The notes under the pieces are model-generated. The model saw only the letters and a list, made by a program, of their open reading frames with translations. It was not told the origin of the DNA and ran no database searches. Positions 1 through 48,905 of a DNA stretch of 48,905 nt are shown here, one piece after another. Origin of the DNA: Halanaerobiales bacterium (GTDB lineage: Bacteria; Bacillota; Halanaerobiia; B1SED10-174). Location: assembly GCA_003551905.1 (NCBI GenBank), contig PUNT01000198.1, positions 1-48,905 on the forward strand, read 5' to 3'. The translations under genes were made by a program, and so were the position numbers. Each line of letters starts with the position of its first letter. The first letter of the stretch is position 1.

Positions 1-929
1 AGAAAATGGCTGAATTTATCGGTACTGAAGACTCAATCGCTTATAGCAGTGGTTATGTTGCCAACCTATCAACAATTTCCACCCTTCTTGGGCGCCATGA
101 TGTTGTTATAACTGATAAATTGAGCCATGCCAGTATTATCGATGGATGCGCCTTGTCCCATGCCAAATTTCGCCGCTTCCGCCACAATGACATGGCTGAT
201 CTGGAAAACAATCTAAAACAAGCAGATAAAGAAGGACTAAAGGGGCGAATGGTAATTGTTGATGCAGTTTACAGCATGGATGGAGATGTCTGCCCCTTGC
301 CTGAACTGCTAGAAATTTGTAAAAAATACAATGCCCTTTTAGTCGTTGACGAAGCTCATTCCCTTGGGGTTATGGGTGAAAACGGACGGGGAGTAACAGA
401 ATACTTTGGAATCGATCCCAAAGAAATTGACCTCTACAGTGGCTCTCTAAGCAAAACTATCCCGGCAGTAGGTGGTTATGTGGCCGGCAAAAAGAATACC
501 ATCAATTTTTTGCGACATCATGCCCGGGGCTTTGTTTTCTCTGCTGCCCTACCTCCTGGAGCTGTTGCTGCTGCCATCAGGTCGCTAGAGATAATTGATG
601 AAGAGAGCTGGCGTCACAAAAAACTTAGAGAAAACATCAACTACTTTATAGATAATCTGAACAAGATGGGCTATGATACTCTTAACACCAAAAGCAGCGT
701 AATTCCTATAATAATTGGTGAAGAAGCTCCAACGCTAGAGCTAACCGCCCTCCTACACAGGGATGGCATGTTCGTATCACCTATCCTTCCCCCGGCTGTA
801 CCTGTAAAAACCTGTAGACTGCGGGCCAATGTAATTGCTTCTCATACTAAAGAAGATCTAGATTTTGCTCTTAACCTCCTTGAAAATCATGGCAAAGAAC
901 TGGGAATTATAGGAGGCCAGCAAATTTAA
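1..929 (+). CDS. PLP-dependent alpha-oxoamine synthase family enzyme (AONS/KBL/serine palmitoyltransferase-like), 5'-truncated by the window edge
   Basis: Motifs SSGYVAN, DKLSHASIIDG, VYSMDGD, VDEAHSLG and PLP-lysine SLSKT. The family N-terminus is missing, so the gene starts upstream of base 1. Confidence 0.88.
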   Translation, partial: KMAEFIGTEDSIAYSSGYVANLSTISTLLGRHDVVITDKLSHASIIDGCALSHAKFRRFRHNDMADLENNLKQADKEGLKGRMVIVDAVYSMDGDVCPLPELLEICKKYNALLVVDEAHSLGVMGENGRGVTEYFGIDPKEIDLYSGSLSKTIPAVGGYVAGKKNTINFLRHHARGFVFSAALPPGAVAAAIRSLEIIDEESWRHKKLRENINYFIDNLNKMGYDTLNTKSSVIPIIIGEEAPTLELTALLHRDGMFVSPILPPAVPVKTCRLRANVIASHTKEDLDFALNLLENHGKELGIIGGQQI

Positions 930-2149
930 TGAAGGCAATTCAATTTTTGGGGAGTATCCCTCGTTATGCCTTTTCAACAATTGCCGGTAAAATACATTCA
1001 GGAGCGTATTACAACACTTTTTCTAATCTACAGCTTATAGAGAAAGAACCTCCTGCTCTGCCCACTCCTCAATGGGTTAAAATAAAACCCTACTATAGCG
1101 GGATTTGCGGCAGTGACATAAATTTGATCACACTCAAAGACTCTCCCTATACTTCTCCATTTGTTTCATTCCCCTTTGTCATGGGTCACGAAAACTGTGG
1201 AACAATCGTGGAAACAGGCCCTGAGGTAGATAACCTAAAAACAGGAATGAGAGTGGTAGTTGATCCCATGCTTACTTGTAATGTAAGGGGTTTTGCAAAA
1301 GATCAATGCCCTCCTTGTAAAACTAACAATCAATCCCGTTGCCTTAATTTTAGGAAAGGATGCATCAGTCCTGGATTACTCATTGGAACCTGCAAAGACA
1401 CCGGTGGTAGCTGGAGTGACGCATTTGTTGCCCATAGTGAAAATGTATACCCCCTTCCAGAATCCATGGACTGGGAAACAGCAGCCCTAATAGACTCCTT
1501 TGCATCAGCAGTTCATCCCGTAGCCCGTCACTTCCCTGAGACACAGGATAGAGTTCTCATCATTGGCGGAGGACCTGTAGGGCTTTGTGTTTTGTTGGCC
1601 TTGCGATCTTTAGGCTTTGAGGGGAATGTTTCCATAATGGTCAAATATCCTTTTCAAGAAAAGATCGCCCAGGAAGCAGGAGCAGACAATATAATATATT
1701 TCAAAGGTAATTACAAAGAAACTCTGGCAAATATTTTTGATATGGAACTCCTTTCTCCTATGTTGGGTGAAAAAGTTCCCCTGGGAGGTCCTGAGAAAAT
1801 ATTTGATTGCATAGGCAGTTCTTCAAGTTTAAAGGATTCTTTATCCATGGCAGGTCCTGGTGGAAATGTGGTGCTGGTTGGCCTGGCTTCGTTTCCTAAA
1901 GGAATTGATTGGACACCAATTTGGCTCAAAGAACTCTCCATAAACGGTATCTTCACCTACAGCACAGAATTTACTGAAGAAGACCCTATTTCAACTTATG
2001 AGCTCTCCATAAGGCTGGCCACTGAAAACAATCTTCCCTTGTCCTCTCTCCTCACCCACACCTTCCCCCTGGAAGAATATAAGAAAGCCATGGAATATAA
2101 TTTGAGTAAAAGTAGACATGGCCTTATCAAAAGCGCTTTTAAGATTTAG
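929..2149 (+). CDS. Zn-dependent medium-chain dehydrogenase/reductase with N-terminal extension
   Basis: GICGSD and GHE catalytic Zn ligands, Cys cluster C-x9-C-x2-C-x7-C, Rossmann motif IGGGPVG. TAATG overlap with the upstream gene, preceded by AGGAGG. Confidence 0.9.
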   Translation: MKAIQFLGSIPRYAFSTIAGKIHSGAYYNTFSNLQLIEKEPPALPTPQWVKIKPYYSGICGSDINLITLKDSPYTSPFVSFPFVMGHENCGTIVETGPEVDNLKTGMRVVVDPMLTCNVRGFAKDQCPPCKTNNQSRCLNFRKGCISPGLLIGTCKDTGGSWSDAFVAHSENVYPLPESMDWETAALIDSFASAVHPVARHFPETQDRVLIIGGGPVGLCVLLALRSLGFEGNVSIMVKYPFQEKIAQEAGADNIIYFKGNYKETLANIFDMELLSPMLGEKVPLGGPEKIFDCIGSSSSLKDSLSMAGPGGNVVLVGLASFPKGIDWTPIWLKELSINGIFTYSTEFTEEDPISTYELSIRLATENNLPLSSLLTHTFPLEEYKKAMEYNLSKSRHGLIKSAFKI

Positions 2150-2192
2150 TTTTAAGGCTTCCTCTATAAAATATAATTTTATATACCAGATA

Positions 2193-2216
2193 AAAAAATC
2201 CCTGCAGGGATTTTTT
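2193..2216. terminator. Bidirectional intrinsic terminator
   Basis: Perfect palindrome AAAAAATCCC-TGCA-GGGATTTTTT between convergent genes. Confidence 0.8.
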
Positions 2217-2231
2217 ATTATGTAAAATATT

Positions 2232-2257
2232 AAGGGAGGTTTAAGTTCACCTCCCTT
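2232..2257. terminator. Second stem-loop downstream of the DPS-like gene
   Basis: Inverted repeat AAGGGAGGT...ACCTCCCTT without a clear U-tract. Confidence 0.45.
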
Positions 2258-2282
2258 GATGTCAAATTATTTTCTGGCCTAG

Positions 2283-2765
2283 TTAGTCTAATAGGCCTTC
2301 AAACTCATCCTCGTGTTCTACTTCTTCCTGCATTATATGTCTTATGACATGGAAAGTGATAGGATCTTTTATATCGGTTTTTAATTTGTCCAGTATTTTT
2401 TCATATGCAGCTATGGCACATTGCTCTGCCTCAATACCTGCTTTGAGAAAACCCTTGTAGTCTTTATTATTTTTAGGTAATTTTACCTTCTTACAACCAG
2501 CAGTGGATACAATCTTTTCAAAATCCCTTACTGGTTCACCACCCAGTTGTGTTATGCGTTCTGCCAGTTCTTCAGCATGTTCCAACTCTTCAGCAGCAAT
2601 TTTGTCGAATTTTTCTGCCACTATCTGACTATTAATTCCTTCAGCCAATTCTGCAGCTAATTTGTAATAATAGAATGCTATCCACTCATCTGCATAAGCG
2701 CTTTGCAGGTCAGCAATAAGCTCATCCACTTTGGGACCAACTAACTCTCGTCCTCTTTTTCCCAT
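2283..2765 (-). CDS. DPS-like (DPSL/thioferritin) ferritin-superfamily protein
   Basis: AYADEW...YY, EELEHAEELAERITQLGGEP and EEVEHE di-iron ligands, with the two Cys (AGC, EQCAI) typical of DPSL. Confidence 0.85.
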   Translation of the reverse strand: MGKRGRELVGPKVDELIADLQSAYADEWIAFYYYKLAAELAEGINSQIVAEKFDKIAAEELEHAEELAERITQLGGEPVRDFEKIVSTAGCKKVKLPKNNKDYKGFLKAGIEAEQCAIAAYEKILDKLKTDIKDPITFHVIRHIMQEEVEHEDEFEGLLD

Positions 2766-2787
2766 TTTAACAGCTCCCTCCTTTCGT

Positions 2788-3180
2788 TTATAATTTTACC
2801 TCCTGGGAATTTTCCCAGAGCCCATGGATATTACAATAACTCAATGCAAGCAAGGAACCGGGCCTACTAAATTTTACAACAGTTTCCACCAGGGGCTCAC
2901 AAGTTACTGCACCTTCACCAGAACCCTTAGCAGATTCACCATGTGCTTCAAGATTAAATGTAGCCAGGTGTACTGTAAATTTTTCTCCTTCAGGCTGGAA
3001 AAAGAGCTTCATCCAACGTATATGATGCTCAACTGTGTTGGGATGAGGGATCTCAGTACCAACAGCAAGCTGGATTTTAACTGGGTTCCCTGGTGAAATA
3101 TCACCTTTAATTTCAATTGTTGGCACATGTTTTTCCTTTTTCCAATCTGCTTTTTGCAGATAATCACCAATGGTGCTCAT
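2788..3180 (-). CDS. Class II superoxide reductase (neelaredoxin)
   Basis: EKHVP, PHPNTVEHHI and YCNIHGLWE. Start moved to ATG 3180, which follows an AGGGAGG RBS. Confidence 0.92.
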   Translation of the reverse strand: MSTIGDYLQKADWKKEKHVPTIEIKGDISPGNPVKIQLAVGTEIPHPNTVEHHIRWMKLFFQPEGEKFTVHLATFNLEAHGESAKGSGEGAVTCEPLVETVVKFSRPGSLLALSYCNIHGLWENSQEVKL

Positions 3181-3228
3181 ATAAAGAACCTCCCTTTTAT
3201 TGAACTTCTCTTCCACCTATTATCCTAT

Positions 3229-3253
3229 ATTCGAAAAAAATTGCTAAAAACCT
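3229..3253 (-). promoter_or_regulatory. SigH-like promoter (AGG-N18-GAAT)
   Basis: Minus strand AGAGGTTTTTAGCAATTTTTTTCGAAT upstream of the SOR gene; the same motif recurs upstream of other genes. Confidence 0.65.
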
Positions 3254-3257
3254 CTTA

Positions 3258-4208
3258 TCAGTAATAATTGTTTTTATCAGTACGGTATCGAATGTTCTCT
3301 AAAATCTCTTTTACTATCTCCAAGTCCTTCCCCACCCCTTTAAATCCTACAAAGTTTTCATCTCCCCACAAATTCTCTATTTTACTACCAACAACCCCTT
3401 CTTTCATTACTTTAAACAAATCTAAGCCTGTATCCTGCACGCGGGGGTCTTTTACCAGTCGAATGTTGACTTCATCTCCCTCCTGATAGGAAACCAGTGC
3501 AATGTCTGCCCCTAGTTCTAACAACATAATTGCCACATAATAAACATAATCCCTGTTTGTTTGTGTAAAAACTATCAGATAGTCGCCTAGTTTATATAAT
3601 TGAGCACTGATAGCTGCCTGAAGTTTTGTTTCTCTGGTAAGAAGGCGGCTCATACTTACAATTTCCAAAACATCTTTATAAGTAATTCCCCCCTGGAGCA
3701 AAATCTCCCCCAGGACAATAATTGTTGATCCGGAAGCCCGTTCCAGATAGATGGTATCACCCAGTATGCCAGCGGATAAAGCTAAAGCCATTTCCCTATT
3801 GATGGGCAGTCCCATTTTCTTTAAAATCCTGTATACCAGTTGACAGGTTGAATCTGTTTCTTCATGCAAATATGCTTCTGCTCCTTGCAGAAGTTTATTG
3901 TCTCTATGATGATCGATAACAGCATAAGATTCTAGAGGAATATCCGGAAGCTGCTGCTCATCAGCTGTATCCACAATTATTATCCTCTCCCCTTCCTCTA
4001 TAACCGGAGAAAAATATACATTCATCTTAAGCTTTTTTATAAGTTCTCTCCCATGCTCTGCAACATCTCCGGGGACACCAATTCTGCCCTCTAGAGCAAT
4101 ACTCAATGCATAGGCAGCCCCCAAAGCATCCGCATCTGCATCCTCATGAGTAACCATCAAGGTGTTTTCCCCCTGGCATTTTTTCAAGTATTCTATAATC
4201 TCTTCCAA
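3258..4208 (-). CDS. DHH-family phosphoesterase (NrnA/exopolyphosphatase-related)
   Basis: Motifs THEDADADALGA, IVDTA, VIDHH and ILGDT. Confidence 0.85.
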   Translation of the reverse strand: MEEIIEYLKKCQGENTLMVTHEDADADALGAAYALSIALEGRIGVPGDVAEHGRELIKKLKMNVYFSPVIEEGERIIIVDTADEQQLPDIPLESYAVIDHHRDNKLLQGAEAYLHEETDSTCQLVYRILKKMGLPINREMALALSAGILGDTIYLERASGSTIIVLGEILLQGGITYKDVLEIVSMSRLLTRETKLQAAISAQLYKLGDYLIVFTQTNRDYVYYVAIMLLELGADIALVSYQEGDEVNIRLVKDPRVQDTGLDLFKVMKEGVVGSKIENLWGDENFVGFKGVGKDLEIVKEILENIRYRTDKNNYY

Positions 4209-4267
4209 AACACCATCACATCCTTTTCACTACTATATTCTCTCCAATATCAACAAAAAAGGAGTAG

Positions 4268-4292
4268 AGGGTTTCAAGTGTATTTAGAGAAT
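4268..4292 (+). promoter_or_regulatory. SigH-like promoter (AGG-N18-GAAT) for polX
   Basis: AGGGTTTCAAGTGTATTTAGAGAAT, followed by a GAGGTG RBS and ATG 4313. Confidence 0.6.
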
Positions 4293-4312
4293 TTCTTTAT
4301 TGAGGTGGTCTT

Positions 4313-6037
4313 ATGGATAAAAAGACTGTAACAAAAATGCTCCGTGAAACTGGTTTGTTGATGGAACTTGCTGATAACAATGTATATAAAGCAAGAGCAT
4401 ATAGCAATGCTGCTCGGGTCCTGGAGGATTCTGAGGAAGATTTAGAAACCTTGATTGCAGAAAATCGCTTGCAGGGACTGCCCGGCATAGGTAAAGCATT
4501 AAATGAAAAGATTATTGAGATATATAAAACAGAGACCCTGCATGTCCTGGAGGAGCTTAAAGAACAGATACCTGAAGGTCTCCTGGACATGCTACAGATA
4601 CCCGGCCTTGGTCCTAAAAAGATAAAAACACTGTATGAGAATCTTGGCATTAGCAGTATTGGAGAACTTGAATATGCCTGCGAAGAAAACAGGCTCCTAG
4701 AATTACCGAAATTTGGTCCCAAAATTCAAGAAAAAATTCTCAAAGGTATACATGCTTACCGGCAGTATAAAAAACAGTTCCTGTATTCTGAAGCTTTATC
4801 AATAGCAAAAATATTTCTAGAAGATCTCATGCAGTCAAAACTAATTTCTCAGGGAATTATTACCGGCTCTCTTCGCCGTTGTCAGGGCCTGGTAAGGGAC
4901 ATAGACCTCTTGCTCTGCGGCCCGGTTATTAGTGAATTACGGGCTTACTGTTCCCGTTTTTCTTCACTAAAACACGTTCGACTTAAAGAGCCCAACACCC
5001 TCAATGCCTTTACTGAAAATGATGTCCCGGTGGATATTCATGTGGTAAATAAAGATGTCTGGGGAACATACACTGTCTTTACTACAGGCAGCATTGAACA
5101 TGTAAACAAATTGCAAAAATTATGTGCTAATATTCCAGAAAAAGAACTTATAGAAGTCTGCCCTGACACATATCTACCAAAAGCTGACTGTGAAGAAAAG
5201 ATCTATAAAATCATGGGATTACCTTTTATCCCCCCGGAAATGAGAGAAGGAGTTTTTGAGATAGAATTGGCTGAAAAAGAAAAGTTGCCAGAAAAACTCA
5301 TCACTCTCGAAGATTTAGCAGGAATTCTCCATGTTCACACCACTTTTAGCGATGGGGCTGCAACTCTGGAACAAGTAGTAGGATATGCTTATAATGCTGG
5401 ACACAGCTACCTGGGAATAACTGATCACAGCAAATCTGCTTTTTATGCAGGCGGCTTAAAAGAAAAAGACTTAAAGAGACAAAGCAAGGCCATAAAAAAG
5501 TTTAACAGTCAATACCAGGACTTTACAATATTTCATAGCGTTGAATCTGATATTCTTCCGGATGGAAATCTGGACTACCCTGATGATATTTTGCAGGAAC
5601 TCGATTTTGTCTTGGCTTCAGTTCACTCTCATTTTAAAATGTCCAAACAGGAAATGACTAAAAGAATCATCAAAGCCATCGCCCATCCTGCTGTGCGAAT
5701 TCTTGGCCACCCTACAGGACGCTTGCTCCTGGCCAGAGAGCCTTATGAAGTTGATCTGAACGAGGTTATTAAAGCTGCCCTTTATTATAATGTAGCAATT
5801 GAAATTAATGCCAACCCTCATAGGCTGGACCTCGACTGGCAAGAGGCTAAAAGAGCAGCCAGTGCAGGGGTGCTTTTGGTAATCAATCCAGATGCACACC
5901 GCCTTACCGGTTTCCATGACACCATAAATGGCATTAACGTTGCCCGGAAAGCAGGACTCTCAGCAGAAAATATACTCAACACCAGGGAAACCCTTGAAGT
6001 ACAATCATTTTTCGATAATGGCAAGAATCTCCAATAA
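4313..6037 (+). CDS. polX: DNA polymerase X with PHP (3'-5' exonuclease/phosphoesterase) domain
   Basis: KARAYSNAA, HhH motifs LPGIGK and IPGLGPKK, GSLRR...RDID...VDI catalytic triad, and PHP motifs HVHTTFSDG, TDHS, GHPTGR, PDAH. Confidence 0.95.
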   Translation: MDKKTVTKMLRETGLLMELADNNVYKARAYSNAARVLEDSEEDLETLIAENRLQGLPGIGKALNEKIIEIYKTETLHVLEELKEQIPEGLLDMLQIPGLGPKKIKTLYENLGISSIGELEYACEENRLLELPKFGPKIQEKILKGIHAYRQYKKQFLYSEALSIAKIFLEDLMQSKLISQGIITGSLRRCQGLVRDIDLLLCGPVISELRAYCSRFSSLKHVRLKEPNTLNAFTENDVPVDIHVVNKDVWGTYTVFTTGSIEHVNKLQKLCANIPEKELIEVCPDTYLPKADCEEKIYKIMGLPFIPPEMREGVFEIELAEKEKLPEKLITLEDLAGILHVHTTFSDGAATLEQVVGYAYNAGHSYLGITDHSKSAFYAGGLKEKDLKRQSKAIKKFNSQYQDFTIFHSVESDILPDGNLDYPDDILQELDFVLASVHSHFKMSKQEMTKRIIKAIAHPAVRILGHPTGRLLLAREPYEVDLNEVIKAALYYNVAIEINANPHRLDLDWQEAKRAASAGVLLVINPDAHRLTGFHDTINGINVARKAGLSAENILNTRETLEVQSFFDNGKNLQ

Positions 6038-6667
6038 CTCTTCGATAGAATCTATCAGATAATCAGCACCTGTAAGTTCCTCAGGCTTACCATAACCATA
6101 TAAACACCCAATAGTTATAAGACCATTCCCTTTTCCTGCCTCTACATCAGAAGAGCGATCTCCCACCATAGCAGTAATACTGGGAAATTCGCTGGTGATA
6201 ATTCTCAATAATGCTACTTTGTTTTCCGTGCTATATTCACCAGCGCTGTAAACTTTTTCGAATAAGCTGTTGAGTTTAAAAACCTCTATAACCTTCTTAA
6301 CGTATAACTCTTCTCCATTGGAGGCAATAAAGAGGTCATGACCATTATTTTTTAATTCCTCAAGTGTTACCTCTACACCTTGATAAAGGGTCCCCCGTCC
6401 CTCCTTTAGATATCTGATATCAGTTTTACTCAAAATATCCGCTGCTTTCCCTTTGGTATATGAATCTGCACCAGGAAAAACTTTCTCCCAAATTTCCGGC
6501 ATTGGTCTTCCCAGATAATCTTTACACTCCTTCCTGGTGGGAAGTTCTCTTTTATACAGGCCCAACCTGTTCATCTCAGCTACCATCTCCCGGTAGGCTA
6601 CTACAGCAAGTTCTTCAGCTTTAAAAATAGTACCATCCAGATCAAAAACAATGCCAGGTTTAGTCAC
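6005..6667 (-). CDS. HAD-superfamily hydrolase (Gph-like phosphatase)
   Basis: FDLDGT, ASNG, K and MVGDRSSD motifs. The 3' end overlaps polX convergently by 33 nt. Confidence 0.9.
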   Translation of the reverse strand: MTKPGIVFDLDGTIFKAEELAVVAYREMVAEMNRLGLYKRELPTRKECKDYLGRPMPEIWEKVFPGADSYTKGKAADILSKTDIRYLKEGRGTLYQGVEVTLEELKNNGHDLFIASNGEELYVKKVIEVFKLNSLFEKVYSAGEYSTENKVALLRIITSEFPSITAMVGDRSSDVEAGKGNGLITIGCLYGYGKPEELTGADYLIDSIEELLEILAIIEK

Positions 6668-6689
6668 ATCTACTCCTCCTTGTAGTTTA

Positions 6690-8480
6690 TCAGGGCCAGA
6701 GAGGCCATACCCTCATTATCAGGGGAATCACAACCAGGACAACTATTACTGTAAGTGGTAAGCCTAAACGCCAGTAATCAGTAAACTTATACCCACCTGG
6801 ACCCATTACTAGAATGTTGGACTGATGACCAATTGGTGTCAAAAAAGAACAGGAAGCCCCAATAGCAACTCCCATGAGAAAAGGATCTACTGATGCTCCC
6901 AGTCCATAGGCAAGATTTATTGCAACTGGAGCCATCAGTACAGCAGCAGCTGCATTGTTGACAATATTTGAGAGCAAGATTGTTCCAACAATTAACGTCA
7001 GTAAGGTAATTGCAGGAGGGAAAATATCAGCAACCTTTAGCATCTGCTGGGCAAGAAGGCCAGCTCCTCCTGTTGTTTCAAGAGCTTTCCCCACAGGTAT
7101 CATGGCAGCGATGAATATTATAATAGACCAATCTATGCTCTCATAAGCCTGTCTCAACTGTATAATGCCGGCAAATACCATCAACAGAGCAACTGCTACT
7201 ACAGCCAGCTGTATGGAAACATAGCCAAACGCAGTTGCAATTATTGCCCCGGCAAAAATCAATATGGGTAGAGCTACTCTCTTTCTCTGCCCCAGCCTAA
7301 TATCCCTTTCTGCTAAGGGCAAACAACCTAGATTTGCCAGAGTTTCCTGCATGTTCTCTCGCCGCCCTTGCACCAGTAAAATATCTCCTGCTTTAAACCG
7401 TATATCACCAAGGCGTTTCCTCAAACGAGCTCCTTCTCGCGCAACAGCCAGAAGGTTTATGCCGTATCGCCAGCGTAGATTTATACTTCTTGCTGTCCTG
7501 CCAGTAAGAAATGAAGCAGGCATAATAACCACCTCTGAAAACCCCATTTCTTCCTGGCTCATTGATTCTGAACCAAATTTTTTGCTTCCTACCAGTTCAA
7601 AACCCATTGTATCAACAAGCTCTTGCATTTCTGAAGGGTGATCTGTTTCAACAATGAGAATGTCTTCTTCCTTGAGCATCTCATGCCCTGATGGGGCAAT
7701 GATGCTTTCATCTCCCCGGATTATGGCGACCACCACTACATCCGTTTTTGTAGAAAATACCATCTCCCTTAATTGCTGACCTGATAGTTTTGATCCAGAC
7801 GGTATTCTCAGTTCAGTTATATAATCCTGTATATGAAAAACTTCAGATAGATCCTTCTCCTCTTTACGGTAGGGAATAAACCGCCAGCCTAATATCGATA
7901 TAAAAACAACCCCTGCAATTACAATACCCAACCCCACAGGCAAAAAATCAAACATCCCAAATGGCTCAAAACCTGCCTCACCTCTGATTGAAGCTATTAT
8001 AATATTTGGTGGTGTTCCAATAGCTGTAAGCATGCCCCCCAGCAGAGAACCAAAAGCAATAGGCATCAGGTAAAAAGAAGCAGGAGAGTTATTGCGCCGG
8101 GCTACCCTGAGAGCTACTGGCATGATGAATGCTAAGGCTCCCACATTATTCATAAAGCCAGATAAAACAGCAACAATAGCAGTCATAGCTGATACTTGAA
8201 CAAACACACTGCTACCCAGTTTAGCCACCCAGTTGGCTAGAATGTCAACAACCCCGGAATAAAACAGACCACGGCTTATTATAAGAACAGCAGCAACCGT
8301 TATTACCGCAGGGTGACCAAAACCAGAAAAGGCATCCTGCCCCGGAACTACTCCTGTTAATACCAAAACAACTAATGCTGTAAGGGCAATAAGATCATAT
8401 CGCCAGCGCTCTGTAAGAAAAAGAAAGAGTGAAACAACTATAACTGTAAATAATATAATCATCTGTGTCATTTTTTTCAC
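6690..8480 (-). CDS. SLC13/DASS-family permease with two TrkA-C domains
   Basis: SGFMNNVG, TAIGTPPN, SNIVNNAA and LTPIGHQSN...GPGGYKF, with central RCK_C repeats. Confidence 0.9.
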   Translation of the reverse strand: MKKMTQMIILFTVIVVSLFLFLTERWRYDLIALTALVVLVLTGVVPGQDAFSGFGHPAVITVAAVLIISRGLFYSGVVDILANWVAKLGSSVFVQVSAMTAIVAVLSGFMNNVGALAFIMPVALRVARRNNSPASFYLMPIAFGSLLGGMLTAIGTPPNIIIASIRGEAGFEPFGMFDFLPVGLGIVIAGVVFISILGWRFIPYRKEEKDLSEVFHIQDYITELRIPSGSKLSGQQLREMVFSTKTDVVVVAIIRGDESIIAPSGHEMLKEEDILIVETDHPSEMQELVDTMGFELVGSKKFGSESMSQEEMGFSEVVIMPASFLTGRTARSINLRWRYGINLLAVAREGARLRKRLGDIRFKAGDILLVQGRRENMQETLANLGCLPLAERDIRLGQRKRVALPILIFAGAIIATAFGYVSIQLAVVAVALLMVFAGIIQLRQAYESIDWSIIIFIAAMIPVGKALETTGGAGLLAQQMLKVADIFPPAITLLTLIVGTILLSNIVNNAAAAVLMAPVAINLAYGLGASVDPFLMGVAIGASCSFLTPIGHQSNILVMGPGGYKFTDYWRLGLPLTVIVVLVVIPLIMRVWPLWP

Positions 8481-8562
8481 ACTCCCTATATTTATTTCAA
8501 CATCAACAGGTACTCTTCCTTTTCCCCTTATTCCATTATTACTTCCAAGGAGGTCTCAAGCT

Positions 8563-9750
8563 ATGGAGAAAATACTGGCCCTAACCAGTTCAGCCCAGGA
8601 CTGGTTGATTTCACCTGGTCATCCAGAAAACAAAGAAAGAATATTACTAATGCAGGATATTCTGTTTTCCCATAACATATCCACAAAGGAACCTGCTCCC
8701 CTGTCCAAAGAAGATCTAAGCAAAACTCATGTAGTTAACTGTCATCCATCTTCAATAACAGCAGATCACCTTAAAGCAGCAGGAGCTGTTTATGAAGGAT
8801 TTTCTGCTGTTTTAGAAGGTCAGGTAGAAAAAGCAATAATCTGTGCCCGCCCACCAGGGCATCATGCCCCGCGAATTATCCATGGAATAAGGGGTTTCTG
8901 CTCAACTAATGGAGATAGCATTGCCCTGGAAAAAATACTGAGGGAAAACAGAGGTTTACGCCTGGCTATTATTGATACTGATGCCCATCATGCTGATGGC
9001 ACTGAGGATATTTTTTTCTATAACCCTGATGTCCTCCACATTTCTATCCATCAGGATGGAAGAACCATTTTCCCAGGAAGTGGTTTTCCGGAAACAATTG
9101 GAGGACCAGTTAATCCTGGCAATATCATGAATATACCCCTGCCACCAGGAGCAGGGGATAGTTATCTAGTAGGAGCTATAAAAAAACTTGTTATTCCCAC
9201 CATCCAAAAATTCCAACCAGATTACATAATTCATACCCTAGGATTCGATGGTCACATCTCTGATCCTCTTTCCCACCTTGAATATTCCTCACAGGTTTTT
9301 GCTGACCTAACTCACCTTCTGAATCCTCATCTGACAATAATTCAGGGGGGGTATGACCTGAAGAAAGGCATCAAGGAAGGTTTTACTGAAACTTTAAAAG
9401 CATTAATGGGAGAGAATGGAATCAGGCAGATCTCAGAAGACAAAGATATTATTCATTATCTTGATAGGATAGCAAGTATAATGGAAAATCAGCAGAATCA
9501 ACCGACAAAAAACAACTGGATAAGACAAAATAGATTTTTTTATGATGAAGAATACATCATGGAAAACCGCCAAGAAACCTACTCATTCTGCAGCAATTGC
9601 CTGGGCTTTCCGGTAATCAAGAGCAGTTGTGATAAAATTATGAGGGAAGAAGAAATTACATTGATCTTACTGCATCCTGACACCTGTCAAGAATGTCGTG
9701 ATAGAGCCAAAGAGATGCAAAGAGAAAAAGCATACATCCTCAACATCTAA
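8563..9750 (+). CDS. Histone deacetylase/AcuC-family Zn deacylase with Cys-rich C-terminal extension
   Basis: HPE, RPPGHH, GFC, DTDAHHADG, HQDGRTIFPGSG, GFDGH and QGGY; C-terminal CSNC...CQEC; AAGGAGG RBS. Confidence 0.88.
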   Translation: MEKILALTSSAQDWLISPGHPENKERILLMQDILFSHNISTKEPAPLSKEDLSKTHVVNCHPSSITADHLKAAGAVYEGFSAVLEGQVEKAIICARPPGHHAPRIIHGIRGFCSTNGDSIALEKILRENRGLRLAIIDTDAHHADGTEDIFFYNPDVLHISIHQDGRTIFPGSGFPETIGGPVNPGNIMNIPLPPGAGDSYLVGAIKKLVIPTIQKFQPDYIIHTLGFDGHISDPLSHLEYSSQVFADLTHLLNPHLTIIQGGYDLKKGIKEGFTETLKALMGENGIRQISEDKDIIHYLDRIASIMENQQNQPTKNNWIRQNRFFYDEEYIMENRQETYSFCSNCLGFPVIKSSCDKIMREEEITLILLHPDTCQECRDRAKEMQREKAYILNI

Positions 9751-11293
9751 AAACTATCTTACCATTTACTATGGTCCCAATAGCTTTTGCTTCATCTATT
9801 AAATTAGGACTGGCCATGAAATCTGGAAAAAAGATAGACAGATCAGCAAGCTTGCCCGGAGCAATAGTCCCTTTTCCCGTCTCTTCTCCAGCAGCATAAA
9901 CCGGACCCCATGTATAACCTCGCACAGCTTCATAAACTGTTAAAGCCTCCTGCATATTTTTCCCCATCCTAAACACAGCATACTTAATACCCTGCAGGGG
10001 GTCAATTGTTTCGATGGGGGCATCAGAACCCAGAACAAGCTCTGAACCTTCCTCTATCATACTCTTACAGGCAAATGCATAGCGACCTCTTTCCTCCCCC
10101 CAATAGTTATCTATGAGCTCCTGATCCACTTTAAGGTGAACTGTTTGCATGGAGGGAATAACATTAAGGATGGCAAAACTCTTTATATCATCAGGAGCAA
10201 CCAGCTGGGCATGCTCAATTCTATGCCGCAAATTTTCAGTTTTTGTTTGTTCTTTGATTTTTGCCAACCCATTGAGAGCAATCCTGTTTGCTCCATCTCC
10301 GATAGCATGGATAGCCAGAGGGAATCCAGCATCAACAACAGAACCAGCTAAGGAGTAAAATTCTCCAGGGTCTTTTATCAGTATTCCCTTCTCCAGTTCA
10401 TTCAGCTGTTGGTAGTATGGCTCCAACATAGCAGCAGTTTGGGAACCTAGTGCACCATCCAGAAAAATTTTAATTGGACCAATTCTCAAAAAGGAATCGC
10501 CAAACCCAGATGTCAGTCCTATTTCCTGAACAAATTTCAGGCTATCCTCCGGAATACCACAAAAGAACCGTATCAACAGTTGCCCCTGCTTATGCAGGTC
10601 ACATAACCCTCTGAGAGAAGATTTGCCTTCAAAACTATGTACACCAGTTAATCCATAACTCACAGCTTTTCTCATACCCTGCTTCAATGCTTCTAGGCAT
10701 TCATCAATAGCAGGAGGAGGTACTTTATTAAAAACTAGCTCGCAAGCTTTTTCCTTCAAGATACCCGATGGATTACCATTATCTTCTCTCTCAATTTTAC
10801 CGCCAGGTGGGTCACTACAACTGGCATCTATACCGGCCAGCTCTAAAGCTTTGCTGTTAGCCCAAAGGGAATGACCGTCTTTACTGCTCAATGCTGCTGG
10901 AACGTCAGCAGTTATTGAATCCAGTTGCTGTCGATCTGGCCAGCCTTCCTTCCATTGATTTTTATCCCAGCCACCACCAAGAAGCCATTTCCCTGTTCTG
11001 TTCTTCAATCCTTCTTTGATCTTTTCCAGTGCAGAATCCAGAGTATAGCAGTCACTCAGGTCCACCTGTGTTTCCCGGAGAGAAAACTGCAGGAAGTGTG
11101 TATGACCATCTATTAATCCAGGAAATACTGCTGCACCCTTTAGATCCCACATATCCACATCACCTTTCGCCTGCCTGCAGAGATCACCATAACTACCAAC
11201 AGCTTTTATTCTATCCTCCTGAATAAGGACAGCTTCATGAACATTACCCGGTGATTCCATTGTATAAACATTGCCATTGTATAATAATTGCAG
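9740..11293 (-). CDS. Amidohydrolase 3 (YtcJ-like) metallo-amidohydrolase
   Basis: PGLIDGHTH, KIFLDG, IHAIGD, RHRIEHAQ, GSDAP and GKLAD. Start placed at CTG 11293 behind AAGGAGG; the ORF track uses ATG 11329. Confidence 0.88.
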   Translation of the reverse strand: MQLLYNGNVYTMESPGNVHEAVLIQEDRIKAVGSYGDLCRQAKGDVDMWDLKGAAVFPGLIDGHTHFLQFSLRETQVDLSDCYTLDSALEKIKEGLKNRTGKWLLGGGWDKNQWKEGWPDRQQLDSITADVPAALSSKDGHSLWANSKALELAGIDASCSDPPGGKIEREDNGNPSGILKEKACELVFNKVPPPAIDECLEALKQGMRKAVSYGLTGVHSFEGKSSLRGLCDLHKQGQLLIRFFCGIPEDSLKFVQEIGLTSGFGDSFLRIGPIKIFLDGALGSQTAAMLEPYYQQLNELEKGILIKDPGEFYSLAGSVVDAGFPLAIHAIGDGANRIALNGLAKIKEQTKTENLRHRIEHAQLVAPDDIKSFAILNVIPSMQTVHLKVDQELIDNYWGEERGRYAFACKSMIEEGSELVLGSDAPIETIDPLQGIKYAVFRMGKNMQEALTVYEAVRGYTWGPVYAAGEETGKGTIAPGKLADLSIFFPDFMASPNLIDEAKAIGTIVNGKIVFRC

Positions 11294-11744
11294 AGGTATC
11301 GCCTCCTTGCTTATAAATTCTTGCTTCATCTAGCTTATTACCCTCCTGATCCAGAAATATAAACCTGGGATTAGGCAAGAGCAAGTCATTTTTTTCAATA
11401 GCTATAGCCGTGGCCGGATAGGTTACCACTTGAATTATAATATCTTCAGGAGAAGGATCGGTAAATTTAATCGTAATGTGAATTCGCCCAGGAATAATCT
11501 CTTCTACCTTTATTGCTTCAACCGAGTACCCACCGGTATTTTTTTCGCCCCTGTGGACAACAATTACTATTTTATCAGCTTTCTCTAGAAGGCTGTAATA
11601 TGGTTTTTCTACCTGCTGAGGCATTTCTGGGGGAATTTCTGTTACTTCAAAGTGAATCTGTCGTGGCAAACAGCTAAAAGCAAAAAATATAACTAGTAGC
11701 ATAGACAATAATATAGCCCCCAGATGCCTCCTGCACTTCGTCAA
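11244..11744 (-). CDS. PrcB_C-domain (protease complex subunit PrcB family) lipoprotein
   Basis: Signal peptide with FAFSC lipobox; signature RGEKNTGGYSV...PSPEDIIIQVVTYP. Confidence 0.75.
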   Translation of the reverse strand: MTKCRRHLGAILLSMLLVIFFAFSCLPRQIHFEVTEIPPEMPQQVEKPYYSLLEKADKIVIVVHRGEKNTGGYSVEAIKVEEIIPGRIHITIKFTDPSPEDIIIQVVTYPATAIAIEKNDLLLPNPRFIFLDQEGNKLDEARIYKQGGDTSAIIIQWQCLYNGITG

Positions 11745-11750
11745 ATATAC

Positions 11751-12755
11751 TCACTCCTGAAATAATTGGCTATTTCCAGCAACCTTTACAGCCAGCTTGA
11801 TGGTATTCTCTACATCCTCCAGAGCAACAACTTCTGAATAACTGTGAACATATCGACAGGGCAAAGAAAGGCAACCAGCAGGAATTCCCTCCCTGGCCAG
11901 ATTTATGGCTCCAGCATCAGTCCCACCCCTCTCCAGGACCTCTAGCTGGTACTTAATATTTTCCCTCTCAGCTGTATCAATTATTAGTTTTTTTACCTTC
12001 TGGCTGGTTATCAATGAACTGTCCTTGATTTTAATAGCAACACCTTTACCAAGGGCAACATCCATCCTCTTGGCTCCTGGAGTATCTCCGGTTCTTGTGA
12101 CATCAACAGCTATGCCTAGATCAGGATTTATGCTGTAGGCAGAAGTTCTTCCACCTCGCAATCCTACTTCTTCCTGTACAGTAAAAACCAAAAATATATC
12201 ATTATCTACCTCTCCAACCTGCTTAGCTGTTTCAATCAAAACAGCACATCCTATACGGTCATCAATGGCTTTTCCCATTATCCTGCCATCAATAAATTGT
12301 GTTTTTTGATCATACACTGCTATATCTCCCAGTGATACAATTTTTTTACTCTCTTCTTCACTACTGCTGCCAATATCCATGTACATCTTCTCCAGTTTCA
12401 AATCTTTCATGCTATCCAGATGCTCATGGCTTACCATGCCCTTTTGTCCTGATTGCAACTTGATCCTGGCTCCTACCAGATTATAGGGATTGATGCCCCC
12501 TATATTGGTAAAACGGAGAAAACCTTCTTTCTCTATATGAGTAACCATTAAGCCAATTTCATCTGCATGAGCAGCAAACATTATTTTTTTTCTATCATTA
12601 CCTTTACCCTGTTTAAGTGCCACCAAATTTCCCATTTTATCAATCTTCAAATCATCTACATAATCTTTAATCTCTTCTTTTATCATATTCATTACATCAT
12701 TCTCATAACCTGAGGGACCATATGCTTCAGTAAGTTTTTTAATCAATTCTTTCAA
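11751..12755 (-). CDS. M42 family metallo-aminopeptidase (third gene of the tandem in transcription order)
   Basis: AHADEIG, AIDDRIG, QEEVG, VDVT, GGTDA and YVHS; TTG start at 12755 after AAAGGAGG. Confidence 0.92.
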   Translation of the reverse strand: MKELIKKLTEAYGPSGYENDVMNMIKEEIKDYVDDLKIDKMGNLVALKQGKGNDRKKIMFAAHADEIGLMVTHIEKEGFLRFTNIGGINPYNLVGARIKLQSGQKGMVSHEHLDSMKDLKLEKMYMDIGSSSEEESKKIVSLGDIAVYDQKTQFIDGRIMGKAIDDRIGCAVLIETAKQVGEVDNDIFLVFTVQEEVGLRGGRTSAYSINPDLGIAVDVTRTGDTPGAKRMDVALGKGVAIKIKDSSLITSQKVKKLIIDTAERENIKYQLEVLERGGTDAGAINLAREGIPAGCLSLPCRYVHSYSEVVALEDVENTIKLAVKVAGNSQLFQE

Positions 12756-13773
12756 AGGGAAAACCTCCTTTGCCAATATCATATAAAATAGCTTTCATCC
12801 ATTTCACCATATTGTTATAGTCTTCAATATTGAGCATTGAAACTGGACTGTGTATATACCTACAGGGTAGAGAAAAACCGGCAGCTGGTATACCACTTTT
12901 AGTCTGATATATACGGCCTGTATCGGTTCCTCCTACATTTGTCCGCCGTAGCTGATAAGGGATATTTTCTCTTTCCGCAATATCCATTACATATTTATTT
13001 ATCCTGGGATTACTTAAGAATGACCTGTCAGCCATGGTTAGGGCAGGACCCTTACCCATTGAAGTAGAATAACGGTGCTCCACACATTCCGGCACATCTG
13101 ATGCTGTTGTCCCCTCCAGGACAAAAGCAATGTCAGGATTTACTCGAAAAGCAGCTACACCTGCACCTCGCGACCCAACTTCTTCTTGCACTGTAAAACA
13201 GCCACAGATACCAACAGGTAAATCTTCTTTGAGGATCTCAATAATTGCTGCACAACCAGCACGATCATCAAAGGCTTTACCCTGCAGAACACCGGGTTTT
13301 AATGGAACTGTGGCAGTATCAAAGGCTACATAATCACCAACATTTACTTCTCTACTGGCTTGCTCCTGGTTTTCTGCTCCTATATCGATGAATAATTCTT
13401 TGCTAGGAAATGGTTTTTCCCTTTTATGTTTTTCCTGCATGTGAATGGGTTTACTGCCAATTACCCCATTAATTTTTTCTTTACCAACAAGGACCTTTTT
13501 ACCTACTAACACCCTGGGATCTATACCTCCCACCGGAGAAAAACTTAAAAGCCCTTCATTATCTATACCCATTACCATCAGCCCAACTTCATCCATATGG
13601 GCTGCCAGCATAACAAGGGGTCTCCCATTCTTCCTCTTCCAGGCAAAAAGGTTGCCCATATAATCCCCGTTTACCTCATCTACGTATCCTTCCACCTCAC
13701 CCCTTATCAGCTGCCGCACCTCTCCCTCTCTACCTGATACTCCACAAGCTTCTGTCAGTATTTTTATAAGCAC
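12739..13773 (-). CDS. M42 family metallo-aminopeptidase (second gene of the tandem)
   Basis: AHMDEVG, AFDDRAG, QEEVG, LEGT, GGTDT and YIHS. Confidence 0.92.
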   Translation of the reverse strand: MLIKILTEACGVSGREGEVRQLIRGEVEGYVDEVNGDYMGNLFAWKRKNGRPLVMLAAHMDEVGLMVMGIDNEGLLSFSPVGGIDPRVLVGKKVLVGKEKINGVIGSKPIHMQEKHKREKPFPSKELFIDIGAENQEQASREVNVGDYVAFDTATVPLKPGVLQGKAFDDRAGCAAIIEILKEDLPVGICGCFTVQEEVGSRGAGVAAFRVNPDIAFVLEGTTASDVPECVEHRYSTSMGKGPALTMADRSFLSNPRINKYVMDIAERENIPYQLRRTNVGGTDTGRIYQTKSGIPAAGFSLPCRYIHSPVSMLNIEDYNNMVKWMKAILYDIGKGGFPFERID

Positions 13774-14822
13774 GGCAACCCCTCCAAAAATTTTTCGTCA
13801 GCTTCAGCACAAAAAGATGCTAAAAGTCGTCCAGTCCGTTTGATATCTTTAATATTAATAGTTTCTACTGGTGTGTGCATGTAAGCCAGTGGAATAGAAA
13901 TAAGGCCTGTTGCAACTCCACATCTACTCATCTGAATAGCATAAGTATCTGTCCCTGATGGGAAGGGTACAGGTTCTAACTGATAAGGAATCTCGTCTCT
14001 CTCCCCAATCTCCTTTAATTTATTGAAAATCTGGGGGTGAACATGTGGCCCCCAGCTGATTCCTGGGCCAGCACCACTCTGCAATGTCCTTTCTTTCTCC
14101 AAACCTTTCCTGCGAGCAAAACCTACATCTATGGCAATACCCACTGCAGGATTTATATGGTAACTCCCGGTTATTGCACCTCGGAGCCCTACTTCTTCCT
14201 GAACTGTTGCAACAGCAATCACATCAAAATCATGAGATCTATTCCCGAGTTCTTTTAAAAGGATACTTAAAGCAGCAACACCTGCCCTGTCATCTAATGC
14301 CTTGCCTGCACAGATGTTTTCTTTTAACCAGGTAAGTTCCTGGTAAAAAGAAATGAAATCGCCTACCTGTATAATTTCATTTAGTTCCTCCTGAGAACGA
14401 CCACAGTCAATAAAGAGCTTTTCCATCTTTATAGCCTGCTCTCTCTCCTTAGCATCCTGAACATGAGGAGGTTTTGCTCCAATTATTCCCCTAATCTTTT
14501 CTCGACCTTTGATGACCACTTCCTGGCCGGGAAGGGTCCGGGGATCAATCCCTCCTAGAGGTTCAAAACGAATAAACCCTCCATCTTCTGCCTTGCTGAC
14601 CAAAAAGCCTATTTCATCCATATGAGCAGCAAACATTAAGGGAGGGGCCTCACTTTTTTTCTTCCCCTCCTTTCTGGCAATAACATTGCCAAGCTTATCA
14701 ACATAGACATCATCAGCAAGTGTTCTAAATGCCTCCTGGATAATTTCACCTACTTCTTCTTCATTACCTGAAACTCCAGTTGCTTCACTTATACGGGTGA
14801 TAAAATCTTTAAGCTCCATCAT
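13764..14822 (-). CDS. M42 family metallo-aminopeptidase (first gene of the tandem)
   Basis: AHMDEIG, ALDDRAG, QEEVG, IDVG, SGTDT and YMHT. Confidence 0.92.
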   Translation of the reverse strand: MMELKDFITRISEATGVSGNEEEVGEIIQEAFRTLADDVYVDKLGNVIARKEGKKKSEAPPLMFAAHMDEIGFLVSKAEDGGFIRFEPLGGIDPRTLPGQEVVIKGREKIRGIIGAKPPHVQDAKEREQAIKMEKLFIDCGRSQEELNEIIQVGDFISFYQELTWLKENICAGKALDDRAGVAALSILLKELGNRSHDFDVIAVATVQEEVGLRGAITGSYHINPAVGIAIDVGFARRKGLEKERTLQSGAGPGISWGPHVHPQIFNKLKEIGERDEIPYQLEPVPFPSGTDTYAIQMSRCGVATGLISIPLAYMHTPVETINIKDIKRTGRLLASFCAEADEKFLEGLPCL

Positions 14823-14873
14823 CCTCTCCTTTCTACAAGCAGGCTTTATTTATTCTTTCTTTAAAAAAGTTCG

Positions 14874-14891
14874 AGTCCCTTCTCAGGGACT
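14874..14891 (-). terminator. Stem-loop downstream of the LysM/M23 gene
   Basis: AGTCCCT-TCTC-AGGGACT; on the minus strand a T-run follows after a few bases. Confidence 0.5.
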
Positions 14892-14913
14892 CAGATTAGT
14901 TACTATAATTTTA

Positions 14914-15690
14914 TTATTGATGCAGAAAGTCCATTGGATCCTGTGGCACACCATTCTTTCTAACTTCAAAATGCAGATGAGGACCAGTAGCATTGCCAGT
15001 AGTACCCATAAAAGCAATAATTTGCCCCTGAAAAACCACATCACCCTCTTTAACGTTATTTTTGAGATTGTGAGCGTAATAGGTCAGATATTCCTTGGAA
15101 TGATCTATAATTATCAGCTTTCCATAACCTGATGCGGTCCCACAAAAAATTACTTCCCCACATTCAGCTGCCATAATTGGAGTCCCGATTTCATTGGCCA
15201 CATCAATTCCAAAATGAAAATTATCACCTCTTTTTCCAAAGTATGAAGAAATCCAGCCTTCTGCTGGCCAGATAAAATTAGGCTCACTATCTTCCTGTAT
15301 ATTCACCGGATTGTTGGAGGGAATCACTATTTTCTGTCCTGGATAAATCAGATCAGGGTTTTTGATCTGATTTATCCTGATGATCTCTGCAAGACTTATC
15401 TGGTATCCCTTGGCAATATGGGATAGGGTTTCACCTCTCCCAACAACATGAGTTTGGTTTTCTTTTTTTTGATTGGGAATTACGACCTGCTGCCCTATAA
15501 GAATACAGTCAGGGTTTTTAATATTATTTGCAGCCATGATTTCCTGTACTGAAACCTGAAAGTTTCTGGCGATATGTATAAGCGTATCTCCTTTTCTAAT
15601 TGTATAGTAATCATGAGCGGAAACATAATTTATGGGATATAATAGCAGGGCTAATAGCAGCACAAAATAATAAAAAATATTTTTGGCCAT
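14914..15690 (-). CDS. Secreted 2xLysM + M23 peptidoglycan endopeptidase
   Basis: Signal peptide, two LysM repeats (YTIRKGDTL, HVVGRGETL), M23 motifs HFGID, YAH and GPHLHFE. Start set at ATG 15690 after AAAGGA. Confidence 0.9.
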   Translation of the reverse strand: MAKNIFYYFVLLLALLLYPINYVSAHDYYTIRKGDTLIHIARNFQVSVQEIMAANNIKNPDCILIGQQVVIPNQKKENQTHVVGRGETLSHIAKGYQISLAEIIRINQIKNPDLIYPGQKIVIPSNNPVNIQEDSEPNFIWPAEGWISSYFGKRGDNFHFGIDVANEIGTPIMAAECGEVIFCGTASGYGKLIIIDHSKEYLTYYAHNLKNNVKEGDVVFQGQIIAFMGTTGNATGPHLHFEVRKNGVPQDPMDFLHQ

Positions 15691-15757
15691 TTCGGTCATC
15701 CTTTCCAATTATTCTCTTTTTAGGATGCACCGATTATCGCCATATTATACACATCAC

Positions 15758-16891
15758 CTAGCGAAATAAAAGCCTGCCCAGAATAGGGCGGTATATTTTA
15801 ATAGCTTTATGTGGGCAAAATTCTTGACAACAAAAACATCTTATGCATTCCTTTAAATCAACCCGGGGTTGGCCTTCCTCGGCATCACTGATAACCTTTG
15901 TCGGGCATTGCCGCTGACATATACCACAGGCGACACATTTTTCATGAACAAATTCTGGCCTTGGTTGAAGTAAATTCAATATCTTCTCTCGCAAACGTGG
16001 TGAAACAAAAGAGTCCAGCCTTGTAGCATCAATACGACCAGGAGGAATACTAAATGACTCATCCTTCAAATCCCCTAAAACCTCGATTTCATCTCTGCTG
16101 GCAGGCAATCCTAACTCCCTTGCTGCTCTGATAGTTGGCACTTCCACTGGCTCTATGCCCATCATTATTGCCAGAATAACATCAATAGCAAAAACATTTT
16201 GCGATAAAATAACTTTACCTATTTTACGCACAGTACCACTGGAAGGACCACTCCCTTCCATGGCTTCTATAGCATCTACTACAGTTAAACCTGGTTCTAT
16301 AAAGCGGGCAATATCAACTAACAACCGGGAAAAGACATCAGTATTCTGCATTTTAAGATGATACTCCACCTTTAATAGTCCGGGAATAATTCCAAACAGG
16401 TTTTTGACTCCACCTGTAAGCTTCACCAGACCATGGGTTTTCATTTTTGGCACATTAACCACAAGGTCTCCTTCACCAATAAAAGAAGCAACAGGTAGAT
16501 TCTTAACTACCCTGCCTTGTGGGAAACTTAATTGTTCATGGTTAATATTATAGTTCAAAGTAGCACCTGAATCATTTGCTGCTTTTCTCATTCCTGTACC
16601 CTGATAAACACTTTTCAAATAAGTCCTGTTGAAAGGCCCTCCCGGTGAGTCGCCAATAATAGCCTGTCCACCAGACTCTTTGACCTTTTCAGCCAGAACC
16701 TGCAATATTTCAGGACGAGTTGTAACTCCTGCATCTGGAGCCTTGTTCATAAGAAGGTTGGGTTTCAAAATTACTTCCCTGGAAAAAAAAGTTCCCTCTA
16801 TTCCCAAGAGGGAAAGCCCTTTCTCAATTGCTTCCTTAACCTGGTCTAATTCATAACTTTCACAATCAACAATAGCTACCCGTGGTTTCAT
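15758..16891 (-). CDS. DUF362-domain protein with C-terminal 2x[4Fe-4S] ferredoxin
   Basis: ILKPNLL, PKMKTH, GGVKNLFG and AMEGSGP; Cys motifs CVACGICQRQCP and CIRCFCCQEFCP. Confidence 0.9.
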   Translation of the reverse strand: MKPRVAIVDCESYELDQVKEAIEKGLSLLGIEGTFFSREVILKPNLLMNKAPDAGVTTRPEILQVLAEKVKESGGQAIIGDSPGGPFNRTYLKSVYQGTGMRKAANDSGATLNYNINHEQLSFPQGRVVKNLPVASFIGEGDLVVNVPKMKTHGLVKLTGGVKNLFGIIPGLLKVEYHLKMQNTDVFSRLLVDIARFIEPGLTVVDAIEAMEGSGPSSGTVRKIGKVILSQNVFAIDVILAIMMGIEPVEVPTIRAARELGLPASRDEIEVLGDLKDESFSIPPGRIDATRLDSFVSPRLREKILNLLQPRPEFVHEKCVACGICQRQCPTKVISDAEEGQPRVDLKECIRCFCCQEFCPHKAIKIYRPILGRLLFR

Positions 16892-16927
16892 TGCGATCCT
16901 CCTTGAAGCCTAAGAACTCTATACAAA

Positions 16928-17971
16928 TTAACGGGGAATAAGATACTTTATTGGGTCTACCACTCTATTATTTTCTCTAACTTCAAAATGCAAATGTGGG
17001 CCACTGCTAACGCCAGTGTTACCGCTGAGGGCAATAACCTGGCCAGTTACCACAAAGGCGCCTGCCCGCACCAAAAGTGAATCATTGTGGCCGTATAATG
17101 TAGATATTCCATCTCCATGATCAATGACTATAGTCAACCCGTATCCTCCCAGCCAGGCACTGGTTGTTACCACTCCTGATGCAGCAGCTCTTATCTTGGT
17201 TCCCCGGGTGAGTGCTATATCTATCCCTGAATGAAACTGACGATTACCGTATATAGGATGAATACGATAGCCAAAAGGAGAACTTATTCTTCCTGTTGCC
17301 GGCCAGATCATCTCTCCCTTGCCTATGGATTTAAAACCTGAATAATCGTTCCGGGGAATTCTAATAGTTTGTCCTTGATAAATAATATCACTTCTCAAAT
17401 TGTTCTCTTTTTTAATATCATCAATGCTAACCTGAAAACGATTGGCAATTATCCATAGAGAATCTCCTTTTTCCACCCGGTAATTGATCCTTTGAGCACG
17501 ATGATCAACATCGCTTCCTCCCATCCAGGAACGAGGTATAAATAATTTCTGTCCTGCGTAAATAAAATCATTATCCATGCCATTAGCCAGCTTTATGGCC
17601 GAAATAGTAGTATCAAATTTTCGAGCCAGACTGGTGAGAGTATCACCTGTAATTACTGTGTAGCTTAAAAAAGGATTGGCCTGACGAAGGTGGGTCCAGG
17701 TCTCTTCGCCAACAACACCATCTGTGGAAAGGGCAAAACTATCTTGAAATGCCCTAACAATTGTTTCTGTTTGGGCACCAAAATATCCGTCAACATCTAT
17801 ATTATAGCCCAGGTCATTTAAGAGCTGCTGCAATTCCCAAACAGCTTCTCCCCTCATTCCTTGACGTAGTAGAGGATGCTCATCCTGAGCCAAAGCAGGG
17901 AAATTAAAGATTATTGGTATTATAATAAGTAGTGCCAGAAAATATGGTATAGTTCTGCGTAGATATTTCAT
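16928..17971 (-). CDS. Secreted PG-binding + 2xLysM + M23 peptidase
   Basis: PG_binding_1 (LQQLL...VDGYFG...DGVVG), two LysM repeats, HSGID, YGH and GPHLHFE. Confidence 0.92.
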   Translation of the reverse strand: MKYLRRTIPYFLALLIIIPIIFNFPALAQDEHPLLRQGMRGEAVWELQQLLNDLGYNIDVDGYFGAQTETIVRAFQDSFALSTDGVVGEETWTHLRQANPFLSYTVITGDTLTSLARKFDTTISAIKLANGMDNDFIYAGQKLFIPRSWMGGSDVDHRAQRINYRVEKGDSLWIIANRFQVSIDDIKKENNLRSDIIYQGQTIRIPRNDYSGFKSIGKGEMIWPATGRISSPFGYRIHPIYGNRQFHSGIDIALTRGTKIRAAASGVVTTSAWLGGYGLTIVIDHGDGISTLYGHNDSLLVRAGAFVVTGQVIALSGNTGVSSGPHLHFEVRENNRVVDPIKYLIPR

Positions 17972-18148
17972 TATTTCCCTCCTACTATTCTTTTTTTATT
18001 CTCATATGCTATTTATTGGTAATAACCTGCCTGAAAAGTTATTTCTCAAAAAATGTTGTTTAATCATAATAATCCCTTAACACATTAATAATTTCGCTTC
18101 AGCTCATTGATTTACCTGCATACCTTTATATACTAATTTTACCATTTA

Positions 18149-20155
18149 TTAATATATCCTTTCCAGGTAAATCCCCTGATAAAAGAACTTGAGGATTTCC
18201 TGATAATTATAACCCGAATTTGCCATCCCAGCTGCACCGGTTTGATCCAGGCCAACACCGTGGCCCCAGCCACCACCCCAGAGTACGAAGTAATCAGGGG
18301 ATTTGCTGTTGCTAAAATATACTGGTTCTACAATGAATCTATTGCTCTTAAGTCCACCAAGCTGTCCCCTTATTGCATCACCCTTTATAACAGTAGAACT
18401 TTTTTCCCCAACTACTTTTAACTCTACAACACTTCCCCCTGTTCCCCGCTCCAGAGGAATAATATCTAAAATCCTGCCAACTGTATTGGCTACCCGGGGT
18501 TCATAGGGCAATAAAACTCTATTCCAGCGATAATTAGAGGCTGTTCCATATGCCGAAAAAGAATAGGCTTCTTCCCAGTTACGAACCCAGGTATCCAGGC
18601 GATAAGGGGTGAGTGGAAATTCATTTGCCTCTTTAGAAAGATTCACCCCCTGTAGATAAGGAGCCCCTCCTACCCAAACATGGGCTGCATCTTCAGTATG
18701 ACCACCAGAATTGGAGCTATATACTGCATCAATGATGTTTCCATTATACTTGGCAACAACACCCCGGGTCTCATCAACTGCCTGTGTGCTGCGTGAATTT
18801 TCCCATGTTACACCCTTGTACGCAGCATTGAGCACCGAGGCAACCAGATGATAATCCCTGTTGGGGTCCCTTGCATAGCGGGTCATTGTATAACTCCTGG
18901 CTGCAATAGCCTGGGCTTTCAGGGCTTCAAGAGGCCAGGATGCAGGCATTTCAGATGGTATAACTGAATATAGATATTCCTCCAGATTAACCTCGTTGAT
19001 GAAAACAAACTGCCCATCCTCTCTGGGTTGAACTATAAAAGAACCCCGGTACTGGCGATCTTCCCTGCCAGCCCAAAAATAACCCTGTCCATACTCCATA
19101 TCGAAGAAATTCAAGGTTGTGCTGGGATCAACCATATCTATACGAAATTTTTCCTTTAAGCGTACCAGTGGGTTACCGAAAAAGTCTTCTATCAGAATGT
19201 TATTCCCTTCCATGCTTATTATATAGGTGGTTTTTTCATCCCCCTTGAATACTTTATCCCCGGTATCCTCCAACTTGACTATAAAATCCGACCCAGCCTG
19301 AATTCTTACCTCCCTGGCTGTAGTCATCAAAGCTACCCGGATAACAGGGATATCCTCATGATCCAGGGGTATAACCTGCCGAAAACTTACCGTCCTATCC
19401 ACCGGTTCTCTCTCATCCGGAGGCGGAACTGGGACAGTCAGAACCTCTCTTAAATAACTAATCCTTTCATTTATTTTGCTGTCTCTGAGTTGTGCAGGTG
19501 TCTGATTATAAGAATTTAGAGCTTTTTGCAAAAGACCTTTTTCATAATAGAGGTCTCCAAGAACAGGATAGACTCCTGTAAAACTCCTCTCCAGTGATAT
19601 GGCCCGTTCCAGGTGGAAAATTGCTGTCTGCAAATTACCCAGCATTTTTTCACATAAACCAAGAAAATAGTGGGCAGATGGCATCCTTGGGTCCTCTTCT
19701 ATAGCTATTTGAAAACTTTTCCTGGCCCTAGCCCACTCCTCTACTTGAAAATATGCAAGTCCCAGGTAAAAATATGTATCCCTGTCTCTTTCAGCTGTTT
19801 TAAGCAACTGAATTACCTGATCGCCCCTTTGTTTGTCCAGAAGAAGCCTGGCCAGCTCCACTTTTAATCTATTATTATCACTAACAAACTCAATACCTTT
19901 ATTGAGAGTTTCTAATGCTTTTTCTTTTTCACCCATAATCCGGTAAATACCTGCCAGCTCCAGGTAGGGTTCAGCTTTGGAAGGATCTTCTGCCAGGGCA
20001 TATCTGAGAAATAAACTGCTTGTTTCTAGATTTCCTCTGGCAAATTCCATCCTAGCCAGGGAATAAACTCGCTCATAATCAACATCTCCTTGCCCTGTGG
20101 TGGAAAAAGAAAGTATAATGCTTATAATTATTATCGGTAGAAATTTTTTCCCCAT
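18149..20155 (-). CDS. TPR-repeat + SpoIID/LytB-domain protein (exported)
   Basis: Signal peptide, TPR helices, EEYLYSVIPSEMPASWPLEALKAQAIAARSY and GWGHGVGLDQTGA; ATG 20155 after GGAGG. Confidence 0.9.
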   Translation of the reverse strand: MGKKFLPIIIISIILSFSTTGQGDVDYERVYSLARMEFARGNLETSSLFLRYALAEDPSKAEPYLELAGIYRIMGEKEKALETLNKGIEFVSDNNRLKVELARLLLDKQRGDQVIQLLKTAERDRDTYFYLGLAYFQVEEWARARKSFQIAIEEDPRMPSAHYFLGLCEKMLGNLQTAIFHLERAISLERSFTGVYPVLGDLYYEKGLLQKALNSYNQTPAQLRDSKINERISYLREVLTVPVPPPDEREPVDRTVSFRQVIPLDHEDIPVIRVALMTTAREVRIQAGSDFIVKLEDTGDKVFKGDEKTTYIISMEGNNILIEDFFGNPLVRLKEKFRIDMVDPSTTLNFFDMEYGQGYFWAGREDRQYRGSFIVQPREDGQFVFINEVNLEEYLYSVIPSEMPASWPLEALKAQAIAARSYTMTRYARDPNRDYHLVASVLNAAYKGVTWENSRSTQAVDETRGVVAKYNGNIIDAVYSSNSGGHTEDAAHVWVGGAPYLQGVNLSKEANEFPLTPYRLDTWVRNWEEAYSFSAYGTASNYRWNRVLLPYEPRVANTVGRILDIIPLERGTGGSVVELKVVGEKSSTVIKGDAIRGQLGGLKSNRFIVEPVYFSNSKSPDYFVLWGGGWGHGVGLDQTGAAGMANSGYNYQEILKFFYQGIYLERIY

Positions 20156-20258
20156 TAACCCCACCTCCACTACCCAAATTCGACATCAGCCATTATTAAA
20201 CCTCTTAAGACAGAGGAATTTAAAATACTTATATCTGCCATAAAATAATTTATTTTAA

Positions 20259-20286
20259 AAAGCCTGCAGTTTTTACTGCAGGCTTT
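20259..20286 (-). terminator. Intrinsic terminator of the gcv-lip-lpdA operon
   Basis: Inverted repeat AAAGCCTGCAGT-TTTT-ACTGCAGGCTTT immediately after the lpdA stop; T-run on the minus strand. Confidence 0.8.
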
Positions 20287-20290
20287 GAAG

Positions 20291-21658
20291 CTACCTTTTA
20301 GGTGTATGGTAATAATGGCCTTGAGCCATGTGGAAAATCTCACCAACTGCCTCACTGTAGGTAGGATGAGCAAAGATTATTTTTTCCAGATAATCAAGTG
20401 AGACTCCCAGGCGAACTGCTGCTGCTCCCACATGGATTATTTCTGTTGCATCACTGCCTATTATATGCATACCCAGTACTTTATTAGCTCCCCTATCTAC
20501 AATAAGCTTTACCATACCTTCTATATTTCCACTGGTCATGGCTCGGCCCAGCGCACTATAGGGAAATTTGCAGATCTCATAATCCAACCCTCTATCTTTC
20601 GCTTCCTCTTCTGTTAACCCGGCTGTGGCCAGTGGAGGATCAGTGAAGACACTATTGGGTACTCCACTGTAATCCACCGATTTCCCCTGTCCCAATATAT
20701 TATTAACGGCAGTTATACCCTCATAGTATGCTACATGGGCCAACTGATAACCACCAATAACATCACCAGCTGCATAAACACCCAACCATTTGGTCCTCAG
20801 GAATTCATCAACTTCCACTTTACTGTCGAAAGGTAATCCATCTAATGCTGGTATCCGGCCGGCCGATAAAAGCAGGTGCTGACCCTTTTCCATTTTTTCT
20901 TTACCTTTTTGTTCATAGGTTACTTCCACTGAGGTTCCAGATTTGCCAGTTATTTTCTTTACCATTGCTGATGTTTCAATTTTGATTCCCCGTTTTTTGA
21001 GGAAAAATAATAACCTCTTGGCAATCTCCTTGTCAGTTCCTGGAATTACCTGATCCATCATTTCCAAAACCGTTACCTTACTGCCCAGTTTTGCATAGAT
21101 ACATGCCATCTCCAGTCCAATAACTCCTGCACCAATTATTATTAACTCTCTGGGTACTTCTCTTAAATCCAGCGCGCTATTACTGGTTAAAGGGTTAACC
21201 TCCTGAACTCCCTCAATTGGTGGCACTGCATTTTTGCTGCCAGTTGCTATAATAAGGTTTTCTCCCTTAATTTCTTTTCCATCTTTTAATATTATTACTT
21301 TTTCTTCCTCCAGACTGTCAACCTGCCCCCGGGAATTATATACATCTATATTATTAATCTTCATTAACTGTTCTAGCCCTTGCCGCAGTGTACTGCTAAC
21401 TTCATCTTTATAGTCAATCATCTTCCCCATATCCAGTTTTTTCTGTTCCAAAAAAACTCCCATCTTTTCCGCATTTTCAGCTGCAGACCAATGCTTTGCC
21501 CCTTCTACCAGGGTTTTGGTAGGAATACAGCCCCAGTTAAGGCAGGTCCCTCCCAGCTTATCCTCTTCGATGACAGCTACTTTCTTGCCCTCCTGGGCTC
21601 CATGTATTGCTGCCATGTAACCAGCAGGTCCTCCACCAAGAATTAAGATATCATACAT
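20291..21658 (-). CDS. lpdA: Dihydrolipoyl dehydrogenase (GCS L protein)
   Basis: GGGPAGY, redox-active GGTCLNWGCIP, GAGVIGLE and HPTYSE. Confidence 0.96.
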   Translation of the reverse strand: MYDILILGGGPAGYMAAIHGAQEGKKVAVIEEDKLGGTCLNWGCIPTKTLVEGAKHWSAAENAEKMGVFLEQKKLDMGKMIDYKDEVSSTLRQGLEQLMKINNIDVYNSRGQVDSLEEEKVIILKDGKEIKGENLIIATGSKNAVPPIEGVQEVNPLTSNSALDLREVPRELIIIGAGVIGLEMACIYAKLGSKVTVLEMMDQVIPGTDKEIAKRLLFFLKKRGIKIETSAMVKKITGKSGTSVEVTYEQKGKEKMEKGQHLLLSAGRIPALDGLPFDSKVEVDEFLRTKWLGVYAAGDVIGGYQLAHVAYYEGITAVNNILGQGKSVDYSGVPNSVFTDPPLATAGLTEEEAKDRGLDYEICKFPYSALGRAMTSGNIEGMVKLIVDRGANKVLGMHIIGSDATEIIHVGAAAVRLGVSLDYLEKIIFAHPTYSEAVGEIFHMAQGHYYHTPKR

Positions 21659-21663
21659 CTCTA

Positions 21664-22506
21664 CTAATGCCTCCTTTTAAAATTCCAGTTTGGTGTTGAA
21701 TATTTTTTTTGATACAATTCCCTAGCCAGATTCTCTTCTTCCTTTGTAAATCCTTCTTCTATGAAATCAGCCTCAAAAATTTCGGTAAATCCTCTTGTTA
21801 TTGCTCTCTCAACTGGGGCAATAAATTTCAGGTAATTATCCTGCTCCACCCCTTGATTATTTAAGCCACTTTCTATAAGACAGGTAGCCTTGCTATTCAG
21901 TATCCTCTTCAATTTTTCTCTTTTATGGTCATCCATTTTCAGCAGATTCACCAGAATATCATTGCTGGGAAATATAGGTATGGATCCATGTTGTAAAAGG
22001 CAGTCTTTTCTTCTGGTCTGAGCGCTGCCTATAAGTTTTTTATTATTTACAGTCAGTTCATAAGCAGCTGGAGAATCAAAGCAGGCAGCTGATCCACTGG
22101 AGCTTTCAGGGCGAGAGGGAATTAACCTGGCAGGAATGTTTATTTGATTGAGTCCCCTTACTATAGCCTGGCTAAACAATTTGTAGGTATCAACAAGTGT
22201 TCCCTCCAATAGCTGTAATGGCAGAGTAATGCTGTATGTCAATTCATTAATATGAAGAACCCCTCTGCCCCCAGTAGGCCTGCGGATTACATCAATACCT
22301 CTGTTTTTGCAAGTTTCAAGATCTATTTCTTCTATGTCCTGAAAATAACCAAGGCTGAGACAGGCTGGCTGCCACTTATAAAAACGCAGTGTACCTCCTG
22401 ACCTCTTTAGACAGTTACTCAGGAGGCTTTCATCATAAGCCATATTCCAGGCCCCACTATTAACTCCATCAATAATTAATCTCCACCTGTTGTTAACAGC
22501 CCTCAC
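21664..22506 (-). CDS. lipM: Lipoate-protein ligase family, single-domain LipM-like octanoyltransferase
   Basis: NMAYDE, LRFYKW, RRPTGGRGVLH, AACFDSP (the LipM-type Cys), KKLIGSAQTR and LQHGSIP; no LplB accessory domain. Confidence 0.75.
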   Translation of the reverse strand: MRAVNNRWRLIIDGVNSGAWNMAYDESLLSNCLKRSGGTLRFYKWQPACLSLGYFQDIEEIDLETCKNRGIDVIRRPTGGRGVLHINELTYSITLPLQLLEGTLVDTYKLFSQAIVRGLNQINIPARLIPSRPESSSGSAACFDSPAAYELTVNNKKLIGSAQTRRKDCLLQHGSIPIFPSNDILVNLLKMDDHKREKLKRILNSKATCLIESGLNNQGVEQDNYLKFIAPVERAITRGFTEIFEADFIEEGFTKEEENLARELYQKKYSTPNWNFKRRH

Positions 22507-23486
22507 ACTTTCTCCTCCTGCCTGGTACCGGAAAATATTCTTCCCAGCGCTTCTTTTAACTCCCCCGAATGCAAAGAATGAGGATAGTTATAAATATCTC
22601 TACCCGGTCTTTCATTATAAAAAGGACGGTTACACCCGGAACATCCAGATGTCTGAAAGGCTTCTCCTCTAATAATTGTTTCAATTTCCTGCCGGGGTCT
22701 TCCCCAGTCTAATAAAAACCCCTTGGAGTCAAAAACAATCTTGTGAATATTCAATCGGCCAGTTTTCAGTAAATATCTGGCGGCCTGAAGTCTGCGGTAA
22801 TAGTTGAGAGAAGGAGGCTGTACTTCTGCCATGGGAGTTCCTTTCAATGGCGTGAAAGCAAATAAACCTATCTCAATATTCCTGGACAGTAAATAGTCTA
22901 TAAGGAAAATCATGTCTCTTTCTTCTTCTCCCAATCCAGCAATTAGATGAGTGGTTATTCTATTAGAAAAACTGGTAGCTAGAGTTTCCAGGAGGTAAAG
23001 AGTTTTCTCCCAGCTAATCCCTTTTATTTTTTTCATCAACTCCGGGCTGGCACAATCCAGGGCCAGGGAGATCCGGTCAAACCCTGCTTCTAATAAAGCT
23101 TCTCCCTCTGAAAAATTCCTGATAACAGTAGAAGCATTAACCCTGATACCCTCCTCCACCAGTTCTTTCCCCAGGTTCAGTAGTCTATTGTGATTCTCCT
23201 TTTCACCGGTAACCTGAAAACAAACTCTCTTAATATTCCCATCCCGGTAAACAGTAAAAATCTTCTCACGAACCTCTTCCCATGGGTACAAGGGCCATGT
23301 AACTCGGGATAAAAATGGTCTGCTGATGCTTTTCAGTGATCTAGAACAAAACTTACAGTGATAAGGACATTTTTCTCCCAGCAACAAGTAAGCAGTCTCC
23401 GGCAATACATCAACCTGTTTTCTGGTTAGATTAAGGGCTACTGCTGTTCCTGCCGAAACTCCTACCAGTTCCATAAGGCACAACAC
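22503..23486 (-). CDS. lipS2: Radical SAM lipoyl synthase subunit, LipS2 type
   Basis: CPYHCKFC radical-SAM motif, LSRVTWP, LFAFTP, and C-terminal TSGCSGCNRP, close to the TXGCPXC(N/D)RP LipS2 signature. Lies inside the gcv operon. Confidence 0.8.
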   Translation of the reverse strand: MLCLMELVGVSAGTAVALNLTRKQVDVLPETAYLLLGEKCPYHCKFCSRSLKSISRPFLSRVTWPLYPWEEVREKIFTVYRDGNIKRVCFQVTGEKENHNRLLNLGKELVEEGIRVNASTVIRNFSEGEALLEAGFDRISLALDCASPELMKKIKGISWEKTLYLLETLATSFSNRITTHLIAGLGEEERDMIFLIDYLLSRNIEIGLFAFTPLKGTPMAEVQPPSLNYYRRLQAARYLLKTGRLNIHKIVFDSKGFLLDWGRPRQEIETIIRGEAFQTSGCSGCNRPFYNERPGRDIYNYPHSLHSGELKEALGRIFSGTRQEEKV

Positions 23487-24274
23487 TCCCTGCTAATAAG
23501 GGGATTTTCTGTAGTAACAATAGGTTTCACTATCCCCTGAAAACCTATTTCCAGAACACCTCTATCAATTATTTCTCTGTATGTGCCCCCTGGACGCATG
23601 CAACCCAAAATCAAGGGAACCCTGTCCAATTTTTTACGCAGATTCTCCATGAGACTAAGAACTTTTTCTCTATCCGGGGGAAGCTCATTTCGGGAAATGG
23701 GTATATATATTAAAAGAACCAATGCCGCTGGAGGGTTTTCTTTTAAGAATTCTGCTATCTCCAGTTCTCCCTGAAAGTTTTCTCCCAGCCCAATAAGCAG
23801 GTGGGGAACAACTTTACATCTTTCCCGCAACAACAGGTAACTTTTCTGATAATCATATACCGTATTATCAAGCCCCAGAACCTTTTTAATAACCATATCG
23901 TCACCGTGCAGATCCTGAGATACAGTATGAGCATATCTGCATATCAATTCTGCTTCTTTCTGACTTACAAGACCAGCATGAATATTAAGTTTAAATCTTT
24001 GAGATAGACAAGCCAGTTTCTCCTCTTCAGGAAGTATTACTTTTCCTTCAATATCACATCCTCCACTCAGGAGTATGCTCTTTACTGCTGTTTCTTGTTC
24101 TAGATTCAATCTTTCTAGAGGAAGCATGTTCTGCAAAAAATGTCCCCTACAGTGAGCACATCCTAAAGCACAAAAATCTCCTGTAGTGGATATGGGCTGG
24201 GTTAGAGAAGGATAAAAGAATACTGGCCTTAATGCCTGAGGCCGCAGGAAACCTGCGGCCCCGGCATTAATCAT
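23462..24274 (-). CDS. lipS1: Radical SAM lipoyl synthase subunit, LipS1 type
   Basis: ISTTGDFCALGCAHC, LSGG, LGCMRP (GC(M/A)R motif) and terminal ECCA (CC motif). The ATG overlaps the gcvPB stop (TGATG). Confidence 0.8.
   Translation of the reverse strand: MINAGAAGFLRPQALRPVFFYPSLTQPISTTGDFCALGCAHCRGHFLQNMLPLERLNLEQETAVKSILLSGGCDIEGKVILPEEEKLACLSQRFKLNIHAGLVSQKEAELICRYAHTVSQDLHGDDMVIKKVLGLDNTVYDYQKSYLLLRERCKVVPHLLIGLGENFQGELEIAEFLKENPPAALVLLIYIPISRNELPPDREKVLSLMENLRKKLDRVPLILGCMRPGGTYREIIDRGVLEIGFQGIVKPIVTTENPLISRECCALWNW
24229..24270. other. Strong GC-rich RNA hairpin directly after the gcvPB stop
   Basis: TTAATGCC-tga-GGCCGCAGG-AAA-CCTGCGGCC-cc-GGCATTAA; no U-tract. Confidence 0.7.
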
Positions 24275-25731
24275 CAACTCTCCGGCTGCCATTTTAGAAC
24301 CGGTTCCCTGGCAGCTTTTGTTTCATCTAGCCTGCGAACTGGTGTATTAAATGGCGATTCCCGGATCCTATCTGGATCATCCTGGGCCATCTCAGCAATC
24401 TTTTCCATTACCTGAATAAATTCATTCAGTGTTTCCAAAGATTCAGTCTCAGTTGGCTCAATCATTAAAGCTTCCTCAACTATCAGGGGAAAATATACTG
24501 TGGGCGGGTGAATATTGAAATCCAGCAACATTTTGGCAATATCCCTGGTTGTTATTCCATGATCCTTTTTCTGCTTGCTGCCGGAAAGAACAAATTCATG
24601 CATACATCTTCTCTGATAAGGGAGGTCATAGGTCATTTTCAGCTTTTCCATGAGGTAATTAGCATTGAGAACAGCATCTTCACTAACCCGTTTCAAGCCA
24701 TCCGGCCCCATCATCCTGATGTAGGTATAAGCTTTTACAACTACACCAAAATTACCATAAAAAGACCGGACCTTGCCAATGGAATCAGGGAGATCATAGT
24801 TAAAATAGAGTTTTTCCCCATCTTCTTCAACTACAGGCACCGGCAAAAATGGCACCAGTTTTTCTTTCACGCCAACCGGTCCAGAGCCCGGCCCGCCTCC
24901 CCCATGTGGGGTGGCAAATGTTTTGTGAAGATTGTAATGAATTACATCAAATCCCATATCTCCTGGACGCGAATATCCCATAATCGCATTGGCATTAGCC
25001 CCATCATAGTACAACAGAGCGCCAACTCCGTGCACCAGTTGACAAATCTCTTCAATATTCTCATCATACAATCCCAGGGTATTGGGATTTGTCAGCATGA
25101 GACCGGCTACATCTTCATCTAGAACCTCTTTGAGAGCTTCCAGATCTACACACCCTTTTTCATCAGAAGGTATTTCCACCACATCATAACCACACATGGT
25201 AACAGAAGCCGGGTTGGTTCCATGGGCTGAATCAGGTATGATTATAGTTTTTCGAGGGTTACCATTCTTTTTATGATAAGCCCTTATAAGCATGAGACCG
25301 GTAAGCTCTCCATGTGCTCCAGCAGCTGGTTGTAAAGTAGTCTTGTCCATTCCACCTATCTGACAGAGATATTCTTCAATATCTTTAAGAAGGCGCATAG
25401 CCCCCTGAACCATTTCTTCTTTTTGATAGGGGTGAAGTGCAGCAAACCCTTGCAACCTGGCAACATCTTCGTTAATCTTGGGATTATATTTCATGGTACA
25501 TGAACCAAGAGGGTAAAAACCAGTGTCGACACCATGATTCATCTGGGAAAGATTAACATAATGCCTGACCACTTCACTCTCTGATATTTCCGGCAGTGCT
25601 GCCTTTTCTTTCCGCAAAGACTTTTCCGGTAAAAGATCTGCTAGTTTCTGGCTGGGGACATCCAGGGGAGGAAGAGAATAACCCCGGTTACCTTTTCTAC
25701 TCTTCTCAAAGATCAACTTTTCCCCTTTCAT
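24274..25731 (-). CDS. gcvPB: Glycine dehydrogenase (decarboxylating) subunit 2
   Basis: [21 protein letters not shown] and [16 protein letters not shown]. Confidence 0.97.
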
Positions 25732-27081
25732 CTAAATCCCCTCCAATGCATTCAAAAATTTATCCATCTCTTCTTTTGTTCGCTTCTCAGTTACACAGAC
25801 TAGGAAATGGTTTTCAAGTTCATTATAAAACCTCTTCAAATCAATCCCCGGCAATATACCTTGTTCCATCATCTTCTTTTCAACACTATCCCAGCTCTTT
25901 TTGGTTTTTACAACAAACTCTTTAAATACAGGTCCTTCAAATGCCAGGTCAAACCCGGATATTTCCTTAATCCCTTTCTGAAGATAACTGGTTTTTTGCA
26001 AGCATTGCTCTGCTACCTCAGTTATACCTTCTCTGCCCATTAGGCTCATATACACAGCTGCGGCCAAAGCATTAAGGGCTTGATTGGAGCAAATGTTAGA
26101 AGTGGCTCGGTGTCGCCTGATATGCTGTTCTCTAGTTTGCATTGTCATGACAAATCCTCGCTGCCCTTCAACATCTTCTGTTATCCCGATGATCCGCCCG
26201 GGCATTTTTCGCAAGAGTTTATCCCTGGCTGCAAAGAAACCCAGGTGAGGGCCGCCAAAAGAAAGGGGATTGCCAAGAGGCTGACCTTCACCAACAGCAA
26301 TATCACACCCATATTCTCCCGGAGGTTTTAATAGTCCCAGTGAAATTGGATCCAGAGCAGCAACAAAGAGAGTTTTTGTTAAATTACCTGTAATCTGGCC
26401 AACCTTTTCTGTATTCTCTATTAGCCCGAAGAAATTCGGTTGCTGTATTATTACTGCTGCAGTTTTTTTATCTGCACTTTTTTCCAGAAGATCATAATCT
26501 GTGAGACCATCTTTAAAAGGAATTTCCACAATTTCCAGACCAATGGCATCAGCATAAGTCTGAACAACCTGCCGATATTCCGGGTGTACAGTTCTGCTTA
26601 TCATTATTTTATTCTGTCGGGTAGATCCATGGGCCATCCAGGCAGATTCTGCCAGGGCAGAGCCTCCATCGTACATAGAAGCGTTGGCAACATCCAGGCC
26701 AGTCAATAAACAAATCATACTCTGAAATTCAAATATATTCTGCAATGTGCCCTGGCTTACCTCAGGCTGATAAGGAGTATAAGCAGTATAAAATTCACTG
26801 CGAGAAATAATGTGGTCCACAGCTGATGGAATGTAATGATCTGCCACCCCACCACCCAGGAAAGAAACTAATTCTGCAGTTGACTGATTCTCACCTGCCA
26901 ATCCTTCTAGATGTTTTCTTGCTTCCATCTCTGAAAGTGCAGGTGGTAGATCCAGGGACCCCTGAAAACGAACCCCGGGAGGAATACAGCAATTAAACAA
27001 TTCTTCAACACTCTGTAGACCGATTTCCTCCAGCATCCTTTTCCGTGTTTGGTCAGTCTGGGGTAAATAATGTTTTCCCAA
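25732..27081 (-). CDS. gcvPA: Glycine dehydrogenase (decarboxylating) subunit 1
   Basis: EFYTAYTPYQPEVSQGTLQ, NASMYDG and TREQHIRR..ATSNICSNQ. Confidence 0.97.
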   Translation of the reverse strand: MGKHYLPQTDQTRKRMLEEIGLQSVEELFNCCIPPGVRFQGSLDLPPALSEMEARKHLEGLAGENQSTAELVSFLGGGVADHYIPSAVDHIISRSEFYTAYTPYQPEVSQGTLQNIFEFQSMICLLTGLDVANASMYDGGSALAESAWMAHGSTRQNKIMISRTVHPEYRQVVQTYADAIGLEIVEIPFKDGLTDYDLLEKSADKKTAAVIIQQPNFFGLIENTEKVGQITGNLTKTLFVAALDPISLGLLKPPGEYGCDIAVGEGQPLGNPLSFGGPHLGFFAARDKLLRKMPGRIIGITEDVEGQRGFVMTMQTREQHIRRHRATSNICSNQALNALAAAVYMSLMGREGITEVAEQCLQKTSYLQKGIKEISGFDLAFEGPVFKEFVVKTKKSWDSVEKKMMEQGILPGIDLKRFYNELENHFLVCVTEKRTKEEMDKFLNALEGI

Positions 27082-27090
27082 TTATATCAC

Positions 27091-27465
27091 CTACTCTATA
27101 GTTTTTTCATAAGTTTGATTATCCATTAATTGGTCCAGTTGAGACTCATCTCGAATTTCAATGACAACTACCCACCCATCACCATAAGGATCTTCGTTTA
27201 TTAGTTCTGGATTATCATTGAGTTTTTCGTTTACACCTGCTATTTTTCCATCTACCGGCATGAACAGGTCTGAAACCGTTTTAACCGATTCAATCACTCC
27301 AAATGATTCTCCCATTTCATATTCTTCACCTTCTTCAGGCAGCTCCAGAAAAACTACATCTCCTAGCTGATCCTGAGCATAATTAGTTACCCCTATATAA
27401 GCTTTCCCGTTTTCAACTCTTACCCATTCATGATCTTCAGTGTACTTAAGATTTTCTGGGTACAT
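27091..27465 (-). CDS. gcvH: Glycine cleavage system H protein
   Basis: YTEDHEWV, lipoyl-lysine motif IESVKTVSD and NEDPYGDGW. Confidence 0.97.
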   Translation of the reverse strand: MYPENLKYTEDHEWVRVENGKAYIGVTNYAQDQLGDVVFLELPEEGEEYEMGESFGVIESVKTVSDLFMPVDGKIAGVNEKLNDNPELINEDPYGDGWVVVIEIRDESQLDQLMDNQTYEKTIE

Positions 27466-27470
27466 AATTA

Positions 27471-28577
27471 TTACCTCCTTTTTCTTTTATAAAATGGTAA
27501 TTTAACTGTTTTCCCTCTTAACAGTCTTTTTCTTATCCTTACATCCACTGTTTTATCCGGCTCACTATACTCCCTGTTCACCAATCCTATACCTAAATTT
27601 TTTTCCAGTGTCGGACTAAAAGTCCCACTGGTTATAGTGCCAATCTCCTCTCCTGACACTTCAATGGGATATCCTTGCCTGGGAATACCTCGATCCAGCA
27701 TCTCTATTCCAATTATTTTTCTTTTCACCCCTTCTTCCACCACTTCTTGCAAGCTTTCACAGCCAATAAAATTATCTTTTTCCAGGTCAACAAATATTTT
27801 CATTCCCGCTTCCAGAGGATTTATTTCTGGACTTAGCTCATGCCCATAAAGAGGCATTCCCGCCTCAAAACGTAGTGTATCTCTGCACCCTAATCCACAT
27901 GGAGCAAGACCAAAATCTTTTCCTGCCTCCATAATGAGGTCAAATATACCTGGGGTATCTTGACTCTTGCAGTAGATTTCGAATCCATCTTCACCAGTAT
28001 ATCCTGTTCTGGAAACAGTGCAAAGATATTCGCCTACACTACCTGTATTGCTAAAACGGAAAAATTTAATTTGGCTCAGGTCTTCATTATATACTTTTTG
28101 CAAAATGTTTTCAGCTTCCGGACCTTGAATAGCCAGTTGTCCTATCTCATACGATTTATCAACAATGTCTACTTCATACTTACTCAAATTCTCTTTGATC
28201 CATTGATAATCCTTGTCTTTGTTAGCAGCATTAACAACCAGCAAATAATTATCTTCGCCATACCTATAAACCAGCAAATCATCAACAACCCCCCCATCAT
28301 GATAACAGATGGGAGTATAGAGTACCTTGCCATCTTCAAGTTTTTTGGCATTATTGGCAATCAGCATTTGAACAGCTGGAAAAGCATCCGGTCCTATTAT
28401 TTCTATCTCTCCCATATGAGATACGTCAAAAATTCCTGCCCGTTCTCTAACAGCCCGGTGTTCCTCGATTATTCCAGTATATTGAACAGGCAATGCCCAG
28501 CCGAAATAATCAACCATCTTCCCTCCCAATTCTTTGTGCCGCTCATAAAGGGGCGTTTTTTTATTTTCCCCACTCAT
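27471..28577 (-). CDS. gcvT: Aminomethyltransferase (GCS T protein)
   Basis: KTPLY, FDVSHMGE, SRTGYTGEDGFE and RDTLRFEAG; ATG 28577 after GGAGG. Confidence 0.97.
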   Translation of the reverse strand: MSGENKKTPLYERHKELGGKMVDYFGWALPVQYTGIIEEHRAVRERAGIFDVSHMGEIEIIGPDAFPAVQMLIANNAKKLEDGKVLYTPICYHDGGVVDDLLVYRYGEDNYLLVVNAANKDKDYQWIKENLSKYEVDIVDKSYEIGQLAIQGPEAENILQKVYNEDLSQIKFFRFSNTGSVGEYLCTVSRTGYTGEDGFEIYCKSQDTPGIFDLIMEAGKDFGLAPCGLGCRDTLRFEAGMPLYGHELSPEINPLEAGMKIFVDLEKDNFIGCESLQEVVEEGVKRKIIGIEMLDRGIPRQGYPIEVSGEEIGTITSGTFSPTLEKNLGIGLVNREYSEPDKTVDVRIRKRLLRGKTVKLPFYKRKRR

Positions 28578-28627
28578 ATTATACACCTCCATAAATAAAA
28601 ATGGACACAGTTGTCGACCTGGCCGAC

Positions 28628-28810
28628 TCCTCTGTCCTTTTACCTGAGAGATTACCTTTAAGGCTGCCCCGTCGGTGCCAGCTTAAAAGCTGGAACTCTC
28701 CAGAGTCCTGTCCAGAAACGGTCCTGAAACCTGAGCGTTTCTTTAGAGGTTGCCAACCACTAAATTACGCCTTCGGTGCTAAAAAAAGCTCTCCCGTCCC
28801 TTTCATCCAG
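28628..28810 (-). promoter_or_regulatory. Tandem glycine riboswitch
   Basis: Minus strand has leader GGATGAA, aptamer 1 GGGAGAG...CACCGAAGGCG...CGCTCAGG...GGACC, and aptamer 2 CTCTGGAGAG...CACCGACGGGG...CTCTCAGG..AAAGGACAGAG, directly upstream of gcvT. Confidence 0.93.
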
Positions 28811-28835
28811 TCTATATTTGGTCTTTGTTTAAATA

Positions 28836-28860
28836 ATTCTTCTATTTATAAAAAACTCCT
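28836..28860 (-). promoter_or_regulatory. SigH-like promoter (AGG-N18-GAAT) for the gcv operon
   Basis: GCAGGAGTTTTTTATAAATAGAAGAAT about 25 nt upstream of the riboswitch leader. Confidence 0.65.
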
Positions 28861-28868
28861 GCACGAAA

Positions 28869-29501
28869 CTAGGAAAGAGGATAACTCTTACACTCTTTCT
28901 TGACTGGACACATTTCGCAACTTGGTTTCCGGGCATTACAGGTCTTTCTCCCATGTGCTATGAGGAGGTGATGAAGATCGATTATTTCCTCTTCAGGAAA
29001 CATCCCCACTACCTCATCTTCAACTTCCAGAGGAGTTTTCCCTTTGCTCAAACCCAGACGGCGAAGGACACGAAATACATGGGTATCAACAGCAAACGCT
29101 GGCTTGTTAAAACCAACTGATAGCATAACATTTGCCCCTTTTCGCCCTATCCCCGGTAACCTCATCAAATCTTCCCGGGAATCGGGTATCTCGCCCCCAA
29201 ATTCCTCCATCAGCATCCTGGCTGCAGCAATTAAGGCCCTGGCTTTATTCCTATAAAGACCTGTACCTTTTATGAGTTCAATAACTTCATCCTCACAGGC
29301 TGTTGCTAGCTTCTCTGCCTCCGGAAATTGGAGAAAAAGTCCTTCTGTTACCCTGTTAACCTGTTTATCTGTTGTCTGGGCAGAAAGAATTATGGCTACC
29401 AGAAGTTGAAATTTGTTTTCATATTGTAAAGCTGTCCTGAGTTGACCATAGTGGTTTTTCAATTTATCAAATATAAGTTTACCCTTATCTCTCTTATTCA
29501 A
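28869..29501 (-). CDS. nth: Endonuclease III (HhH-GPD DNA glycosylase/AP lyase)
   Basis: ILSAQTTD, LPGIGRKGANV, AVDTHV and the 4Fe-4S motif C-x6-C-x2-C-x5-C; TTG start 29501 after AGGGGG. Confidence 0.95.
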   Translation of the reverse strand: MNKRDKGKLIFDKLKNHYGQLRTALQYENKFQLLVAIILSAQTTDKQVNRVTEGLFLQFPEAEKLATACEDEVIELIKGTGLYRNKARALIAAARMLMEEFGGEIPDSREDLMRLPGIGRKGANVMLSVGFNKPAFAVDTHVFRVLRRLGLSKGKTPLEVEDEVVGMFPEEEIIDLHHLLIAHGRKTCNARKPSCEMCPVKKECKSYPLS

Positions 29502-29585
29502 TTTTGTTTTCCCCCTATAAATTGCCAGTACTATTGCTAGAGATTTTTTGTTATAATGGTTGCAATCTTTGTAAGGAGGTGGCAT

Positions 29586-30041
29586 ATGATTAGAAATATT
29601 TTCCTAGCAGCTGTAATAACCATACTCTTACCAGTTTTATTGCTAACCACTACAGCATCTGCAAGCCCCCAGATAACTCAAGATGATGAAAAATTAGATG
29701 TCCTGGCTCGCATTATATATGCCGAGGCGCGAGGTGAACCATATATTGGCCAGGTAGCTGTTGGAGCCGTAGTCTTAAACCGGGTAAAAAGTCCAGAGTT
29801 TCCTAACACTATACTGGATGTTATTTACCAGCCTCTGGCCTTCCAACCAGTTCAAACAGGCTGTTTTTACCTGAATCCTAACACACATGCATACAAGGCT
29901 GCCCGAGAAGCACTAACGGGACATGATCCAACAGATGGAGCTCTATATTTCTACAATCCGGACAAGGTAACAAATCCCTATAACTGGATATGGAGCAGGC
30001 CGGTATCTTTTAGAATAGGCAACCATCTTTTCTGCCATTAA
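29586..30041 (+). CDS. SleB/CwlJ-family cell-wall hydrolase (Hydrolase_2 domain only, with signal peptide)
   Basis: LARIIYAEARGEPYIGQVAVGAVVLNRV, DPTDGALYFYNP and IGNHLF; AAGGAGG RBS; extended -10 TGTTATAAT at 29549-29557. Confidence 0.9.
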   Translation: MIRNIFLAAVITILLPVLLLTTTASASPQITQDDEKLDVLARIIYAEARGEPYIGQVAVGAVVLNRVKSPEFPNTILDVIYQPLAFQPVQTGCFYLNPNTHAYKAAREALTGHDPTDGALYFYNPDKVTNPYNWIWSRPVSFRIGNHLFCH

Positions 30042-30066
30042 GGAACCCCCTCAGGGGGTTCCTTAA
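30038..30066. terminator. Palindromic stem-loop joining two convergent stop codons
   Basis: TTAAGGAACCCCC-TCA-GGGGGTTCCTTAA, 13-bp perfect arms. Confidence 0.7.
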
Positions 30067-32486
30067 TTCATTTCATTATCTTTTGCCTTTTCTTCTTGAT
30101 TTTCTTTTTTCATATATTCTGCCATGCTGGTAAGCTTTTTCTCCACCAGGTAGTTTAATGTCCCCTGGGGATAATTCCCAACCTCATCCCTTTCACCTGC
30201 TTTTAATCCTGTGAGAACTTCAATTCCTTCCGTTACATTCTTGATTGGATATATTAAAAGCTTTCCTTCCTTAACAGCGTTTTTCACCTCATCAGATAAA
30301 AGTAAGTTGTTAATATTCTGCTGGGGTATTATCACCCCTACTGCTCCTTCGATACCTTTAATTTTACACGCTTTATAGAAACCCTCCACTTTTTCTGTTA
30401 TACCTCCAACCGGCTGAACATCTCCTTTTTGATTAACCGAGCCTGTCACAGATATATTCTGTTTTATAGGCACCTGGGCCAGGTCAGAAAGAATTGCTAC
30501 TAATTCAGCAACTGAAGCACTATCTCCATCTACGCCTTGATAGTTCTGCTCAAAAGTAAGGCTGGCAGTAATTGAAAGGGGACTTCTGATTGCAAATTTA
30601 CTGCCTAAATAGCCAGAAATGATGAGTACTCCTTTGCTGTGAATCCGACCGCTCATCTTAACTTCTCTTTCAATATTAATGATCCCTTTACGTCCCAAAT
30701 AGGTAGCAGCAGTGATTTTTACAGCCTGACCAAATCTATAATCACCAAGATCGCTCACGGTCAGACCATTTATTTGCCCTATCTTTTCTCCTTCTAAGTC
30801 CAGGAGAATCTTGTCCTCCTCAAGCATGTGGTGAATTTTTTCTTCAATTTTGTTGGATCTGTATATTTTTTCTTCTATGGCCTCATGGACATGCTGCCTT
30901 CCCACCAGTTCAGAACTTTCTTTTTCTGCCATAGCCACTGCTTCATAGATTATTTCAACCAGTTCATTGAACCTGGTAGATAATTTTTCTTTTTGCCCGG
31001 CAATTCTGGCACTATATTCAGCAACTGCAATTACTCCATCGCGGCTGAAGTGTAACAAATCCTGCCCATTACAGTGGGAGCTTATGAAATTAGCCAGTTT
31101 GCTAACATTTTCTGCAGTTGCCTCCATTACCGTATCAAAATCAGCTTTTATTTTGAAGAGTTTGGCAAAATCCTCATCGTACTGATGTAGTATCTGATAA
31201 ACAAAAGGATCACCAATAAGTAACACCTTTACTTTCAGGGGGATGGGTTCTGGTTTAAGAGTGCTTATTGTTAAGAACCCAAGGTATTCCCCTATATTCT
31301 CAATAACAACGCTCTTATTCTTCAAAGCCCGCTTCAATGCCTCCCAGGCCTGGGCATGCCCGAACATGTCTCTGGCATGAATGACCAGATAACCACCATT
31401 GGCCCGGTGTAGGCTACCTGGTTTTATAAATGTATAGTCAGTTACCATGGCTCCCATACGGTTCTGATATTCTACCTTGCCGGTGAGGTTGCTGTAGGTG
31501 GGATTGCTCTCTATTACCACCGGAGCCCCTTTTAAATTATGGTTATCGATAAAAAGATTGACTCGATACTTCATCTTGGGATCTTCTTGTCTCTGGGGTG
31601 CCATGAAAGGCAGAGGAGATGTTTCCTCCTCTTTATCCTTGAAATCATCTATGTTCTTAATTATATTTTCCTTAACTGCCTCCAGGTACCCCTTTAACTT
31701 GTCATTATCTTCATATTTCTGCTTGACATCGTCTATTGGCCCATCAATGGCATGGTGAGCTATCCGTGCATCCAATTCCTCCAGGGCTTCCTTCCCTTCC
31801 CTTTCCAGTTGCCTGATCTGTCGGAGAGCATCGGATATCATTTCCTGTACTTCTCTTGATTTCTGCCCTATCTCTTCCCGCTCCTCAGGACTGAGCTGAT
31901 TAAATTCCTCCTGTTTTAGTGGTTGACCATCTCTTTGGGGAACCGTCATAAGTCCTGTAGGTTTTCGCTGAATAATGAATCCTTTTTCCCGGGCCTTTCT
32001 ATCGATCTCATTAGAAATTTCCTGCTGTTTTTCTTTATAACCCTTAAGAACCTCATTTCTCTGCCGTTCATATTCATCACCAGAAAATGTCTTTCTTATT
32101 TCCTCTTGAATTTCGTCTATCAATTCATCCATCTGCTTACAAAATTCTTGTCCCTTGCCAGCTGGTAAATTTATGGCAACAGGACGGTCTGGGTTCTTGA
32201 AATTATGCACATATATCCAGTCACCTGGAGTGTTCTCCTTGGCTGCTTTCTTTTTTACAGCCTCTCTAATGTAGGTAATCTTCCCTGTTCCCGGTGGGCC
32301 AGCCACAAAAATATTATAGCCGGGCTGTTTTATATCCAGACCAAATTCAACAGCTTTCACTGCTCTTTTCTGACCAATCATCCCCTCTAGAGAGGGGATC
32401 TCAGCAGTGCTATGAAAATCTGGCAACATGTCAGCAAAGGGAGCAGTCAATAAATCCGATACAAGGGGTTTCACTTCCTCTGTCAA
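30063..32486 (-). CDS. LonC/LonB-like protease (AAA_32 + Lon protease domain)
   Basis: IGQKRA, GPPGTGK, IKPGSLHRANGG, Ser-Lys dyad VDGDSAS...GGITEK. Start probably TTG 32486; the ORF track gives GTG 32495. Confidence 0.9.
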   Translation of the reverse strand: MTEEVKPLVSDLLTAPFADMLPDFHSTAEIPSLEGMIGQKRAVKAVEFGLDIKQPGYNIFVAGPPGTGKITYIREAVKKKAAKENTPGDWIYVHNFKNPDRPVAINLPAGKGQEFCKQMDELIDEIQEEIRKTFSGDEYERQRNEVLKGYKEKQQEISNEIDRKAREKGFIIQRKPTGLMTVPQRDGQPLKQEEFNQLSPEEREEIGQKSREVQEMISDALRQIRQLEREGKEALEELDARIAHHAIDGPIDDVKQKYEDNDKLKGYLEAVKENIIKNIDDFKDKEEETSPLPFMAPQRQEDPKMKYRVNLFIDNHNLKGAPVVIESNPTYSNLTGKVEYQNRMGAMVTDYTFIKPGSLHRANGGYLVIHARDMFGHAQAWEALKRALKNKSVVIENIGEYLGFLTISTLKPEPIPLKVKVLLIGDPFVYQILHQYDEDFAKLFKIKADFDTVMEATAENVSKLANFISSHCNGQDLLHFSRDGVIAVAEYSARIAGQKEKLSTRFNELVEIIYEAVAMAEKESSELVGRQHVHEAIEEKIYRSNKIEEKIHHMLEEDKILLDLEGEKIGQINGLTVSDLGDYRFGQAVKITAATYLGRKGIINIEREVKMSGRIHSKGVLIISGYLGSKFAIRSPLSITASLTFEQNYQGVDGDSASVAELVAILSDLAQVPIKQNISVTGSVNQKGDVQPVGGITEKVEGFYKACKIKGIEGAVGVIIPQQNINNLLLSDEVKNAVKEGKLLIYPIKNVTEGIEVLTGLKAGERDEVGNYPQGTLNYLVEKKLTSMAEYMKKENQEEKAKDNEMN

Positions 32487-32510
32487 AAAAATCACTCCTC
32501 TCTTATCTAC

Positions 32511-33575
32511 CTAATTCTGAGGAAGTTTTTCTTGCAAAAAATCTTTTATCTCTCTTGCTGCTTTTTCAACATTGATTCCCTGCACCTCTAAGTGAAAAGC
32601 AGCAAACTTTTTGATTGAAACTTCGTACAGGGGGTCATAATAGTACCTCAGCATCATCTCTACAAACTTGCTATACTGACCTTTCTTTAAAACCTCTTCT
32701 AGACTTCTATAACCATGGTTACCAATCCTGCCTACAATTCTTTTAGCGATTTTAGCCAGTGCTTGACTGGCATCATCAGCTATATTCGGGTTTTTTAGCT
32801 GCCCTCTATATTCTAATAAAATGTTCTTCACCCTTTTTTCAAGGGGGGTCTCAATTAAAATATTAATCCCCTGCTTCCTGACATCATCCCAGAAAAATGA
32901 AGGCAGGTATATATTCCCCAAGCGTTTTGACTCACCTTCTATTATAATATACGGAGCTTTATAAAGCTCCTGCAATCTTTTCCAAAGCCAGGCATCAAAG
33001 TGTTTTTGTCCATGGGATCTGGAAAAACCTATTTCGCCAAATACAGAGCCTCGATGCCCGGCCAGTGCTTCTAAATCTACAACTGGTAAGCCTTTTTTTT
33101 CCAGTTCTTTCACAATATTGGATTTACCAGCACCAGTTTTACCATGAATGGTTACCAGGGGGCCGGGAAGTTCATATGCTTTTAAAAAATCAAGCACATA
33201 TTTGCGAAAAGCCCGGTAGCCTCCTTTCAGCAAATAAACTGGGATCTCCAGCAAAACTGCCACTTTCTTTACTGATCTGCTGCGCAGCCCTCCTCTCCAG
33301 CAAAACAGAACGACCTGGCCATTTCCTGTTAGTTTCCTTATGGACTTAAGGAGAGCCGGTAGCCGCTCTGATACCAGTTCAAATCCGTACATGAGGGCTC
33401 TTTCCCGAGACTCTTCTGTATATATCCTGCCTATTTCCTGCCTTTCCTCCTCATCAAACAGAGGCAGGTTAACCGCACCGGGGATCGTCCCACTTTCATA
33501 CTCACTTCTAGTTCTCAAATCTATATAAACAGGGGACAGCAACTTAAAAGTCTCCCTGAAAGCAATCTCCTCCAT
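32511..33575 (-). CDS. selU: tRNA 2-selenouridine synthase
   Basis: Rhodanese motif FCWRGGLRS, GGYRAFR, P-loop GKTGAGKS, DLEALAGHRGSVFG, EGESKRLG and YYDPLY. Confidence 0.92.
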   Translation of the reverse strand: MEEIAFRETFKLLSPVYIDLRTRSEYESGTIPGAVNLPLFDEEERQEIGRIYTEESRERALMYGFELVSERLPALLKSIRKLTGNGQVVLFCWRGGLRSRSVKKVAVLLEIPVYLLKGGYRAFRKYVLDFLKAYELPGPLVTIHGKTGAGKSNIVKELEKKGLPVVDLEALAGHRGSVFGEIGFSRSHGQKHFDAWLWKRLQELYKAPYIIIEGESKRLGNIYLPSFFWDDVRKQGINILIETPLEKRVKNILLEYRGQLKNPNIADDASQALAKIAKRIVGRIGNHGYRSLEEVLKKGQYSKFVEMMLRYYYDPLYEVSIKKFAAFHLEVQGINVEKAAREIKDFLQEKLPQN

Positions 33576-33577
33576 TT

Positions 33578-34870
33578 TTACTCATCCTCAGTAAAGGGCT
33601 CAACAATTGAAAAAGAAGACCTTTCTTCCACAATATCTCTTTCTAGCACCTCCATCAAATCACCTGTTTCTACCTTTTCTAGCTGCAGAAAATGATGGGA
33701 GAGCTTCACCCCCCTGCGGCAATCCTTAATGAACTGCCCGGCCAGAACTTCTAGAGAATTCAAGCCTGATATGAAACTTCCCCATAATTTTTTCTTTGCC
33801 CTTTCCAGGTCCTGAATATCCAATCCCTCATCTTTTACTTTCTCAATGATTTTCAGTAACCTTTTTCTTAGCTCCTCAGGGTTACTGGTTCTGCCACCCA
33901 TTATCATATGGCCAAAGCTTTTTTCACCAGAAAAACTTGTGGAAAAACCATCATCAACCAGACCCTCATCGTACAGTTCATAAAATGCTGGCGAACCACT
34001 CCCCAGTATTATATCCAGGAGCAAGGCGTAAATCAGCTCTCGTTTCAATAAGCCCAGGCCTGTACATGGATGTTCAACTGCTCTAAAACCAAGGTGCACA
34101 ATAGGTTGGGAGATACTTAAATATTCCCGGCTCTCTCTTCTATTTACATGTTCCGGCTCAGGGACTGGCAAAAAGGAAAACTCCCTATCCGCAGGAAATT
34201 TCCGCCTGCTCTGATTATCTTCAATTAGTTCAAGAACTCTTGCCGGGTCCAAATCTCCAAGCAAAATAAAAACCATATTTTCTGGATGATAGAAAGTCTC
34301 ATAACAAAATTCAATAATCTCACGGTCAATGGATAAAACACTCTCCTCTGTACCGGCAATATCATTGCGAATGGGGTGGTTATGATAAAGCCCCTGTAGA
34401 AGATTAAAAAATGCTCTCCATTCTGGATGATCCCTATACATTTTTATTTCTTGCAATATCACTTTTTTCTCTTTTTCCAATCCTTCTTCAGTCAGATAGA
34501 GGTTTTGCACAAAATCCAGCATCAGGTTCAGGCATACATCTAAATGCTCCCAGGTAGAAAAAAGGTAATTGGTACTGTGCAAACTGGTAAATGCATTGCA
34601 GGAAGCACCTATTGCAGCAAATTTGTTGAATACATTTTCGCCAGTTTCTTCAGCAAATATTTTATGTTCCAAAAAATGCGCTGCCCCTTCCGGTATCTCG
34701 CAAATTTTATCAGCAATCTTTACCCGGTTATTTGTAGAGCCAAAGGGAGTAGAAAACAGTCCATACTTCTTTTGGAAACCAGGAAAAGGCCAGATAACGG
34801 TTGTCAGGCCTGAACTCACTTTCTTTATGACCGGCTCTTCTTTTCTTAAAGTTTCCAGTAAAGAAGCCAC
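33578..34870 (-). CDS. ymfH: M16 family Zn peptidase (YmfH-like, active-site subunit)
   Basis: PEGAAHFLEHKIF (HxxEH), NAFTS, QEIKMY and FYHPENM. Confidence 0.88.
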   Translation of the reverse strand: MASLLETLRKEEPVIKKVSSGLTTVIWPFPGFQKKYGLFSTPFGSTNNRVKIADKICEIPEGAAHFLEHKIFAEETGENVFNKFAAIGASCNAFTSLHSTNYLFSTWEHLDVCLNLMLDFVQNLYLTEEGLEKEKKVILQEIKMYRDHPEWRAFFNLLQGLYHNHPIRNDIAGTEESVLSIDREIIEFCYETFYHPENMVFILLGDLDPARVLELIEDNQSRRKFPADREFSFLPVPEPEHVNRRESREYLSISQPIVHLGFRAVEHPCTGLGLLKRELIYALLLDIILGSGSPAFYELYDEGLVDDGFSTSFSGEKSFGHMIMGGRTSNPEELRKRLLKIIEKVKDEGLDIQDLERAKKKLWGSFISGLNSLEVLAGQFIKDCRRGVKLSHHFLQLEKVETGDLMEVLERDIVEERSSFSIVEPFTEDE

Positions 34871-36154
34871 TTAGATAACCTCCCTTGTTCCGGGCTGCAA
34901 AAAATAGACTGTATCTTCACTCAGCATATTACAAGCTTCAACAATATCAGCTATTTCCACACTGTTAATTTCTTGAATCAACTGGTTGGTACTTTTGGGG
35001 TTGAAATTTAAAACTCCCAGCAGGTGAATGCTGGTCAGATCAAAACCATCATCCTCAACAATCTTCAGCTGACTGATGAGGGATTTCCTGGTATACCCTA
35101 GTTCCTCAGGAGATATTTTGCCCTGTTTCATCTCCTCAATCTGTCCTTTCACTATTTCCACTGTTTCATGAAAATTTTGGTCATCTATGCCAGCAGAAAC
35201 TACAAGAAGACCTTTGGTGGATTCCAGGCTGGAAAAAATATAATAAGCTAGGCCCCTCTCTTCTCTAACCTGTCGGAAAAGACGGGCGTGGGGAAAACCT
35301 CCCAGAAGGCCGTTAGCCATGAGTAATGCAGCAAACTCTGATGATCTCCTGGTTATTCCTGTTCGATAACCCATTATCAGTTTCCCCTGGCTAATTGTAT
35401 CCTCCTCCACAACAACCTTCTCCTGATCCGGTTTTTTATTAATATTCTCAACATATTGAAAATCTGTTTGGCGATCAGGAAATTTACTCCCTATGATTTC
35501 CATTACTCTACTGAATTCCATATCTCCTACAGAAAATATATAAACCGGCACTCGGGCAAAGTAATTCTGATAATGCTCATAGAGACTCTTTTCTGTAATA
35601 CTCTCCAGTTGTGCACAATCACCATATCTATATATGGCAAATGGTTCTCCCCGGCACATCTCCTGGAAACATCTTTCCATGGCATACTCCATCTTATTAT
35701 TCTTTAAACTTTTTATTTCTTCCACCAGGGTTCGTTTTTCACTATTAACATAGGTCTTTTTAAAACCATCATCCAGTACCAGAGGATTGAACAGTAACTG
35801 TGTGAGCATTTGGACTGCTTCTGGAAAAACATCCTGCCCTGGGGGCAGATAAGCAGAATTCACTGTTTCCAGGGAAAAATCAACTAGCTGCCATTCCCCC
35901 CTTTTTCTCACATCCACTGCCAGGTCTGTACCGTAGAGATCTTCCAGCCTTCGGACCATATCCAGGGTCTTTGGGTACCGGGCTGTCCCCCGAAAGAGAA
36001 CAAAGGGTAAAAGAGCATTATAACTTGCCAGGTTATTCAGCTGAACCGGCATAATACATTTGAGGAAGTTTGTCCGGAACTTATCAGTCTGCAGGTGATG
36101 CAAAATAGCTCCTTTTTCCTTTATTTCCTGGGAGAAAAAACTCCTTTCCATCAA
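34871..36154 (-). CDS. ymfF: M16 family inactive partner subunit (YmfF-like)
   Basis: TDKFRT, QGKLIMGY and LLGGFPHARLFRQVREERGLAYY; no HxxEH. Confidence 0.85.
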   Translation of the reverse strand: MMERSFFSQEIKEKGAILHHLQTDKFRTNFLKCIMPVQLNNLASYNALLPFVLFRGTARYPKTLDMVRRLEDLYGTDLAVDVRKRGEWQLVDFSLETVNSAYLPPGQDVFPEAVQMLTQLLFNPLVLDDGFKKTYVNSEKRTLVEEIKSLKNNKMEYAMERCFQEMCRGEPFAIYRYGDCAQLESITEKSLYEHYQNYFARVPVYIFSVGDMEFSRVMEIIGSKFPDRQTDFQYVENINKKPDQEKVVVEEDTISQGKLIMGYRTGITRRSSEFAALLMANGLLGGFPHARLFRQVREERGLAYYIFSSLESTKGLLVVSAGIDDQNFHETVEIVKGQIEEMKQGKISPEELGYTRKSLISQLKIVEDDGFDLTSIHLLGVLNFNPKSTNQLIQEINSVEIADIVEACNMLSEDTVYFLQPGTREVI

Positions 36155-36156
36155 TG

Positions 36157-38901
36157 CTAAAACTCCTCTTCAATGATTTTAGAAAGCCTGTTTAATATCT
36201 CTTCCAGATCCTCCTGCAATTGCCCATATTCACTCCAATTACCATCCCTGAGAGCTTGCTGCGCTTCTTGGAACAATTCTCCAACCCGCTGTACCAGTTC
36301 AAACACATCATAAATTTCTTCATCAATAATCACTTTCTTTTCTATCTCTGCTGGCAACTCTTCTTCTATTCTTTCACCTACCAGCACTCTCAATGCATCC
36401 TCAACAGTTTCCTCCATTACTACCTTGTCACCTGCTGCCATTATAACTCTTCTAACTTGTGGGATTTGAGCTTCCTCTGACTCCAGGAATAACGGTTCCA
36501 CATATAGCACAGTTCCACCTATGGGAATTACCAGGAGATTTCCCCTGATTACCCTTGAGCCTCTCTGATCCCATAAAGAAATCTGCCGGGAAATTTCACC
36601 ATCCTGGTCGATCCGGGCTTCTATCTGCATGGGGCCAAAAGCCAATCTGTCCTTGGGAAAATGATAGAGAACCAGTTCTCCGTACCTTCCAGGGTCACAG
36701 AGAGCTGCCATCCAGGCAACCATATTGTTTCGCCCTACAGGAGTAAAGGGCAGCATCAAAACAAATTCCAGCTCATCTTCCCCAGGCAACTGCAGCAATG
36801 TATAATAAGGAGTCATATTTATAATCCTATCCCCATACCTTTCCCGGGGTAAATCCCATTGATCTTCTCTATTATAGAATACCCGAGAATCTTTCATATG
36901 ATAAGTGGTCAAAACTCTACTTTGCAGTGTGAAAAAATCTTCTGGGTAACGAAGGTGATTCTCAAGCCCTTGGGGCATCTCATCAATGGATTTAAATAGG
37001 TCCGGGAATATCTTATCATAGGTCTGGATAATGGGGTCATCTTCATCAATTATATAAAATTCTACAGTACCATTATAAGCATCTATAACAATTTTAACCG
37101 AGTTTCGCACATAGTTTCCCCACTGCCCATAAGGCTCTGAGTAAGGGAAATTACTGGATATGGTATAGGCATCCTGTATCCAGAAAATGCGTCCATCATG
37201 GATTACAGTATATGGATCCTGATCGTATTGCAGAAAAGGAGCTATCTTTCTAACTCTATCGTGAATGATTCTGTCAAACATAACTCTGCTTTCAGCTGTA
37301 ATATCACTGGCCAGAAGTATCTGTATACTCCTGAAACGCAAAGCAAATGCCAGCCTGCGCATGAAGTTGTCTACAGGTATGCCTCCTATCCCTTCATAGT
37401 GAACATAAACATTGTCATCTCCCCGGGGATAATGGAACTCGCCCCCCTCATTATTAGCAACAACATATTCTGGAGCACTTTCCCCATAATAGATGGCCGG
37501 ATTCTCTATGGTCAGATCGACTACTGATGCAGGGGGAATGTCGCGAATATAAAACTCAGGAAAACCTTCTGAAGTGAAGTTACTGACTGGATTCAAAACC
37601 ATACCCATGCCATGTGTGTATCTCAAGGCCTGATTAACCCAGGTCTTGGCTCTTTCTGGCAGGAGGTTTTGGTCAAGCTCTCTTGGAGCAAGCATTACCT
37701 GTTGATACTCCCCATCAATTACATAACGGTCAATATCCACCCTGTTGAAAACATAATATGGTCGTCTTTCCTCCAGTTGCCGATAGGTTTCCAGTATAGG
37801 CCTCCAGTCCCAAATGCGTAAATTATTAATTGTCAATCTATTCTCCTCAACCGTAGCCCAGTCCAGTTCTCCATCCAGGGGAAAATCCACTTCCCGGATA
37901 TTATCTAACCCGAAAGCATAGTTGGTAAATCTTATGTTGTTAGCTATAAATTCTTCTTCTAGGGCAATTTCATTTGGCTCTACTCGCAACCTCTGAATAA
38001 TCCCTGGATATACTGTTCCTGCCAGAAAAGCTACTAAAAGCCATGCCACTATTAGAACAGGCACATGTTTTCTTGTTCTCAGGAAAATGGAGATCAAGAG
38101 AATAACTCCCATAACCAGGAGCATTATTGATAAAATATTGAGAACTGGCATTTTTATGTTAGCATCTACATAACCAGGGCCAAAAACAACACCCTCCCGG
38201 GAGAATAAGAGCATGTGCATATCCAGACGGTAACCCCACCCCCGGAGCAGGAGAAAAAGTCCACCTAAAAAGCATAGATGCTTCTGCCCCGATGTGGAGA
38301 TGTTTACCATCTTCGTGGATGTTCGTCCTAAATAAACATATATAACACCAAGAATGACCAGCGTTACACCTAGCATTAGCAGGCCAGATTCAAACAGAAA
38401 GCGGAAAAAAGGTAGTTGAAAAACATAAAAACCTGCATCCTGCCCCAGTATTGGCTCCACCACACCAAAATCAGTTCGATTCAAATAAAAAAGAAGGTCT
38501 CGCCAGGCCTGAGGATTAAAAGCACTGAATATTATGGCCATAATTATTGAAATCAAAGCCAAAAACCAGCTGGCAGCCCGACTGCTAATATCTTTAAAGA
38601 TTGAGTTTCCTCCTTCGGGCTTACCTATATCAATTACATTTGGAGCCATCTCCCTTTTCAAATGAAAGAGCAATGCTTTTTTAACTACAAGAAAATTTAA
38701 GAAGAAAAACAATGCAAATACTGCAATCTGGGCTATCCTTATACCAGTATTGGTAAAGAGTATTTTCCAGAAAACGCTCAGGTAATCAACTTCTTTGTAC
38801 CATAAGATTTCTGTGTAAAAAGTCACAATTGTGTGCAAGAAGAATACTATGAGGAGAATTAACCCACCCAGTATCCATTTACCTTTACCCCTAATACCCA
38901 T
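36157..38901 (-). CDS. UPF0182 family membrane protein
   Basis: About 7 TM helices; NLRIWD, VDIDRY, YTHG, KIAPFLQYDQDPY, NYVRNSVK, RGNLLVIP and YVEPLF. Confidence 0.93.
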   Translation of the reverse strand: MGIRGKGKWILGGLILLIVFFLHTIVTFYTEILWYKEVDYLSVFWKILFTNTGIRIAQIAVFALFFFLNFLVVKKALLFHLKREMAPNVIDIGKPEGGNSIFKDISSRAASWFLALISIIMAIIFSAFNPQAWRDLLFYLNRTDFGVVEPILGQDAGFYVFQLPFFRFLFESGLLMLGVTLVILGVIYVYLGRTSTKMVNISTSGQKHLCFLGGLFLLLRGWGYRLDMHMLLFSREGVVFGPGYVDANIKMPVLNILSIMLLVMGVILLISIFLRTRKHVPVLIVAWLLVAFLAGTVYPGIIQRLRVEPNEIALEEEFIANNIRFTNYAFGLDNIREVDFPLDGELDWATVEENRLTINNLRIWDWRPILETYRQLEERRPYYVFNRVDIDRYVIDGEYQQVMLAPRELDQNLLPERAKTWVNQALRYTHGMGMVLNPVSNFTSEGFPEFYIRDIPPASVVDLTIENPAIYYGESAPEYVVANNEGGEFHYPRGDDNVYVHYEGIGGIPVDNFMRRLAFALRFRSIQILLASDITAESRVMFDRIIHDRVRKIAPFLQYDQDPYTVIHDGRIFWIQDAYTISSNFPYSEPYGQWGNYVRNSVKIVIDAYNGTVEFYIIDEDDPIIQTYDKIFPDLFKSIDEMPQGLENHLRYPEDFFTLQSRVLTTYHMKDSRVFYNREDQWDLPRERYGDRIINMTPYYTLLQLPGEDELEFVLMLPFTPVGRNNMVAWMAALCDPGRYGELVLYHFPKDRLAFGPMQIEARIDQDGEISRQISLWDQRGSRVIRGNLLVIPIGGTVLYVEPLFLESEEAQIPQVRRVIMAAGDKVVMEETVEDALRVLVGERIEEELPAEIEKKVIIDEEIYDVFELVQRVGELFQEAQQALRDGNWSEYGQLQEDLEEILNRLSKIIEEEF

Positions 38902-39009
38902 TCTGTAAACCCCCTGTTTTTAAAAATTAAAATATTTATCATGGGCAAATATTTTCCTGCTTGTAAAACAGCTTTACCAGTCAGCAAGCTTCCCTCTCGT
39001 TTATGCTAA

Positions 39010-39034
39010 ATTCGATAAAACTACCTGTCTTCCT
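39010..39034 (-). promoter_or_regulatory. SigH-like promoter (AGG-N18-GAAT) for the UPF0182 operon
   Basis: AAAGGAAGACAGGTAGTTTTATCGAAT; a second variant AGG-N18-AAAT lies at 38934-38958. Confidence 0.62.
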
Positions 39035-39078
39035 TTTTTATTTTAGGAATACCTGAAACATTCGAAGTAGTTGAAAAT

Positions 39079-39099
39079 AAAAAAAGGCCCCAAGGCCTT
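39079..39099 (-). terminator. Intrinsic terminator overlapping the stop of the RadC-like gene
   Basis: Minus strand AAGGCC-TTGG-GGCCTT followed by a T-run. Confidence 0.7.
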
Positions 39100-39835
39100 A
39101 TAGTAAGTTTAACTCATCGAAGCTAAAATAACCACCTTTATGAATAACCACATGATCCAGCACTTCTACTCCCAGTATTTCGCCAGCTTTCACCAAGCGT
39201 TTGGTCCGGAGAATATCTTTTTTATTGGGATGACTCTGATAGCCATTGAAGTTTTGGGCTAGAATCAATGCAGTTTCACCTTTCATTACAATAGGCATCC
39301 TGAAAACAACCTGTGGTTCAAAAGAGATAGGCTGTTTTGTGCCATCTCCGTATATTTCCCAGGTAAGGAGATGATTTTCTTCATCAACAAGTAGTACCAT
39401 CAGACGTCGGGAATCAAAGCTATTGTATTTCAAAAACAGGTTGCAAACATCCTGTGGTTGCTTTAGAATCTGCCCTTGATCCTCTACCAGCACTTTTCTT
39501 TCCATAGAACAGAGGGTGAGGAACTCTTTAACAGAAACAATTTTTTTCAACTGATCGTGAAAATCAATAATGTCATTAGTACTGATATTAGGCTCCCGCT
39601 GAACCAGCATAATCTCTTCTGGAGTTAGTTCTGGATGGGAAGAGTAATCTGTGGACTGTTTTTTTTGAAAGGGGTTCTGGCTTAATAACTGGTACTCCTT
39701 CCTATGACAGGAGGAGCATTCAAAAGTTACAAACGTTGTTCCAGCATATTTGCCAATATTTTGGTCAAAAGTTCCTACCCCGAGAATATCTTTTTCCCGT
39801 ATCTGTGCGCCACACTGCGAGCAAAAAATTTTCAA
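39098..39835 (-). CDS. Zn-ribbon + degenerate RadC-like JAB-domain protein
   Basis: N-terminal CSQC...CSSC. The C-terminus LILAQNFNG...PNKKDILRTKRLVKAGEILGVEVLDHVVI...YFSF resembles RadC but lacks HNHPSG. GGGGGAGG RBS with TTG start. Confidence 0.75.
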   Translation of the reverse strand: MKIFCSQCGAQIREKDILGVGTFDQNIGKYAGTTFVTFECSSCHRKEYQLLSQNPFQKKQSTDYSSHPELTPEEIMLVQREPNISTNDIIDFHDQLKKIVSVKEFLTLCSMERKVLVEDQGQILKQPQDVCNLFLKYNSFDSRRLMVLLVDEENHLLTWEIYGDGTKQPISFEPQVVFRMPIVMKGETALILAQNFNGYQSHPNKKDILRTKRLVKAGEILGVEVLDHVVIHKGGYFSFDELNLL

Positions 39836-39889
39836 CTGCAGCCTCCCCCTTTCTTCAAATGATAATACTCCATTCAGTGTATTATTCTA

Positions 39890-39914
39890 ATTCGATGTAA
39901 AATGCTCAAAACCT
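39890..39914 (-). promoter_or_regulatory. SigH-like promoter (AGG-N18-GAAT)
   Basis: AGAGGTTTTGAGCATTTTACATCGAAT upstream of the RadC-like gene. Confidence 0.62.
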
Positions 39915-39939
39915 CTTTTATTAACATTAGGAATTTTTG

Positions 39940-41223
39940 TTAACCCTTTATCAATCGTTTTGCCCTGATATGCACTTCCTGTTTTACCTCTTCTACATCA
40001 ATAGTTCTGAACACCCCTTTTTCATACAAGATCTTTCCATTAACTATTGTAAATGACACATCACTCCCTTTTCCACTGTAGACCATATGAGCAATGGGGT
40101 CAAAAGTGGGAGTAAAGTGGGGTTTATCCATATCTACAAGTATTAGATCAGCTTTCATCCCTTTTTTCAGCATCCCAACATCTTTTAAGCCAAGTATATC
40201 CGCTCCTGTACTCGTAGCCATTGCCAGCACTTCATTTGCCGGCAAAACCTCAGCTCTATTTACAGCTAGTTTCTGTAAAAGGGCTCCAGCCTTCATCTCA
40301 AAAAACATATCCAGGGAGTTATTGCTGCCTGGCCCATCAGTGCCAAACCCTACCTTCACTCCCAATCTGCTCAGCTCAGCCACAGGGGCAGTGCCACTGG
40401 CCAGTTTCATATTGCTCTGGGGATTGTAGGCAACTCCAACACCTTTCTCTTTCAGAATATGCATATCCTCAGAAGACAGGTGAACACAGTGAGCAGCAAG
40501 TGTGGGATGGTTAAAAACACCCAGATCATTTGCCCATTCTATTGGTGTCTTGCCATAATTTTTCTCAATCTCTTCTATTTCATTTCGGGTTTCAGCAAGA
40601 TGTATGTGCAGTGGCAATTGATGTTTTTCTGCTTTATCAAGAACCTTTTTCATAAATGGCGGTGGACAAGTATAAGGAGCATGAGGTGCCAGCATGGTAC
40701 TGATGCGTCCATCAGCTTCACCTCGCCAGTTAACAGCAAAATCAACTGACTGGGCTAATTTCTCATTAACACCGCTCCCCAGGCCAATCATACCAGTTGA
40801 GAGAACTGCCCTGATCCCGCTCTCTTTTACTGCTTCTGCAGCTCTGTGCATCATGAAATACATATCAGCAAAAGTAGTTGTTCCGCTGGCCAGCATCTCA
40901 CTGATTCCCAGCATAGTTCCCCAGTAAATATCATCCGCTGTAAGCCTGGCCTCCAGAGGCCAGATGTAATCATTAAGCCAGATCATCAGAGGTCTATCAT
41001 CTGCATAACCTCTGGTAAATGTCATCCCAGCATGTGTGTGACAGTTAATAAGTCCCGGCAAGGCCAAAAGCCTATTACCATCAATTATCTCATCAGGCTT
41101 CCATAAATCAGGTAAACTGCCACTACCACAATGAATAATGGTTCCATCTTCAATGGCAATCAACCCGTTACCAATAAATTCTTTTCCATTAAAAATATCG
41201 GCATCTTTTACAAGTATTTTCAC
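39940..41223 (-). CDS. mtaD: 5-methylthioadenosine/S-adenosylhomocysteine deaminase
   Basis: PGLINCHTH, ADMYF, PHAPYT, HIHLAET, AAHCVH, SNMKLASG and GTDGPGSNN. Start corrected to GTG 41223 after AGGAGG. Confidence 0.88.
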   Translation of the reverse strand: MKILVKDADIFNGKEFIGNGLIAIEDGTIIHCGSGSLPDLWKPDEIIDGNRLLALPGLINCHTHAGMTFTRGYADDRPLMIWLNDYIWPLEARLTADDIYWGTMLGISEMLASGTTTFADMYFMMHRAAEAVKESGIRAVLSTGMIGLGSGVNEKLAQSVDFAVNWRGEADGRISTMLAPHAPYTCPPPFMKKVLDKAEKHQLPLHIHLAETRNEIEEIEKNYGKTPIEWANDLGVFNHPTLAAHCVHLSSEDMHILKEKGVGVAYNPQSNMKLASGTAPVAELSRLGVKVGFGTDGPGSNNSLDMFFEMKAGALLQKLAVNRAEVLPANEVLAMATSTGADILGLKDVGMLKKGMKADLILVDMDKPHFTPTFDPIAHMVYSGKGSDVSFTIVNGKILYEKGVFRTIDVEEVKQEVHIRAKRLIKG

Positions 41224-41330
41224 CTTATCCCTCCTGTTAGCCTTCCTTCTATAATAATTTATTTCTGTAATAATCTTTTTACTCCTCTTAAGACCGGCTT
41301 TCTTTGCAAATAATATTCTGAATCTTTTTG

Positions 41331-41360
41331 TTGACTTCATGGAGCTAAATGTGCTATAAT
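41331..41360 (+). promoter_or_regulatory. Sigma-A promoter (TTGACT-N18-TATAAT with extended -10 TG)
   Basis: TTGACT at 41331-41336 and TGcTATAAT at 41352-41360; predicted TSS about 41367, just before the riboswitch. Confidence 0.8.
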
Positions 41361-41373
41361 TTAAAAAAACAAA

Positions 41374-41468
41374 TCTCTGATAAAGGCAAACCTGTTGAAA
41401 AACAGGGACGCAAAGCTACGGGCCTACGGTCAGAAATTCTGGCTAGGGTGGTCGAGCTGCCGGGGAGA
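41374..41468 (+). promoter_or_regulatory. c-di-GMP-I (GEMM-I) riboswitch aptamer
   Basis: AAAGGCAAACCTGTT-GAAA-AACAGGGACGCAAAGCTACGGGCCTA...GAGCTGCCG: P2 with GAAA tetraloop, GGGACGCAAAGC junction and closing GCCG. TCTCTG (41374-79) can pair with CGGGGA (41461-66). G at the position equivalent to Vc2 G20. Confidence 0.92.
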
Positions 41469-41477
41469 AATAGACTT

Positions 41478-41519
41478 TAAGCCTATTTCTCACGGTGTGG
41501 GATATAGGCTTATTTATTT
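41478..41519 (+). terminator. Riboswitch expression-platform terminator
   Basis: TAAGCCTAT-t-TCTCAC-GGT-GTGGGA-t-ATAGGCTTA followed by TTTATTT. Competes with the antiterminator GAGAAATAG (41465-73)/CTATTTCTC (41483-91). Confidence 0.8.
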
Positions 41520-41597
41520 GCAAGGTTTTAGTAAAAGCAAAATTCCTTCTTATCAATCCTCCTTACTACTCAAGCCCCTTCGTGGGGGCTTTTTTTT
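41520..41597 (+). ncRNA. Candidate riboswitch-controlled small RNA domain
   Basis: No RBS-supported ORF; tracts AATTCCTTCTTA and AATCCTCCTTAC followed by an intrinsic terminator. Confidence 0.5.
41572..41597 (+). terminator. Intrinsic terminator, plus-strand polarity
   Basis: AAGCCCCTT-CGT-GGGGGCTT then a T-run; the U-tract exists only on the + strand. Confidence 0.85.
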
Positions 41598-43152
41598 ATC
41601 CAATTATTGATTTTACATCAGCAAAACTACTTTTACCCTTTAGAAAAGTGATTATCTTTTTCTTTTCCAGATCAGAAAAATATTGCTCATTAAAGATGTA
41701 TTCAGAACATCTCTTTTTTAAAGTGGACGCATTGCCTTTCACATCACCTCGTCTAATACTGGCTAAGAGCTGCAAATACTTTGAAAGTATTAGATCTGGA
41801 CTCCAGTCTTTATTGCCTAAAGCTATCCCCGGTAGAAATTCACAGAATTGTCTTTCCCTGTTTATTATTTTTCTTATCCTCTTTGGGTTGCCTATAATAT
41901 CTGCCAAAAGGACACCAGGTTCTTTCTCCACCCCTTCTTTTGCATTATATGCAGAGAAAAGGAATACATAGGGATGATAAAATAAATTTCTTAATTTTAA
42001 ATTTTTTATATAATAAAAAAGATCTTCATATGAAAGGAAATTCTTTTTTTCCATAAGCAAACGATAGCAGATTTCCCCTAAAATTGACGGTAATTTTTCC
42101 TCTATTCGGGCCAATAATACTGAACGGTTCAATTCTTTTCTTAAATCAAAGTATATTGATTTATTACCAGCAAAATTCTCCATAAGCAGCTCTTGCAGTG
42201 AACGCTTTGGCAGTCTATGAGGGAAATTATATATTAAATGTTTCCGTATCTCCCTGTAGGAGGTTACTTTTTTGTCCTGCAGAAACAGACCTATTTCTCT
42301 AATTATTGAATTTTCAATATCTAAATTATTCATCTCTTCCAATCTCTTCAATGAACCATAAACTCTGCTTGTACCTCCTCTGGAAAAGACACAAAAAATA
42401 TAATTTCCCCAGATTTCATATATTTCCCGACTTTCACTAAAACGCCAACCCTGCCTGGCTCCCTCTTGAAACAAGGTTCCCAGGAATATATCAGCATCCT
42501 GAACTAAAAAAACCAATTTGCCACCTATTATTAAATATTTGCTGTATAAACTGAATATTTTTGTTGCAAACTTTTCTAATTTTATTCTGGCACCATAATT
42601 ATCTGCAGGACATAGATCAGTCAGCAAAACCATTATCATATTTGCTTTTTTCTTTGCACTATCCTCCAGATTACTTCCATATACAGGAGTCTCCCCCTTA
42701 ATGAGAAATTCCTTATGCAGTTTTTCTGCTTTTTCATCTATACTCACTTCCCTTGTCAGTTCATCGTGATGGAGAGCTTCCAGTTGAGAAGAATTTTTCT
42801 TTCTCCTGTTCAGAGAAGGGGCCCCCTCCAGTACCCCCTGCCCTGTAAGCAACTGAAAAGCTCTCCAACTTTGAGATTCTTCCTTTTGATCTATGTCTTC
42901 ATTATAAACATCTAAAAGTCGTCTATAAAAACGCGGACGAGGTTCAAAATAGTTTAATTTAATATATTTAATTTGTTCATCCCAAAAAAGTGGCAACAAA
43001 CTGCAATTCTGTATATAAACCAGGTCTCCAGAAGTTGCCTTTTCTTTTATATAATCAGATATTTCTCCCAAAAGGAAAATCTCTTCATTGGCAAGTTCTT
43101 CAGGCAAAAAACTTAATTTTCTAGACCATTTTTTAGCAAAAGGCAACTCCAT
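41596..43152 (-). CDS. Hypothetical 518-aa protein, possibly a degenerate SAM-methyltransferase-like fold
   Basis: Long ORF with GAGGAGG RBS and its own promoter. The central segment weakly resembles a class I MTase core. Confidence 0.7.
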   Translation of the reverse strand: MELPFAKKWSRKLSFLPEELANEEIFLLGEISDYIKEKATSGDLVYIQNCSLLPLFWDEQIKYIKLNYFEPRPRFYRRLLDVYNEDIDQKEESQSWRAFQLLTGQGVLEGAPSLNRRKKNSSQLEALHHDELTREVSIDEKAEKLHKEFLIKGETPVYGSNLEDSAKKKANMIMVLLTDLCPADNYGARIKLEKFATKIFSLYSKYLIIGGKLVFLVQDADIFLGTLFQEGARQGWRFSESREIYEIWGNYIFCVFSRGGTSRVYGSLKRLEEMNNLDIENSIIREIGLFLQDKKVTSYREIRKHLIYNFPHRLPKRSLQELLMENFAGNKSIYFDLRKELNRSVLLARIEEKLPSILGEICYRLLMEKKNFLSYEDLFYYIKNLKLRNLFYHPYVFLFSAYNAKEGVEKEPGVLLADIIGNPKRIRKIINRERQFCEFLPGIALGNKDWSPDLILSKYLQLLASIRRGDVKGNASTLKKRCSEYIFNEQYFSDLEKKKIITFLKGKSSFADVKSIIG

Positions 43153-43178
43153 AATTCCCGCCTCCTCTCCATTAGTTT

Positions 43179-43203
43179 ATTCGTCAACTGCCATAAATTT
43201 CCT
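43179..43203 (-). promoter_or_regulatory. SigH-like promoter (AGG-N18-GAAT)
   Basis: AAAGGAAATTTATGGCAGTTGACGAAT upstream of the 518-aa gene. Confidence 0.65.
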
Positions 43204-43248
43204 TTTGCTATATATGTCTAGTTTTGTCAGCAGACCCTGAAAAAAAAA

Positions 43249-43282
43249 TAAAAACCTGCAGCTCCATAACTGCAGGTTTTTA
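43249..43282 (-). terminator. Intrinsic terminator after degV
   Basis: TAAAAACCTGCAG-N8-CTGCAGGTTTTTA with a long T-run on the minus strand. Confidence 0.82.
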
Positions 43283-43293
43283 GCTCTACCTTC

Positions 43294-44127
43294 TTAATCC
43301 TTAGATATCCAAACGATCCCCAGCATACCAGGCCCCCCATGTACTGCCAGGCCGGGCCCCAAATCAGCAATAAATAGTTCATCATAATTGAAATGTTTTT
43401 GCACATATTCCATATACTCAGTTGCTTTTTCCTTGGTATTGGTATGCATTACAGCAATATTCACCTTTGCAGTTCCAACTCTCTCTTTTACTGTTTCGAT
43501 TATTTTTTTTAAAGCCTGTTCAAAAGATCTTGTCTTCTCAAAAAACTTCACTTCCCCGGCATTTATTATGAGAATTGGCTTAACAGATAGAATATTCCCC
43601 ATCAAGGCTTTAGCATGGCTAATTCTACCACTCTTGGCTAAAAACTTCAAAGTTGGAATGGCAACAAGACCCCCTACCTTGGTTTTTAGCTGTTCAACAA
43701 GCTTGATAATATCTTCTTTTAGCTGGCCACTTGCCGCAGCCCTGGCAGCAGCAAGAACCAGAAAACCAGTGGCCATAGAAATATTTTCCGAATCTATGAC
43801 AACAATGTCCTCTTCTGGAAGCATTTCCCGGGCTAGAACTGCTGATTGATAGGTGCCACTAACTTTTCCACTGATATGAATAGAAATAATTGTTCTATAT
43901 TTCTGACTCAGCTCTTTATATACTTGATAAAAATCTCCAGGAGGTGGTGCGGATGTTGTTGGAACTGTATTATTTTCCAGAAGTTCATAAAACCGATCCA
44001 GTGTATCAGTGGGTATCCTTTCTTCCCCGCGGTGAACAGGTATATCCACTACAGCAATATCCAGTTTATCTATTAGATACTGTGGGATACTGGAAGCACT
44101 GTCTGTGACTATTTTTATATTCCCCAT
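43294..44127 (-). CDS. DegV/FakB fatty-acid-binding protein
   Basis: KIVTDSA, PTTSAP, HISGKVSGTYQSA, LAKSGRI, LSVKPIL and AVHGGPG; ATG 44127 after AAGGAGG. Confidence 0.93.
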   Translation of the reverse strand: MGNIKIVTDSASSIPQYLIDKLDIAVVDIPVHRGEERIPTDTLDRFYELLENNTVPTTSAPPPGDFYQVYKELSQKYRTIISIHISGKVSGTYQSAVLAREMLPEEDIVVIDSENISMATGFLVLAAARAAASGQLKEDIIKLVEQLKTKVGGLVAIPTLKFLAKSGRISHAKALMGNILSVKPILIINAGEVKFFEKTRSFEQALKKIIETVKERVGTAKVNIAVMHTNTKEKATEYMEYVQKHFNYDELFIADLGPGLAVHGGPGMLGIVWISKD

Positions 44128-44149
44128 TATTACACCTCCTTCATTTATT

Positions 44150-44674
44150 TTATGATGTCTTAAAAAGAACACTCAATGTGGTTCGCATATAGTCAGCAGC
44201 TGAAAGAACTGCCATTCCAGCACCCAAACCAACTAACAGGGCTCCGAGAGGTTGCAGATTAAAGATATTAACTGCTGCAGTAATGTACAGAATGGCAGCT
44301 GTTGCTTTTCCTAAACTGCTGGGATGTATTATATCCATCCCTTTCAGGTAAAAAGTAGCTGATAAGCCAAAGACAATCAATTCTCTCAACAAAATGACCG
44401 TCCCACCCCATATGTTAATGTTATTGCTTAATGTCAGGAAAAAATATATTGCTATGAGAGTTACCTTGTCAGCAAGGGGATCAATAATGCGGCCAAACTG
44501 AGTAACAATTCCCAGGCGACGGGCCAAATAGCCATCCAGGACATCAGATACTGAAGATAAAACAAATAATCCGCCAGCCAGTAGCCGGTAAAGTGTTGTA
44601 TCCAATACTAGAAGATAGATGATGATTGGAATCAATATGAATCTTGATATAGTCAACAGGTTGGCAATATTCAA
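44150..44674 (-). CDS. CDP-alcohol phosphatidyltransferase (PgsA-like)
   Basis: NLLTISRF and the signature SDVLDGYLARRLGIVTQFGRIIDPLADK. Confidence 0.88.
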   Translation of the reverse strand: MNIANLLTISRFILIPIIIYLLVLDTTLYRLLAGGLFVLSSVSDVLDGYLARRLGIVTQFGRIIDPLADKVTLIAIYFFLTLSNNINIWGGTVILLRELIVFGLSATFYLKGMDIIHPSSLGKATAAILYITAAVNIFNLQPLGALLVGLGAGMAVLSAADYMRTTLSVLFKTS

Positions 44675-44698
44675 AATAGCTCCCCTTTTCCTGTGTTC

Positions 44699-45781
44699 TC
44701 AATAAGCAGTTAGTTTTGCCACATTTTCACTATCCAATCTTAATACAACCTCTTTTAACAAACGCAAAGTGTTAAAATAATCTGCTTTGCTTATTATACT
44801 ATAATGACTGTGTATATAGCGAGTAGGAACAGAAAGAACCAAACAGGGGACACCTTCCTGTACAAATTGGATTGCCCCAGCATCTGTTCCCCCTCTTTCC
44901 ATGACATCAAACTGATAGGGAATATCACTTTCTTGTGCAATATCAATAACCAGATCCCGAAGCTGAACATTAGGCACCAGTGAACCATCATAGAGCAGTA
45001 TAACCGGTCCAGCGCCTAATTTCCCCTGGGCTTGATCTTCTTTGCTGCCTGGTACATCACCGGCAATTCCAACTTCTAGAGCAATACCTACGTCTGGTTT
45101 GATCTTTTGTGAGCTGGTCCTCGCTCCCCGCAATCCTACTTCCTCCTGAACAGAACCCACCCCAAAGATAGTATTGGGATGGTCTGCCCCAACTAGATCC
45201 TGCAACAGATGAACAAACAAGGCACAGCCAACCCGATCATCCCAGGCTTTGCTCATAAGTGAATCTCCATTGGCCATGACTATAAATTCAGCATTAGGAA
45301 TAATGGGATCACCCTGACGCACTTTCAATTTTTCCGCTTCTTCCTTGTCCTTTACACCAATATCTATGAACATATCCTTCGTCTTGACTGGCTTCTTTCT
45401 TTCTTCTTCATCCAGAATGTGGGGAGGTGTAGAACCAATAATCCCATGAACAGGACCATCCTTTGTCAGCACCTGTACTCTCTGGGCCAGAAGAACCTGG
45501 GGCCACCAACCACCAAGAGTTGTAAATGTTAGAAAACCTTTATCGGTAATCCTCTTCACCAGAAAACCAATTTCATCCATATGTCCTGAAAGCATTATCC
45601 TGGGACTTCCAGCACTACCTTCCTTTTTACAGATAATGCTGCCCAGTTTATCGGTAGAGAGTTCGCAAAAATCCTTCAACTCACTTCTGATTATCTCCCT
45701 TACCTGCCCTTCAAATCCTGGTATGCCAGGTGCTTCTGTAATGCTTTTCAAAAACTGCAATCTTTTTTCCAATGCGACCAC
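44699..45781 (-). CDS. M42 family metallo-aminopeptidase (YsdC-like)
   Basis: GHMDEIG, LGGWW, AWDDRVG, QEEVG, GGTDA and RYIHSH. Confidence 0.92.
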   Translation of the reverse strand: MVALEKRLQFLKSITEAPGIPGFEGQVREIIRSELKDFCELSTDKLGSIICKKEGSAGSPRIMLSGHMDEIGFLVKRITDKGFLTFTTLGGWWPQVLLAQRVQVLTKDGPVHGIIGSTPPHILDEEERKKPVKTKDMFIDIGVKDKEEAEKLKVRQGDPIIPNAEFIVMANGDSLMSKAWDDRVGCALFVHLLQDLVGADHPNTIFGVGSVQEEVGLRGARTSSQKIKPDVGIALEVGIAGDVPGSKEDQAQGKLGAGPVILLYDGSLVPNVQLRDLVIDIAQESDIPYQFDVMERGGTDAGAIQFVQEGVPCLVLSVPTRYIHSHYSIISKADYFNTLRLLKEVVLRLDSENVAKLTAY

Positions 45782-45787
45782 CCTTCA

Positions 45788-46789
45788 CTAGAAATCTGCT
45801 CCCATACCAAAAAGCAAACTTGTTTTGGAAAAGCTTAGCCCCTCGATTCCTAAAGCTATGTCAACATTCATTGGGCCAATATTAACCCCCAGCCCACCTG
45901 TGTAACCGCTATCATCCCCCTCCCTATAAAATCCGCCTCGCAGATCCAGCAAGCCCCGAAAGAATCTTTTTTCTATTCCTGCCCGAAGAAATGTCCCTGG
46001 TTCATGAACAAGATTCCCTATATCCATAGAAAAACTCATATCAATCAAGGGTAAGACCAAGCCACCGCCTAATACGTACCTGGGAGGGAGCCTCTCTGTT
46101 CCCTCTTCTTCCCAGAAAACATTACTAAAAAAATCTCCAGCTTTTATTCCCAGACTTATATTGTCTGTGACCTGCAACATCAAACCTAAATCACTGCCAA
46201 CCCCCCAGGCAGTTTCCAGTTCTTCCTGGAATTGAGGATCATATTCAATTCTCTCAGCGCTAAAAATTTTAACATTTATACCAAGTGAAAGGGCTCCTAT
46301 GTTTAGAAAGGGTTCTAATAACTGATAGCTGTAAGCCAGGTTGTAAGAAGTTTTTTGTTCTATTCTGAGCCTGGCTTGATCATCATCTGGATCAAAAAAG
46401 ATTTGACCATCATGCAGAATGCCGGCACCAACTGTCTTATAACGTAGCCCAGCCATGGCACCAAAGTTTCCTGTAACTGGCCTTTCTTTATCCGCAAAAA
46501 TGCTTTCCCAATCAGGAGATCGAATCATAAAGCCCTGACCTAACTCAATTCCTGGTAGAAGAGGAACTCCCTTTATAGCTACATTTCCACCCAGACCAGC
46601 ACCTAAAAAACCAGTATGAGCAAGGCCTGCAGGATTGAAATAAAACGAAGAATAATCATCTGTAATGGCTGTATATGCTCCTCCCAGAGCATATGCCCGC
46701 CCGTGGTAAATGCTCTGGGCTTGAGAAAACTGAGAAAAAGTTAACAAGGTTAATATGAGTACTACAGCTAAAATCATTCCCCTGGGCAA
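45788..46789 (-). CDS. Outer-membrane beta-barrel (FadL/PorV/TraF-like)
   Basis: Signal peptide, plug motif GRAYALGGAYTAITDDYSSFYFNPAGLA, amphipathic beta-strands and C-terminal Phe. Confidence 0.75.
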   Translation of the reverse strand: MPRGMILAVVLILTLLTFSQFSQAQSIYHGRAYALGGAYTAITDDYSSFYFNPAGLAHTGFLGAGLGGNVAIKGVPLLPGIELGQGFMIRSPDWESIFADKERPVTGNFGAMAGLRYKTVGAGILHDGQIFFDPDDDQARLRIEQKTSYNLAYSYQLLEPFLNIGALSLGINVKIFSAERIEYDPQFQEELETAWGVGSDLGLMLQVTDNISLGIKAGDFFSNVFWEEEGTERLPPRYVLGGGLVLPLIDMSFSMDIGNLVHEPGTFLRAGIEKRFFRGLLDLRGGFYREGDDSGYTGGLGVNIGPMNVDIALGIEGLSFSKTSLLFGMGADF

Positions 46790-46824
46790 ACTTTTACCCT
46801 CCTACTATTTGTATTCATAATTTT

Positions 46825-46849
46825 ATTCAATAAGAAAAGACAAAATCCT
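46825..46849 (-). promoter_or_regulatory. SigH-like promoter (AGG-N18-GAAT)
   Basis: GCAGGATTTTGTCTTTTCTTATTGAAT upstream of the beta-barrel gene. Confidence 0.65.
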
Positions 46850-46857
46850 GCTAAAAG

Positions 46858-46892
46858 AAAAGTAGAAAGGAACTAAAACCCTTTCTACTTTT
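46858..46892 (-). terminator. Intrinsic terminator after HU
   Basis: AAAAGTAGAAAGG-N9-CCTTTCTACTTTT. Confidence 0.8.
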
Positions 46893-46924
46893 GCTTACAG
46901 TGAAATGTATGTACTTATAAGAGT

Positions 46925-47224
46925 CTATACATCTACCGCATCTTTTAAAGCTTTACCGGGTTTGAAAGTAGGGACCTTTTTACCAGGTATCTGGATTGGC
47001 TTGCCGGTTTGGGGGTTTTGCCCTTTTCTGGGTTTCCGGTCTTTGACATCAAAACTCCCAAACCCTATTAGTTGAAGTTTCTTGCGAGATTTTTCTTTCT
47101 TCTTAGCTTCACTGGCAAGAAAGTCACTAATAGTGCTAAAAACTATATTAACAACTTCTCCGGCATCTTTCTTTGTCAGTCCAGCTTTTTCTGCTACTTT
47201 TTCAATAAGGTCTGTTTTTGTCAT
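46925..47224 (-). CDS. hup: Histone-like DNA-binding protein HU, with a basic insertion
   Basis: [38 protein letters not shown] and [13 protein letters not shown]; ATG 47224 after GGAGG. Confidence 0.95.
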
Positions 47225-47268
47225 AATATCCACCTCCTCCTCTTATATGTATATCCCTTGCCTTGTTT

Positions 47269-47293
47269 ATTCGTTATTCCTGCCTAGACTCCT
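47269..47293 (-). promoter_or_regulatory. SigH-like promoter (AGG-N18-GAAT) for HU
   Basis: GCAGGAGTCTAGGCAGGAATAACGAAT. Confidence 0.68.
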
Positions 47294-47307
47294 GCATCAA
47301 AAATAAA

Positions 47308-47344
47308 AAAAATGCCCAAGATTACACAAATCTTGGGCATTTTT
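47308..47344 (-). terminator. Intrinsic terminator after spoIVA
   Basis: AAAAATGCCCAAGATT-N5-AATCTTGGGCATTTTT. Confidence 0.85.
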
Positions 47345-48823
47345 CTAGAGTATTATACATATTAACCCCCCGCTACCCTCATTTACAATTTTTTCCAGGG
47401 TCTCCTGCAGCTTTTCCTGCACATTTTCCGGTAGCCTGTTAAGTTTTCCCTTAATACCATCTCTAACCAGATCATTAAGTGACCGTCCCAAAAACCCTGA
47501 CTCCCATATGGCCCCAGGATCTCTTTCAAATTCCCCTTCCAGAAAGCCTGCCAGGTCTTCACATTGCTTTTCTGTGCCAAAGACTGGAGAAACTTCTGTA
47601 GATATATTAGCTCTGATCATGTGAATAGAAGGAGCAGATGCCCGTAATTTAACACCAAATTGATTGCCTTTTTTGAATAAAACCGGCTCTTCAAAAGTCA
47701 TATCCTCCAACCGGGGACCAACAATACCATAACCAGATTCCTGTAAATTTGTTAACGCTTGCGCAATATAGTCGTACTCCTTCTTTGCCACACTGAGTTC
47801 TCTTATCAACCTGAACAGATCATGATCACCTTTAATTTCAAATCCGCTTTCTTCTTCTAAAATTTCAAAGAATAGTTCCTCTTGAACACCAATAGAAACG
47901 GAAGCAGCCCCTTCTCCCAGCTCCATTTCATCGATATATACTTCCTGAGTATATTTGCAATCACTCAAAGCTCCAACCAGCTTCCCCATATCCCTTAGCT
48001 TATAAACATCCTTTATGGCCAGTTGAATTGTCCTGTCGTATTCCTTTTTCAACCAGTGTTCTTCCGGCAGCTCGTCAAGCCACAGAGGTAAGCGTATTCT
48101 AACTTCATTCAAGGGGAATTCATATAGAACTTCCTGCATTATTCGGTGAATATCCTGCCGTTGCAGGTTCAAACAATCAGCAATTATAATAGGAACACCA
48201 TACTCTTCTTCCAGTTTTTCTGCCAGGTCTACAGTGCTTTTAGCCTCTGGTCGGGTAGAATTCAACACAATAAGAAATGGCTTGCCAATATCTTGCAGTT
48301 CGCCTATCACCCGCTTTTCCGCTTCAACATAATTCTCCCTGGGTATTTCTGTTATTGAGCCATCAGTTATTATCACGAGGCCAATTGTAGAATGTTCATT
48401 TATAACTTTGTGTGTCCCTAGTTCGGCAGCCTCCTGAAAAGGAATGGCATGTTCATACCAGGGTGTAACCACCATCCTGGGACCTTCTTTCTCTTCGTAC
48501 CCTATGGCCCCTGGCACAGTATAACCTACACAATCAACAAGCCTAACCTTAAAAGATAATTCTTCTGCCAGGAAAATTTGAGTCCCTTTATCAGGAACAA
48601 ACTTGGGCTCAGTAGTCATAATTGTTCTTCCTGCCCCGCTTTGTGGTAGTTCATCCTGAGTTCTCTGTGCTTCGTTCACATCCTTTATATTGGGTAATAC
48701 CAGGAGTTGCATGAATTTTTTTATAAATGTGGACTTACCGGTTCTCACCGGTCCTACTACCCCAATATATATGTCCCCACCGGTTCTTTCTACAATATCA
48801 TTGTAAATATCATAAGACTCCAA
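47345..48823 (-). CDS. spoIVA: Stage IV sporulation protein A (spore coat ATPase)
   Basis: RTGGDIYIGVVGPVRTGKSTFIK, DELPQS..GRTIMTTEPKFVP and C-terminal NEGSGGLICIIL. Confidence 0.98.
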   Translation of the reverse strand: MESYDIYNDIVERTGGDIYIGVVGPVRTGKSTFIKKFMQLLVLPNIKDVNEAQRTQDELPQSGAGRTIMTTEPKFVPDKGTQIFLAEELSFKVRLVDCVGYTVPGAIGYEEKEGPRMVVTPWYEHAIPFQEAAELGTHKVINEHSTIGLVIITDGSITEIPRENYVEAEKRVIGELQDIGKPFLIVLNSTRPEAKSTVDLAEKLEEEYGVPIIIADCLNLQRQDIHRIMQEVLYEFPLNEVRIRLPLWLDELPEEHWLKKEYDRTIQLAIKDVYKLRDMGKLVGALSDCKYTQEVYIDEMELGEGAASVSIGVQEELFFEILEEESGFEIKGDHDLFRLIRELSVAKKEYDYIAQALTNLQESGYGIVGPRLEDMTFEEPVLFKKGNQFGVKLRASAPSIHMIRANISTEVSPVFGTEKQCEDLAGFLEGEFERDPGAIWESGFLGRSLNDLVRDGIKGKLNRLPENVQEKLQETLEKIVNEGSGGLICIIL

Positions 48824-48870
48824 CGCAAAACCCCCTCCCCATTTTACTGTCGGCCATGCTTATCAATATA

Positions 48871-48898
48871 TATATATGAGGAGGGCACACAATTATGC
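48871..48898 (-). promoter_or_regulatory. Probable SigE-type promoter of spoIVA
   Basis: Minus strand GCATAAT-N13-CATATATA, near the SigE consensus; spoIVA is SigE-dependent in model spore formers. Confidence 0.5.
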
Positions 48899-48905
48899 AA
48901 CCTGC

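What the first reader, a model, noticed from the sequence alone, without database searches (positions are those of the whole stretch)
41331..41597. Orphan c-di-GMP-I riboswitch that controls no protein gene: candidate c-di-GMP-gated small RNA
Seen in sequence: a complete + strand unit consisting of a sigma-A promoter (TTGACT-N18-TATAAT, extended -10), a canonical GEMM-I aptamer (41374-41468), a regulatable terminator (41478-41519), about 55 nt, and a second strong terminator (41572-41597) whose U-tract faces the + strand. Both flanking genes are on the minus strand, and no RBS-supported ORF follows the switch. Established: c-di-GMP-I switches normally sit 5' of motility, adhesion or secreted-protein ORFs. 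Inference: the regulated product is the RNA itself, about 150 nt when terminated and about 230 nt on read-through. That would be a second-messenger sensor wired directly to an sRNA.
Basis: partly seen in the sequence, partly recalled or inferred. Interest (0 to 1): 0.88.

Follow-up and report, generated by a model that had tools for sequence, protein, structure and literature searches.

The report
Riboswitch-gated small RNA without a gene
A genuine c-di-GMP-sensing RNA switch that no longer has a protein gene behind it is kept intact in six related bacteria together with a short, ribosome-tail-like RNA segment, so it probably now regulates through the RNA itself.

Summary
Window 41331-41597 (+) carries a near-consensus promoter, a full-length c-di-GMP-I aptamer (80.4 bits against a cut-off of 35), a terminator T1 with a competing antiterminator, about 50 nt, and a strong terminator T2. 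It lies between two minus-strand genes and has no credible ORF.

The same ORF-less unit sits at the syntenic site (radC-mtaD | switch) in 5 species of a sister genus. Synonymous sites of mtaD are saturated between the two genera. Yet a 27-nt CU-rich stretch between T1 and T2 is identical in all 5 and 25/27 identical in the window. It is the best-conserved part of the unit: 93% of its columns are invariant, against 52% for the aptamer and 14% for the adjacent spacer. It resembles the 16S rRNA 3' tail.

The platform logic predicts that c-di-GMP terminates at T1, so the CU-rich module is made only at low c-di-GMP.

In the family's outgroup genus, the syntenic switch drives a 111-aa ORF placed between T1 and a CCUCC-bearing T2. 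The unit is therefore probably a gene-loss derivative that was retained.

No RNA data exist and no conserved target was found. The best hit, the fliS start region, is not conserved. Orphan c-di-GMP-I switches and riboswitch-controlled ncRNAs are already described. Verdict: a real, probably functional, new variant of a known kind.

The parts
41331..41360 (+). Sigma-A type promoter: TTGACT, 18-nt spacer, TG-extended TATAAT. The predicted start is near 41367.
   Evidence: 11 of 12 matches, TG present. TTGAC, TG and TATAAT are conserved in all six orthologous units. The start site is inferred.
41375..41464 (+). c-di-GMP-I (GEMM-I) aptamer. The P1 5' strand is UCUCU(G) at 41374-41379.
   Evidence: 80.4 bits, full model. 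RNAalifold recovers P1, P2 and P3 with compensatory changes.
41459..41496 (+). Antiterminator hairpin. Its 5' arm (CCGG..GAGAAAUAG) overlaps the P1 3' strand, and its 3' arm (CUAUUUCUC.CGG) overlaps the T1 5' arm.
   Evidence: -16.2 kcal/mol in the window, -13.4 to -17.2 in four g3 genomes, and only -5.1 in G003. Its role is inferred from mutual exclusivity.
41478..41519 (+). Regulated intrinsic terminator T1: a 15-pair hairpin at 41478-41512 followed by UUAUUUAUUU.
   Evidence: Nearly the same T1 follows paralogous switches that do precede ORFs in genus g3.
41520..41541 (+). Unconserved spacer after T1.
   Evidence: 3 of 22 columns invariant; 23-32% identity between the window and g3.
41542..41568 (+). 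Conserved 27-nt CU-rich core ATTCCTTCTTATCAATCCTCCTTACTA, with two CCU(C/U)C blocks. It is left unpaired in the consensus fold, and the second block resembles the 16S rRNA 3' tail.
   Evidence: 25 of 27 columns invariant in six genomes; 27 of 27 within g3. Searches give the 16S 3' ends of two class relatives.
41572..41597 (+). Strong intrinsic terminator T2 (AAGCCCC-UUCG-GGGGCUU plus U8). Its U tract overlaps the stop codon of the convergent 518-aa gene.
   Evidence: The hairpin is kept with changed sequence in g3.
39940..41226 (-). Divergent neighbour, an mtaD-like amidohydrolase. Its real start is most likely the GTG at 41226.
41596..43152 (-). Convergent neighbour: a 518-aa protein with no Pfam family and a homolog next to the G001 unit.
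   Evidence: 29% identity over 292 aa, E 6e-44.

Best explanation
This is an independently transcribed, riboswitch-gated non-coding RNA.

A sigma-A promoter drives a c-di-GMP-I aptamer. The 3' strand of the aptamer's P1 helix is shared with an antiterminator, and the antiterminator shares its other arm with terminator T1.

- With c-di-GMP bound, P1 forms, the antiterminator cannot form, T1 forms, and a roughly 150-nt RNA is released.
- With little c-di-GMP, the antiterminator forms and polymerase runs about 78 nt further to T2. The result is a roughly 230-nt RNA that carries a conserved 27-nt CU-rich segment with two anti-Shine-Dalgarno-like blocks.

The segment most likely acts in trans by pairing with purine-rich ribosome-binding regions of mRNAs, so those targets would be masked when c-di-GMP is low.

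The unit probably arose from an ordinary switch-gene cassette by loss of the ORF. That loss joined the 5' leader to a 3'-UTR element, and the product has been kept by selection since.

Shown: the aptamer, the conserved architecture, the lack of an ORF, and the constraint on the core. Inferred: ligand binding, the OFF logic, transcription, and trans pairing.
For: - Aptamer: 80.4 bits over the full model. The orthologous aptamers in g3 score 70.6-83 bits.
- Synteny: the same unit lies between mtaD and a convergent gene in 5 of 5 g3 genomes.
- Neutral background: MtaD is only 61-64% identical between the window and g3, and its four-fold sites are 29-45% identical. Neutral sequence has therefore decayed.
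- Constraint: the promoter hexamers, aptamer, T1 and T2 are nevertheless kept, and the 27-nt core is 93% invariant. The aptamer is 52% invariant and the spacer touching the core is 14%.
- Fold: RNAalifold gives P1, P2, P3, T1 and T2, with 11 of 51 pairs showing compensatory changes, and leaves the core unpaired.
- Platform: the antiterminator overlaps both P1 and T1 in all six units, with energies comparable to T1 in five of six.
- T1 works elsewhere: near-identical T1 platforms precede real ORFs in paralogous units.
- No ORF: there is no conserved ORF on either strand. The open frames differ in start and frame, and one g3 genome has no start codon for the shared frame.
- 16S likeness: the g3 sequence CCTCCTTTCTAAG (core end plus the first T2 bases) is identical to the 16S 3' end plus flank in two class relatives.
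- Target lead: the top predicted site among 2002 start regions of this genome is fliS (-31.1 kcal/mol, 22 pairs spanning the SD to AUG+6). Pfam confirms FliS after FliD and FlaG. Only 1 of 68 shuffled cores reaches that energy.
Against: - There is no expression evidence at all.
- The family's outgroup genome has an ORF in the same unit, so the orphan state has a trivial origin.
- The evidence for function rests on six related species of one family, and five of those belong to one genus.
- No conserved target was found. The fliS start regions of four g3 genomes pair at only -14.1 to -21.8 kcal/mol, equivalent to ranks 137, 277, 998 and 1220 of 2002. Repressing fliS at low c-di-GMP also runs against the usual motility logic.
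- mtaD ranks 272 of 2002.
- Single-sequence folds leave the core only moderately accessible: mean unpaired probability 0.43-0.76, against 0.39-0.44 for the rest of the RNA.
- In G003 the antiterminator folds weakly, at -5.1 kcal/mol.
- The module was found nowhere else: 0 further genomes of 102 in the class, and no new sequence in two public collections.
Confidence: 0.5

Rival explanations
1. The aptamer itself is the product. The RNA buffers or sequesters c-di-GMP, as proposed for Bdellovibrio merRNA. The 3' segment is conserved for RNA stability, processing or protein binding rather than for base pairing with mRNAs.
For: - There is no ORF and the aptamer is fully conserved.
- No conserved mRNA target was found.
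- Precedent: merRNA is a c-di-GMP-riboswitch RNA without a conserved downstream ORF, for which a sponge role was proposed (PMC3627812, passages read).
Against: - A sponge needs neither a regulated terminator with a conserved antiterminator nor a read-through-specific segment that is more conserved than the aptamer.
- The sponge proposal for merRNA rested on massive expression, which cannot be assessed here.
Confidence: 0.15
2. The long form sequesters a protein through the CU-rich module, in the way EutX/Rli55 sequesters a response regulator, rather than pairing with mRNAs.
For: - All 27 core positions are invariant within g3. That is more than a short pairing seed usually requires.
- No conserved mRNA target was found.
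- Riboswitch-gated sequestering RNAs are listed for B12 riboswitches (PMC13501541, table passage read).
Against: - No candidate binding protein or linked gene is conserved next to the unit; the downstream neighbours differ between genera.
- The module has no conserved hairpins of its own.
- Its likeness to the 16S tail points to RNA pairing.
Confidence: 0.12
3. The switch controls antisense or convergent transcription into the downstream minus-strand gene when T2 is read through.
For: - The 518-aa gene converges on the unit and its stop codon overlaps the T2 U tract.
- The G001 unit also abuts a homolog of that gene.
- Riboswitch-controlled antisense RNAs are known; this is mentioned in PMC3627812 (discussion passage read).
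Against: - T2 is a strong terminator facing the plus strand and is conserved.
- In the five g3 genomes the downstream gene is a different one (pgsA-like by my reading of the translation), with its own terminator about 150 nt away. The core and T2 are conserved there all the same.
Confidence: 0.08
4. The unit is a functionless remnant of a gene-loss event, not yet decayed.
For: - G001 keeps a 111-aa ORF between T1 and T2 at the syntenic locus.
- The window aligns to the G001 unit on both sides of that ORF.
Against: - The ORF-less state is shared by two genera whose mtaD four-fold sites are saturated (29-45% identity).
- The promoter, a high-scoring aptamer, paired helices with compensatory changes, and a 93% invariant core all persist in six of six genomes, beside a spacer that has decayed to 14% invariant.
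Confidence: 0.07
5. A small protein is translated from the frame that reads through the core and T2.
For: One frame (..IP(P/S)YQSS..) is open across the core in the window and in four of five g3 units.
Against: - No Shine-Dalgarno site precedes most of the starts, and the starts differ in position.
- The fifth g3 genome (L027, G006) has a stop and no start codon just upstream in that frame.
- The frame runs through a terminator hairpin.
- The core shows no synonymous-type variation among g3 genomes, although their four-fold sites elsewhere are 36-64% identical.
Confidence: 0.03

Closest known systems
Orphan class I c-di-GMP riboswitches and riboswitch-driven antitoxin RNAs (RCd11, RCd12) of Clostridioides difficile
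   Same: These are c-di-GMP-I aptamers with a terminator platform and no protein gene downstream. For 5 of 12 class I switches no coding sequence was detected (PMC6200980, passages read). Two switches drive a non-coding RNA, and one is listed as orphan (PMC11477304, passages read).
   Different: The C. difficile RNAs are cis-antisense antitoxins, with a second stronger promoter and an opposite-strand toxin. Here no opposite-strand ORF is conserved, no internal promoter was seen, and the read-through part is a short CU-rich segment between two terminators.
EutX / Rli55: B12-riboswitch-gated non-coding RNAs of Enterococcus and Listeria
   Same: The riboswitch decides between a short terminated form and a long form of a non-coding RNA, and only the long form carries the active module. 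I saw these RNAs only as a table entry and references in PMC13501541; the mechanism is recalled.
   Different: The ligand and aptamer class differ. The active module there is a set of protein-binding hairpins; here it is an unstructured anti-SD-like stretch. Expression and activity are untested here.
merRNA of Bdellovibrio bacteriovorus
   Same: It is a c-di-GMP riboswitch inside a non-coding RNA with no conserved downstream ORF, restricted to one lineage (PMC3627812, passages read).
   Different: merRNA is 445 nt long and massively expressed, and a sponge role was proposed for it. Here the abundance is unknown, and the conserved part lies after a regulated terminator.
Bc1 c-di-GMP-I riboswitch of the Bacillus cereus group (dual terminator)
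   Same: It is a class I switch with two intrinsic terminators in tandem in its expression platform, 28 bp apart (PMC11218506, abstract and section 14 read).
   Different: Bc1 precedes protein genes and did not respond to c-di-GMP in the authors' assays. Here T2 ends the transcript, with no gene behind it.
C-rich-seed base-pairing sRNAs of Firmicutes (RsaE / RoxS), and 3'-UTR anti-SD elements such as that of icaR
   Same: These have their own promoter and an intrinsic terminator, and pyrimidine-rich unpaired motifs that pair with G-rich ribosome-binding regions. For RsaE and RoxS I saw only the search listing and the starts of the abstracts of PMC6158497 and PMC8216469. icaR is recalled.
   Different: None of them is gated by a riboswitch. 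There is no sequence relationship: an Rfam E-value search of 41300-41700 gave only sub-threshold noise.

Membership tests
c-di-GMP-I riboswitch (Rfam RF01051) | Aptamer matches the covariance model above the gathering score over its full length. | tested here: met
   80.4 bits against 35, model positions 1-87 of 87.
c-di-GMP-I riboswitch (Rfam RF01051) | P1, P2 and P3 helices are supported by covariation among orthologs. | tested here: met
   27 aptamer pairs are predicted. Compensatory changes occur in P1 (columns 30-112), P2 (43-56, 44-55, 47-52) and P3 (68-106, 74-99). The test rests on only six related sequences.
c-di-GMP-I riboswitch (Rfam RF01051) | An expression platform with mutually exclusive structures is coupled to P1. 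| tested here: met
   the antiterminator shares nucleotides with the P1 3' strand and with the T1 5' arm in six of six units. It is weak in G003 (-5.1 kcal/mol). This is an in silico result only.
c-di-GMP-I riboswitch (Rfam RF01051) | Binds c-di-GMP rather than 3'3'-cGAMP. | not testable with these tools
   The residue I take to correspond to Vc2 G20 is G (first G of the invariant GGC). The numbering is recalled, not tested.
c-di-GMP-I riboswitch (Rfam RF01051) | Sits in the 5' leader of the protein-coding gene it controls. | tested here: not met
   there is no SD-supported or conserved ORF before the convergent gene. The other 3 switches of this genome do precede ORFs.
Riboswitch-gated non-coding RNA (EutX/Rli55 type) | The switch chooses between a short and a long ncRNA isoform, both ending at intrinsic terminators. 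| tested here: inconclusive
   T1 and T2 are present and conserved. No transcript data exist.
Riboswitch-gated non-coding RNA (EutX/Rli55 type) | The long form carries a functional module absent from the short form. | tested here: inconclusive
   A module under strong constraint lies between T1 and T2. Its activity is unknown.
Trans-acting base-pairing sRNA | Own promoter and Rho-independent terminator. | tested here: met
   This is sequence-level evidence only.
Trans-acting base-pairing sRNA | A conserved, accessible seed. | tested here: inconclusive
   The core is conserved and unpaired in the consensus fold. Single-sequence unpaired probability is only 0.43-0.76.
Trans-acting base-pairing sRNA | Target complementarity is conserved across species. 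| tested here: not met
   fliS ranks first of 2002 in this genome, but its g3 orthologs are equivalent to ranks 137-1220. mtaD pairing is not above shuffles in 4 of 6 genomes.
Type I antitoxin RNA behind a c-di-GMP-I switch (RCd11/12 type) | A small toxin ORF lies on the opposite strand, overlapping or adjoining the RNA. | tested here: not met
   the window's 37-aa minus-strand ORF is not hydrophobic and has no conserved counterpart in g3; no opposite-strand ORF recurs there with a shared start, length or frame.
merRNA-like c-di-GMP sponge | Very high abundance of a riboswitch RNA without an ORF. | not testable with these tools
   No RNA run was listed.

The most novel reading that the evidence does not exclude
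A bacterial second messenger is read directly by a riboswitch whose only output is a trans-acting RNA. At low c-di-GMP the switch lets through a 16S-tail mimic that occupies Shine-Dalgarno regions of chosen mRNAs; in this genome the best candidate is the flagellar chaperone gene fliS. The regulator was born when a riboswitch-controlled gene lost its ORF and its 5' leader fused to a 3'-UTR anti-SD element.
Probability: 0.35. Interest if true: 0.8.

Novelty: new variant of a known kind. Interest (0 to 1): 0.6.

Why it matters
c-di-GMP riboswitches are normally read as cis switches of single genes. Orphan copies have been noted in C. difficile and Bdellovibrio, but they remain unexplained or were judged possibly non-functional.

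This locus gives comparative evidence that an ORF-less c-di-GMP-I unit is kept by selection. It also shows that the part kept most strictly is the segment made only on read-through. That turns the question of what orphan c-di-GMP switches do into a concrete hypothesis that can be tested in vitro: a gated anti-SD RNA.

The outgroup genome also offers a plausible birth route for such an RNA: ORF loss that joined a leader to a 3'-UTR element.

The limits are real. The organisms are uncultured, the evidence comes from six related genomes, there are no RNA data, and no conserved target has been found.

Tried and rejected
**Expression.** The look-up of sequencing runs with window 40300-42900, kind rna: no RNA holder listed.

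**16S of this lineage.** RF00177 was not found in G000 or in G001-G005, which are incomplete MAGs. I used two complete class relatives instead.

**Known sRNA families.** An Rfam E-value search of 41300-41700 gave only sub-threshold matches besides the aptamer; the best was 20.8 bits against a cut-off of 55.

**Wider distribution of the core.**
- A 22-nt pattern with up to 3 mismatches was searched in 102 class genomes. Zero-mismatch hits occur only in the six known genomes, and the 3-mismatch hits look unrelated.
- An exact scan of genome contigs gave 5 stretches, which are the five g3 contigs.
- A metagenome scan gave 4 stretches, identical or at least 98% identical to known units.
- Covariance model R1 of core plus T2 recovered the six units at 75-104 bits. 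Its next best matches, at 37 bits or less, are generic terminators with AT-rich leaders, and none lies near a c-di-GMP-I aptamer.

**mtaD as the target.** Pairing of the core with each genome's own mtaD start region is not above shuffles in 4 of 6 genomes. mtaD ranks 272 of 2002. Rejected.

**Long exact complementarity in the genome.** The longest matches outside the locus are 13 nt. The 12-mers at ribosome-binding sites lie before a 149-aa, a 249-aa and a 181-aa ORF, none with an obvious link to c-di-GMP. The first duplex scan, with a 52-nt query, gave implausibly long looped duplexes and was discarded.

**Second-ranked target.** C270:3536 is an internal in-frame site within a run of acidic (Glu) residues of a longer ORF, not a start region.

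**A recurrent 3-mismatch site in g3.** Examined in L058 and L059. It lies in the leader of a membrane-protein-like ORF and pairs at only -18.9 kcal/mol. Not pursued.

**Hidden ORFs and type I toxin.** Rejected.

**Internal promoter before the core.** None was found by the scan.

**Riboswitch at this site outside the family.** There was no Rfam hit in 0 of 20 radC-centred loci (1.5-kb flanks) and in 0 of 5 loci reaching at least about 3.9 kb upstream of radC.

**Homologs of the G001 ORF.** None was found in 102 class genomes beyond G001 itself; two hits at E 0.003-0.006 contain stop codons. tblastn against G000 also found none.

**Literature.** Searches for a c-di-GMP-gated trans-acting sRNA found the papers cited in this report and no description of such an RNA. 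Supplements could not be read and may hold further orphan-switch data, for example Fig. S2 and S3 of PMC6200980.
Full report
**1. The observation**

Rfam's c-di-GMP-I model matches window 41375-41464 on the plus strand at 80.4 bits (gathering score 35, E 2.5e-14) over all 87 model positions. The only other Rfam hits in the window are two glycine aptamers far away.

Upstream lies TTGACT-18-TATAAT with a TG extension at 41331-41360. It has 11 of 12 consensus matches and is the best of 5 promoter-like sites in 40900-42100. That count is not above shuffles (3.9 +/- 2.0).

Downstream, the scan calls a terminator at 41572-41591 with 8 pairs and a T8 tail. The first terminator (41478-41512 plus UUAUUUAUUU) was not called by the simple scan. 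It is the main hairpin of the minimum-energy fold and folds at -19.2 kcal/mol on its own.

The flanks are minus-strand genes:
- an Amidohydro_1 (mtaD-like) protein whose likely start is the GTG at 41226;
- a 518-aa protein without any Pfam family, ending at 41596;
- further out, a RadC-like protein and a DegV protein.

**2. How this switch differs from the genome's others**

The assembly (286 contigs, 93.6% complete) has four c-di-GMP-I aptamers. The other three precede ORFs on their own strand. By my reading of the translations, these ORFs are a subtilisin-like lipoprotein, a PAS-GGDEF protein and a 146-aa secreted protein. Only the window's copy has no ORF behind it.

**3. Conservation**

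A DNA search of 61 genomes (G000 and 60 relatives) found matches reaching beyond T1 in all five genomes of sister genus g3. In each of them the unit lies upstream of, and divergent from, mtaD. radC lies beyond mtaD in the two loci that reach that far. The unit faces a convergent gene, exactly as in the window. That downstream gene is a different one, a 174-aa protein that I read as pgsA-like.

The alignment shows that TTGAC, TG-TATAAT, the aptamer, T1, a 27-nt block and T2 are conserved.

| Segment | Columns invariant in all six units |
|---|---|
| Aptamer | 47 of 90 |
| Antiterminator/T1 platform | 27 of 55 |
| Spacer after T1 | 3 of 22 |
| CU-rich core (41542-41568) | 25 of 27 (27 of 27 within g3) |
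| T2 | 15 of 29 |

For scale, MtaD is 61-64% identical between the window and g3. Four-fold degenerate sites of mtaD are 29-45% identical between the window and g3, and 36-64% among g3 genomes. Unconstrained sequence has therefore decayed, as the spacer shows, while the unit has not.

RNAalifold recovers P1, P2, P3, T1 and T2. Of 51 pairs, 11 show compensatory changes. The core is left unpaired.

**4. The switch logic**

In all six units the P1 3' strand (CCGG(GG)AGA) is also the 5' arm of a hairpin. The 3' arm of that hairpin (CUAUUUCUC.CGG in the window) is also the 5' arm of T1.

| Structure | Window | g3 genomes |
|---|---|---|
| Antiterminator | -16.2 kcal/mol | -13.4, -13.6, -17.1, -17.2; only -5.1 in G003 |
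| T1 | -19.2 kcal/mol | -13.5 to -14.8 |

In G003 the C-to-U change at the base of the P1 3' strand is matched by G-to-A in the P1 5' strand (columns 30-112).

It is established knowledge, recalled here, that ligand binding stabilises P1 in this class. On that basis c-di-GMP should disfavour the antiterminator and cause termination at T1, making this an OFF switch. This step is inferred.

Almost the same T1 follows paralogous switches in g3 that do drive genes. One drives a small ORF whose N-terminus looks like a signal peptide, and a second drives a membrane protein. The platform is therefore a working cassette in this lineage.

**5. What is regulated**

Read-through adds only about 78 nt: the unconserved spacer, the core ATTCCTTCTTATCAATCCTCCTTACTA, and T2. 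The core has two CCU(C/U)C blocks.

In two complete genomes of the same class, the 16S rRNA 3' end and its flank read GGATCACCTCCTTTCTAAGG. The g3 sequence TATCAATCCTCCTTTCTAAG (core end plus first T2 bases) shares the 13-mer CCTCCTTTCTAAG with it. The window shares CCTCCTT. The module therefore looks like an anti-Shine-Dalgarno mimic.

ORFs are not the explanation:
- Open frames through the unit differ in start and length.
- Most lack a Shine-Dalgarno site.
- One g3 genome has a stop and no start codon for the one shared frame.
- The minus-strand 37-aa ORF of the window has no conserved counterpart in g3; no opposite-strand ORF recurs there with a shared start, length or frame.
- The core shows no synonymous-type variation.

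**6. Origin**

Genus g2 (G001) is the outgroup of the family. RadC is 73-74% identical between the window and g3, but 62-65% identical between G001 and either of them.

G001 has, in this order:
- radC on the minus strand;
- a c-di-GMP-I aptamer (79.5 bits) on the plus strand;
- the same antiterminator/T1 design;
- a 111-aa ORF with a signal-peptide-like N-terminus;
- AATCCTCCTTAAT and a terminator with T8;
- a convergent homolog of the window's 518-aa gene (29% identity over 292 aa, E 6e-44).

The window aligns to G001 from the leader through T1 and about 30 nt beyond. It aligns again from AATCCTCCTTA through T2 (E 0.003 in that small search).

The simplest reading is that the window's unit is this cassette without its roughly 420-nt ORF segment, and that the core spans the junction.

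It settles the origin (gene loss, or less likely a gain in G001) but not the present state, given section 3.

The ORF has no homolog in 102 class genomes. No Rfam hit lies near radC in 20 genomes of other families, nor in 5 loci reaching at least about 3.9 kb upstream of radC. In G010, mtaD sits in a row of same-strand genes ahead of radC. The direction of the change therefore cannot be fixed from outside the family.

**7. Targets**

I took 2002 start regions of G000, each with a Shine-Dalgarno site and an ORF of at least 80 aa.
- The core pairs best with the start region of a 132-aa gene at C117:4097: -31.1 kcal/mol and 22 pairs from the Shine-Dalgarno site to AUG+6. The genome mean is -14.2 +/- 3.7.
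- Pfam identifies that gene as FliS, preceded by FliD and FlaG.
- Both window-specific core bases (U at 41549, A at 41566) are Watson-Crick paired in this duplex.
- Only 1 of 68 shuffled cores reaches that energy anywhere in the set.

Against it:
- The fliS start regions of four g3 genomes pair with their own core at -14.1 to -21.8 kcal/mol. Measured against the G000 distribution, these are equivalent to ranks 137, 277, 998 and 1220 of 2002.
- fliS was not found in G003 with this query.
- Masking fliS at low c-di-GMP runs against the usual link between low c-di-GMP and motility.

I treat fliS as a lead, at roughly one chance in five. mtaD is not a specific target.

**8. Distribution**

The core occurs in six species-level genomes of one family and nowhere else in what I searched: 102 class genomes, one representative genome per prokaryote species, and a metagenome collection.

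**9. Comparison with what is known**

Orphan class I switches are described. In C. difficile, no coding sequence was detected after 5 of 12, and the authors suggested they are non-functional or have functions other than cis regulation (PMC6200980, passages read). Two prophage copies drive antitoxin RNAs, and one switch is listed as orphan (PMC11477304, passages read).

Bdellovibrio merRNA is a riboswitch RNA without an ORF, for which a sponge role was proposed (PMC3627812, passages read). Bc1 has two tandem terminators (PMC11218506, abstract and section 14 read).

A 2026 review of sRNA biogenesis lists SAM and B12 riboswitch-derived sRNAs and does not contain the term c-di-GMP at all (PMC13501541, term search of the text).

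My searches found no description of a c-di-GMP switch gating an anti-SD-type trans-acting RNA. That is not proof that none exists, and supplements were closed.

**10. Verdict**

The feature is real, and by comparative evidence it is under selection as an ORF-less unit.

The best-supported mechanism is a c-di-GMP-OFF, riboswitch-gated non-coding RNA whose long form carries an anti-SD-like module (confidence about 0.5). The rivals are a c-di-GMP sponge, protein sequestration, antisense control, an inert remnant and a hidden ORF.

It is a new variant of a known kind. It is better supported than a single sequence could show, because of the conserved read-through module.

Noticed in passing
window 28630-28806 (-): A tandem glycine riboswitch: two aptamers at 55.6 and 49.7 bits, side by side on the minus strand.
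   Followed up: no
window 41596-43152 (-): A 518-aa protein with no Pfam family. A homolog (29% identity over 292 aa) sits in the same convergent position next to the G001 riboswitch unit. Its stop codon overlaps the T2 U tract, and no good minus-strand terminator follows it.
   Followed up: partly
L099 1501-2135 (G001:C1): The syntenic riboswitch of the outgroup genus drives a 111-aa ORF with a signal-peptide-like N-terminus and no homolog in 102 class genomes. Its 3' UTR carries AATCCTCCTTAAT just before the terminator.
   Followed up: yes
L008 1480-2480 (G002:C79); likewise L006, L007, L009: Genus g3 has two complete c-di-GMP-I units about 730 nt apart, each with its own promoter and T1. 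The first precedes a small ORF with a signal-peptide-like N-terminus and the second precedes a membrane protein. Their promoter, aptamer and T1 are 74-80% identical to the window's unit, closer than the syntenic g3 copies at 68-73%.
   Followed up: partly
L025-L029, about 60-110 nt after T2: In the g3 loci a second C-rich motif (GAYCCCCTCCTRAYC) is conserved downstream of T2. In at least G002 (L025) it lies inside a long inverted repeat. The window has no counterpart, because the convergent gene abuts T2.
   Followed up: no
G000 contig C117 1747-4495 (L095): A flaG-fliD-fliS gene row, confirmed by Pfam. The fliS start region is the best predicted pairing partner of the core among 2002 start regions of this genome, but the pairing is not conserved in g3.
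   Followed up: yes
window 39098-39835 (-) and its orthologs: The RadC-like JAB protein has an N-terminal extension with two CxxC pairs (CSQCG ... CSSCH). Matches at E <= 1e-20 were found in 34 of 102 class genomes.
   Followed up: no
L137 (G010:C1:983300-988000): In another family of the class, mtaD sits in a same-strand row ahead of radC, after genes that I read as methylthioribose-1-phosphate isomerase-like and adenosylhomocysteinase-like. No Rfam match was found there.
   Followed up: partly
L058 and L059, near position 1500 (G006:C2, G004:C146): A conserved leader containing AAGAAGGATTGTTTAGAAGGAA lies about 30-50 nt upstream of a membrane-protein-like ORF. It resembles the complement of the core, but pairs with the g3 core at only -18.9 kcal/mol.
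   Followed up: partly
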